64,000 nt of DNA from Rhynchobatus australiae (lineage: Eukaryota): assembly GCA_034780895.1 (NCBI GenBank), contig JAUZTB010000001.1, forward strand, positions 110,255,570 to 110,319,569. The letters run 5' to 3'. Numbering within the stretch: position 1 is the stretch's first letter; every line of letters begins with the position of its first letter. Positions 1 through 64,000 of the stretch are shown here, in pieces. A program made the translations under genes and the position numbers. The notes under the pieces are model-generated. The model was not told the DNA's origin. It did no database searches and saw only the letters and a list, made by a program, of their open reading frames with translations.

Positions 1-139
1 TGAGAGGAAACCAGAGGACCCAGAGGAAACCCACACAGGCACAGGGAGAATGTAGAAACACCTTACAGACAGTGGCCAGAATTGAACCCGGGTTGCTGGC
101 GCTTTAATAGCATTATGCTAACCGCTACACTACCGTGCC
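1..139 (-). mobile_element. tRNA-derived SINE, 5' part (HE1/V-SINE-like, elasmobranch)
   Basis: Minus strand reads GGCACGGTAGTGTAGCGGTTAGC...CCCGGGTTCAATTC: Pol III A-box and B-box. These are followed by a V-SINE-like body (TTCTCCCTGTG..GTGGGTTTCCTCTGGG..CTCTGGTTTCCTC). Truncated by the window edge. Confidence 0.85.
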
Positions 140-307
140 TGGCCAGTAAAGGTGCCAGTGATTGTCTAATGAGAGTAGAGAAGGGGTAAAGTATGTGTTT
201 GTATACCCTCCCACCCCATCCTTCAAATCTCTCCAGTGCCAGCCTACCTGGTTGCCACCTGCTTCCCTCAGCAGCCAGAAGTTCATCTGCTATATTGATT
301 ACACTGC

Positions 308-482
308 CGACACAAAAAGTGCTGGGGGAACTCAGCAGATCAGGCAGTATCCATGGAGAGATATAAACAGTCAACGTTTCAGGTCGAGATCCTTCATCAG
401 GAGTGGAAAGGAAGAGGGCAGAGGCCAGAATAAGAAGGGTGGGGGAGGGGGAGGAGCGCAGGCTGGCAGGTGATAGGTCCAG
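308..482 (-). mobile_element. Penelope-like element terminal-repeat (pLTR) fragment
   Basis: Has the TGCTGG..GAACTCAGC..TCAGGCAG..CATGGAG..ACGTTTC..CCTTCATCAG motif set seen repeatedly in this window and carries a hammerhead core. Family assignment is from recall. Confidence 0.7.
368..405 (-). ncRNA. Minimal type I hammerhead ribozyme motif
   Basis: Minus strand: CACTC CTGATGA AGG-ATCTCGA-CCT GAAA C GTT GACTG. This gives stem I (4/5 pairs), the CUGAUGA core, stem II, GAAA, a loopless palindromic ACGT stem III and a GUU cleavage triplet. Confidence 0.6.
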
Positions 483-2082
483 GAGTTTACACTGCCTGGC
501 CATACCACAGCTAGGCCAGCAATGGTGGCTTACGTGTTGAGGCAGAATCCCAGTTGATACAAACTTTAAATCATAACATTGTCAATTGACTTATTATTTA
601 ACTTTACAATTTACTGAATTAGTATAAAGAAACCTGAGGGACCAAAGAGTAGTGCCATGAGTTGAGGTCTCACAGCATAGCTGGATTCTTCTTTCTTTAT
701 AATACCCTTCACCTATTTTTATCTTTATAAGAAGCTGTTGTCAGCACTGAATCAGAGGTGAATAGAGAGTGTCATGACATAGGATTACCAGCATGACTGG
801 ATGCTAAATTAAATGTTTGAGATGAAAGAATGGAAAATGTGACATGCATTGATAGAATGCATTTACAGAATTCTAGAAAGATACCTTTGCAGATTAATGC
901 AGACAAAAGGCACCTACACTAAACTGAATCATATTCGTAGAGCATGTTATTATACCCAGCAAACCACCCAGGATTTAAAATGCTACACACTGTCCAATCA
1001 ACTCCAATGGTGAAATAAAAGGCCAGGCANNNNNNNNNNNNNNNNNNTACAAAGAGAGTCTATACAGTGACAAAAGATCAAATATTATATCACACTATCT
1101 CCCAAGAGGGAAGTTCCAATCAGTCTAACGTTGCATGGGGCATCATTTTAATTACTTAAATGGAGGTTTTGATGGTTACAAAATGATTTGTTTTTGGTTT
1201 GTCGTTTGTCCATGCAGCACTGAATTTCTCTGGCAACTTTAAAAAGGCATTGCAATATCTCCATTATGATTTGTATAAAATGTTATAATTAATGAACATT
1301 TCAACCCTCAGTGAGTAATCAATCTTATCTATATCTAAAATCAATCTATACAATTATATGATTCTGATGGTTATTAAGCTGTTTGTTTACAGATATTTCT
1401 TTAAAGTGGGTGGGATCTAGAGCCATCTTCTGAAGAAAGTCAATATGCAAAAGACAATATTTTACATCTTAAAATATATCAATTGCTATTTCATTTTATC
1501 AACATTTTAGGGCCTGCAAGTCTTGCCTACAATGATGTCAAATGTGTTAGTCAGATCTGACTTCATAGTACATAAGCCAGCTAATATGCATAAATGATTA
1601 TGTGCCTCAACACATACAGTAACGTGCATTTCGATAACACAGAGCAGTACAACAAATAATTCATTTCTAAATATTTAAAACAGAGCTTGGGCCAATTTGC
1701 AACCTGCTTTTATATGCAAAATAATCAAAAAGTAATTAAGATGCTGTAAATAGAACAGAAAAATCAAAACTACTGCCTTATGAGGTTTTCCTAATAAACA
1801 CAACAATTATGCATTCATTGCCATAATTAAAACAGTTTTGTCCTTTGGTCACATGCTGTTTGTGAAATAGTCACTACGATACTGTTCATTTGCATCAGAG
1901 ACATTTCTTGTTCCCTGTTCCTTACCTGAAAGTTTATTTAATGGTAACAATTAAATATTTCATTGTCATGGTTCAATTAAATAGTTTGGCCTTAGAAAAT
2001 TGGGGATTGTAAAGTGAGGACGGAACATGCTTTGATCCTCCTTCCAGGGTTATTGTTTCATTAATAAATGAACATGTCATTT

Positions 2083-2101
2083 GTCTCACCAGAGGGAGCT
2101 C
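2083..2101 (+). promoter_or_regulatory. Candidate CTCF-binding motif
   Basis: GTCTCACCAGAGGGAGCTC resembles the CTCF core CCACCAGRGGGCGC. Motif match only. Confidence 0.25.
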
Positions 2102-2659
2102 ATGCCCTCCAGGCTTCTTCCTTTTTTGTTAGGGTTTTATAAAGATGAATTTCCAGTGCTCTAAAATACCATGGATTAGTAGTTAAGCTTGACAGCACTT
2201 CGGGGAGTAGTGGGCTTAAAGTGTCTCACACAGGTCTCCAAAGCACTTGTTTACTAATAGGGAAATCAACGGCCGTCTGCAGCTGCTGATACCACATTAC
2301 CATTTAGAAAGACGGACACAGAGATAGCAATCCACACAGGTTTAATAATTATTACAATATCCACATTTTTCTCATAACTGTAAAGCTGGTATTTTATGAC
2401 TGAATCCAACATCTGGTAATAAGCAATGCTTCTGACAAGATCATAAGTGTTTACAGCTGCAGTATTTTGCCTAATCTGGATTTTAAAACATCATTATTGC
2501 AGTTAAATATTATATATCTTTGAGTGTGCTAGAAACTCCCAGCCTGTACATTACAAAATGTTTTGCAATATATAGGAAACTGTCTCAGTATCAAAGTTCC
2601 AGGTACATTTAAAAATCCCACTGTTTTTTGGAGTGAGTGGGCCATTGAAGAAGGAGTAG

Positions 2660-2925
2660 CCAAACCTAGCCCCTAGTTTGAAATGAGTTGGGTATCTTAG
2701 CCAGGGTGCTAAAATTAGCATCAATATTCCGAGTTCAGTTGAAGAAAAATTGGCCAAAATTTCTGCACTTGGTTGCTATCCACAAACTCCTGTTAGAAAA
2801 TACAGGCATGTGGATGTTGGCTGGAAATGGATTGGATTTGGCTGTGGTGCCCATTGTGGTTCAAGTGCCTGCCAATGCTCACTGGGACAGACGGGAGAAC
2901 TAAGTAACAGCAGCCTGTCCATGTT
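2660..2925 (+). mobile_element. Old SINE-like interspersed repeat
   Basis: Resembles a recalled shark SINE body (GAGTT..G.ATCT.AGCCAGGG...AAAATTGGCCA...GCTATCCA...CATGTGGATGT...GGCTGTG.TGCCC...GCCTGCC.A..CTCACTG). Highly diverged. Confidence 0.45.
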
Positions 2926-4044
2926 ATGAAAGCAAAGAGGTCAAAGGCACTTTGAGTCTCAATTAAATTGTATAGCTGAGTTAAGAGAACTAGAAGGGAG
3001 CCCAGATATAGCATATTGGATTTAAGCTCTTCCAATATGCAGACAGGCCCCGGTGAATGGGAGAGAGGATCAGGGTGAGGGTTTCTAAGGAGGATGCTTC
3101 TCTTCCTCCTAGTCTGTAAAAAAAAGTGACAATGACACATTTGATACTGAGACAGTTTCTTACGTATTGCAAAGAGAAATTCCAGTGAACATGGTGGGAG
3201 TTTCTAGCACACTCAAAGATATAAAATATTTAACTGCAATAATGATGTCTTAAAATCCAGATTAGGCAAAAAGGTGCAGCTGCAAACACATGATGATGTC
3301 AGAAGCAAAACACAGGTACCAAATAGGTCTCTCCTTAAACTGCAATTGGAGTTACATTTTACATGAAACAAACTCAATATCCCTAGTGAAGCAACCTTCT
3401 GCCCTAAGCAGGCTGTTGGTTCAGCCATTCAGCACCGGGTGCTGTGAAGGGGGCAATCGTCCATTAGCAATGATAATGAGGCTGTAATGGTATAGATCCA
3501 GTTTGGATGATGTGACAGGCTTTGTCTGTCAATTTTGGACAGTTCAAGTAGATCATGCTGTCTCTACTCTTACATGAAGAATGACACCATGGGCAGAAGT
3601 ACACCATCTCCTGAGCTGTTCCTTGATATGAATTAATAATTTTATGAGAAAACTAGGAATTGGGAAGGATTAGGAAAAAAATCTATATTTCATCACTGAA
3701 GAACATTTCTAATACCTTTGATGTTAATTATTGAACAATTTTGATGATCATTGATGATCTGAGAATTTTTCCTTAATATTTCCTGAACAATTTGATCTAC
3801 CATACTAAGAACTGCACATGTACAAATAAAGAATATTTTCTTAACAAGATCATTTTCAGATTAAGTATTATTCATACACTGCTGGGAAGATAGAGACAGC
3901 ATATTTCCATAATAATATTGCTTCCTAAAGTAGCAGAAATGCACTGCATGCCTTCATTGGATATTTGTGGTCTGGTCTGAAACATGCAAAAAAATGGCAA
4001 TATTAGAAATTTATATTTGAAGTGTTGCTTTTTTTCTTCATTTA

Positions 4045-4232
4045 CAGGATGTGGGGATAAAGGCCAGCAATTATTGCAACTCCCCGATTGTCCATGACCA
4101 AAGTGATGGTGATCCACCTTCTTGAACTACTTTAGTCCTTCTGGTGAAGGCATTCCCACAATGCTCTTGGGTAAGTCATTCCAGGATTTGGAAGCACTGA
4201 TAGACCAGAGATATATTTCCAAATCAAGAAAA
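4045..4232 (-). mobile_element. LINE 3'-end remnant (Jockey/CR1-L2 group)
   Basis: GGATGTGGG..GGCCAGCA.TTATTGC...CCTTCTTGAAC...TTCCAGGATTT..GATATATTTCCAA matches a recalled abundant shark LINE tail. A fainter copy lies at ~15730-15860. Confidence 0.5.
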
Positions 4233-6029
4233 GCCCCTTTGAAATTATTTTCTCCAGCCTGGTGCAAAGGTGCTGAATCAGTTAATAATGTAGTTCTAAG
4301 GGAGCTATGTGACTTGTATATTACTTCTGTTACCTGAGTACAGGACCTTCCTGTGTCAGTGTAGCAGAGTGTATTTGTCCACTGGGCATTTCAGGAAGCT
4401 CCTCATAGTGTTTTTTTTACACTAACGCCAATTGTTTACCTTTCATTCAAATATTCTATTGAATTGATAGCTTCTGCACAATTAAATTTATATTAAGGAA
4501 ACTTGTAAACAAATATATTTTATATTCCATCTATATAAATGCCCAGTTCAAAATTTACAAACAGTTCAGCTTCATCTTAACAATCAAAGAAAGCCAGAAG
4601 ATTACTGCTTTCAGTTGGTTGACCATCAATCCTTGTTCCAATGGGTGATTAAAGAGAGCTGGTAGTTAAAGCATTACATCAAAACTATCTTAATTGGTGC
4701 AAGGTTTAGCCCTTTCTATGCAGAGAGGGAAAAGGTGGAATAGCCTTTTCAAGTCACATGAAAGTTTCTGGGATGAATATGGCTAATTAGATTAATAAGT
4801 AGCTTAATTTATCAGAGCTGAGAATTTCAACAGCCACACACTGGAGTAAGAAAGATTAGTGTGATTTTAGTTTCTCCAGCTTGTACTAAAACTTCATTAA
4901 GCAAAGACAGAAAGCTTTTTTTTTGGCCTGGATTAGAAAAATGTTGAATAATCAGAAATGTCACTTTACTAGAATGAGGCTTATTAGGCAGAAGAAGGGA
5001 ATACTTTATTGGGGCCTCTTGTGACATGGTTGAATGTTTGGCACAAATGAATCTAGATTACTGGGACTTCAAGGAATTCCAGTGTTGGTTCATGGGCAGA
5101 CATAGAAGCCACTGCATTAAAAAAAAATTCTTTTGCAATTCATTAATTTTTCTTCCTGCCCTATTGAAGACATAAGGATAACTATAGGGATGGTTTTACG
5201 CTATCCCACTCAACTCCCATCAGTTATAAGGATGATTTTACCACTTCCCCCTACCTCCCCTCACCCACCTCATTTTATTTCTTGTTTAATCAACAATGAC
5301 TAACAATGAACAAGTTGTAAAATACCAGTGTGCCAACCAATCATCCGGATCTTCCACCTGGCTATTTGGGTTAAAATGATTGACCAAGTGTTTGTGGATT
5401 ATTCTATCTATGCCAGGTGTCCTCTGATGTTTTTTCCCAAGTGTGTGTTACACATCTATGAACCAGGTCAATGAGAAACTATTTAGCTGAATGAAGGGGG
5501 AGGAAGGGAAATTTTAATTCATAAACACCATATTGTGACAGAACTATGATCAAGGGATTCTCTTTCTTAATTCTGAGACAATGAAGCCAAACCCAAATGA
5601 TTCAAATTTTTACCCTGTTTGAAATTATGAAGTTCACCAGAAAACCTATTTTAGACCACCAAGTTCATAAAAAGTTGGAAACTGCATACAAAATTGATGG
5701 TAAGGTTGCTTAAACTGCCTTCTATTATGCTGCAGAATACAAGTTTTCTTCATATTATTTTCTCACATTGAGACTCAACTGAAATTTAAAAAGTTAAACA
5801 GATGAAATAAAATTCCATGCAATTTTTAATTCAAGTAAAATTGTAAATCATTTGGGGAAACAACACCCGCCACATACAAATTTACACGTTCACAAATCTC
5901 TTAGAGACAGAGAGACAGAGAGAAAGAAAGTGGTTTAAGAAAAAGAACAATTTTACCTGTTTACACTACAGTGGACTCATGTGTTTACAAGTTTGATATT
6001 AGACGGACCATGAGAAGCATGTGGCCAAA

Positions 6030-6370
6030 CACCAGATGTACCTCTGGTTTCAAATCCAGTGCAGACTATTAGGAGAGGATTAAAATCTCCTCAATACCTT
6101 GGTTAGGGTTACTATGTGAGGTGTGATGTTATTTCAACCCGATTCTTAGGTGACTTATACCCACTGGAGAAAACTTCCTTAAATGTGGTGTGAAATTGGT
6201 CCTCTCTGATTCAGGATCATTGGTATAGAAAGTGGAAAAAGACAGCATGCCGAACATAAGGGGTCATTTTCGATGTGACCTACTGTTGTAGCAGAGTAGA
6301 TGGAGCTTTACTTTTCATTTAATTGTTCACTATCTGATATGAAAGCACTTAATCTTGAGAACCTGAAAGG
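6030..6370 (+). mobile_element. Ancient tRNA-derived SINE (LF-SINE-like?), copy 1
   Basis: B-box-like GGTTTCAAATCC followed by AGGATTAAAATCTCCTC...CTATGTGAGGTGTG..TTATTTCAACCC, which aligns by eye with 7647-7752. Confidence 0.45.
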
Positions 6371-7401
6371 GAAAACATTCTTTCTACTATCTCTCATCCA
6401 GATGAACACAAAATTCATGCAAATAATAAAGGTTCAATAATTTGCATTTTTTTTCATTTGCTGAGTTAGTTATCAAGATATGTTAGCAGGGGCTGACTTT
6501 TCAAAATTCTTCTCACATCCTGGTGTTTCAGGAGCATTTGATGTGGATTTAATTTTAAAGCTAGATAAATCTGCTGTAGTGGGTGGAAGAAGCCCTTGAT
6601 GAAACTAAAATTATATCCCCATTAGAATATCCATGCATATATCCAATTGATACTAATTTTCTATTGAAGCATCTAACAGGTTATTGTCAGAATATTGGAA
6701 AATAGTCTTCAACTGTTTGAAGCAATGTTCCTGTGACAGCCTACATGAATTGTCAATTTAATTAAGTAAGATATGTATTTATATAAACCCTTATTATGTA
6801 TCACAGAATCATCTTAGGCACAATGGTTTGGAATGCATTGCAGGTAAACTTGGAAGCTGTTTAACACACAACTGTTCAATGTTTGTGGTGGCTGTGGATG
6901 AACAAAAAATGTTCACCAATAAATCACAGAAAGTTTATCAAGCACTTTGAATAAAGCATGAAATGTTTAATCTCCTACCAAACCACTGGAATGTTTGATA
7001 TTATGAGGACTTAGATGTATAGGAATTGGGATATGATATTGCANNNNNNNNNNNNNNNNNNNNNNNNNNNNNNNNNNNNNNNNNNNNNNNNNNNNNNNNN
7101 NNNNNNNNNNNNNNNNNNNNNNNNNNNNNNNNNNNNNNNNNNNNNNNNNNNNNNNNNNNNNNNNNNNNNNNNNNNNNNNNNNNNNNNNNNNNNNNNNNNN
7201 NNNNNNNNNNNNNNNNNNNNNNNNNNNNNNNNNNNNNNNNNNNNNNNNNNNNNNNNNNNNNNNNNNNNNNNNNNNNNNNNNNNNNNNNNNNNNNNNNNNN
7301 NNNNNNNNNNNNNNNNNNNNNNNNNNNNNNNNNNNNNNNNNNNNNNNNNNNNNNNNNNNNNNNNNNNNNNNNNNNNNNNNNNNNNNNNNNNNNNNNNNNN
7401 N

Positions 7402-7613
7402 GTGCATGGACTGAGCTGCCAGAGGAAGTGGTTGAGGCGGATGCAATACTATCATTTAAGAAGTACTTGCATTGGTACGTGGAGGGGCGGGGCCTGGAGG
7501 GATATGAGCGAATGCAGGAAATTGGGACTAGCTGGGTGAGCACCATGGTCAGCGTGAACTCGTTGGGCCAAAGGGCCTGTATACGTGCTGTATTGCTCTA
7601 TGACTCTATGACT
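7402..7613 (+). mobile_element. CR1 LINE 3' end
   Basis: Translates to AWTELPEEVVEADAILSFKKYLHWYV (CR1 ORF2 C-terminus). The 3' UTR has GGGCCAAAGGGCCTGT and an 8-bp (ACTCTATG)n tail. Confidence 0.9.
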
Positions 7614-7619
7614 AAGCTA

Positions 7620-7860
7620 CAGGCTGAACACCAGCCATTCAACTCTGGGTTCAAATCCAATCGAAAATGACAGGATTAAAGTTTCCTCGGTGCCCTATCT
7701 TGAAGTTCTGTGTGAGGTGTGGCTTATCTCAACCCTGTTCCTAACTAACTTAAACACACTGCATAAAATTGGCATGTGCCAGATACTAGGTGATTGATAA
7801 AGAAAATGGAAAAAAATGGCACACTGATGCAATAGGGAGTACTTTTCTGAAGCTGGTATT
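7620..7860 (+). mobile_element. Ancient tRNA-derived SINE (LF-SINE-like?), copy 2
   Basis: GGGTTCAAATCC B-box, then AGGATTAAAGTTTCCTC...CTGTGTGAGGTGTGG.TTATCTCAACCC. Same family as 6030-6370. Confidence 0.45.
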
Positions 7861-8334
7861 TCCACAAAGGTACAGCTCTGAAGTTTTGGTTATAGCTCAA
7901 ATTTCCATCCTTGTGTATCAGAGTTAACAATGCAACTAACTATGTGAATTCCATTTCCAAATTACAGATGATAAAGCCGACAGAAAAACTGTAAACTAAC
8001 ACCCAGATGCAAAGATAATTTAAGGCAAAAAATGGATGAAATTATCGATGATTCTTATTCATCTCTGTAAACATTCCAATTTATTGATGTCACTATTTCT
8101 GCACCNNNNNNNNNNNNNNNNNNNNNNNNNNNNNNNNNNNNNNNNNNNNNNNNNNNNNNNNNNNNNNNNNNNNNNNNNNNNNNNNNNNNNNNNNNNNNNN
8201 NNNNNCACTATTTCTGCACCTATTAATTCAATTCGTTAACTAAAAGGCCAACAGATCTTTATCTCTTCCATTTGGTGGTTGATGGTTGATTAAGAGATCA
8301 GATTTCCTTCCTGCGCTAGATTTTTGATTCCAGT

Positions 8335-8590
8335 GGAAGCAAGACACTTTGGATGGATAAGGACAGGAATGAAGGAAACCGCAAAACCACAAGTAGCCAG
8401 AACTGAAAGAACTACAAGAGTTTTGGATGATTGCTGCCTGCATGAGGCTATAGAGAGAGGAAGCATGCAGGATCAGAATTTTACATTTAAGGCATTGATT
8501 GCATACCAATATAGGTGAACCAGTACAAGGGCAATAGATAAATGAGTTACGGTCTGAAGTAGAATATAGGCAACTTTGTTTTATTTTAAA
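8335..8590 (-). mobile_element. L2 LINE remnant
   Basis: GGATCAGAATTTTACATTTAAGGCATTG..CCAATATAGGT..CCAGTACAAGGG..ATAG resembles the reverse strand of the shark L2 ORF2 3' region. Diverged. Confidence 0.45.
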
Positions 8591-9774
8591 AATTCCCATT
8601 TTCCTAGTGATTTTCTCTCCTGACTTCGATCTACCTGACAGTAGAGACAAAATCATTCAGAAGGCTCTGTAATATGTAGGATTTTACACAGCGAATGCTA
8701 ATCAGCCATTCGGTAACAGGAATGGAAGAGATGGGGAATGACTGAGAAGAAAATTCACAGTTAAAGACCGTTCTCTCTCCTTCCATGTGCAATTTCCATG
8801 GATAATGATTAGATGAGGTGCCCCAGAAATTTCTCTTCACCACAACTCTGAGTCTAGAAATTAAGCAGATAAGCTCAGAGCTAAAACTAAGCGTGGGACG
8901 TTTACGGATTGCAGATGTTTGTATTGTAGTATTCTACAGGTCATTTGCTGACCTCATACACTTATATTTTAATTATTAAGAAATAGGTATTTAATATTGA
9001 ATGATGATACAGTCGTCAGTCTATTTGTTTATCACTAGAGTTACTAATTTATGGCAACTCTTTAAGTCAAATCCGGTCTTATAACAGGAGACTACAGAAT
9101 TCTGGGGATTTCTTTCCAGTCTCCTGTGAGTCCGTCCAATTTTCTGTAAAAACTGAAATAAGCACCGATTATGACAGTAATGGATAGAAAATGCAAAAAA
9201 AGAGAGGTCCTGGCACTAATTAGGATTGTTTTTATGGCTAGCTTGTCTTGTCTTTGAAGGATGCTGAAGCTGTCTGAAGTATTCTCCACAAACTCAGCTT
9301 CAGACTGAGAATCGTCACTACCATTTTATCAGAAAGTGCTGAAAAATATTGGAAAAGGTATTGCAAATTGGTAAATCATTGTGTTGCTGATCATATTGAC
9401 TCCTAAAATTTTAGATTTACACAAAAGAAATGCGAGTCCAGAATAAACATCAGAATCCTTATCATTAAAGATTATTGTGTTGTGGTTATTTATCTATGGC
9501 AGACTGAAGAGACTGTCAAATCTAAGTTGGGGGATAAGGTAGAAATTCTATTTCATAGTGCAATATTCCACATAATTTTTCTTCTAAAACCTTTTCACTA
9601 AATATGATTATGTTGTACATCACAGTGTAAACCCTGACCTGGTCCTCAGACGTATAACAATGGGATTTTTAACTGCTTCCAATGCTGAAGGAAGTTTAAA
9701 CAAAATAACTCAGGTCTTCTCCATTGTTAATTAAAGGGCCCATCCCTACTTTGTCTGTTAAGTAGTTGCCTCAC

Positions 9775-9922
9775 TACTTGCCTCACACATCTCCTTTAAA
9801 CTTTCCATCTCTCACCTTAGACCTGTGCCCTCTGGTAATTGACATTTCCACCCTGGATAAAAGACTCAGACCAATATGTATGCATCTCATAATTTTATAT
9901 ACTTCTATCAGGTGGCCCCTCA
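9775..9922 (-). repeat. 148-bp near-identical copy of 11075-11222 (CR1-derived)
   Basis: Direct comparison gives 145/148 identity with no indels. Confidence 0.95.
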
Positions 9923-10851
9923 ACAGTGAAGATCCTCTGAACATCCATCCAGCTTTATCAATATAAGTTCCTGATTCATATTAACAACCTTACCCATCCA
10001 TCCAGCTTCCAAACCCAGGGATGTCCCCTCCTGCCTTCCATATCCTTCATTGCCTCTTGGATATCTCTCTGCACTTCTCCAGTCAATGTTCTCCCAATTT
10101 TCTACCTGAATTGCAGAGTGAACTTGACCAGTTAATGTGAATCAGAACTGGGGAAAGAGTTGGAGGGTTTACAGTGTACCACTATACAAATATTGTTAAC
10201 TCGCCACTGTTCCCCAGTTTTGACTGGCTGAGTTCTTTCAGCATTTCTGGTTTGGTTTCAGATCCCAACATCTANNNNNNNNNNNNNNNNNNNNNNNNNN
10301 NNNNNNNNNNNNNNNNNNNNNNNNNNNNNNNNNNNNNNNNNNNNNNNNNNNNNNNNNNNNNNNNNNNNNNNNNNNNNNNNNNNNNNNNNNNNNNNNNNNN
10401 NNNNNNNNNNNNNNNNNNNNNNNNNNNNNNNNNNNNNNNNNNNNNNNNNNNNNNNNNNNNNNNNNNNNNNCCCCCTCCAATCCTCTCCACCCCCACACTT
10501 TCCTTTCTCTTTAATAGAAGATTAAAGCCCCATGCAATTTTCTTTCTCATTTCACTGCCTAATAGAGGATCACAGGGGAAGGCCATTGTGTGTAAGTATG
10601 TGTGTGAGGATTTGTCAGTTCTACTAGGCACAAAACCAGAAAATGTTGGAAATCGAGCGATGTTTCTGGAAAGAAACACCATTCAGCATTTCAAGTCAGT
10701 GACCCTTCCTCTATTGGGCATGTCTCTTTGGACATCATTGGGGACTATGGCACATTTGTGGCCTTATAGTAAACTGGGGCAGAAAACCCACACAGTGCCT
10801 CTTTACATTAAATAATTTCTAGGCTATTATCTTTTATTTGAAACACATTTA

Positions 10852-11352
10852 GAATATAGAACACAGAACAGTACACACAGAAACAGGTCCTTAGAGCCAC
10901 CAAGTCTGTGCTGGTCATGATGCCAATCTAACTAATTCCATCTGCCTGCACATGATCTTTATTCCCTGCCTGTTCCTGTGTCCAAATGCCTCTTAAGCAT
11001 TGCTATCATATCTGCTTCTAACACCTGCCCTGGCAGCACATTCCAGGCACCTACCCCTCTTTGTGTTAAAAAAATACTTGCCTCACACATCTCCTTTAAA
11101 CTTTCCATCTCTCACCTTAGATCTATGCCCTCTGGTAATTGACATTTCCACCCTGGATAAAAGACTCAGACCAATATATATGCATCTCATAATTTTATAT
11201 ACTTCTATCAGGTGGCCCCTCAGCTTCCAGCACTCCAGAGAAAACAATCCAACATTGTCCAGCCTCTCCTTATAGCTAATACATTCCAATCCAGGCAATA
11301 TCCTGGTGAACTCCTTCTGCACTCTCTCCAAACTTTCCACATCCTTCCTATG
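10852..11352 (-). mobile_element. CR1 LINE 3' end
   Basis: ORF 11083-11340 reads ESLERVQKEFTRILPGLECISYKERLDNVGLFSLE..LRGHLIEVYKIM..TRGHRSKV. The tail repeats lie at ~10852-10870. Confidence 0.92.
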
Positions 11353-14300
11353 GTCATCATTAATATTTAGGCTATATAGAACCCAACATGTGGCACATCA
11401 AGGCATTAAAATCCATTGTATGTCAGCAAGAGTCCGGCATACTGATTATGATTAGATCTTATTTCCAAGTTCATGTGTAACCATTTTCCATAATTAAAAA
11501 AAACACATTTGATTTCACCATTATCCCCATTATATTTAGTGATGTTTCAAATTTAGGAAATCTTTCAACAAGAAATATCATTATTACCTCAAAGTTTGCA
11601 GCATCATGCAGGACAATCACTTACTAACATAGAATTATTTTGTAATCACAGCACAATAACAGGCCATTTGCCCAAATGGTTTGTGAATGAGTTTATCCTC
11701 CACATGAGCAGAAATGTTAACCCCATGTGCCATGGTCATCTGGTGGACTACAAGCATAGATTAGTTATCAATAGGATCACTCACGGGGACACGAGTGATC
11801 ATAATGGTGAAGTACTTGCCAATTTCATCACATTAATAGGAACTTGTTGCCCTTTAACCCTTTGTTTTTTCAAGGAGCCAGATGCTTCAATTAAAATTTA
11901 CAACTTTTGAATATAATGAGTTCTGTTAAAAACTAGGCATTAACAGAACAGCTTTAATACATTCTATACCATTTCTATCATGCTTTTACTAAATCTAAAC
12001 ATGAATTTATAATATAAATATTCACATATTGTCAATGTTTTATGTACAACTACAATTAAGAATACTTTGGCTTTTAATGAATGTTATATTTCACTGTTTA
12101 AATAATACTTTTAAAAGAAATGTATAAAAAGTTGGTCATTAATAATCAATGTCATTATAATGGTGTTTGAAGTTAATGAGGAAAATGTTTTTCCAGTAAT
12201 GAAACAAATGAACCTCAAAAACAACAAGAATAAAGGACCATCGTAATGAGCTTATTTTTATTGCTCTACAACCATGATCTCTCTGCTTATTCAACTTGCA
12301 ATTAAAAACAAAGGTGTCCCTTTGAATAAAAGAAAACATGGCTCTTTAATGATAATGTTTAGCTGAAAGCAAAGCATAAAATTTTGGATTGTGTTTGAAA
12401 ATTACTCTATGAAGTTATTTTGATGACTTTAAGAAGCAAAGATATGATTTGCATCCATCTACTTTCCACACATTTTTTGTTCTTCTACCTATGAGAAAAA
12501 TTAAAATATTTCACAGTAAATGATATAGGAACTTAACAATCCACAAGCAATAAATTTCTTGATAATGAAATTACGGAATGTGTCCATATTCAGTTTTGGT
12601 TATGAGCATATATAAGATTATTCTAGCCTAAATTTAAATATTAATGAATATATTAACAAATTAACAGGACTCAACTTTTCAGCTCTATCAACAGATTCTT
12701 TTTATTGCTCAAGAAATAATAAATATTCCTTTGTAGAAGCAGCAATTAATCAATCACGGGAAAGGCCGCATTAACTGGGCCCAATTCCTATCACTGCCTA
12801 ATGTGCATAGAGCCACGTCAGGCTTCAGTTCAACTCTGGTAATGTACAAAGTTAGAGGATAGCCTGAAGATCAAGGGAGAAAATTGAGCAGAATATCCCC
12901 AAACTATTTAGTTTCAAAAACTAATACCCAAATTGAAGCTACAGCCTTACACCATTGATTATGCAGCATTGTAAATTTATGTTGAATTGTTCCAGTTGGC
13001 ATTTCAAAGGTGAGCATTTTGAATGTATATAGACGCTTTTTATTTTTACAGTTTTAAATTCCTCAGTAGTACTATGGTAATAAGAGAATTATTTGACTTG
13101 GAATAATACTTAGCAGCCAACTGCAATTTTGCATTAAGTCCTCTGTAAACAAACTGCAGAAATAGATGAATCATTGTTTCCTTTACATCTCTGCAATAAG
13201 TTAATGTCGTTTTATAAATTACAGTAGCAGCAGTTACAATTGTAAGCATACTGAAAAGGTTTGTAATCCTGAATGAACAGAATGGTTGTCACCTACAAGA
13301 TCTGTGGTTTGCTGTATAGGCATCTATGTCTGAAATCCTGCCTAATGAAATTTATTTGCTCAAAGGTTTAATGAGAGATGTCACCACCAGGGATAGGCTT
13401 TTTCCTCCTCTGTTTACTTTGAAGGAAGCTAGGGATTTCAGAAAATCCAAACCAAACTGAACCATAGTCAATATGAGACAATGTTACCTTTCACAAGAGG
13501 ATCCATTATGCAGTATTTTTAGCTAACTACTCAAGGATTTTATTTTAGCAAAAGAAATGAGCAGAGATAAAGTTCTATTTAAATGTGCATTGTATTTTAT
13601 TTTGTGTTAACAATTCTCCTAATGAAAATCTTCATAATACCTGCCACCAAAATCTTTACAGCTGCTCACTCCTAAATAAGTGAAAGATTTTTTTTAAATA
13701 GCATATCATTTCAGAAGCTGGAGCAAGACTTTTATTCCACATGCAGAGAATGTAACCTTGACTTGTCAATATACAGCTGCTGCATTTAGAAAGTGTAGCT
13801 AATGGTCTGATGAACTAATTGTTTTTGGAGCTGGTTTCTTATGAGTTAGCCAGTTTCTCCCTTTAATTTGTCCATTGATTAACCTATTGAAATGTTAAGT
13901 GAGTCGGCTTCCTCCTAGAGCAAACAGTAACGACAGACCACATTGGCTTCATTAGTTGGAAGGAGCACTCATTTGCTCGACTAAATGTGCTGGTATTTTC
14001 AACACCTCCCTGAGCTTTTAATTAGATGAGCCAATTCCAAATGTATTTGTCTGCAGGAAAGGTTATCAGTCCTGCAGCTGACCTACAGAGGCTAGAATGA
14101 GGCAGGCAGCTATAATAGAAAGGATTTTTTTTCACTACGACTGCTGTACTTGATTGTATTGTAATGATAATGGAGTTGAGGCCTTGCTTTCCTCTGTGTT
14201 TTTGTTGCAGTAACTATGCAATCAGGTGCTTCCTCTGTCATCTATATGCACTCATTAAGCACTCATTTGGCTGTAATCTGCATGCAAATAGTCAAGTGTT

Positions 14301-15177
14301 TCTTCAGGCTAATACTACACCATGTGGATTTGTGGTGCCATCAAGCAGTTGTAAAGAAGGTAGCCCCCAGCTAATGGGGGAGGTGGGGAGGTTTATGCTA
14401 AGAAAATTGAACCTGTCAACAGAATTTAGCACCTCCATTGTGGAAAGCCCCTTCTGGGGTTTCCTTACTCAAGAGACCAACTGGTTATCAGGGAAAACAA
14501 CACACTAAGCATCAATAATCACAGTTCAGTCCACAGAAAAGCCTTCAGGTGAGAACATTAGTGAAGACTACTGGAAGTGAAAACTGATGGTTTAATTAAT
14601 TTGGCAGGAGCAACATTAAAGCCAAAAATTTTAAATAGAGAGAAAAAAATAGATAGCAAGTGAGAAAACAGCAGGTATTAACTGTCTTGTTTTTAAATGA
14701 TGCCTCATTATTGTACAAATTAGCACAAATTAGCAAATCAAGAAGCATTTAGGATTACATTTATCTTACTGGGCTCAAACTACTGGTGTCCTCTGATAGT
14801 TAAGAAAGAGCAAACACAATGCCAGAGAATATACAGATGAGAAAGTTGGGTAACTGGGGTATTTTCACTAGGGTAGTGAGAGGAAAACAAGGACTAGTAT
14901 GCTGGGGTGTTAGCACATTGAGTTTTTAACTAGATCTGGGCTGTATTCCAATCATCTCACCAATCTGCTTTTTGACTCTTTCACGAGAAATAGTTGTCAG
15001 CTTTGGCTGTCAAGGGAGGACAACTATCCAATAAATGGTTGGCAATTTGGGGTTGCTGATAAGGGAAAGAACAAGCTGAGAGAGAAAAAAAATCTGAAGG
15101 GGAGGTAAAGTTACATAGGGTAAACAATGGAGAAAGGGAATGTAACAATATCTAACAAGAAAGAGTGTGATGAATGG

Positions 15178-15445
15178 AGACAAAAGAGACTGCAGGTGCT
15201 GGAATCTGGAGCAACACACAAAATGCTGGAGGAGCTCAGCGGATCAGGCAGCATCTACGGAGGGAAATGGATGTTTTGGGTCGAGACCCTTCATCTGGAC
15301 TGGAAAGAATATGCTTGCATACTAGTTATCTCTCCTCTTTCTTTCCAGTATAGATGAAGGGTCTTGACCTGAAATGTTGACTGTCTATTTCCCGCCACAG
15401 GTTCTGCCTGACCCATTGAGTTCCTCCAGCATTTTGTGTGTTGCT
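15178..15445. mobile_element. Penelope pLTR-derived fold-back element with two decayed hammerhead motifs
   Basis: Arm 15210-15308 is an imperfect inverted repeat of arm 15340-15445. The arms contain CAGATGA-AGGGTCTCGACCC-AAAAC (- strand) and TAGATGA-AGGGTCTTGACCT-GAAAT-GTT (+ strand). Confidence 0.8.
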
Positions 15446-18180
15446 GGGCTATGATAAGTGTTCATTTTCTACAATGTTGAAGGGTGCCCCCTGGAACTCA
15501 CCACCAGACAATGCTGCACCCCTCATAGTTTAGATGGTAGTGGAGAGAGGGGGCAAAAGAATGACTAAAAAACATGCAGTGCAGTGGGGAGGGAATAGAA
15601 ATAAATGTAAGCTTGACTGATCTGAGAGACATAGTGGTTTATTAGGAATATGTTATTAATTCTGGGGAGATGGGGTAACTAACATAATAGAATTATTACC
15701 CATTTTTAAAAGGGGGACCTTCTCTCTCAGCATTGTGCTTAGTTGCTCCAAGCATTAGTAATGAATTTCAAGATTTTGATTCAGCACTGATGAAGGATTG
15801 ACAAATATACATGAAGTCAGGCTGGGGTAGGTGGCATGAGGCTGCCGGTGCTCCAATATTTGCTCCAATATATCATCTTATACCAGCAGATGATATGTTT
15901 TTGTTTTGAACATTTTACTCTGTTAGAACTACTTTATAAATACATGTAGTTGTTGAAGACAATTGCATTGATAAGTGCAGTTGAATAAATTTAGGTCACT
16001 ATGTAGCTGGTACCTACTGCAGATGCAATGTTTAAATTATGGATGGTTCATCGTCGGCACATTGCAACAGCAGAGATGCCGAAGAAGGAGAAGTCTTTCT
16101 GAAATATTTTCAAGTAATTGCAACCAACTACTATGAAGGCAATGGTTGATGTTAGGTAGTCTAACCTAATTTATATTATAATTTTCCCAACACAATGGAG
16201 GACATTGTTCTTCACAGGCAAGTCAATGGTAATACTATTGTTCATATTTATGTCAATAATTGCTTTCTTTGTGGTCTTTATTGGTTTCATCATTGGATTC
16301 ATAGTAGCTGATTGTTAAACTGTAAAACATTCAAGTGCAATAGTTTTACACAATGTTTTTAGTAATATCAGCCCTGATCTAAAACCTAATAGGTATACAG
16401 TTTATGAGCAGCTTTCTGCTTTCTCACAGATGTTTAAAAATTAAATGCATTGAAGTGGTGACTGAATGACACAAGCTAAACAATAGCTCATAACATTATG
16501 CAAGAGTATTTACATTGGAATAAGGGCTTGCTGAATGGGTGGGGGTAGTCAATAGTCAGGCACTACGAATATAACGAAAGTCTGTCCAAACTCCATTTCA
16601 ATAAAAGCTTCTGTACAGAAGCAGAGCAGCTCATGGGGGTTGACAAACAGATTAGCTCAGGAATTTTACTTTTCTGAGAAAAGTGACTTAACACAATTGA
16701 AAAGATAAAACTAGAATCTGTAGCTCTATGGAAAGAACTTCCAAATTAAAGTTTAAGATGAATAGGTATTCTTTTTTTCCCCCAATGTAACTTATAGCAC
16801 AGTGAAGTGCACAATTTGGAACAAGGGATTGTTTTAAAAAGTGAAGGGTTTAAAGTCCTTCACAAAATATTTAAGTCACATATGAAATAAATGTCATTTA
16901 AGTTCTGGATTTGGAAGATNNNNNNNNNNCATCAAATGTTTCACTTTAGCTAACTCAAGGCGTCTTTGCACCACAGCCATCAAACAGTTCACTCTAAAAT
17001 TGACTTGGGATGGCCTCCACTAATGCAGCCACCCAAAGTATTTCCTTAATGCTGTGTAGACAGTTCAAATGCCTGGCAGTATTCCGTCAGAAGCTTGTTG
17101 GTTTCTCTTTCTTCCACACAATATTAGAAGCCTTACACCAGGGGTTTTACATTAACTTAATTTGACCCTTGAGCATGCCCAAAGTAGTTTTGAGAGAATA
17201 AAGTAAATACTGTACCTGCTAAAATGTTAGCATCGTTTTCCCTCTCCATATATCTCTACTATGTTCACAGTAACAAAGAAGCGTTAATGCAGTTTGCACC
17301 AAAATGTCCAACTGTTACACTGCAAAAGGGAATGCAATGTGTTCAAATTGATACCTAGTTTTACAGAAATATTGCAGAAGTCTGTCCATTTGCCCAGAAA
17401 CATCAAGCAGCTGTTTGCAAAAAGAAGCAGTTGACCTCTTTCTCGGGTCAACATTTGAAGATGAAGGCCAGCCAACTGGATTTAAGAGATAAGTTCATTC
17501 CAGTAACATTGCCGTTCACCCCTAAGATCAGCTGACGCCAAGGGTTCAAAAGCTCCATTTTGTTTTGTTTTAATCCNNNNNNNNNNNNNNNNNNNNNNNN
17601 NNNNNNNNNNNNNNNNNNNNNNNNNNNNNNNNNNNNNNNNNNNNNNNNNNNNNNNNNNNNNNNNNNNNNNNNNNNNTTTTGTTTTGTTTTAATCCGCTGA
17701 AATAAATATGTATTAAAGAATGTTTAAAGATAATGCAGTTGATTAATCTAGATAGGTAAATGAGGCCACACAGCATCTTTCTAAAGATGTGTCCTGGCTT
17801 CCTTCAGTACAAAAGAACTGAAGCCAACAGCTCATAACCTGAAAAGGCTGGAGAAATCGATGCTTCATTCAAGGCAATTGATCAGCTCCAAATTAATTAG
17901 ACTTTAAGGCTTATGGTCGTTGATAAGATAACTTGTTAATTTTGCCATCAATAGCATTTCCCCTTAAGCAGCAAATACCCTCTTGTTGGAAAAAAAACAC
18001 CTGTGGCAGCGAGGGTGAAAAGGATCAGTGCTGACCTCTTTTCATCTCCCAGGATTTAACTGAATGTGAGGCTTTGATGACAACAGTCGTTTAAAACGTA
18101 TTGTCTCAATTGCAAAAATGAGGCAACTCAGAAGGCGCCATGTACCCCTGCTGGCTTGATGGCAAAAAGGGGAAAACAAT

Positions 18181-18289
18181 GCGTGTGTTTATGTGTGTGT
18201 GTGTGCGTGTGTGTGTGTGTGCGCGCGCGCACGCGTGTACGTGGCGTGTGTGTGTGTTTGTGCGCGCGCGCTTGTGTGTGTGCATATGC
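18181..18289. repeat. Compound (TG)n/(CG)n purine-pyrimidine alternating microsatellite
   Basis: Directly visible, e.g. GTGTGTGTGTGCGCGCGCGCACGCGTGT. Confidence 0.95.
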
Positions 18290-19984
18290 ACCCCCAGCTG
18301 ATCCTGGGGCAGTAGCCTAGTCTCAGCAGCACTCCAGCACTGTGAGAATGCTGATAAACCAGTGAAGACCACAGGCTTTCCTGCTGGCATCCATGGGGCT
18401 GTTGAACACCACATGGGGTTCACAAAATAAAAGAGGCCTAATTGAGAATTTCTTTTTGCACATTTTGCCTGCTAAGTTTCTTTCCCACTTGATCCATCGG
18501 CTGAGTGTGTTGTGCTAACAGCAGGGGTCAGAATGCTTGGCACTACTTTGGCTAACGTTTTCCATTGGATGTAACATTGCCTTTCAAAGCATGAGAACAA
18601 TTTTTAATTTTGAGCTTTAATTATAATGCCGGAGAATGGTGCTTATTAAAACTCCTGAGTAGAAGGGCGTCAGTTGTATATCTACCCGGAATGACTGGCA
18701 GCATTCGTAGGAATTAAGCCTGTGGTCCATTCTGCTGTATGATTATTATATTTGGGGGCTGACATTTTTGTGCCTGCAGGTGACACATTGATGAAAACTA
18801 AAATTAATAAATCAACAGCAAGCCTCACACCTACAGTTCACAGTGGGAATTCCAAAACAAGTATAAAAAGGGAGCTTTATTTGTGCTTAGTATAAAATCA
18901 CATTACAAAAGCACTTGTCAGAATTTTCTGACAAGTTTTAACAGTTTATCTTAATACATATTTTTAACCTCTTGAGAGCTTTTGTTAATTAACAAGCTGC
19001 ATGAGGTTCTAGCAGGTGATTTTGTCATTAATCTCTCATCCACCACTCAGCTTATTAATTAGTTGAAGAGTACTGCTTTAGATTTGACCCTCTCTCTCTA
19101 ACAAGAAATCAATTCAGTGGGTGAACATTCAATATATTCAATTGAAGAGGTGGCAGTCATTGACATTGGCCCCAGAGCTAAAGATGGCACTTAGAATAGG
19201 CAATTTNNNNNNNNNNAAACTTTGAAACGTAGTGGTCCCACCGTACTTCCACATAATATGTTACATAGGTGACTCATGTCTAAGTTTTACTGGAACCAGC
19301 AGCAGCTTTTGAAAGCCAGTCATGGAGGAATGCTTGGAATTGAAGGTTTCTGGTAAGCTTACAATAAAGTGTTTAATACATTTATTTCAAACTGACCATA
19401 GTTTCCCTAATGCCATATCATACAAAGGCAATCAGCTGGTGTAGCAAAGAGTATACACAGGAGTGATTAGCAAATATAACACTCAAAAATAACAGATTCA
19501 AAATTCAGCCAATTGGGTGACTAAAATAAACAAAGGAGTAACATTTTGCATTAGAGTGAATCTAGTTTTTTTGCAGCATCTTTAAAATCTCTGTTATGTG
19601 TCTTCTCATGTTAATTCACTTTATATTCCATGACCTCTGACATACCAAAGATTATTTACGGTCCCTCTATAAACAAAGAAGTCATGTAGCCTTTTTGTTA
19701 CATTGTTTTAAATTTTCCTTCAAATGGCTCCCAAAGTCATTTTTTTTTCTGAAAGATCTGCTGCAACACTTGGTTATTGGCAATGTACTGAGGTAGAATG
19801 TGATTTGGAGAAAATAATGTCCGTTATGAACTGTAGAAGGCACAGAGTGAGTGATGGCAACAGTAGCATGCAGTATGCTGCACACCTAGTACAACATGGG
19901 TACATACCACTTAATCAAGACTTGGAGAAAATTTAAGGCAATGACTCAGCTTTGGCCACCAACTGGTAATTTTGACGCAATGAA

Positions 19985-20165
19985 AAATGGAAATCACTCA
20001 TGGACTTAGCAAGTCGGGCAGCATCCATGGAGATATGAACAGAATTAACATCTTATATCATTGACCTGAAATGTTAGCTTTGTTTCTGTCTCCACAAATA
20101 CTGCCTGCTGAGTATTTCCAGCATTTTCCATTTTTATTTCAGATTTCAGGAATTTTTTGCTTTTT
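19985..20165. mobile_element. Short palindromic Penelope pLTR-derived repeat
   Basis: Left arm CTTAGCAAGTCGGGCAGCATCCATGGAGA..ACAGAATTAACAT versus right arm GACCTGAAATGTTAGCTTTGTTTCTGTCTCCACA..TGCCTGCTGAGTATTTCCAGCATTTT. Confidence 0.6.
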
Positions 20166-23100
20166 GATGATTTTGACTGGTTGGATTCTGGGCAGCTCTT
20201 CTTGGTTTGGATGGGAGCACTGCATTGTGCCCACTCAACTTCTCAGCCAGGGAGGCTAAATAGTATTAGAAGATCAAACAAGGAGAAAGGGAGGAAATCT
20301 GCTAAGAAGGTAGGGTTGTGGAAAGGCATAGAAATATGTAGACATATTAGATGATTACATGTCAGAATAGGGGTGGAATATTTTGCACCCAATTACTTAT
20401 AGTGCAGAATAATGTATAGAAAGGTTATGTATTCATTTGCTTTTCAATTATCACCACACAAAGCCAGAATTAAAGAAAGGGTCATGTTAATCTTCACAGG
20501 TGTCTATTTCAAACTAACCAGAGATTCAATTTTCTTTTCATTGTAAATGTTTCTATATTTTTAGGTCTTGATTTTGTAATTACTGTGTTTTACTTTTGTG
20601 AGTTCCTTTATCAGTTATTTCTGAAGAGTGCAACGATGGATTTGCGAAGTGCAACTGCAGATGTAACACATTTCTTCATATTTTCATCTTCTTCATGTGA
20701 ACGAGAACAAAATACTATTGTGGAGAGAATGAATCTTGCAGGTTCCTGGTACCCTTTGCAACTGATGTACTGTACAAATATATGCTTTCTGTTGCTTTTT
20801 CTACCCAAACAGCCTTGAACCACTTAAAGTAATTAAATGAACCCTTAGCACTTGTCATTTTCCCTTTTCACTATGTTGCAAAATCAGATTATGTTCTTCA
20901 TACATATGCAGGGTCTTGGCTCTTGCCGCTCTTTCTAATGAGCTCTTACTTAATCAACAGGACAATGTCCTCCTTTTCCTTTTGTCCGCACCCGTAGGAA
21001 AAGCTGGTGGTGAAAAGCGTGAACAGAGGCAGCATTTCTTGCCAAAATATTAAAGTATGCTTTAGATGAATCCTGGTTGGTCATGCATTGTTCCTTAGAA
21101 ATGTGTAAAACAAATTGGATTAATGGTATTCACTTAAGCAGCAAATTGTGAATAGCAATTAAGCTGACAGAAGTTAAAGCTGCATGCATGCTGATTATTG
21201 AACATTAGTTCATACTTTCAACAACTTGTGTTTAAGGTGTTTTCTGTAACACAATGGCTAATTGATTGAATTTTAATTATCAAGTGTTTTAACCTTCAGC
21301 AGTATATCAATTTTGAGACTTCACAACTTCTTAGGCCTGTATCAGAGCACAGATAAGGTACATATCCTTTATGTCATAGGCAGCATTGTTTTACCAATCA
21401 TCAGCAATGTTTTGGTCATTTTAGAATGTAGGTCAGAGCTAAAGGATTAATGATAGCATTGCCTTTTCTCTGTATCAGAGCACATTTGTTGTAATTAATC
21501 AGGACATTGGGTTGTATGCAGAAGGTCAGGTCATTTGCTTAGGAGCAGTCTGGATTTTGAACAAAAGCAGCTGCATATGTCCCTCAGTGCCTTTTTAGAG
21601 CCACCAGTTGAACTGGTCAGATGCGCTCAGCTGCAGGCTTTTGCCATGGGCGATAGTTTCCTTCAGTATGTCGCTGCATGAGTTTGAACCTGCTGCACTA
21701 AAGCCGATGTGACTGATGTTACACTGTCTTAGGGAAAGAACAGGGCTCCATGTGTCAGGCAAAGCTGGATTTAGGGGAATTATAGCAAGATCCTTTCATC
21801 CCTCTGTTAGGTGGAAGCTCTGTGATGGGCATTTTGATAGTGCAGATATCAAGGTACAGGCTGGTAAAATGATACCTCACCTTTTTTTGTGTGTTTATGC
21901 TCTATGTCAGCAAGACTGTGCACATGGGATTTGATTTCAACCCTAAATTTACTCACATAAACAAAATGAATTGATAAATAAATGATGGTTTGACACCTAT
22001 TTAGTAAATTGACAATTTGACACCAGAATCAAGATTCTAAGCTTCCTGGTCGTTGTTCTTCACTTTTCTGTTTCTTTGGCGATATATGCATAAATGTTTT
22101 NNNNNNNNNNNNNTTACCATCATCAGCCTGTGACACCAGTAACAGCATGAAGTCACATTGGGTCCAAACAACTTCTCACCCTTCTATTCTTCATAATATG
22201 GAAGTGGAAGGTATTCAAGGACTCTGTTCATTAGAAATTGAACTCTTCCCTTCTCTTTCAAATTTTTACTGACATGTTTTCCATCTCCAGCACTTCCTAA
22301 TGATTATTTTTTGGGTACAGTCTGAAGCTGTGACATTGGAATCTTCTGGTTGACCTTAAGAATACCAGCATAATGTAACAGATTGAATCTGACTGAACAG
22401 TGCTTGGATGTGCTTTTTCACTTGTCTTTCTGTGGATGCTGTTAATATTTGTAAGTTATAGGAGATGTGGGCAATATTTTTTAAAGTGAACACTTGATTT
22501 TACACTACAATTTGCACTTTATTTTAACTATTTATATTTCACCTTGTCTTCTAAGTAGTTCTGGGATGATACTGTGCATCAGCCTCCAATTTTATATCTT
22601 GGTTGATTTCCTTTTCCAAACTTTTTTTTAGTGGTAGGTACACAATTCCTTACGGAACCTCCTAGACCTAGTCACATCCCAACAATTCTTTCTGAGGGAA
22701 ATTCTAAATTGTCTGGAACTTGCTTTATGAAGGGTCAAGGTTATGACACATTCCATATAATTCCAAGTTCCTTGTTTTCCTTTGCCACAAAGTTTTAATA
22801 TCGGTGGAAGAAGTGGACACCCATGCTCTGCCCATGGATACTTGGTGGACCAATGGTCTTTAAAGGGATAGTTGTATGTTGCTCTCAAACATGGAATAGT
22901 TGAGACACTATCCTGGTGTCATGTGGATTCCGAATTCTCCTGACCCCACCAAATTTTTCCACCAACCCCTGCAATTGTTGCTCTCCCGCAACTTCCAATA
23001 TCCAGGTCGAACATTCCAATTTTAAGATGCAGTTAGTTATAAATCTACAGTAACATATTCTATGAAGCCTCCAATTTTTAATCCACGTACAGCATAGGAT

Positions 23101-24214
23101 AAAAGATGCTATTTACCAAAGATGCTTCTCAATCCTTTTGCAAATTCAGAGTTTGCTACAGTGAAGAGAGGCCGGAGTGAGTTAATGGTTAGGCCTCAAT
23201 TAAATGAGGTTGAGGAGCTGTGAACACACACAGGCTGCCTACAGCTCCCCGAACACACTGGAAGTTGGAGGTTGAGGGACAGAAACAATTGCAAGGGATT
23301 GCACAAAAGGATCGACAGCATGTTACAAAGGATCCAGTATAAAGTACACATAAAATGGACTGTAGTATATCTTAAGTAATATGCTAGCAGGTCTGGACTT
23401 CATGGCTTGTTTAAAGCCTATGATACCCAAATAGTGTTTAGGGGCACGCACAGCACTCCAAGCAGGTAATTGCTTCATTTCCCCTCCTCCCATGTTCAAC
23501 TCTCTAGCTTCAATTACCCTGCAAGACTTTGTCTAAAATCCCTCTTTTCTACACACTCCAATCAAGCTGTGATTAATACTACTTCAGTTTCTCTCCATCT
23601 CCCACTGAGAGAGAAAGGCAATACCGAGACTCCCATTCTTTTCTTGCTTCAAAACCTTTATAGGTTACAGGGCAATTTAATAATGTCGCTGATGTGATAG
23701 TGCTGACTAGTAATGGTTTTTGGGGGAGGGACAACATTGTCAACCACAAGTAGAGGTTACCTGAAGTTGGGAAGGAGTGCCAGCAAATCTGAGGTGCAGA
23801 AAAAAGAGAATTTGGGACAAAGATAACCAAAGAATCCAAACTGTGTATGCAGAAAAATTAAAAGCCAAAGCAGGGGGATGAAGTTAAATCCAAACAATTA
23901 GCCTTCAGGTGAGCTCGACTCATTTTGCTTGCTTAAATATATCTTCCTATGTGCTGGTTGATTAGTAATAAACCAGTGCTGGTGACTCAATTTTTGAAAT
24001 TCCACCAATCAATTAAATCCCATTATTCAAACAAAACTGTGAGATTTAAGCATAAGTGCTCCACTATGTTCTCCTTAACCATCACTCCCATTGACTTTTC
24101 AAATTATTTGACTGTTTAAATAGGAGTTTCCTTTTGGAAATCTATATGGCTTTTAAAACTATAATCTCTGTTTCAACATATTGGTTACCTTATTCTGGTC
24201 CTCTCTTCCATCTC

Positions 24215-24681
24215 TACCAACATACCACCCTTCTCATGACACCCTCTATGCAACCTCAGGGGATGCAACAGCTACCATTTAACCCCCTCCCTCCCATCAG
24301 CCAGGGTCCCAAATGAAGCAGCAATTTAATTCTACTTCTTCCAATTTGGCATTCTACATTTAATGATCATGATGTGGTCTCCTCTACTTTGGGCAACCGA
24401 AATGCAGATTGGGTGATGACTTTACAGAACATTTCCATTCAGTTCACAAGAACAACTTTCAACTTGCCACTTTAATTCTCCATCCCATTCCCATAATGAC
24501 GTCTTCATATTTGTCCTCCTATGCAGTTCCAATGAAGCTCCAAGAACAGCAGAACATCTTCTGACAAAGCACATTACAGCCTTCAGGACTCAACACCAAA
24601 TTCAGCAATTTCAGATAATTGGTCTTGTACCTCATGTTCCCACAATTTGTCTTCTTTGTTCTCCTAGTATTTCAGCTTCCA
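24215..24681 (+). mobile_element. Penelope-like element, decayed GIY-YIG endonuclease region
   Basis: Translates to QMKQQFNSTSSNLAFYI**S*CGLLYFGQPKCRLGDDFTEHFHSVHK ... HFNSPSHSH ... TLQPSGLNTKFSNFR*. This matches the PLE pattern N(L/V)VYxIxCxxCxxxYIGETxRxLxxRxxEH...PxGLN. Confidence 0.85.
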
Positions 24682-26670
24682 NNNNNNNNNNNNNNNNNNN
24701 NNNNNNNNNNNNNNNNNNNNNNNNNNNNNNNNNNNNNNNNNNNNNNNNNNNNNNNNNNNNNNNNNNNNNNNNNNNNNNNNNNNNNNNNNNNNNNNNNNNN
24801 NNNNNNNNNNNNNNNNNNNNNNNNNNNNNNNNNNNNNNNNNNNNNNNNNNNNNNNNNNNNNNNNNNNNNNNNNNNNNNNNNNNNNNNNNNNNNNNNNNNN
24901 NNNNNNNNNNNNNNNNNNNNNNNNNNNNNNNNNNNNNNNNNNNNNNNNNNNNNNNNNNNNNNNNNNNNNNNNNNNNNNNNNNNNNNNNNNNNNNNNNNNN
25001 NNNNNNNNNNNNNNNNNNNNNNNNNNNNNNNNNNNNNNNNNNNNNNNNNNNNNNNNNNNNNNNNNTATGAAGCTTTTCACTGATCATGCCTCAGCCTAGA
25101 TGACTAATGGTATTATGTTTGGAAGCACTGCAATATTCTCTACAATATTCTTGGTTTAAGCCTTTGCTGCAAACAATAGACCATCGTCAACCATTTCAGA
25201 ACCCATCATGTTAAATATTACCATCATCTCTGATGATGAAAGATTAGAGCATGGAATATCATTGAACACGCTCCCCAGGGGGAAATTTGCAGGTAGCCGA
25301 CACTATATCTATCCTATTAGACTGGAAGCTCTGACCTGGATATCTGATTGAACATTGATATTTGATTTGTTTTGTTACTCCCACACAAAAGCCTGTCTAA
25401 GTGCTATGTTGTTGGCTTGTAATTTTTATAACTCAAATTGCATTTGCTCCCTTTTCTGATTTTTGCACCATCAATCAGCAGTGTTTAATCAGGTGGTTTC
25501 AAAAACATTGGCCTGGATGTTATGGTTGTCAGGACAGTGGAACTGTTAACATTTATTGTTGCATCAAGGGGCTGCCAGCAACTCCTGCAATATGCACAGG
25601 CACAGTTGAACACTGCAACCCAGAAACTGTCAGCAATGATTCCCTCCCCCTCCATGTGATCTGCAATTTTGCAACCTTCNNNNNNNNNNNNNNNNNNNNN
25701 NNNNNNNNNNNNNNNNNNNNNNNNNNNNNNNNNNNNNNNNNNNNNNNNNNNNNNNNNNNNNNNNNNNNNNNNNNNNNNNCCAAAATTAGTTTAAAACTTA
25801 GTTATCAGATGAAATTCCATGCTTTGCTAACTTTTCTCACCACAAGCTACACCCCTCCTTTTGACTAAAATTGTGTTTTATTTCATGAGGCGTGTCAGTT
25901 CTTAATGGTTTACTTTGCTGTAATTACTGCTTAACAGTCTCCTGTGTTCTAAAAAGCTAATGTTATGTATGTGTATAGTTTTTTTTCCCTCAAAATAGTT
26001 ATACAATGTAATGGATATTAAATATTGCTTAATCTTTATTCATGATATTACTACTTTTGTGTTCAGCTGCCATTTTATGTCATTTGGTTTAAAATATGAA
26101 TTAAAATTTGTATATTTTATTTCCTGGTTTGTTGGCTCTGAGAATTCTTCAGTGTGTTTGGTTAATTTGCCTGTTTGATAATGTTGTGTTGGATTCCAAA
26201 GAACTTGACCTTGACACCTGGGATCAAGAAAAGGAGAGACAATGCTGTGGAGATTGTTGAAGCTTTGTGGATTACTCTTTCCAAATGAAATCACTTCACT
26301 ACCAACTCCAAGCTTGCACTTTAAAGGGTGTTTCACTGAAACAGAATGTACCTTAATAATTTATAAACTCAGTGCTGTTCATACACTTGCTAACAATTCA
26401 TTATGGTGAATACCCTCTGTTGCATTTCACCTTCCTCTGGTTACAACTAACGTATCTTTCTCCTTTCATTTTCAGTTATTCTAGTTGGTTTGTGTGTAAC
26501 TCAGGTTGACTCAAGTCCTTTACAGCTTGTTGCTGTTGTTTCTTTCCAGTTACCCTAATCCATATTGCTATGCAAGTTTATTTCTTTTTTTCGATATACA
26601 TTGCCGATAGCTAAAATAACAGTCTTGGGGAATGTTGCTTGAAACCTAACCGCTTGATCTCCATACTAAT

Positions 26671-27373
26671 GTGTCAGCTTTGTCTCAGTGCTCTGGGTCA
26701 GGATTCAAGACTTGCAGACATGATCTAGTCACTTCTGCACTGTATTAAGGGAGAGCTGTATTGTCAGCGGTGCTGTCTTCCAGAAAAGATATTAATCCAC
26801 TGTCACTTTTACTCTCTTGTATGGAAGCTAAGCTAGAGTTCTATTTGAGGAAGAGTAAGTGGTATCACCCATGTCCCGGTCTGCATTTAATGTGCAGCTA
26901 ACATTTAAAATAGATAAACAGAATAAATGACCAGATTACCTGGAGCGCAGGAGAATATTATAGAGGTATACAAAATTATGAGGGGTATAGATAGGGTGAA
27001 TGTATACAGGCTTTTTCCCCTCAGGTTGGGTGAGACTAGAACTAGAGAACATAGGTGTAGGGTGAACGGTGAANNNNNNNNNNTTCCAGCAGAAATGGTA
27101 GATGCTGGTTCAATTGTAACATTTGAGAGAGGTTTGGATAGGTACATGGATGGGAGGGGTTTGGAGGGATATGGTCTGGATGCAGGTAGATGGGACTAGG
27201 CAGAAGATTAGGTCGGCATGGACTAGATGGGCCAAAGGTCCTGTTTTTGTGCTGTAGTACTCCATTATGTGAGCTTGCTGTGTGAAAATTGACTGTGATG
27301 TTTCTTAAACTGGTTGTGAAGCACTTGGGACATCTTAGATTGTGAAATACTTTTACAAATGCAAGTCATTCTT
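26671..27373 (+). mobile_element. DeuSINE (SacSINE1-like), interrupted by CR1
   Basis: Deu-domain-like GGGAGAGCTGTATTGTCAGCGGTGCTGTCTTCCAGA...CTATTTGAGGAAGAGTA. After the CR1 it resumes with the tail GAGCTTGCTGTGTG.AAATTG...GTGAAGCACTTGGGACATC...AAATGCAAGTC.TTCTTT. Confidence 0.7.
26926..27262 (+). mobile_element. CR1 LINE 3' end nested in DeuSINE
   Basis: ORF reads IIEVYKIMRGIDRVNVYRLFPLRLGETRTREH...PAEMVDAGSIVTFERGLDRYMD, followed by a CR1 3' UTR. Confidence 0.9.
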
Positions 27374-28933
27374 TTATAATATTAACTGAAGAGTTAACTA
27401 TAGCAATAAAGAAAATGCAATTTCATATATGCTTATTTTTCAAATGGCATGGTTAAAAGAATGGTGTAGTTAAAGGAAGCAGAAATAATGCAATATTAGA
27501 TTTGGGTAAAGGTTTGAATCTGTTTTAGTTAATTTGAATTTATGAACTAGAATTGCAGTAATTCAAGGCAAAAAAATTAACNNNNNNNNNNNNNNNNNNN
27601 NNNNNNNNNNNNNNNNNNNNNNNNNNNNNNNNNNNNNNNNNNNNNNNNNNNNNNNNNNNNNNNNNNNNNNNNNNNNNNNNNAGTAATTCAAGGCAAAAAA
27701 ATTAACATAGCTATATGATGCATGTATCAGATGTATCAGTAAGAAAGGATTGAAATAACAAGAAAGATCTGCTGTTCATTTATTAGCACAGTGACCAATA
27801 ATGTCAGGCCTGCATTCAGATTCACAAAAAAAAACAAAGGGAAAACAGATTATCACAGAGTGCAAACATTAATGGATTAAACCAGCAAGTCATGAATTAG
27901 GTTGAAAGCACATACTTTATTATCAAACCTTTTACATTAAAATTGTTTTAAATTCCCACATTTTTACTATCTGTTTTTAAGCAGGTTCTTGGTAGGTAAG
28001 AGCCCATTCTTCAGGCTTCTTTGCTTCCAAGACTGCTGCAGGAATCTTATTCAGGAAGTAACAAGGTGAAAACATCAATACACATTTAGGCAAGGGTAAT
28101 GTTAACTTAACCTAAGGGTTAACGTGCAGGTTTATATTATTCAATGTATGTATCACAAATAAATGTCTTAGTATTTCTGGGCATTAAGATCGTTTGGACG
28201 TATTGGCATTCGACCTTGTTCATGGGGTACAGGAGCTGGATGGGTGGGGTGGAATGGGGTGCAGAATAGGTTCCAAAAACTAAATGGCCATTTTGTGTTA
28301 TGCCATGAATTGCAGACTGGGAAATTTAAAATACTAAATTTTTAAAAAATGTTACAGGATTTCCACACTGGAAGCATCACTGGAAGTATAATGCCAATGC
28401 TAAAACAAGCCCAATTGCACAATCAAAATATCGGCCAAAAATCTAAAAGATCAATTCAATGCAAAATAGACATAGAAAAGTTTTATTAAGTGCTGTATTC
28501 TTATTTCTGGGAAGAATAGAGCAAATAACTAATTTTATAAAAGACGACCAATCTCTCCTACTCCCCCATCTTCTATTCTATCAACTACGCTTCCACAAAG
28601 CCAACAACATCTATACTATCACTGCAGGGCTCATCCTTCTGTTCCACTGTTCCACTGTTCCACTAAATTACAAAGATCACTGAAGAAAGAATATCTTAAA
28701 AATGAAATAGAGAACCTAGTTGTAAGATTTTGCCTAGTGAAGGAAGCACAAACAATTTATGAGCCTCTTTAAAGGAATACTCAGCAAATGACTGGTAATA
28801 ATCATAAGTATAAATTGCTGCATTTAGTGGAGCTCCCTATATAGATAGTAATAATTATGGGATGCTGTCATGGAAATTCAAGGCCTTGAATTTCTCCCTC
28901 CAAAAATGCTACCTAACCTGCTGATTACTTCCA

Positions 28934-28956
28934 GTGTGTGTGTGTGTGTGTGTGTG
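28934..28956. repeat. (TG)n microsatellite
   Basis: Directly visible. Confidence 0.9.
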
Positions 28957-30205
28957 GTGCTTGCCAGTTTATGGTAGCAATGTTTACAGTGCACATCTCT
29001 AACATGGTTTCAACTTCACAGATGATTGATTATCGTTTACAGGTTGATTATTTACTTTGAAAATCCTAAACCAGTTCCTCATTTCATTAAATTCTTTGAC
29101 TAAATATTTGAGACTTTTACATAAAAGAAAGAAACCTTTTGATGGAATGAAGTGTGGGTTATCTTTGACTATAACAGGCAGTGTAGGCAAATAGACTATT
29201 TAAATGTTCTAGTGATTGTACAGGAGCAATCTGGGACATGTAGATAATAAATCAATACTGCAATGGTGACACCAATCAAATGGAATTTTTCATCAGAGCA
29301 TATTGAAAATATCCTATGGAGCTAAAACCACAGAACCATCCACGGAAAATTAATTTTCAGAACATGTACTTACATGTGGCCTTAGTTATGCTATTGGTAA
29401 CTATGTAAGAAGCAAAAGTGAGGCATGATCATACTTATAATCCAGTGCAAAATCCTAAGAAAATACTGTTTATATTGAGGTTGCATATCCACTTCCAATA
29501 AATAAACAATTTGAAATATTAAAGGGAGATTTCATGGTCAAAATGGGAAAAATATATGTTCAGTTTAAAAACAAAACTTTCTCATACTCATTACTAATTC
29601 TAATGTTTCCTGTTTAAAGAGCAAATCCTAATCGTATTGGCTTCTAGTGGGTGTTCTTAAAAATACTTAAGATGAACATTCCTAACTTTCTTTGCAATTC
29701 AACAGGTTGTTGCTCCAGAATATTTGTCCAAGTGAAGGACATCATAGTAATAATTCAAAGTTATGTAGTTTGAGTAAATTCGCTGAGAAGACTGAAGTGG
29801 AAAGGCCCAGTCTTTTAGACTTGCCAGGAACATCTCTTCTTAGATGCTAATTGGCTAAAATGTGGGTATACAGGGTTAAAAAAAACAATGATGGGAAGCA
29901 GAGGAGGGTTGATAGTTACCACAGAGGAGAGCCCCTTATGTAAAGAATAGTTGAAGAATGAAAGAAAGAAATATGCAAGGCCAACTGTACATAGTTTTCA
30001 TGGATAAATGTATGGAATCCTGAAATTTAATCTCCAAAACAGGAAATATTTTGAAATACCATGCAATAAAATGGAATTGGACATTTTTGCTCAATATAAG
30101 TAGACGGATTTAATAGATAGATTCAAATCTCAAAACACTACTAAAGATTCAGGAACTCCCTCGAATAAAAATGGAACCTGATTCATTCAGTTCAAATCAG
30201 TGAAA

Positions 30206-30253
30206 GGGAATTTAAAACAAAATCTTGGGAATTTAAAACAAAATCTTGGGAAT
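30206..30253. repeat. Perfect 21-bp tandem duplication (GGGAATTTAAAACAAAATCTT x2.3)
   Basis: Directly visible. Confidence 0.9.
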
Positions 30254-31459
30254 CAATATATTCTTAAATTTTCATCATATAAGAAAACATCAATTCTGAG
30301 ATTTCAAGGAAAACATCATAAAGACATTAATATGGTGCACAACCTATGACCTCTGTGACATAATTGCAGCCCACTTATTACTGCATTTATCTGAATTTGT
30401 TAAGGTTTGAAATGCATTCTCAATGATGTATATAGTATTATTGGTTTCAGAATACATTGTAAACTGCCAGAAGACCAATCTTTCCATTGTAGCTCTGGGT
30501 GGCTGCTGATTTGCATTAACATAACTAGTTTGTTTGCAAGTCTTTCTGAAAGCAGTGTCAGGAAACAAGATGCTTTTATAGCTCCTTCAACATAAAGGTA
30601 GTCAACTCAGGGCAGTATTAAGACATATGGTACTTTGGTCTCTTAAATAGGGTTTTGGATGTTTACTTGAGCACCCCTACGGTAATGGGGAATGCAACAA
30701 TTCTTAAAAAGTAGCATTGTCAATGAAAAGATTTAGTGAGGTGTGAAGAAATTTCTTGAGACTAGAGACATAATCTGGTGATCCAATTCTCCCCACTGTG
30801 TCTATTTCTGTGAAACTCCATTTGCTTTCTCCCAGTTGCCACATGCTCCCCCACCCTACCTAGCCAATCCTATAGGTTTCCCACATTGTCATGGTCTTTT
30901 GTCTTTCTGGCTTTAAACAGAAGAGCAAGGAACAAAGTTCTAAGGGGCAGGGAACATCAGGAGCTGGTGAAGAATGGTGGGATGGAGGTCAGGATCCTGC
31001 CCCTACTGCCATCAGTTACTAGGGTTTGTGCTGCCCGGCTGAACACCGTTCAAAGACATTGCTGGGCTTTGTTCGACTGTGCAGGGATTAGGCCGAGCAG
31101 TCTGAGAATTTGCCTTCTAATTAAAAAGGATAAAAGATGGAAGTAGCATGAGACTAAAACGTTGCAATGTTACTTCACAGGCTGGTGCCCGGTCACAAGA
31201 CTTCCCAAGAAGTAGTGAAGTTCTTCAGTTTTTAGAATTACAATTTAACCATCTTTAAAAGTAAATTTTCATTCTTTTCTGATATAACAATCGCTGTCCT
31301 TTAACAGTAACCTTAACTAGAAAATGACACCTTGCAAATTTATTTTTATGAGTATACACAATCTAAAGATTTTATTCAAGATTCAGACTATTAAATTGAA
31401 TGAACTTTTATTAATACATTTTTCTTTCCAAAGGAAGAGAAAATGCAAATATGTGCAGC

Positions 31460-32600
31460 AAGTTTACTGTCGCAAGATTCTTCTCAATAGTCTTTCCTTA
31501 CTGATGGTATCATGGGCTTTCATGAGGTCAAAAAAGGCCAAGTGTAATGTCCATGGCAGCTCCCTGGAGTTGTTGTATGTTGAAGGTAGTATCTACTGTG
31601 CCTCTGTACAGATGAAATCCACACTGTGATCCAGGAAGCAGCTCTTCAGATGCTGAAAGGCGGAGGTTGAAGAGGACCCTGATGATGACGTTCCCTTTTG
31701 CAGAGAGCAGGGAGACCTTGCTGTGATTACTGCAGTAAGACTTGTTTCCTTTCTTGAAGATGCTCCTGATTGCTATGTCTCCGAGGTCTCCTGTTGTGTC
31801 CTCTTTCCCTAGGTGTAGGTGAAGCAGTTGTGAATTTGTGATTCAAGTTGCTCTCTGCCAAATTTTGAAACTTCAGCAGAGAGACTGAGCTTTTCAGATG
31901 GGTAGGGCTTTTTTGACTTTTAGTCAGATAATGAGGCTGGACCAGATAATTTGCTGTAGAATGGATTCAAGACCACTCATATCTGGGATAGAGTCAAGAG
32001 CAGAACTAAAGTTCTCCTTGGCCACATCTGTAGCTTCTAGCTTTGGTATGTATGCACCATGTCTACAGCATATTAGACTGTGTGGAAGGTTCATGAGGTG
32101 TTCACCGGTCTAACAGGTGGAGTCACTAAGATGTAGCTTAGTTTATTTATGATGCTAGAGCCCACCCAATGAAGTTGGCGTTCCTCTTCCAGTTGGCCGT
32201 TCTGTCTCCTGTTCATTGTGTCTCACTTAGGGTGGCCATGAAGATGTCAGAGTATCTGATTTCCCAGGCTCTGATAGCAGAGTGACATTCAGTTCTTGAC
32301 GATCAGGGTTGTTGACGAGGGCCCATTATTATTCAACACCAGGCAAGGTAGTTCAGCAAGTTCAAGGGTTTTAGATGAGTGGGACCAATTGTGGAGCAGT
32401 AGTCCAGACAAAATTATTCTTTCAGCGCTGCACATTGCGCACGTGAAAATTATCTACACAAATGGAGAGGAAAGTCCGCGCTCTAAATGCCGCCAGAAGG
32501 AAAGTTCTTGCTGAAAATGCCACTGGAATGAAGGAGCTCCTGGATGGCTTTAGACCACAGTGGATATCACCAGAGGCATTAACGTACCTTACAATGTGGT
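31460..32600 (-). mobile_element. RTE-clade LINE remnant (reverse transcriptase N-terminal region)
   Basis: Minus strand 31800-31465 translates to DIAIRSIFKKGNKSYCSNHSKVSLLSAKGNVIIRVLFNLRLSASEELLPGSQCGFHLYRGTVDTTFNIQQLQ, then after a frameshift LHLAFFDLMKAHDTIS. This matches RTE motifs FKKGxxxxCxNYRGISLL / LPESQCGFRxxRGTxD / AFxDLxKAFD. Confidence 0.85.
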
Positions 32601-33887
32601 CACCTTGAACTCAAGCTCTATTCAATTCTTTTGAGACCCATGGGCACTGCAAGACACAGCAGTAACATAGTCCTATTAAGAGAAATATCATTAATATATT
32701 GCATTTTTTTTAGCATGAGAAGAAAGAGACAATTAAATTTGCTTCAAGTTAAAAACTCAATGTTCTATATGATTCTGGTATTAATATTTAATTAAGATAC
32801 AGCAACAGACCACTAGGGGACAGTGCAAAAATATAATAGTCATAAAGAAAAGCAAGTCTGAACTGTGAAAGATTTCATAAATAGATTTAAATGAAAATAA
32901 TGTGTCATTCCAATCGATGTTCACTATATTTATTCTTTTAAGTATGGGCTTCTCCTGGAATGAATCGTTACAATGGAAAATTTTCACCATTAGTGCTATC
33001 CGTGAGCAACTTCATGTTGAAAATTATGGCAATAATGAAGTCATGAACTTCTGAAATGAGTTGGAGTGAGGAAATCTGTCTGGCTGCTGGCAAAAAATCA
33101 TAATGAAAGTTTGTCAAATTATTATACACTGAAATTNNNNNNNNNNNNNNNNNNNNNNNNNNNNNNNNNNNNNNNNNNNNNNNNNNNNNNNNNNNNNNNN
33201 NNNNNNNNNNNNNNNNNNNNNNNNNNNNNNNNNNNNACGTGGATGTTATTTGGCATTTCACCTCCCACTGGAATAAAATTTGATAAAAAAAACAAATATG
33301 ACTTATTAACAAAGTTACCAGATAACTCCAGAATGAATTCAAAACCATGTTTAAGACTTTGCCAGCAGTCATGTGTTCAGAATGCTTTGGATGTTTTGTG
33401 AAACACCATCTAAGTCACAAATGCTTGCAAAGGGGCTTTCATTCTTTAGAGCAATATGCCATAGCTCACTGTTACCTGTGAGATATTCTAATCTTAATAT
33501 AATAAATGTGTACAGAACTGAACAAAATACACTAAAGACACTTAGTAGCCTGTTACTCTAATTAAAACTGTGGCTGCTTGATTTATTCTGCACCATGCAT
33601 CTCAGTGTCATTAAGCGTGTTCAGGTTTAACTTGTTTTGTTCGTATTTTACATATTCAAGAGCTTGATCTAGGTTCATGCTGTCATTTGTGTAAAATTAA
33701 ACAAATTGCTTTAACTTGGAGCATGTCTGGGATGTGTTCTGATTAATCTAATTCAAAGCCTTGACTCTTCCAAGTGTACTTAGGCAAATCCATGCAAAAC
33801 TCCTAAATTTATAAGCAAGGAGCTCTTGACGAACACAAAAGCTCCACTTAGCTGTCACAACTTTCCCTTGGCAAATCAGCAGTGGCA

Positions 33888-34022
33888 GTAAATCAAAAAC
33901 TGCAGATGCTGGAAACCTGACATAAAAACAGAAATTACTGGAAACACTTAGTAGGTCAGGCAGCATCTGTGGAAAGAGAAACAGTGTTAACGTTTCAGAT
34001 TGAAGATGAAGAATCTTCAGAT
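33888..34022 (-). mobile_element. Penelope pLTR fragment
   Basis: CTGCAGATGCTGGAAA..CTGGAAACACTTAGTAGGTCAGGCAGCATCTGTGGAAAGAGAAACAGTGTTAACGTTTC. GAAACGTT is retained on the minus strand but stem II is scrambled. Confidence 0.7.
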
Positions 34023-34679
34023 GGATACTTATGTAGATGTTTGTGTGTATTATAACAAATCATTTGGCGAGCTTGCATCTGTCAATACTGTTCAGAATGG
34101 TAAACAAACATTTGATTCTATGAACAAAAACTATCTGATTGTTTCCATGTGATCTCTCAGTCTTGCCTATAACTTGCAAATAACTGTTAATCTTCCCCTT
34201 TTTCTGAAACAGCTGTGAAAATTAAGAGTAGAATCTTGTATTAAGGCTGATGTCTGCAGGCTCAGGTATGCCTAAGTAAGAGCTCAGATGCTCTATGGAC
34301 CACTGGTCAAGTCAGGTGATATCAGTCACACAGAACTGGGAAGGGTCAAACTGTAGAGATAAAAGCTTAGCTGTACCATATAATATGAACTGCAGATAAC
34401 TAAAAATGTCATAATGAATATCAATATCAATGATTTAAATGAAAAAGTAGTTTATAAGCAAAGAAGTACCTCTATCAGAACTTTTTTTAATTTTGGTAAA
34501 GCTCTGCAAAGTCGGCAGACGTATAACTGAAAATCCAATATCCTTAAATTCCAGAGTTGTCTAATTCTGGATTTATAGAAGAGTAAATGATTAATGTTTA
34601 AAAATTAAAGGGTCAAGATAATATAAATTGTTCTTCATGAGAGTATGCTGAATTAGCAATGAATAGGGTAAATTCAAGC

Positions 34680-35335
34680 TTGTGTAGACTGGGACACTAG
34701 TGAGGAGAGTGTTAGATCAGTGTAGGTATAACAAGAGCAAAGGATGAGGGCTTCAGCAATGTATGGGCAGAGGCAGGTTATAATGAAGCAATATTACAGC
34801 AGTGGAAGGAGAATCGCTCATTGGCAGAGCAGATTTATGGTCAGGAACTTAGAGTCAAATACGACGACAAGGGTGGGGATAGTCAGGTTCTACCTCAGAC
34901 AGTTGGAAGGGCGAAGAATGCAATTAATGTCCAGAGAACTGAATTTGTAGTCTACAGGATACAATGACTTTGGACGCCTCACTGTTAACTGGGAGAAATT
35001 TTTGCTTACCCAATAGTGCCCGACATAGAGTGATACAAATCAGAGGTGAAGAAAAGTTTGAGAGGGAAGCTAAGAAAGAGGTTATGTCATCATGTTTTCT
35101 CAGATAATGACAACAAGGACCAACTCATGGATGAGAAACAGGAGAGAACCAAAGGCATATTGTTTGGAGATGCTGCAGTTAAAGCGCAGGAGCTGGAAGA
35201 GAAGCTATTGCAGGTGATTCTTTGGTTACAACTGGATAGAGAAGGATGAAATCAAGTTCCTCCAAGCTGAATGACAAATGGAAGATATTGGAGAAAGATG
35301 GTGTGCTCAGCAGTGCCTTTAAGCTCACTATCTCT
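34680..35335 (-). mobile_element. L2 LINE reverse-transcriptase remnant
   Basis: Minus-strand fragments EHTIFLQYLPFVIQLGGT / SLSSCNQRITCNSFSS / GSLLFLIH correspond to L2 DHxILLxRL..GT / YLSxRxQ / LGPLLFxIY. Confidence 0.7.
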
Positions 35336-36139
35336 GTGATTAATTGACAGAAAACAAGAGACAATAGATTGGTTCATGCTCAGTCTGGCTTGCCACTTGT
35401 CTTTTTCCCCAAGCAATTTTCCATTGGCTGCACTTACATTTTGCAGCTCTATTGGATCAAGCAACCTGCAGGTGAGATCTTTTGGCTACACTACGAGGCA
35501 AGCAGGCTGTGAGTGACAACGAGGCCTCCGATGGCACACTCTGGTGCCCTACCCTGGGGCTGCCCTTTGTCAGCTCAGGGGCACTAACAAACAATGCAAA
35601 GAGATTTAAATAATCTACATAAATAAAAACTATTAAAAAGTATAAACTTACTTAAAATACCTTAAACTATTATTAATCACACATTAACTTCTAAGTAAAA
35701 TAATTGAATAAACTATTAAGATACACTTGCCTTTTTAATCAAGGTTAGCAATCTCATTCAATTGAATGGGGTAGCAGTACTGATACCAGATCTGACTGGC
35801 TGGATGTAAAGTGACTTCTCATCTCCAAGCATTTGTGTTTCTTTGCTGGACTCAGTGGTGAAACCAATGGCAGCAGCAGGTCAGTTGTTCCAGCAAATGA
35901 CCATCAGTCTTCTCTGACTTCTGTGTCTCAATGCACAAATCTAGAAGTTAGTGACCAACAGATTCAAGAGGAGGAGGTACAGTGTAACTCCAATAATCGG
36001 GCATTCTCAGGACTTTGGTGGTGCCANNNNNNNNNNNNNNNNNNNNNNNNNNNNNNNNNNNNNNNNNNNNNNNNNNNNNNNNNNNNNNNNNNNNNNNNNN
36101 NNNNNNNNNNNNNNNNAATAAAATTTCCAATGAACCTGT

Positions 36140-36260
36140 TAAGTTTAAAGGGAGTGCAGAAATCTGGGCCCAGGTAAGTTTCAAAGGGAATGTGGCAAGC
36201 AGGGCCCTGGTGAGTCTAAAGTGGGTGCAGTAAACTGAGTTTAAAGGGAGTGCAGGAAAT
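36140..36260 (+). repeat. Degenerate ~35-bp tandem repeat (4 units)
   Basis: Units start at 36140, 36175, 36211 and 36236 with the core T(A/G)AGTTTAAAGGGAGTGCAG. Confidence 0.65.
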
Positions 36261-36777
36261 ATCATCTGGTCAGATAGCAGTTTACTGAAGTTTTACTGTG
36301 GTAAGCAGTTCTCTATGCAACTGTTAGCCAGAAGGAAGTAGAATTCAGCCAATGTCTGATTTCACTCTTCCACTGAGTACACAACCCTCTCTCTGATACC
36401 ATTTCTGAGGCTTATTCCCCCCCTTACAGATAGGAAAATTAATTTGATAGTAAATTTGAGATAATGATTTTTCAAAGGGGAATTAACTGCCAAAGATATT
36501 AACCAGCCTACGTTAAAATGAAATCACAAATTTTAGTTGTACTGTCAGTGAAAAGATGCTAAATTTAGTAATGCTGAGCATACTGAAATTTACCTTTTAT
36601 GAGGAATACAAAAGAGGACAGCTTTTTCTATAATGGGAACTAATTGAAATATGCAAATTATGCAGGAAAGGCTTTACTGGCACTAACAAACAAATAACAA
36701 ATATTTATGATGCATCAACAACAATTATCAATCATACATAAGAAGCAATGGAAAAGAAATATAACTCTCCTCAACTC

Positions 36778-37860
36778 ATAGAATCATAGAAAATTTACAA
36801 AGCATTTTTCCTATCTTCTCGCTAATCAATTACTTTGAATCTATGCCCCCTAGTTTCTAACCACCCTGTGAGGGGAGATAGGACCTTCCTTTTCATTCTA
36901 TCCAGGGCCCTCATAATTTTCTATGCTTTTAATAAGTCTGCCCTCAGCTTCCTGTGTTCCAAAGAAAGCAGCCCCAGTTTATCTAATCTTTTTGCGTAGC
37001 TACGCACTNNNNNNNNNNNNNNNNNNNNNNNNNNNNNNNNNNNNNNNNNNNNNNNNNNNNNNNNNNNNNNNNNNNNNNNNNNNNNNNNNNNNNNNNNNNN
37101 NNNNNNNNNNNNNNNNNNNNNNNNNNNNNNNNNNNNNNNNNNNNNNNNNNNNNNNNNNNNNNNNNNNNNNNNNNNNNNNNNNNNNNNCCTGCATGCCTTT
37201 CTAACCACTATACTAATCTCTCCTGCTACCTTTAAGGATCAGTTGGCATGCACTACAAAGTCCCACTGCTCCCCCACATCACTCATTATGCCCCTATTTA
37301 TTGTATATTTCCTTACACCACCCAAATGCACTACCTCACACTTTCCATTTTCTTCTGCCCAAATCACAAGACCAGCTAAACCCTCCCTAAGTTTAAAACT
37401 ACTCTCCTCACTGTCAACAACATGCCCATTTTTTGCATCATCTACAAAGCTCTTTATCATGGCCCCCTACATTTAGGCCTCAACTATTAATGTATAGTTA
37501 ACAATAATGTTAATGTTAATAATGTTAACAATAATGTTAACAATAAACAGAGTAGCATATACTGAGCCCAGTGGAATGCCACTGGTAACACTCTCCTGCT
37601 ACAAAAACATCTATCAACAATTACACTGCTCTTTCTACCTCTGAGACAACTTTGAATCCAGTATGTCACTCTCCTTTAGACCCCCTGGGCTTTTGGGATC
37701 TTGTCAAAGCCTCGGTAAAATCCATACAGGCTATATCCAGTGCACTGTGCTCATTGGCCCTCCTTGTTACCTCAAAGGATTCAGTCAGATTAATCAGAGA
37801 AAACCTTTTCTTAACAAATGCATGCTGGTTGTCCCTAATTAGTCTTTGTCTTTTTAAATT
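36778..37860 (-). mobile_element. CR1 LINE, fragmented
   Basis: ORF pieces include WIQSCLRGRKSSVIVD, IKSFVDDAKNGHVVDSEE and LDKLGLLSLEHRKLRADL. There is an (ATAGAATC)n tail at ~36778 and an internal TAATGT/TAACAA simple repeat at ~37485-37545. Confidence 0.85.
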
Positions 37861-39799
37861 AGGGTTTGTACTGGGAAACTTTATTACAAAGCTATAGTAT
37901 ACTGTCTATGGTTGTGGAATGGAATTCACAAATCAGCCAGTGGTTAAAATAAAACTTGCTAAAAGTAGATACACACTGTAACAGTTCCTCCATTTTGTGC
38001 CCCTTTGGTACTGGCTCTGCCAGATTTGGCACTGCCCACATGTACATTCTTGATTTTTTTAAGGAAGCCAGATCTTACAGGTGTGATAATGAGATTGGTT
38101 CTTCAAAAGAAATTTGTCTTAGTGTTCTTGAGCTGATGTGTAATGTATGACCAGTATCATCTGCAAACTCACGGGAAGAATTTTTATATAAACAGATTCA
38201 GATATTTTTGTTCCCATTTAAAACAAAAAACACAATATCTATTTGTGTGGCAGGAAATGAAATCCTGACAAAATAAAGTAATTAGAATGAAAATATGGTA
38301 AGAGTAACCTGTTACTAACTATGGCAAAGGTCATTCCAATGGTATAAGCTGCTCTGAATGATGAAGTGACAGAGAGAAATGGATTGTTTTCAAGAAGCAC
38401 AATGATAAACTGCCATTACCAGACTCTGATAAGATTAATTATTCCTTCCTAGTTTGATAGTATGTGACTCACAGACTCTTCTAACCTCTCCTGCAGGCCC
38501 ATGGATATCCCAGTCCTTTCTATTCCAAATACAGTGTTTGGAGAAAAGCAACATCCCATGCCACAAGTGCCAGGCCTAGAAACCTGGACTGATGAGGAAT
38601 ATCGTGAGTGTACTCAGGAGACGTATTTCAATCCTTTGTTAAGGATAGGCAATCACAAGTAGTAAAAAGTTCAATGGAATCCCAAAGACTAGTTGAGACA
38701 AGAACCAGAATGGCATGCTGGACTGTTCTGGTCCTTTTTTAACTATTGGTTTCTGTGACATTGCACTGGAAAATTTCATGATTGCTATAATAGAGCATTG
38801 TGGTGAGAAAGGAAGTACTGTAGCTATTCAATGTGCATGGAGGAAGCAAAATAGGCCAGAAAGGTGAAAGATCTGGGTGAAAAAGTACAGGGTTTAAGGT
38901 AAAAAATCAAGCCCAGGTCTTCATGAACAAAGTAATAGCATTTCATGGAAAGATTTATGAGAAATAAATTATACAGACACTGAGAAATATAAATCTGTAA
39001 ATGTTAGAGTTGAAAATATTAGGTTTATGAAAATTATGTGAATATAACACAGGAAGCAATCTGCAGAGATCAGCCCTCTGATCATTTCCTACTTCAAAGT
39101 GCTTACAGGGAATGAAGAAAATTCTCCTGTCAGTATGTTCTGGCACCTTTAAGGAGAAAGACTTTATGCTTTTCTCTGAAATATTCAGCTGGTAAACAAT
39201 TACTGCAGGTCTGACTGACTACAAAATATTATTTTTCAAGTTATATTTCATAATTTATATCTAGTTTTCTCTTGACTAATGCTTGAATTGGCTTGTGCAT
39301 TCACCACTAACTCCAACCTACACACTTTGTATATATATTCCATAAGTTCATCACCTTCTGTGTAAAGTGGTTAAATCTGAACTCTGACTCCCTCTATATT
39401 TTGATTTCATCTTGGGCTGTGATTGCATTTATTGTTCATCATTGATTTCCCAGATGGTGACCATTGGAATCCCAATTGTGATGGTGCCTCACTATCATTA
39501 TCTTTGAAAGTTTATATTGATCAGCCATGAAGCTGCATGTTACTCAGAGACAGTAGGACTGGTAAGACCTTACCTGAAGGTACTTTTATTATCCCAGAAC
39601 TAGTTTTATTAACATTGCAGAGATGCCATAACCCCAAGGACAGGTTTAGCTCAATAAGAAACTGCCGCAGTTCAATCCCAGGGCAGTTAGTAATGAACAG
39701 TAGATGTACCGACAGATATTCTCTCAAATTATTGTTTGTAATAATCTCCCCTTTACTTATGTTTCGCAGACTGATAAATGATTCCCAGATTTAGCAACA

Positions 39800-39931
39800 A
39801 GTCCTATGTGGGGTCTTGATTCAGAACAACAAAATTCCTTTCCCCCCCCCCAGATGCTGCTCAACCAGCTGAGTTCCTCCAATGGTTTGATTTTTGCTCC
39901 ATATTCCAGCATTTGCAGTCTCTTGTGTCTC
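39800..39931 (+). mobile_element. Penelope pLTR fragment
   Basis: CAGATGCTGCTCAACCAGCTGAGTTCCTCCA...TTGCTCCATATTCCAGCATTTGCAGTCTCTTGTGTCTC is the reverse complement of the 15178-15260 motif. Confidence 0.75.
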
Positions 39932-42900
39932 AACCTAGCTGTAAGATCATACAAAAAAGCTAATAAACACTGCTGATAGTGACTCCAATCGGAGCATTTG
40001 TGTTTGTTGCAAATACAGAAAATATGCTGCAGTCTGTGTAGCTTGTAAACTACCCTGTGTTCTCGGTGTTAGTTTAGTGACTTTCTAAATTACAAGGTAA
40101 ACCAGGAAGAAACAAACAGNNNNNNNNNNNNNNNNNNNNNNNNNNNNNNCGATAAAATATATGAATTTTTGCTGTTTTTGACTGCTATCATATTTTAATT
40201 TTGCTAAGATTAAGTATATTTTTTCCAAAAATAAATGTAATAGGACGTGCCAAATTAATTCTACAAAAATTAAATCAGTGAGGCAAGTAGAAATTCTGTG
40301 ATCAGTCCTCCTAATGTAGAATTACATGGCTAACTGGCCAAAGCCTGGGATGTCCCAATAGCATAAGAAAAATCCCCATGACAAAATACGTGAAGGTTAA
40401 TACTTATTTTATATTGTATCATGTACAAACAAACAAGTATTTTAGAAATGCTAAAGGTTCTGGGGACAGAGCCAGCAAGTTGTAAGTGCAGACAAGTATT
40501 GTAAGAGTAGGAGGCAAAGTGCATAATTGGGGTCAAAAGTATAAGGACCCTTTAACAAATTTCACCATAAATCACTGGCCTTTGGAAGTGTAGTAGAGCA
40601 TCATATAGCAACTTACAAGACAAGTGGAGAAACTGGAGGAAGGGGTAATAACTTCACTACATTAGTGAAATGTTGACCTTATAGATCATTCAAAGTTATC
40701 ATGCTCTAAATTTAATTTAGCTACAGACTATGCAATTAGGTCATTTGCTACTATCTTTTGTAATCTGTTGTATTGAAACATATAATAGCCAGTGAATATT
40801 ATAATATTTCTCATGTAAAAGTAATATTTCCTGTAATGTTAGGAAACCATTAAAGAACTCAGCCTTCTGCTGTACGTTGTGAAATCATAGTGATTTTTGA
40901 CATTGGTAAAATAATGTAGGTGTACGACTGAATAAGGGTTCTCAGCAATTAAAATTCTGGAGCTGTATAAATATATGTAAAGTAGTATATAAGGCTTTTT
41001 GGCCTTCCCCTTGTTGTTTGTGTGATCATCCAGATGTCTTAACTGTATGCTATGTTATCTTATGTTGCACTCAAACTGTATGCTTATCTGAGTTTTATTT
41101 TGAAGGATTTACCACCTTTGAAAATTTTGATCTAATATATCAACCCATTTGACATTTTATTCACCAATTACAATGGTAAATATGAATCATGAATGATAAA
41201 TTATGCTTGTCAATATTGTTTTGAGCTCCCACTCATGATCTGTAATACCAGTATAAGCCATTTCATAAGGAATAGCATGCTACAATTAAAAAAAAAATCT
41301 GCCTGTGGCTTTGTTCAGTGTCAACTATAAAGACATGGATGGCCAAGCTCATGTANNNNNNNNNNNNNNNNNNNNNNNNNNNNNNNNNNNNNNNNNNNNN
41401 NNNNNNNNNNNNNNNNNNNNNNNNNNNNNNNNNNNNNNNNNNNNNNNNNNNNNNNNNNNNNNNNNNNNNNNNNNNNNNNNNNNNNNNNNNNNNNNNNNNN
41501 NNNNNNNNNNNNNNNNNNNNNNNNNNNNNNNNNNNNNNNNNNNNNNNNNNNNNNNNNNNNNNNNNNNNNNNNNNNNNNNNNNNNNNNNNNNNNNNNNNNN
41601 NNNNNNNNNNNNNNNNNNNNNNNNNNNNNNNNNNNNNNNNNNNNNNNNNNNNNNNNNNNNNNNNNNNNNTCTGTGTCTAGCTTGTTAAAGTAAATTGAAG
41701 CATAAAACATTCATTTTAAATCATAGAAATGAAAAATCACAGATTAAGATGTTTCAGATTAAGGGATGGTGCAATGTTTTATGTGTGAACTAATTATCAC
41801 TATATGACCATTTAATGAATAATATGGCACTCCCAGCCCAATTAAGCTGATGTAACAGCATTTAGCTTATTTTCCCATTTGAAAAAGCCAAGAAGAGATC
41901 ATTGTTAAGGACCATCTTGTGTTTGCTGGATGAAGTCCCAATTACTTCTTGCTGTTTTATATGTGTATTACTGTTGCTATGGAGCTCACTAAAACTAGTT
42001 AAGCTGCATATAGCTCTCTGCTTGGAGTGAATGTTGTACAGTTCATGGAGTATGGCAGTTTGTGACTTTCATTACTTAGTTTAGAACAGAAGAATCAAGC
42101 AGTGTCAGCAATCCACCTGATTACATTCCAAGTCTCCATTATTGGACTTTGTAATAGTCACTTCATTTTCCACATTTCTTCATGTAGCTTAAGCCAGATG
42201 TTTTGGAAAGGCATATTGAATTGTTTCCATTAGGTCTATTCCAAGCTGCACCGAGTAGCTTAATAAAGGGGCTACCATCCTGAAAGCAGGTGGAGGGGGT
42301 CAAGTAAATAGAGCCCACATGATTTTACACATAACCAGAATAAAAAAGGTTTTCTTTTCTCTCTTGGTATGAATCCAGTTATTACAAATGTGACCACTCA
42401 ACAAAAATAATCACTTGCATACTGATTAATTTTATAGTTTGTGCAACTATTAAAAGCCTATATTTTGCATTTAAAAAAGAACTGTTTGTAAAACTCCTTG
42501 GCGCCAGCAACATTAGTCAATATAATCTGTAATGCTGCCTGTATCAACAATATCTATCAGAATAAAAATCTAGTATTTAAATGAATTCTCCATAAGTCCC
42601 TACTTCCGGCCTCATGTTACATTTGAGATATTTTTTGAATTACAATATGGACAAATAACGATAGGTATGACAAAAAAAGCTACATCACAAGCTGATGGTA
42701 CACAGGGGATAAGTAAACTCTACTGCCAAGAAGGAAGCACTGGATAATATAAACTTTATGGAACATGTGATATCAGTTTTAAGCTGTTCTTCAGCCTCAT
42801 TCACACNNNNNNNNNNNNNNNNNNNNNNNNNNNNNNNNNNNNNNNNNNNNNNNNNNNNNNNNNNNNNNNNNNNNNNNNNNNNNNNNNNNNNNNNNNNNNN

Positions 42901-45057
42901 NNNNNNNNNNNNNNNNNNNNNNNNNNNNNNNNNNNNNNNNNNNNNNNNNNNNNNNNNNNNNNNNNNNNNNNNNNNNNNNNNNNNNNNNNNNNNNNNNNNN
43001 NNNNNNNNNNNNNNNNNNNNNNNNNNNNNNNNNNNNNNNNNNNNNNNNNNNNNNNNNNNNNNNNNNNNNNNNNNNNNNNNNNNNNNNNNNNNNNNNNNNN
43101 NNNNNNNNNNNNNNNNNNCTGAGATTCCCCACTATCCCAGCCAAGCTAGTACTGCCCATGCATTTTCTTCATCATTTCAGTGAGTTCTGTATGTGAGCCA
43201 GCACATTCTTAAGCAAATGATCCAGTAAGCATGGTTACTGGCTCCTGAGCACAGGCTGTCTGAGTGTCAGCTCTTACTACTTAGCGGGAGTTTTTGAGTA
43301 ACTGAAAGCACAAGTTCAGGTTATCAGTTTGATCAGAGTTGTTGGGGTAAATTGCAGTTTTATTTAGGTAGCTGATGCATTCAAGAAGGAAGCCATGTTC
43401 TTTAAATCTTCGGACTGGAATTGTTGACGCCTCAGGTACTCTGGCTTTACAATGAATGACTGCTGTGTTGACTTTGTCTAATTATAGGGGAGTGGCAACA
43501 GAAGCAATGATGGGCAGCGTCACACTTGGTGGGATAGTTGAGAAAGTCTGCCACAGCCATGGAGAGCGAGACAAGACAGACCAATGACTGACACAAAAAT
43601 GGCTCTTCACTTGGCAAAAAATGTAGACAAATTGGCAGTGTTGCATGATGTTGCTTTACTTTTAACTGGGACTTTGACTGATGAAACAATTGCCAAAATG
43701 TCTGTCAGATTTAAACGGTTGATATACAGTGCCTGTTGACATAAGTGGCAGAAGTGAAAGATAAATGTAATGGCAATGATTCTAAGATAACAACCGATAA
43801 TAATTAATGAGTAAAATCTCACTACAATAAAAGCAATCCGTTGACAGGTAAATTTATTTATATCCAAAATTACTATCCAGAAGTGAGTATTTAAAAAAAT
43901 AAGAAAAAAGTTAAATTGAAAGAGTAAAGGAACACAATATGTAGAAAGATATATCTGTGCCTTTAAGCACATGTTGACTGGCACCGCAGCAACAATCTAA
44001 GATTATAGAAATGTTCTTAGAGTCAATCTGTGTCAATGAACAATGTAGGTCCAATCTGACCATGCCCAAGAGCACGTAAAATTCAGTATCAATCTGCANN
44101 NNNNNNNNNNNNAGGATCTATCAGTGAAAATGAACAACATAGGACCAATCTCTGGCCATGCACCGTGTGGAATCAGTCTGCCGCTATGTACAGTGTAGGA
44201 TCAACCTGCCACTCATAAGACTCCAGGTTTAGTCTGTGATAATGAATGCTGCAGGATAAATCTATCACTATGTGCAGTGCAGGATCAATCTGTGACTATG
44301 AGTATTATAGATCAGTCTCTGAATGTGCATCATGTAGGATCAATCTGTGACTATAAATAGTGTTGGACCAATCTGCAACTTTAAACATAGAATCAATCAA
44401 CAACTACGTGTGGTATAGGATTAACCTGTGACCATGCATATGGTAGAATCAATCTTTTGCTATGAACAGTGTACTATCAAACAGCAAGTATAAATCTGTA
44501 ACAAAAACAGCAAACAACAAAGCAGATCTATCTTTGGTGTAAGATCAATCTGTGCCCATGAATAGTGTAAGATCAATCAGTGGCTGTGAACTATGTAGGA
44601 TGAATCTGCAGCAATTAACAGTGTAATATCATTCTAGGACTATGTACAGTGCAGAATTCATATGTGACTATGATTCAGGAACGACAGTGATGGAGTATAA
44701 TGTAGAATCAATCTGTGATTAATTGCATTGTAGGCTCAATTTGTGAGTATATTCGTGACCACGTGCAGCATCGGATAAGTTTGTGACTATGAGCACTGTA
44801 TGACCATGCAGAGTCTAAGATCATAAACAAGTGCAGTGTCAGACCAGTCTATGACCATGAATACTGCAGGGCCAAATCAGAGCTGTATACAGTCATTAAT
44901 CAATTTATTACAATGAGTACAGTAGGATTAGTCTGTAACTTTGTCCAGTGTAAAATCAATCCATGAGAATGAACTCAGTAGAATTAATCCCTACCAACAT
45001 ACAATGTGGGATCAATCAGCAACTGTGAACATTGCTTCAATCTTGACACTGTGCAAT

Positions 45058-45876
45058 TCCTAGTGGAGTGCCACAGGGACCAGTTCTGGGGCCTTAGATA
45101 TTTATAATCTATATTAATGACTTGGATGAGGGTTCCAACTGCACTGTACCCATATTTGTCAGTGATACAAAGATATGAGGGTCAGCAAATTGTGAGCAGA
45201 TACAAAGAGTATGCAAAGGGATACTAAGTGAGTGGAGAAGTTGACAGAGGAGTATAATGTGGAAAAATGTGAGGTTATCCACTTTGGAAGGAAAAATGAA
45301 AAAACAAATTATTATTTTGTGATACTATAAAATATTACAGTACAAAGAATTCTGGGGAGTATACTCTCATTGGAGGTATAGAGATGGCTCCCTATGGTCA
45401 TTGTTGGTATGAAGGAGTTGATGTATGGGGAGGGGTCAAACAGGTTGGGCCTGCAGTAATTTTACTTCNNNNNNATGAGAGGCAATCTTATTGAAACACT
45501 TCAGATTTTGAGAAGGATTGACAGAGTGGATGCTGAGAGGATGTTTCACACAGCGGGTGTGGCTAGAACTACAGGATATAGTTAAAGAATCAAGGGTAGT
45601 CCACTAAGATAGAGATGAGAAGGAATTTCTTCTCTCAAATGACAGCAACTCTTTGGATTTCTTTACCCCAGAAAGCTGTGGAAGCAGAGTCATTGAATAT
45701 ATTCAGAGTGAAGAGTGACGGAAATTTGAATTGCAAGGGACTCAGCAATATGAGGAGGAAGCAGGAATTGGTGTTGGGGCCAAGACTGGATCAGCCATGA
45801 TCTTACTGGATGGTGGAGCAGGCACAAGGAGCCAATAGGCCTACTCCTGCTCCTGTTTCTTATATTCCTATGTTCA
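45058..45876 (+). mobile_element. CR1 LINE (RT to 3' end) inserted in the 28-bp array
   Basis: SGVPQGPVLGP*IFIIYINDLDEG...DTK, then MRRNFFSQMTATLWISLPQKAVEAESLNIF, and the tail CCTGTTTCTTATATTCCTATGTTC. Confidence 0.9.
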
Positions 45877-46049
45877 TTGTAGGATCCATCTGTGGCTATG
45901 AATATTTTATCATTAAGATGAGATAATGAGCAACATTGGATCAATCTGTGACAATGAATGGTACAGAATGAGTCTATGTTTGTGTCAAGCTTGCTCTGCC
46001 AATTAACAGGAAGATGTCTGAGCTTCCACCACAACATCCTTTACCTACC

Positions 46050-46470
46050 CTATCCCAATATCCCTTGATTCCAAGAATATCCAAAAATGTGACATTCTCT
46101 GTTCTGAATGAAACCATTTAACGAGCCTCCACAACCCTCAAGAGTGGAGAATTCCAAAGATCCACCACCCTATGAGTGAAGAAACTTCTCCTCGTTTCTG
46201 TACTAATTGGCCTCGCCTTTATTTTGAGATCGTAATCTTTAGTTGTTGACTCATCAACCTGGGAAAACATCCTTCCTGTATAAACCCTTTCAAGACCTTT
46301 CATTGTGGTCATCTCTCATTCTTTTAAACCCTAAAGAACAGAGGCCTAGCTTACTCAATTCCTCTTCGTATGACAGACCTGCCATCCCTGGAACCAGTCT
46401 AGTGAATCTTCACTGCACTGCATCCATAGCAAGTATATTTTTGTTCAGGTCAGGAGATTTGAATTGTATA
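46050..46470 (-). mobile_element. CR1 LINE fragment
   Basis: ORF 46118-46312 reads MKGLERVYTGRMF...LKIKARPISTETRRSFFTHRVVDLWNSP. Confidence 0.85.
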
Positions 46471-48299
46471 GTACATCAGGGGAGGCCCAATATATCAATC
46501 TGTGACTATGACTGCTCCAGGATTAAGCTATGAGAAGAGTACCATGGCTATAGGCATTCCAGGATCAATGAATACTCTAGCATCAATATGTGACTGAATA
46601 CTACAGAATAAATATATGACAATGTGTAGTGTGGGGTCAATCTGCCACTGCACGTCAATTCCAGCCCCTCTGTTACAATGAATTCTGTACATTATAAGAT
46701 GTGATCTGTGTACAGTGTGAGATCAATGTAACCATCAATACTGAAGGATCAATTTATGACAATGTACAGTGCAGGATCAATCCATGACCATAAATACAGT
46801 AGGACCAATGTTTGAGATCTGGAATCAGCCTGTGTCTGTGTATAAATTAGGGTCATTCTGCAACAATGAAAATTTTAGGAATAGTTCAAGATCAATCCAT
46901 GATGGTACAGTGCTATATCAAGCAGTCTCTGAATACTTTAAGGGTCTGTGACTATGAATATTGTAGGGTTAAGAGGTAACTATATATATAGTACAGGACC
47001 AATTAGCAGTTATGTATTCTNNNNNNNNNNNNNNNNNNNNNNNNNNNNNNNNNNNNNNNNNNNNNNNNNNNNNNNNNNNNNNNNNNNNNNNNNNNNNNNN
47101 NNNNNNNNNNNNNNNNNNNNNNNNNNNNNNNNNNNNNNNNNNNNNNNNNNNNNNNNNNNNNNNNNNNNNNNNNNNNNNNNNNNNNNNNNNNAAATCAATC
47201 TGCCACTCTTGAAGAATACTGCAAGATCAATCTGAATATGAATGTACTAGGATGAGTTTGCGATTATTAATACTGTCCATCTGTGACTATACACAGATTA
47301 GGTTCAGTTTGCCACTATGGATAATCTAGGGTCAATCTGTGACCATGAAAACTGTAGGATAGATCTGAGACTACTAATGTGTGGGATCAATCCGTAACTA
47401 TGCACAGTGTCAGTTCATTCTGTGACTATGAACTGTATAAAATATGTCTGTGAACCAGACTATGCTATGATCAATGTGTGAGTATTTGTAGTTTGTGATC
47501 AATCTGTCACTATGAAGACAGTGAGATCAATCTGTCACTCTGTCTACATATAGTGCAGGATCAATCTATGACTACAAATAGCATAGGATCAGTGAAATGT
47601 GATATCAATCTGTGACCATATACAGTGCAGTATGAGTCCTTAGCTTGGACTATTCTGGGATTATTGTGATAAAAAGCAGTGTGTTATCAACCTCTGACCA
47701 TGTACAGTATGGAGTCAATCCGTGACAATACAGTCTAGGATCAATTTGCGACTTTGTTCAATGCAGGGTCGAACTGTGACAATGAATTCTGTAGAATTAA
47801 ACATGCCACTGTGAACAGTATAACTTCAACCTGTGAAAATAAGCGGTGCAAGATCAATTGTTGACTTAATAAAGTACAGGATGATTCTGTGACTATGTAT
47901 ACCTTAAGATCCACCTGAAGCTACGGATATTGTCAGACTAATCTGTGACTATGTCCAGTGTAGGATCAATTTGCGACCAGATCAATTTGTCAATATGTAC
48001 AGTTTAGAATCAAACTGCGACCATGTGCAGTGTCAGATCATCTTTTGTCAATGTGCATTGTGAGATCAAGCTGTATTTATGAACAGCATTAGTTCAATCC
48101 AAGTAATGGACATTATTGTGGCTAGGAGTAACACAGCATCAATTTATGACTATAAATAGTGTTGGGTCAACCTAGATAAACTGGAGTGCCATCCTGATTC
48201 TATATGGAGTGTCAAAGTAGCCTGTGAATAGGAACAAAGTAGGATTAATCTGTGGCTGTGCTCATCCCAAATCAATCTGTGATAATGAACACCATCAAA

Positions 48300-49326
48300 G
48301 GAACATGGAAACATAGAAAACAGAAGCAGGGGTAGACCATTTGGCTCTTCCAGCTGTTCTGTCATTCAATATCATCAGGATATTGGAGGAACAGAGGGAC
48401 CTTGGGGTCCAAGACCATAGATCCCTCAAAATTGCCACGCAAGCTGATAGGGTTGTTAAGAAGGCATACGGTGTGTTGTCCTTCATTAGTCAGGGGATTG
48501 AGTTCCAGAGCCATGAGGTAATGTTGCAGCTCTATAAAATCCTGACTGGAACATACTTAGAGTATTGTGTTCAGTTCTGGTCACCTCCATTATATGTGGA
48601 AGCTTTAGAAAGGGTCCAGAGGAGATATACCAGGATGCCAGCTGGATTGGAGAGCATGTCTTATGAGGATAGGTTGAGTGAGCTAGGGCTTTTCTCTTTG
48701 GCGTGCAAGGCAACCTGATAGAGGTGTACAAGATGATAAGAGGCATAGATCGAGTGGACAACCAGACTTTTTCCCAGGGTGGAAATGGTTAACACGAGGA
48801 GGCATAATTTTAAGGTGATTGAAGGAAAGTATAGGGGTGATATCAGAGGTAAGTGATTTTACACTGAGAGTGGTGGGTGTGTGGAATGCACTGCCAGCAG
48901 TGGTTGTGGAGGCAGATACATTAGAAACATTTAAGAGACTCTTAGATAGGCACATGGACGATAGAAAAGTAGAGGGGCATGGAGGAGGGAATGGTTGATC
49001 TTAGAGTAGGTTAAAAGGTCGGCACAACATTGTGGGTCAAAGGGCCTGTGCTGTGCTGTAACATTCTATGTTCTATCATGGCTGATCCTCTATCTTAATA
49101 CCTTATTACCAGTCTTTCCCAATACCTCTTGATGCTTTTGCTTTGATCTATCAACTTCATTCATTAGTGTATTCATCAACTTGGCCTCCACTGTTCTCTG
49201 TTCTCCTCATCTTAGTCCTAAATGTCTTAAACATGCAGATGGAGACCCTCATTCTGGGCTCCCAGCCAATGTAATATCCTCCCTTCATCCGGTCCATCTC
49301 GCCCAGTCAGAACTTTGTATGTTTCA
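48300..49326 (-). mobile_element. Older CR1 3' end, split by a younger CR1
   Basis: Tail GAACATGGAAACATAGAAAACAGAAGCAGGGGTAGACCATT...CATTCAATATCAT (48300-48375) resumes as ATCATGGCTGATC... at 49075. Confidence 0.75.
48376..49074 (+). mobile_element. Younger CR1 LINE 3' portion
   Basis: ORF reads EEQRDLGVQDHRSLKIATQADRVVKKAYGVLSFISQGIEFQSHEVMLQLYK..LEYCVQFWSP..EALERVQRRYTRM. It has a (TTCTATG)n tail and is flanked by a TATCAT direct repeat. Confidence 0.93.
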
Positions 49327-50627
49327 NNNNNNNNNNNNNNNNNNNNNNNNNNNNNNNNNNNNNNNNNNNNNNNNNNNNNNNNNNNNNNNNNNNNNNNNNN
49401 NNNNNNNNNNNNNNNNNNNNNNNNNNNNNNNNNNNNNNNNNNNNNNNNNNNNNNNNNNNNNNNNNNNNNNNNNNNNNNNNNNNNNNNNNNNNNNNNNNNN
49501 NNNNNNNNNNNNNNNNNNNNNNNNNNNNNNNNNNNNNNNNNNNNNNNNNNNNNNNNNNNNNNNNNNNNNNNNNNGTATAATTGATCTGTGACTGTGTATA
49601 GTGTTGCATCAATCTTTGACCTTCAAAACTTAGATCAATTTGCAACTTAAAGTAGTGTAAGAACAATGTGTGGACCAGAACACTCAATAATCTGTCAATG
49701 TCTGGTCATTTCTTTGAGTCTGCACATTTAAGATCACTATGATCAGCAGCGGATCAGTCTGAGACAACATACATTGTAGGATTAATCTGCAACTGTAATC
49801 ACAGTAGGGTCATTATTGAAATGTAAATACCCATATAATCAATCTTTGACTATGGATAGCATAAAATCAATCTGTGACAATGTACAGTTTAAATTAGTTA
49901 TGTGATTGTGTCAGATCAATCCATTAGATCCATCAGATCAATCCATTACAATGTATATTGTAGGACCAATTTCTACTATGCACAATGTCAAATTAATCCA
50001 TGGCTGTATCCAATGTAACAACAACAATGAATATTCCAAAATCAACCTTTGAAAATGAATACTGTGGGATCAATCTGTGACTGGGACTGTGCACAGTGTA
50101 GGATCTTTGACTATGTACAGTAGACGATCAATCTGCCACTATGAGTACTGTAGAATCAATCTGTGATTTTGTGCAGTTTGGTATCAATCTGTGACTATGT
50201 AATCTGTACGATAAATGTGATAAATGAGTTCTCTGGAATCAATCATGAGAATGTAGTATCAATCTGTGAATATTTACTGTGCAGGATAAATCTGTGACTA
50301 TAAGAATAATCTGTGGCTATGTACAGTGTAAGATCAGCCTGTAGCAATGCATAGCACTGGACCAATCCATGAGAATGGACACTGTAGAATCAATCTGCAA
50401 CTATGAACACTCTAAGATCAGTCTGTAACTATGAACAGCATAGAATCAATCTGTGACTGAAAAATGTTGGATCAATTTGTTACCTTGGACATTGCAATCT
50501 GTTGCAATGAATATTGTGTTCTGAATTCCAGTAGCATAATTGGTGAGTTCAGTTAAAGTTTTGCCTACAAAACAATATGTGGGCAAGCCTTATTGATAAA
50601 CATTTGATAATAAAAATCTTTCAACAG

Positions 50628-50650
50628 GTGTGTGTGTGTGTGTGTGTGTG
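50628..50650. repeat. (TG)n microsatellite running into a gap
   Basis: Directly visible. Confidence 0.9.
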
Positions 50651-51337
50651 NNNNNNNNNNNNNNNNNNNNNNNNNNNNNNNNNNNNNNNNNNNNNNNNNN
50701 NNNNNNNNNNNNNNNNNNNNNNNNNNNNNNNNNNNNNNNNNNNNNNNNNNNNNNNNNNNNNNNNNNNNNNNNNNNNNNNNNNNNNNNNNNNNNNNNNNNN
50801 NNNNNNNNNNNNNNNNNNNNNNNNNNNNNNNATCTCTGCACAGATGCTATCTGATCTGCTAAGTGTCACCAACACTTCCTGTTTTTAGTGCAGTTATGTG
50901 TTCGACATTTAAAAATCGGCAGGCTGTCCAAGGCTGTCAGGACATTCTGGGATGGGAGCTCAGTGATATCCCACCTGTGTCCTTGTTGCCTCTCTGGTGC
51001 CGAGAGTTAACTCATTCAGCCCTCTGCATACAGAAAATGCAAGGTCTGGTGGGCAGGCACCACGTGTGGTGAGTCAGGTCAGCAAAATCCAGTCTGATAA
51101 AAATACCTGCTTAATTTACAATGATAATCAATCCAGATCCAGCTGCAAAGAAGTAATTGCAGAAGATCTTTGAGTGGACAATTTAACACAGGAAGATTTG
51201 TGCATTTAAGCTCATAGACTGCATTCTGTCACCCAAATAATGTGAAAAGAAGAAAAAATTGAAAAAACACAATTACTATTGAACCACTTCATGATATGTT
51301 GGTGAATGTTATAACCAAAATCTTAATAGTCAGCAAA

Positions 51338-52790
51338 CAGAGTCATAGAGACATGGAATTATACTGAATGGAAACTCATCCATGCTGACCAGAGTGCCTC
51401 CCTGAGTTAATCCCATTTACCTGCATTGGGCCGATATCCCTCAAAACCTTTCCTATCCATGTACCTATCCAAATGTTTTTTTCAATGTTGTAATTGCTCC
51501 TGCCTCTGCCGTCTCCTCTGGCAGTTCATTTCATATACCCACTACCTTCTGTGTGAGAAACTTGCCCTTCAGATCACCTTTAAATCTTTCCCCTCTCACC
51601 TTAAACCTATACCCTCTAGTTTTATACTCCTCCACCCAGAGAAAAAGACTGTGACTATCTACCCTATCTATGCCCAACATGATTTCATAAACCTCTGTAA
51701 GATCACCTCTCAGCCTTCTTTCCTCCAGGGAAAACAGTCCCAGACAATCCAGTCTCTCTTTATAATTCAAGCCCTCCAGTCCCAGCAACGTCCTTCTGAA
51801 TCTTTTTCTGCAGCCTCTCCAGCTTAATCACTTCCATCCAGTAGCATGGCTCCAAGTGCGGTCTCATCAACGCCTTGTGCAACTGCAGCATGATGTCTCA
51901 ACTCCTGTACTCAGTGCCCTGACCAATGACGGCAAGTTTTCTGCAGCACCTTGCCTACCTCTGGCGCCACTTTCAGGTAATTGTATCCCTCATTCACTGT
52001 GTATGTTCTGCCCTGGTTCAACCACCCAAAATGCATCAATTCACACCTGTCTGATTTAAATTCTATTTGCTATTCCCTTGCCCACTTTCCCAGTTGATAT
52101 AGATCCTGTTGTAACCTTAGACAATCTTCTTCACTGTCCAGTACACCTCCAATTTTGGTGTCATCTGCAAACTTACTGATCATGTCGCCTGCATTGTCAT
52201 CCAGATTGTTAATATATATGGAAAACAACAGTGGACCCAGCACCAACTCCTCTGTCACACCACTGATCACAGGCCTCCAATCTCAAAAACAACTCCCCAC
52301 TACAACCCTCTGCCTCCTACCACCAAGCCAATTTTGTATCCAATTGGCTAGCTTGCCCTGGGTCCCACGTGATCTCACCATCCAGACCAGCCTGCCAACC
52401 AGGACCTTGTCAAAAACGTTACTGAGGTCCATGTAGACTACATCCACCCCACCGCTTTTGTTCATCCTCTTGCTCGGCTCTTAAAAAAGACTCAATCAAA
52501 TTTGTGACACACAATTTCCAGTGCACAAATCCATGTTGACTATTCCCAATCAATCCTTGCCTTTCCAAATGCAAATATATCCTGTCTCTCAGAATCCCCT
52601 CCATTAACTTTCCTACCAGTGATGTTAAGCTCATGGTCTGTAGTACCCCGGCTTGTCCTTCAGAGCTTCTTAAATTAAGCCACAACACTAGCCATCCCGC
52701 AGTCTGCTGGTACCTCATCTGTGGCTGATAAAGATACAAGAACCTCTGTCAGGGCCCCAACAATTTCTTCCTTTGCTTCCCACACGATCC
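51338..52790 (-). mobile_element. CR1 LINE ORF2 remnant (RT domain plus 3' end)
   Basis: SLTSLVGKLMEGILRDRIYLHLERQGLIGNSQHGF; VDVVYMDLSNVFDKV; VLGPLLFSIYINNLD..ISKFADDTKIGG; GLFSLEERRLRGDLTEVYEIM. Multiple stops and frameshifts. Confidence 0.95.
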
Positions 52791-54599
52791 AAATGGAAGC
52801 TTCTATAGTTGTTCAGGTACAAGTTGTAGTATTCTTCATTGCCCCAAACTATTTGTAAATTGATCATATCAGAATGTATTTATTGTTATATCTTATTCAA
52901 AGCATGTGTGTAAACCAATGAGGACAATCTGTGAAAGTGAGCTATGGAGAAATAATCTGAACAATGCTCAACCATAATTGGCATGGGAACAATTTGTGAC
53001 AGGGAACTATTAAGGCACAGTATATGATTACTTTTAACATTAAAGAAACTTGTGTTATCTTCAACATGAGCAAATTGTGGACTTAAAAATATACTGAACT
53101 GGTTGTTGAATTAATCTGCAATAATAAATATTAATACATCTGCATTTAAGAACAAACTAGAGCCATGAACAATATATAATATAAATCTGGGATTACTCAT
53201 CACAGTGGTTAAATACTACTTCACTAGAGGCATCCCATCTGAAGTTTCAAACAATGAATTTATCTACTTATATTTCCAAGACAAATTTCAGTAATAATAA
53301 TTACTTATTATTTTCTTATTGGAACACAGACCATGTTCCCTCTGAAAAATACTTAATTATGAATGTCATTACGTAGTTAAATACTGCAACATAAAATGGA
53401 TTATGAAGTTAGAAATCTGACTCCCATATAAAGCCCGTGTCCAAATTGACACTTATGAATCCATCCGATTCATAATAAAGATAACCACAGAGCAAAGAGA
53501 ATTTAGGATACAATTGTTGTTTGCTGAATAAAAGTAATATAATCAATAAAACAGTTTTCATATAATTCCTGAGAGGTTTAATTTACTTAAAAATATACTG
53601 AACATAGCATCTGCAATAATTAGCAATTAAAATAAAACAATGACTCTTTTCTTATATAAAGTACTTTAAAATAATATAGTAGCACTTCAGGTGCTTTCAC
53701 TGGATTAGCAGCAAAGGGTTTGTAATTATGAACAAAATCATAGTAGAAAGTTCAAAATTCCTTCTGACAGATAGAAATATTAAGTATGCCATATAAACAG
53801 TGCAAACTATTTTGTCAAAATGTGAAAACCTATCCAAAGTACCAAGGTGAAGTGAGAATTCAGGAGTGTGTGGGAACAAGCACCATAACAAGTAGATGGG
53901 TAAATAGTTTTGTACATTTAAATGGAGGTTTTTTTTCTGTTGCCCCAATGAAAATAGTATATTATTTCATATTTCCTCTGAAAATTGTTGTTTATGTTCT
54001 GATGATTGAAATAATAATTCTGATGATTTAAAACAAATTCTTAATTCAGTTTATTCAAGTGTTTGATTATTAACACAATAAATTCATCCTGAAAATTACA
54101 ACACTAGTGTAATTTCAGGAATTTTATGTCGCTTCACATTAAGATTAATTTTTTCCCTAAAGTAGGATTTTTGTTTTATTATGTTTCATAACTTGATAAT
54201 TTATAGTATAAAACTTACATGGAAACACAATAAATTGTTGTTTGAGGTGTTTTCAACATCTGAGATACTTCAGAAAATATTATTATTGTATGCTATAAAT
54301 TATATCGACACAAAAATTATGGGAACTTTTATTGTAAAATGCTTTGCACATTGACTTTGATGTAAATATTCTCTACAAATCATACTTCCCTTGTCTCATT
54401 AAAGTTTTTATTTTATGGCAATTTCATATTTTTTGAATACAAAATTGATTAATCTTGAAACTATAATAGATGTAGTGATTGCAAATATGTCATTTCATCT
54501 GCTGCATTAAATTCAATTTTAATAATTGCTAGGAAATATTTTGGAGAGAAACAGATAAAGATATTTATTGTCTCAAGTTCTGACACCTGGTGGAATTGG

Positions 54600-55325
54600 T
54601 AGCCCTTTTTTGATTGTATTCTGACATTCCTGCAACTACTCAATGTGCCTCCAATGGTTAATCTTGTTGTGCAGCAAATGACAGGGCACGTGGCAGACAA
54701 TGATGGTCTGCAAGGGGTGAGTGATGCGGCAGACAATGAAGGACTTGACGATTCTGCAAGGGGTGATCTTAGAATATCTTCTGAAAGCTCTGGTTAAAAG
54801 AGTAAATACTCTGAACTGGGAGACCTACGATGGGGAAAGGGTCCTGGTTTCAGGACTCCTCAGTGTCTGTGCACAGGTTCCTGACACATCAGGCTAGCAA
54901 GGAATACATACTGTTTCAAAAACAAACTATTCCTCTTGGAGTCAAGTACTTCTGCTGTATCACTTCTGTGAAAGTAAACTGAAAACTGGTAAGGTCACCA
55001 ATTGTACCCAAAGATGATCTACAGAATAGAAATGAAGGACTACAGTTAAATTGACAAACACAGGCAGTACTATCCATGTCTTAATAGATGATGCAACAGA
55101 TTACACAACTCGGTGAGAATGTCCCTCATGAAGCAGAGGTGCAGAACATGGTGCTTTTCAGTCAGCTTGTGATATCCTGAATCTACATAGGCATAGGGTC
55201 TCCTGAACTCCTTCCTTGAATGGCTGCTTTATGTTCCATCACTTTGTCTGTGCAATGACTCTTGCATCTGTTTGGTGTGTTATACCCCAAAGGAAAGGGA
55301 GGAAGAGCAGTAGAGGGGGACACAG
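54600..55325 (-). mobile_element. Probable very old Tx1/L1-clade ORF2 C-terminal remnant
   Basis: Minus-strand pieces FLWG ... WNIKQPFKEG resemble FxW...KPxxxGG. SATCPVICCTTRLTIGGTLSSC resembles a decayed CPxC...TxxHxxxxC zinc knuckle, and the pieces occur in the expected order. Confidence 0.35.
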
Positions 55326-55329
55326 CACA

Positions 55330-55849
55330 ATAGAATCATAGAGTTATATAGCATGGAAACAGGCCATTTGGTCCAACATGTCCATGCTGATCAAGGTTCC
55401 TACCTGAGCTAGTCCCATCTGTCTACCTTTGGCCCATATCCCTCTAAACCCTTCCTATCCATGTATCTGGTTAAATGTCTTTTAAACATCGTAATCGTAC
55501 CTGCCTCCACAGCTTCCTCTGACAGCTCATTCCATATATCCATCGCCCTCTGGGTGGAAAACCTTGCCCCTCAGATCTCCTTTAAATCTTTCCCCTCTCA
55601 CCTTAAACCTATGCCCTCTAGGTTTAGACTCCCCTACTCTGGGAAAAACACGGTGACCATTCCCATTATTCTAATTTTATATTCTAGCTCACTTTGGACC
55701 CCATGTGATCTAACCTTCTGGACCAGCCTAGCATGAGGGATCTTGAAAATGCTAAAGTCCATGTAGACAACATCTACCACCTTATCCTCGTCAATCGTCT
55801 TAGGCACCTCTTCAAAAAACTCAAATTTGTGAGACATGATTTCCCATGC
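55330..55849 (-). mobile_element. CR1 LINE with internal deletion
   Basis: The 3' end and (ATAGAATC) tail at 55330-55660 are joined to the RT piece EFFEEVPKTIDEDKVVDVVYMDFS..IPHARLVQKVRSHG. Confidence 0.9.
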
Positions 55850-56394
55850 NNNNNNNNNNNNNNNNNNNNNNNNNNNNNNNNNNNNNNNNNNNNNNNNNNN
55901 NNNNNNNNNNNNNNNNNNNNNNNNNNNNNNNNNNNNNNNNNNNNNNNNNTAATTGTAGCAATTCAGAAGGTGAAGATTGTAATCTGAGATGATTCATATT
56001 GCAGAAATCTGATCCAGAAACGACACCAATAATTCTACAAAACAAAATGGGACATAGTTTTAGGAAAGAGTATTTTAGGTTTAGACAATGAATAATATGT
56101 CATACGGTGATGTTCAATCTGATCTTATTTACCTTAAAGATTACAGCTAGAGTTTCTCAAGCCTATTAGCATTGGCTAGGAGGGCAGTAGGAGAGGGATT
56201 TATGATATTTAAACATAAGAGGGACTCAAGTTACAAAGGTATTGTTCCTGCAATCACAAGATTACCAGTTTATTGTAAGAATTATGGATTAATGAGCTAG
56301 TGCAAATTCAACGGCCCGTCCACATGCTTCATAATTGACACGTATGCCATTTGATGTTCAACGAATGAAAATGAAGGGAAAAAGTCTTTGCTTT

Positions 56395-56860
56395 CGAAGC
56401 AGTGGTCTCAGCCACAAGACATCTCTGCAGGTGTTCCTTACCATGATGTCCTAGGTACAACCATCTTCAGCTGTTTCATCAAAGACCTTCTGTCCATCAG
56501 AGGTATAAATGTTCACTAATCAATGCAGTTTTCAATTCCATTCAAAATTCATCAGGTAATGCAGTTCTCTGCACCCAAGAAGGTCTGGGCTGATTGGAGG
56601 CAAATAGCACTCATGCCACACTGACTATCGACAAAAAAGAGCGTCTAACCATTTCCCCACCATCAATATCTGGGGGNNNNNNNNNNNNNNNNNNNNNNNN
56701 NNNNNNNNNNNNNNNNNNNNNNNNNNNNNNNNNNNNNNNNNNNNNNNNNNNNNNNNNNNNNNNNNNNNNNNNNNNNGGGGGCCATTATTGAGCAGAAAGG
56801 AAGTGGACCAGCAAGATCAATACCATGGTCAAAAGGTCAGAGGTCACCTCCTCTCTCCAA
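56395..56860 (+). mobile_element. Non-LTR LINE RT remnant (Jockey/CR1-L2 group, distinct from the main CR1)
   Basis: SQPQDISAGVPYHDVLGTTIFSCFIKDLLSI matches GVPQGSVLGP..F..FINDLP. WADWRQI and PTINI(L)G pieces follow downstream. Confidence 0.7.
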
Positions 56861-56949
56861 CCACTGATCTTCCAAAATCTTCATATCCACTTGTCTGGAT
56901 AAGTAACAGTGAAAGCAAGAGAAGAGAGAGAGTGAAAGGCTGTGATAAA

Positions 56950-57095
56950 TAACTCTGGATGCAGAGGGAATGGAGGGATATGGATATTGGTTCAGAATAT
57001 GGATGAGCTAATGGAGCAACTATATTTATACTAAAAGGTAGATCAGGCTTAAAGGTCTGGATTGTTGGCTCCTGCTCCTTTTTCTTATATTCTTG
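56950..57095 (+). mobile_element. CR1 3' UTR remnant
   Basis: GGGAATGGAGGGATATGG...CAGGCTTAAAGG...CTCCTGCTCCTTTTTCTTATATTCTT. Confidence 0.6.
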
Positions 57096-60000
57096 GGTTT
57101 TATGGCATATTGGAAAATTACTGTATCTCTTCCAACAATTATGAAGTAAGTGTACAGTAAATGGGTTCTACATCAATTGACACAGAACACATATTGGATC
57201 TGGGTCACAATAATGGACATGACTGGCCAATTCTAAATTAACATTGAGGACTGAAGGGATTAAACTGAAATTCTTTTTCCCCTTCCCTGCACTTGTTTAG
57301 CAAAGATTTTGTTATTTACACTGAGGGATTTCCTCGCAATATTTCGGAGGTATTCTTTGTAATGATGTGAATAACATTGAAGTGTGCAAAATAAACACAT
57401 TTTTATTTCCCAGCAAGCAATGAATATTGAATGGTTGTATTAGTCAGTTAAACTCGGAGTTAGTTTGATGGCATGAATTAAACATTGGTGATTTGTGTAT
57501 TGCCTGGAGTGCAGTAGTTTTTTTTCCCCCACAGTTACTTTGTACATGTGCAAGCATACAAACAGCAATAGTTGTTAGTAAATTGTTCGTTGAGGTGTTG
57601 AAGATGGATTAATTTTCTTTCCTTTCTGCTGATTCCAGTCTATAACAACGACGCTACACACATCTCTTAAAACATGTACAGGTGATGTATTCTACTTTCC
57701 TTTGTGGCAGGAAATAATCTTCATTTAGAATTCAGTAAATATATGTCCAATGTTTTCAGAGGTGTCTGAAATATTTGCGTGGCCAGTAAAAATAAAAGTA
57801 GTAAGTTTATCGGGTAGCACCACTTTAAAATGCTTTTAAGAAACTTTCAGGAAGTTAGTTGTTTCACTGCAGCGTACTGTATCTATCTTTGTAATAAATT
57901 ACGTATTTAATCGATATCTGAAACATCCTGGCATGAAGTTGCCGCACTCGGGTGTTTGGAAGTTTTTAATTGCCTCATTTAAGCTGTAAATCCTAAATCC
58001 ATTGAACATCGTGTCCTTCTTGTTTCCAATAAAAAGCTCCCGAATAGATATTTTGCAACAGTTTGTTTAAATGCCTGCAATTATGCATGAGAAGAAGGAG
58101 AGAATGGGTGGGGTAGAGGAGGCGGTGTGGAGGAGACTTTTATTTTCTCTCCATCTGCTCCATGAACGCAGTGCGGTTGCAGAAGTCTATTTAAGGCAGT
58201 TACTAATAACCTGAAAAGGCTAGTTTTTTTTTTCTTTTTTAAAAAGAGGCGTTTCCGTTCACAATATTATACACAAGGGATTGTATTTTAAAATAATGCC
58301 GGAGGAGAATTGTATTACCATTTGCAAACTGTTGTGATGCCAATATGGATCTATAATTAAATATTACCCAAATTTTAAACTTCACTTTGTACAATTCTCT
58401 GTAAAAACACAAACTATAAACTAGTAATGTTCGATTGCCAATAGGTCTTTCCCGCAGTAAATCACACAAATTGTTCTTCAGCCCTATGTCAGAAGCATAT
58501 TTATGAAAAAAACTTCCTCTTCCAATTATCTATTTCCATTGCCTGCATCTGTACGCTGTATCTGTTAGCTAAGAACTTGCATTTCTTTCCCGGCGCAAGT
58601 TTATAAGTCATATCAGTTGACCGAGGATTCTAAATTTTTTTTGTTATTATAATCTCAACAGCAGCATTGGGAACTTTGCATTGGTTAGTTGCATGAGGAG
58701 CTATTTTAATTTAACAAAAAATAAATACTAAATCAAGCATTTATCACAAGTTTGCACAGAATGCTTCACATTCAGTTTCTGTGAAAAATAAGTTGAACTT
58801 CGATTTAAATGAGGTGGATTAAATCTCGATTGGATTTGTGCATGTAGTTATAATTTGCTCAGATCTATCAAGTAAAACCATGCTGTAACACTAAAGTTCG
58901 GAAGTGTGATTAATATGTTAAAACCTTCATTTCCTGAACGCCGAATTTTTTAACAGCCGAAACTGGGGTTGATATTTAGTGGTTTAATAGTAACCTAATA
59001 CTGTAAAGGAGGAGGAATCACGACTCCTACATTGCTGGTGGGCTGCTTTTAAAAGTGCATTAAGAACATAGACTTGCATGTTAATCATCACCCACGACCA
59101 CTATAATTGTTAATAAACTTTGTTTCAACTGCATGGTAATTTTACTCAGGATCTATTTAATAATGACAAGTAATAAAAAGAGGTTTCAAGTTTATTGTGG
59201 TTCTCTGGGATTGTTTTCCTTTCAGTGCTTTTGCTATTCCAAGCCATTCCAGTTGGCAGATAGGGTGACAAATTCCCAGCTACAGACCACTCCGGCGACG
59301 GTTCAAACGTCGTTATTCACTGACCAACATTGTCGGAACCTGTTTTTTTAAGGGATGATCACGTCACGTTGGCTTTGCAAAAAGTTGCTTACTATTTTAA
59401 TGCAATGCGGGACAGTCTCCAGCAAAATAACTTCGGCTAGAGCTGTGTTTTCAGCTCCCAAATGGACATGGAGGACGAGAGGATCGGGGATAAGTAAAAC
59501 CAATGTTGGGATAATGAATGTTTTCAACAATGTTGAACTTCCATATACAGTGAAATCATCAGGATGTGATCATAAATCTGTGCGAGATCCCACGCTACGA
59601 CTGCTGTGTTGTCCTCTCTTCTGTCTAAATTCCATCTGGTAATACATTTCACAAGCATCAACAATAAAACAGTGAGATTTAGATTCAATTTATCTTAATG
59701 CATCGAGTTTTCACTGCTGTTCACCCGTCGTCTGCGGCTGCGCCACTTAATTCCCCAAAACTTAACAAAACCTCACTGACTTACACCATACCTTCCAGAC
59801 TGTGTTCAATGCAGTGAGAAAAGGTTTACTCTGGAGATCTAGTTTAATTAAGCCGCCTTTCAAAATTTAAAGCCGATACATACACAATTTACATATAAAA
59901 ACCTAACTTTTTTTATTTTAAACATTAAAAATTCAAGTTTAGCCATCCTAAATAAATTAATCACACTGATTCCATTTGGTTCATCCGTTTAAACAGAATC

Positions 60001-60649
60001 ACACAGTCTTGACTCCGTAGCTTTATATTCCTCGAATCTTAATACTGCCCTGGTCATGTAAATACTGTCAAAGAATTCATTTTCTAAAATCAGATTCGGT
60101 CAGCAATTAATATATTAACCTGGTATATTGGAGCTAATGCCTTCTGGTGTTTGGTTGGTATCCTCGATCCCAACAGTAATTGTGCGAATGTTTGGATAAA
60201 GTATGTAATCTTCTTCTGTTGCATTACTATTGAAATATGGCGGATTTTCAATTAAAAGCTTTCTTCAGTTCAACAGTCAATTTCCATAATGAAGACATGT
60301 CAAAAGTGAGTTTACCTTCATTTCCTAATTTTAGCAGTAAAAGTCCAACCTAATCAGTCTGTGAGGTATAATGCAAAATATTCGCATACGTTATAATACT
60401 GTCAGAATAAAAACCGATGTACAACCAACAGCTGGGCGCTTTGTGGTGCTACAAAGAAAGTAAATTATTTTTGCATCAGACATTGTATGCCGTGAAAATC
60501 AGTAGATTGTCCAAATATTGTTTATTTAAAGTCACATTAGCTAATCTGATCTTTTAAACTATTGGCGAATTTCTGATCTAGAATTTTAATAAAAGCGCCG
60601 CTCACAAAAGTGGTATCCAACTGGTATGGCTTAATAACAATTTTAAAAA

Positions 60650-60820
60650 TCTGACATTTAAGTATAAAAACGCTAGAAATTCTCGCAGGCCAGTCAGCAT
60701 CTGTGGAGAGAGAGAGATATGTTTCAGTCCACTGACCTATCTGAAATGTAATCTCAACAGACGCTGTCTGATCTGCTAAGTATGTGCACCGTTTTCTGCT
60801 TTTAATTTCAGATTTCCTGG
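60650..60820. mobile_element. Short palindromic Penelope pLTR-derived repeat, old
   Basis: CAGCATCTGTGGAGAGAG..ATGTTTCAG versus CTGAAATGT..CTCAACAGACGCTGTCTGATCTGCTAAGTAT..TTTCTGCTTTTAATTTCAGATTTCC. Confidence 0.55.
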
Positions 60821-61179
60821 GGTCTCAGTTGTTCTCTTTGTTACAAAAGTGCCATTGCTTGCTGTTTTTATTTGCCCTGATTCCATACATGTGTTATTAA
60901 TAATGAATGTTAAATGTAACAAAACGAGTTACTGATGGCCCGATTTACAAATCAACTTCACCGAGATAGCCAATTAATTAAGGAGGAATTTATGCCAGTA
61001 GTCTAAAATCGAGTGTTGAGTCTTTGAAAAGCGGCACTTGCCTCGAAGGAGTTAACTTGTTTCAAAGGAAACAAGAATAACAACAGTGCAGGCTAGAATG
61101 CTGGAAAATGGGAAACTGGCAAAGCAGGAGAATGAAATTGGCAAAAGGTGATAAGGCAATGGAAAGCACTAGTATGAAG

Positions 61180-61613
61180 TAGTCGCACGCACTCAGCCTC
61201 TCTCTTTCTTACACGCACACACTCACTCACACTTGGATCTGCTTTAGATTGCTATTTTTCCACTGAGCTCGTGTTTCGTTCCTTTTTGTGTTGGCAGCCC
61301 GCTGCTGTGAAGGGATTAAACTGTATAATTTGGAAAGCAGGCATCTGCTCCAGAGCTGTGTCAGAGGCTGATTGCAGCGCCGCGCTGTTCATAACACAAC
61401 TTTATCCCGATTAAAGCAATGAAAAATGCCTCCTGGCAGCTGATGCCCTCGAGTCCCTACCTACCTCTCGTATTTTATGTGGTAATGCATTACAAGACTG
61501 TAAATTTTCCCCATTTACTTTCCTTGACGACTGATAGATTTTTTTTTCGAAATATTCCTGTGAAATTTGGGGAATGATTCTTACAGTTGAGGACTTTCTT
61601 CTTTTCGCTGCAG
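61180..61613 (+). other. Candidate first exon (5' UTR, possibly with a 13-codon start MILTVEDFLLFAA)
   Basis: Lies in the CpG-rich domain with CCAAT/ATTGG boxes at ~60971 and ~61137 and a CT/CA-rich leader. Ends at the consensus donor CAG|GTGAGG (GT at 61614). ATG at 61574. Confidence 0.35.
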
Positions 61614-62599
61614 GTGAGGTGGGAGGTTTTTTTTGTCCCTGCTAATTAAATGGCGTCCGATACTTGGACTAATTAACTAAGAAAAATACCCGTTCTATTA
61701 CCGGAGGAAAAAATGATCCCGTTTTAATCCGTTTTAATGCTTCTGATCGAACGGCGTTCGATGACTTTACGGTCCTTGAGTTCTTATTTTGACCGCCGGT
61801 GAGATGATAGCCGATTTAGACATAAAACTATCCAGATTTTCATTGATTTATACGACTCCTCCTACTTTTCTTCAGTTCAGGAAGTGCAGTCTGTCTAAAG
61901 AGTACATCTGGACCACGAAAATAACAGGTGCCGGGCAAATGTGATCGGATCTACTTAAGGACTGAACTATCAATTTTATTTAATGTGGGGCAGAAGATTA
62001 ACATCTGTAAGAGTAAATCATCAGCTGAACTGCAATTGATGGCAATTGACTGGGTGTAAAGCACCGGGTAAAACGACATCTTTTCATTCCATACTTGCTA
62101 GTTTGTGACATTTCTTGTCAAATATACCAAACTGATCTATATTCCTATGGCTGTTTAAGAAATGCTAGCAAATACATAATTTTGCGTTGACATAAAAGTT
62201 TAGTAGGAATAAATATTGTCTGGTAGATGTACAGTTTTCAGTAGATATACGCGCTTAGTAGTTTGTAAGGTTTTTGTTTTCACATGTTTAAAANNNNNNN
62301 NNNAAAACAGTATCACAATGATCATTTTAAAACGATCTTACAACGTTTCAATTCCATAGGATCCAGGTTTAAATTTTCCTTCCTAGTTTATTTTATTGCA
62401 CTTTGTCAGCAGGGTAACAGCTAGAATGTTAACCCAAGCAGTCAATCAGATCCATTACCCAGGAAGTTGAACGCCGGCACCCATGTCACTGGCATTGGAA
62501 TCTTTCCGTCCTCCTATATACAAAGTTTAAAGTCTCGCCGAGAGTAGAATCAGTTTTCTTTTTTAGAAGATGCAATCTATTTATGATGAATTATGGCAG

Positions 62600-62686
62600 T
62601 GAAGATATTTCAAAAGTAGTCCGACAGTAAACCACTTCGGGGTATCCTGCAAGGCGCTATATAAATGCAAGTCTTTGTTTTCTTTT
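62600..62686 (+). mobile_element. DeuSINE/L2-type 3' tail
   Basis: TTCAAAAGTA...GTAAACCACTTCGGGGTATCCTG.AAGGCGCTATATAAATGCAAGTCTTTGTTTTCTTT is the same tail type as 27310-27373. Confidence 0.6.
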
Positions 62687-64000
62687 AAAACTCTTTGTGA
62701 TACACTGCATAGCTCAAAGCTATGATCTAATTCTTCCACAACCGTGTCTGCATCTAACCTGGACACCAGTTCGTAAAATCTTTATTCTATAATTTAACAT
62801 TCCAATCACCTATAGTGCTACTAATATGAACAAATGCACTTTTATGAATTAGCCCATTGACGTTTTAATTTAACTGTTAAAGATTTAGGTTTATTAAAAC
62901 AAAGTTCTTGAAAAATTCAAAGGTTTCTGATGATTCGTTTTACGGTTCTACAGGGGAAAATATACACACAAGAATTCGCCGACGTAGGAAACACTAGAAC
63001 AAGTTAAAACTTTATAATGATTTGTTTGAATTCCAACAATTTCAATTGAAACAAAAATGTCCTTCAAATAAAAGCTACATGACATTACCTACCAAAATGG
63101 TGACTTTTGAATTTTGGTTAAATGGAAAAAATATCATCTGCAAGTGATCCGTCGCACTCTAATACACAGCGTGGAGTAGGTGCAGATTTATTATGCAGGA
63201 ACGGTTAACAGTGGAAAGCCACAAATACATATTCATATACAATAGTATTTAAAAGTGTTTTCGAATCTTGCTTGTGGGACATGTTTTAATCCCTGGCAGA
63301 ATGATCGTTGGTCGCGCTGCTACATAGAGCACACAGCAAAGGCAACCTAACATTTCAGAGACGAGTTCCAGTCCTGTTGTAGCTTTTGTTAAAATTTAAA
63401 ATTAATAGGGAAGGGAGCATTAGGTACACTAAGTGAATGGATCGAACAAAAAAGGATGATAGATTTCGGTGAAATCATTCGATAAAAGGTAATAACTGCT
63501 CGGATCCATAATAAATAGAATTCCATAGTTTGTGGCGACTAAATATTTAAAACGGCGTTTGTAAAACAAGATCGCAAAGTTAGTAAATGTAGAACACACT
63601 GGAGAATAATACTGCAACATTGGTAAACACAGCTATTTCCCAGTTTTTATAAAATGCACCAGACAAGCAAACCAAAGCATGTTGACTTCTGTTGTCATTT
63701 TAAGTATATCACCATTTATCATTTCAGTTCTGCCTATCACATATTTCTCTGTGTATCTCGGTATTATGTAATTTGTATTCTGGCGCGTTACTGTGTTAGG
63801 AATGGGATACGAACGTTAGCGGTTCACGTTTTCTGCAATTAAGCGGCAAATCTCCTAAACTTGGCTCCAGCAAAGTTTCCAGTCGTGAATGCACCAAGTT
63901 TTGTTATTGCCTTTTGCATTGGCTCGGACATCTGAAGTGGTTTTGACCGGTGTGGCGCTGTTGTGCTTGTATAGATTTTTAAAAATAGACGATGTTGCTC

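What the first reader, a model, noticed from the sequence alone, without database searches (positions are those of the whole stretch)
43990..50517. Cryptic 6.5-kb array of a highly diverged 28-bp repeat
Seen: about 3.7 kb of sequenced array (roughly 130 units, estimated as length/28, plus whatever lies in three gaps) with consensus ~GGATCAATCTGTGACTATGTACAGTGTA. Nearly every unit differs, yet the period and the TCAATCTG..AC.ATG core persist while ~9 bp vary more freely. The tandem consensus has stops on both strands, so it is not a coding repeat. I do not recognise it as a described satellite. Inference: either a fossil minisatellite that stopped homogenising long ago, or a constrained array such as a homotypic protein-binding platform or repeat-domain lncRNA, ~11 kb upstream of a candidate promoter.
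Basis: partly seen in the sequence, partly recalled or inferred. Interest (0 to 1): 0.7.

Follow-up and report, generated by a model that had tools for sequence, protein, structure and literature searches.

The report
Fossil 28-bp minisatellite upstream of OTX2
A 28-letter DNA unit is repeated about 140 times at one spot upstream of the head-patterning gene OTX2 in a shark-or-ray genome; it is likely an old repeat that stopped copying itself long ago and is now decaying at about the pace of the jumping-gene scraps lodged inside it, so it is probably ordinary.

Summary
The array is real: 140 units, 3,687 aligned bases, period 28, all different, 72% identical to consensus, split by three repeat insertions, with a more decayed remnant 2.4 kb further right. 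It lies about 20 kb upstream of the OTX2 start codon of an elasmobranch and next to a conserved single-copy flank. No second array was found in this genome. Neighbouring units are no more alike than distant ones (57%), two founder variants are interspersed at random, and TG/CA covariation points to CpG-type decay. Seven other organisms hold the colinear array; where it could be compared, it diverges about as fast as the insertions inside it (4.8% vs 5.9%; 12.5% vs 13%) and about 2.5-3 times faster than the flank. Best reading: a single-locus fossil minisatellite. Residual hints of weak constraint remain: positions are not uniform under my neutral model, and the ATCAAT hexamer took 1 of 27 recent changes (5.4 expected; p about 0.2 after scanning). 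No expression or chromatin data were available.

The parts
43982..45036 (+). Array segment 1, about 39 units of 28 bp (14 N inside)
   Evidence: the HMM runs on to 45,057, but the last 20 bases read by eye as the start of insertion 1
45037..45876 (+). Insertion 1, dispersed repeat, LINE-like (the label CR1 is recalled, not from a call); 5-base duplication of array sequence at its ends
   Evidence: blastn cover 45,063-45,132 and 45,475-45,875 in an 0.8-Mb genome sample; junctions; colinear in organism F (record 2); no Pfam hit for its one tested ORF
45877..45978 (+). Array segment 2, about 4 units, in phase with segment 1
45979..46493 (-). Insertion 2, dispersed repeat (strand read by eye)
   Evidence: blastn cover 45,985-46,281; thousands-fold summed contig depth
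46494..48292 (+). Array segment 3, about 59 called units plus a 171-N gap of correct length (about 6 units)
   Evidence: record 17
48293..49326 (+). Insertion 3, high-copy LINE-like 3' end plus a further repeat piece
   Evidence: blastn cover 48,371-49,085; summed contig depth above 100,000; no Pfam hit for its one tested ORF
49575..50517 (+). Array segment 4, about 36 units, after a 248-N gap of correct length
   Evidence: record 27
52921..53176 (+). Outlying, more decayed remnant of the same repeat (four profile hits; about 60-70% identity in four aligned units), beyond a 1.5-kb LINE-like insertion
   Evidence: top-4 score 48.9 bits against a maximum of 20.1 in 19,400 background windows (statistic chosen after the hits were seen); alignment; single copy
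43130..43900 (.). Single-copy conserved non-coding flank abutting the array; internal control for constraint, likely an OTX2 regulatory element
   Evidence: unique in the genome; 36 differences in 769 bases in organism F, 48 in 931 (G), 56 in 894 (H)
58000..64000 (+). Start of a CpG-rich domain (runs on to about 82 kb) that holds OTX2; start codon about 6.7 kb beyond the window end
   Evidence: CpG o/e 0.68-1.06 against mostly 0.1-0.3 outside; ORFs in L010; Pfam TF_Otx and Homeodomain; best hits OTX2 of a skate 97%, a shark 96%, a chimaera 93%

Best explanation
This is a single-locus array of about 140 diverged 28-bp units upstream of OTX2, likely a fossil minisatellite that expanded in one early burst, stopped exchanging sequence between its units, and has since decayed by ordinary mutation. 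Shown: period, unit count, star-like divergence, two interspersed variants, three insertions, colinear presence in relatives at a rate close to that of the insertions. Inferred: a small pool of founder units was amplified and shuffled by slippage or unequal exchange; once units differed too much to mispair, turnover ended; point mutation in methylated DNA, small indels and retroelement insertions did the rest. It is still legible because elasmobranch DNA changes slowly and probably because large deletions are rare in the conserved-element-rich OTX2 neighbourhood. It has no sequence-specific job under this reading.
For: Adjacent units 57.4% identical, units more than 30 apart 57.7%, independent-decay expectation 58.2%; no block duplication or higher-order period for blocks of 2, 3, 5 or 8 units (60-181 of 200 shuffled orders reach the score). 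Two linked variants at positions 20/22/24 (39 pure units against 15 expected, 0 of 5,000 shuffles) with no ordering along the array. Strongest column linkages are TG/CA pairs at 12-13, 25-26, 16-17, 10-11; array CpG o/e 0.17. Organism C: array-dominated pieces 135 of 2,840 (4.8%) against insertion-dominated pieces 64 of 1,078 (5.9%), p 0.14; organism F: array 69 of 554 (12.5%), insertion 1 36 of 276 (13%), flank 36 of 769 (4.7%), p 5e-7. G and H array pieces 12.6-18.7%, with further stretches below the 80% floor. Intact TCAATCTG 24 against 21.6 expected. No second array.
Against: Position-wise conservation is not uniform under my neutral model with CpG effect and two founders (chi-square 71 on 17 df; core minus rest 0.097 against at most 0.038 in 40 full simulations; the sets were chosen after seeing the data). 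Transversions are somewhat rarer in the core (8.1% vs 9.4% at A/T, 10.8% vs 14.5% at G/C). ATCAAT took 1 of 27 recent changes (5.4 expected, p 0.019; about 0.2 allowing for any 6-base window) and 8 of 27 changes went toward consensus (3.5 expected, p 0.017). The 27 come from 40 rows shown of 610. Three of four array segments run at 3.5-4% in organism C, below the insertions, and segments differ from each other (6.2% vs 3.5%, p 0.004). The neutral yardstick is only the insertions. The outlying remnant is more decayed than the main array.
Confidence: 0.75

Rival explanations
1. The array began as a neutral minisatellite but now works as a weakly constrained, redundant cluster of low-affinity ATCAAT sites that supports the adjacent conserved element or the OTX2 promoter domain; each unit is dispensable, so constraint per base would be small.
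For: 49 ATCAAT hexamers in 3.7 kb; positions 3-6 lie above the neutral fit (z 0.8-2.6); 1 of 27 and 2 of 33 recent or deeper changes in positions 3-8 (nominal p 0.02-0.03); array abuts a conserved single-copy flank and lies 8 kb from the CpG domain of OTX2; kept in all seven other organisms laid. That ATCAAT resembles CUT-homeodomain sites is recalled; a search for it found no paper.
Against: Hexamer signal is not significant once any 6-base window is allowed (p 0.20-0.27); intact ATCAAT 47 against 39.5 expected, p 0.09; overall rate equals that of insertion 1 in organism F; the Pbx-Hox consensus TGATNNAT (PMC3261376, passages) is not met, the needed base standing in 9 of 129 units; array is CpG-poor like bulk DNA.
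Confidence: 0.15
2. The unit was seeded from a transposable element, most likely the short tandem 3' tail of the abundant LINE family, or is the internal repeat of a lost element; the array is then TE debris.
For: 5 of the 23 single-hit loci whose context I read (22, L009) sit by eye at LINE 3' ends, where a 13-base stretch resembles the unit.
Against: The unit scores no better against 17 LINE tails than shuffled units do (42 and 17 of 300 shuffles reach the score); no repeat body lies 5' of the array, the flank being single-copy; no second array in the genome searches or in 0.8 Mb sampled.
Confidence: 0.07
3. The array is a repeat domain of a long non-coding RNA transcribed from the OTX2 upstream region.
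For: Position beside a developmental-gene CpG domain; an antisense non-coding RNA at mammalian OTX2 is recalled, not tested.
Against: No Rfam match at E up to 1 over 40-64 kb; purine and pyrimidine transitions from consensus are strand-symmetric (A>G 0.10, T>C 0.12; G>A 0.19, C>T 0.20); interrupted by three insertions in both orientations; neutral-like rate.
Confidence: 0.03

Closest known systems
Single-locus euchromatic minisatellite (10-100 bp unit; definition in PMC5615363, passages seen)
   Same: 28-bp unit, head-to-tail, a few kb, one euchromatic locus beside a gene; interspersed unit variants; more diverged units at the ends, as the review says of array ends.
   Different: No longer homogenised: units 57% alike, Tandem Repeats Finder reports only 2-3-copy scraps; unit order is colinear between species, so it does not behave as a variable-number repeat.
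Satellite DNA under concerted evolution, including higher-order repeats (PMC5615363, passages)
   Same: Tandem non-coding monomers with sub-variants.
   Different: About 150 units at one locus, not thousands; no local similarity, no higher-order period; no species-specific homogenised variants seen.
Homotypic binding-site clusters and Pbx-Hox conserved enhancers (PMC3261376, passages seen)
   Same: Many copies of a homeodomain-like hexamer near a homeobox gene, beside a conserved element.
   Different: Consensus misses TGATNNAT by one base; array diverges 2.5-3 times faster than the flank and about as fast as retroelement insertions.

Membership tests
Minisatellite | Head-to-tail unit of 10-100 bp | tested here: met
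   period 28
Minisatellite | Short array at a euchromatic locus rather than a large heterochromatic block | tested here: met
   about 4 kb of array on a 146-Mb scaffold 20 kb from OTX2; gaps of true length
Active minisatellite (VNTR) | Near-identical neighbouring units and ongoing copy-number turnover | tested here: not met
   adjacent identity 57%, no block duplications; colinear in relatives
Satellite DNA family | High copy number or several loci | tested here: not met
   no second array among 30 outside hit loci or in 0.8 Mb sampled; only 3-4 contigs lay at 80% or more in each of F, G, H. Arrays of a few dozen units could be missed by the patterns.
Satellite DNA family | Match to a described monomer in a repeat library | not testable with these tools
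   no Dfam or Repbase here; literature searches named none
Higher-order repeat | Multi-unit period more conserved than the monomer | tested here: not met
TE-internal or LINE-tail repeat | Array embedded in, or attached to, a dispersed element | tested here: not met
   left flank single-copy; tail likeness not beyond shuffles; the repeats inside interrupt units rather than bracket the array
Constrained homotypic site cluster | Motif positions depleted of substitutions between species | tested here: inconclusive
Constrained homotypic site cluster | Overall rate below neutral | tested here: inconclusive
   ratio to insertions about 0.8 in organism C (p 0.14) and about 1 in organism F; strong constraint as in the flank is excluded
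Constrained homotypic site cluster | Open chromatin, factor binding, reporter activity | not testable with these tools
   no such data here
Pbx-Hox enhancer motif | TGATNNAT consensus | tested here: not met
   needed base in 9 of 129 units (motif)
Repeat-domain lncRNA | Transcribed into a stable RNA | not testable with these tools
   no RNA run could be laid
Coding tandem repeat | Open frame across units | tested here: not met
   unit not a multiple of 3; longest stop-free run 64 codons

The most novel reading that the evidence does not exclude
An ancient minisatellite was co-opted as a diffuse, low-affinity ATCAAT booster beside an OTX2 conserved element in sharks and rays: about 50 intact sites held under weak, redundant selection for a few hundred million years, invisible to conservation scans because each unit is dispensable.
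Probability: 0.13. Interest if true: 0.65.

Novelty: new member of a known kind. Interest (0 to 1): 0.25.

Why it matters
As a fossil it matters little for function, but it is a clean natural experiment: about 140 replicate copies of one 28-mer that decayed independently give a context-resolved mutation spectrum and a relative clock for elasmobranchs, with three nested insertions and a conserved element as built-in controls. Nothing like it turned up in 0.8 Mb of other sequence from this genome, so such long, old arrays are uncommon. If weak constraint on the ATCAAT core held up, it would show a route from tandem repeat to distributed enhancer at a key head-patterning gene that ordinary conservation scans would miss.

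Tried and rejected
Coding repeat: stops on both strands. Higher-order period or later block duplication: none. Dispersed family: blastn gave only the locus itself; four pattern searches gave 3, 5, 14 and 9 outside hits against reversed-pattern controls of 1, 27, 9 and 5; all 30 outside loci were scanned and none is an array of this unit; the one double hit is a young 52-bp minisatellite sharing about 12 bases. A profile search of the whole genome was not possible, so small or differently drifted arrays could be missed. Collapsed assembly: gap lengths agree with relatives' contigs. LINE-tail origin: not beyond shuffles. Rfam: nothing. RNA folding of segment 3 gave no shuffle control at that length and is uninformative. 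Expression: no RNA holder listed; this says nothing for or against. Array bins without cover in F, G, H, E are not counted as absence. Absolute dating: the pedigree rate of 7e-10 per generation (PMC10587355, passages) gives an impossible age if applied directly, so it was not used; a search for a per-year rate found no paper. Literature: ten searches showed no paper on this array; PMC11034925 (passages) treats OTX1/OTX2 conserved elements and its passages do not mention it. Most subscription papers, and all supplements, were not seen. Earlier scan notes held nothing on it.
Full report
1. Lag-28 autocorrelation is the top peak in each long array segment and absent from the stretches between. 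The 14-base core has 80 near-matches in the window against 7.4 expected. A circular profile HMM finds four segments between 43,982 and 50,517 with 149 units; 140 have at least 14 called bases (6 are all N, 3 are fragments) and these are used below. All 140 differ; 3,687 bases align; mean identity to consensus is 72%. No reading frame runs beyond 64 codons.

2. Anatomy. Three dispersed-repeat insertions (about 840, 515 and 1,030 bases) split the array. Insertion 1 sits inside a unit with a 5-base duplication and the phase resumes after it (read by eye). I call them LINE-like from recalled features; Pfam found nothing in the two ORFs tested inside the array and only a sub-threshold RVT_1 hit in the repeat at 51.3-52.8 kb. 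Beyond that repeat lies a more decayed remnant at about 52,920-53,180: 48.9 bits against at most 20.1 in 19,400 background windows (statistic chosen after seeing the hits), four units aligning at 17/24, 15/28, 19/28 and 11/17. The array therefore once reached at least 9 kb of present span. More diverged ends are usual for arrays (PMC5615363, passages).

3. Setting. A CpG-rich domain starts at about 58 kb and runs to 82 kb. It holds a homeobox gene whose start codon lies about 20 kb right of the array, with Homeodomain and TF_Otx hits and best matches to OTX2 of a skate (97%), a shark (96%) and a chimaera (93%). The genome is thus an elasmobranch's. The array is CpG-poor (o/e 0.17) like bulk DNA. 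Its left flank, 43,130-43,990, is single-copy and conserved (below).

4. One locus. blastn of segment 4 returns only this locus. Four pattern searches returned 3, 4, 15 and 13 hits in the array and 3, 5, 14 and 9 elsewhere, with reversed-pattern controls of 1, 27, 9 and 5. All 30 outside loci were scanned; none is an array of this unit. In 875 kb of called bases (window included) no other profile cluster and no other long cryptic array appeared; the other periodic signals were microsatellites and short young minisatellites. A whole-genome profile search was not possible, so small arrays may be missed.

5. History read from the units. Pairwise identity is flat with distance: 57.4% for neighbours, 57.7% beyond 30 units, 58.2% expected for independent decay. 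No multi-unit block is more alike than in shuffled order. So no detectable duplication or homogenisation followed the expansion. Positions 20, 22 and 24 form two linked variants (20 and 19 pure units; 39 against 15 expected, 0 of 5,000 shuffles) with no order along the array: the burst started from mixed founders. The other strong linkages are TG/CA pairs, the mark of mutation through a methylated CpG; the orthologue of unit 44,337 reads TG in the window and in organism F but CA in organism H (loose ends, by eye). Distance from consensus is about 0.29 (Jukes-Cantor, 24 columns), an upper estimate because founders differed.

6. Relatives. Runs of eight coded organisms hold part of the stretch; I laid eight runs of seven organisms other than A, F twice. 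All seven show colinear array pieces. On the insertion-free stretch only 2-4 contigs per run lay at 80% or more. Organism C: array-dominated pieces 135 of 2,840 (4.8%), insertion-dominated pieces 64 of 1,078 (5.9%), p 0.14; D is alike and shares most of the branch. Organism F: array 69 of 554 (12.5%), insertion 1 36 of 276 (13%), flank 36 of 769 (4.7%). G and H: array pieces 12.6-18.7%, flank pieces 5-6%; four array stretches of 74-195 bases fall below the 80% floor but keep their length, so these are lower bounds. Insertion 1 is shared with F, and H's contig spacing fits insertions 1 and 2; F and G seem to carry a further insertion near 44,490 (by eye). The array is thus older than the deepest split sampled, by up to about 3-4 times; with recalled elasmobranch rates that is of the order of hundreds of millions of years (inference, not measured).

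7. Tests for constraint, with results on both sides. For: a neutral model with CpG effect and two founders leaves position heterogeneity (chi-square 71 on 17 df; 0.097 against at most 0.038 in 40 simulations). Most of it is single alternative bases at positions 1, 2, 12, 16, 21, 26, 27, as further founder variants or unmodelled context would give, and the excess is mainly transitions, though transversions are also a little rarer in the core. ATCAAT took 1 of 27 changes (p 0.019; about 0.2 for any 6-base window) and 8 of 27 went toward consensus (3.5 expected, p 0.017). Segments differ in rate (6.2% vs 3.5%, p 0.004). Strong constraint like the flank's is excluded; weak constraint is not.

8. 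Origin. Five single-hit loci lie at LINE 3' ends that share about 13 bases with the unit, but the unit scores no better against 17 such tails than shuffles, and no element body is attached. A de novo tandem duplication is the simpler origin (inference).

9. Verdict. Best explanation: a single-locus fossil minisatellite, 0.75. Rivals: weak homotypic booster for OTX2 0.15, TE-derived 0.07, lncRNA repeat 0.03. It fits the minisatellite definition and fails the tests for active VNTR, satellite family, higher-order repeat, TE-internal repeat, Pbx-Hox cluster and coding repeat. Ten literature searches showed no description; of four papers I saw passages only (PMC11034925, PMC10587355, PMC5615363, PMC3261376), of the rest search listings; no supplements. 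No Rfam match. New member of a known kind; interest 0.25.

Noticed in passing
window 43,130-43,900 (and about 280 bases further left, inside the N gap): Single-copy conserved non-coding element directly abutting the array, about 27 kb upstream of the OTX2 start codon; 5-6% divergence where the array shows 13-19%; most conserved in its left 570 bases among the rows shown. Candidate OTX2 enhancer; not matched to any named element.
   Followed up: partly
   Followed up: yes
window 58,000-64,000 and L010-L011: A 24-kb CpG-rich but AT-rich domain (GC about 0.39, CpG o/e 0.7-1.0) over OTX2, with a possible upstream non-coding exon ending at a donor-like site near 61,612 (by eye).
   Followed up: partly
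unit positions 20-28: One founder variant holds a short palindrome of two 4-base arms around one base; the other variant differs at that central base, as a loop inversion would give. Speculative.
   Followed up: no
window 43,130-45,036: Between this genome and F, G, H, A/G differences outnumber C/T differences about 1.7-2.2 to 1 on the + strand; unpolarised and untested.
   Followed up: no
L062 1469-1678: Young 52-bp minisatellite, 4 copies at 95%, each with a CCAAT box, in a CpG-rich promoter-like setting.
   Followed up: no
L134 2159-2309 and 4914-5160: Two short arrays of a young 68-bp minisatellite 2.7 kb apart; a 10-base stretch resembles some units of the 28-bp array, probably by chance.
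   Followed up: no
window 50,890-51,330: Old low-copy repeat with one 70% paralogue on another scaffold, lying between the array and its remnant.
   Followed up: partly
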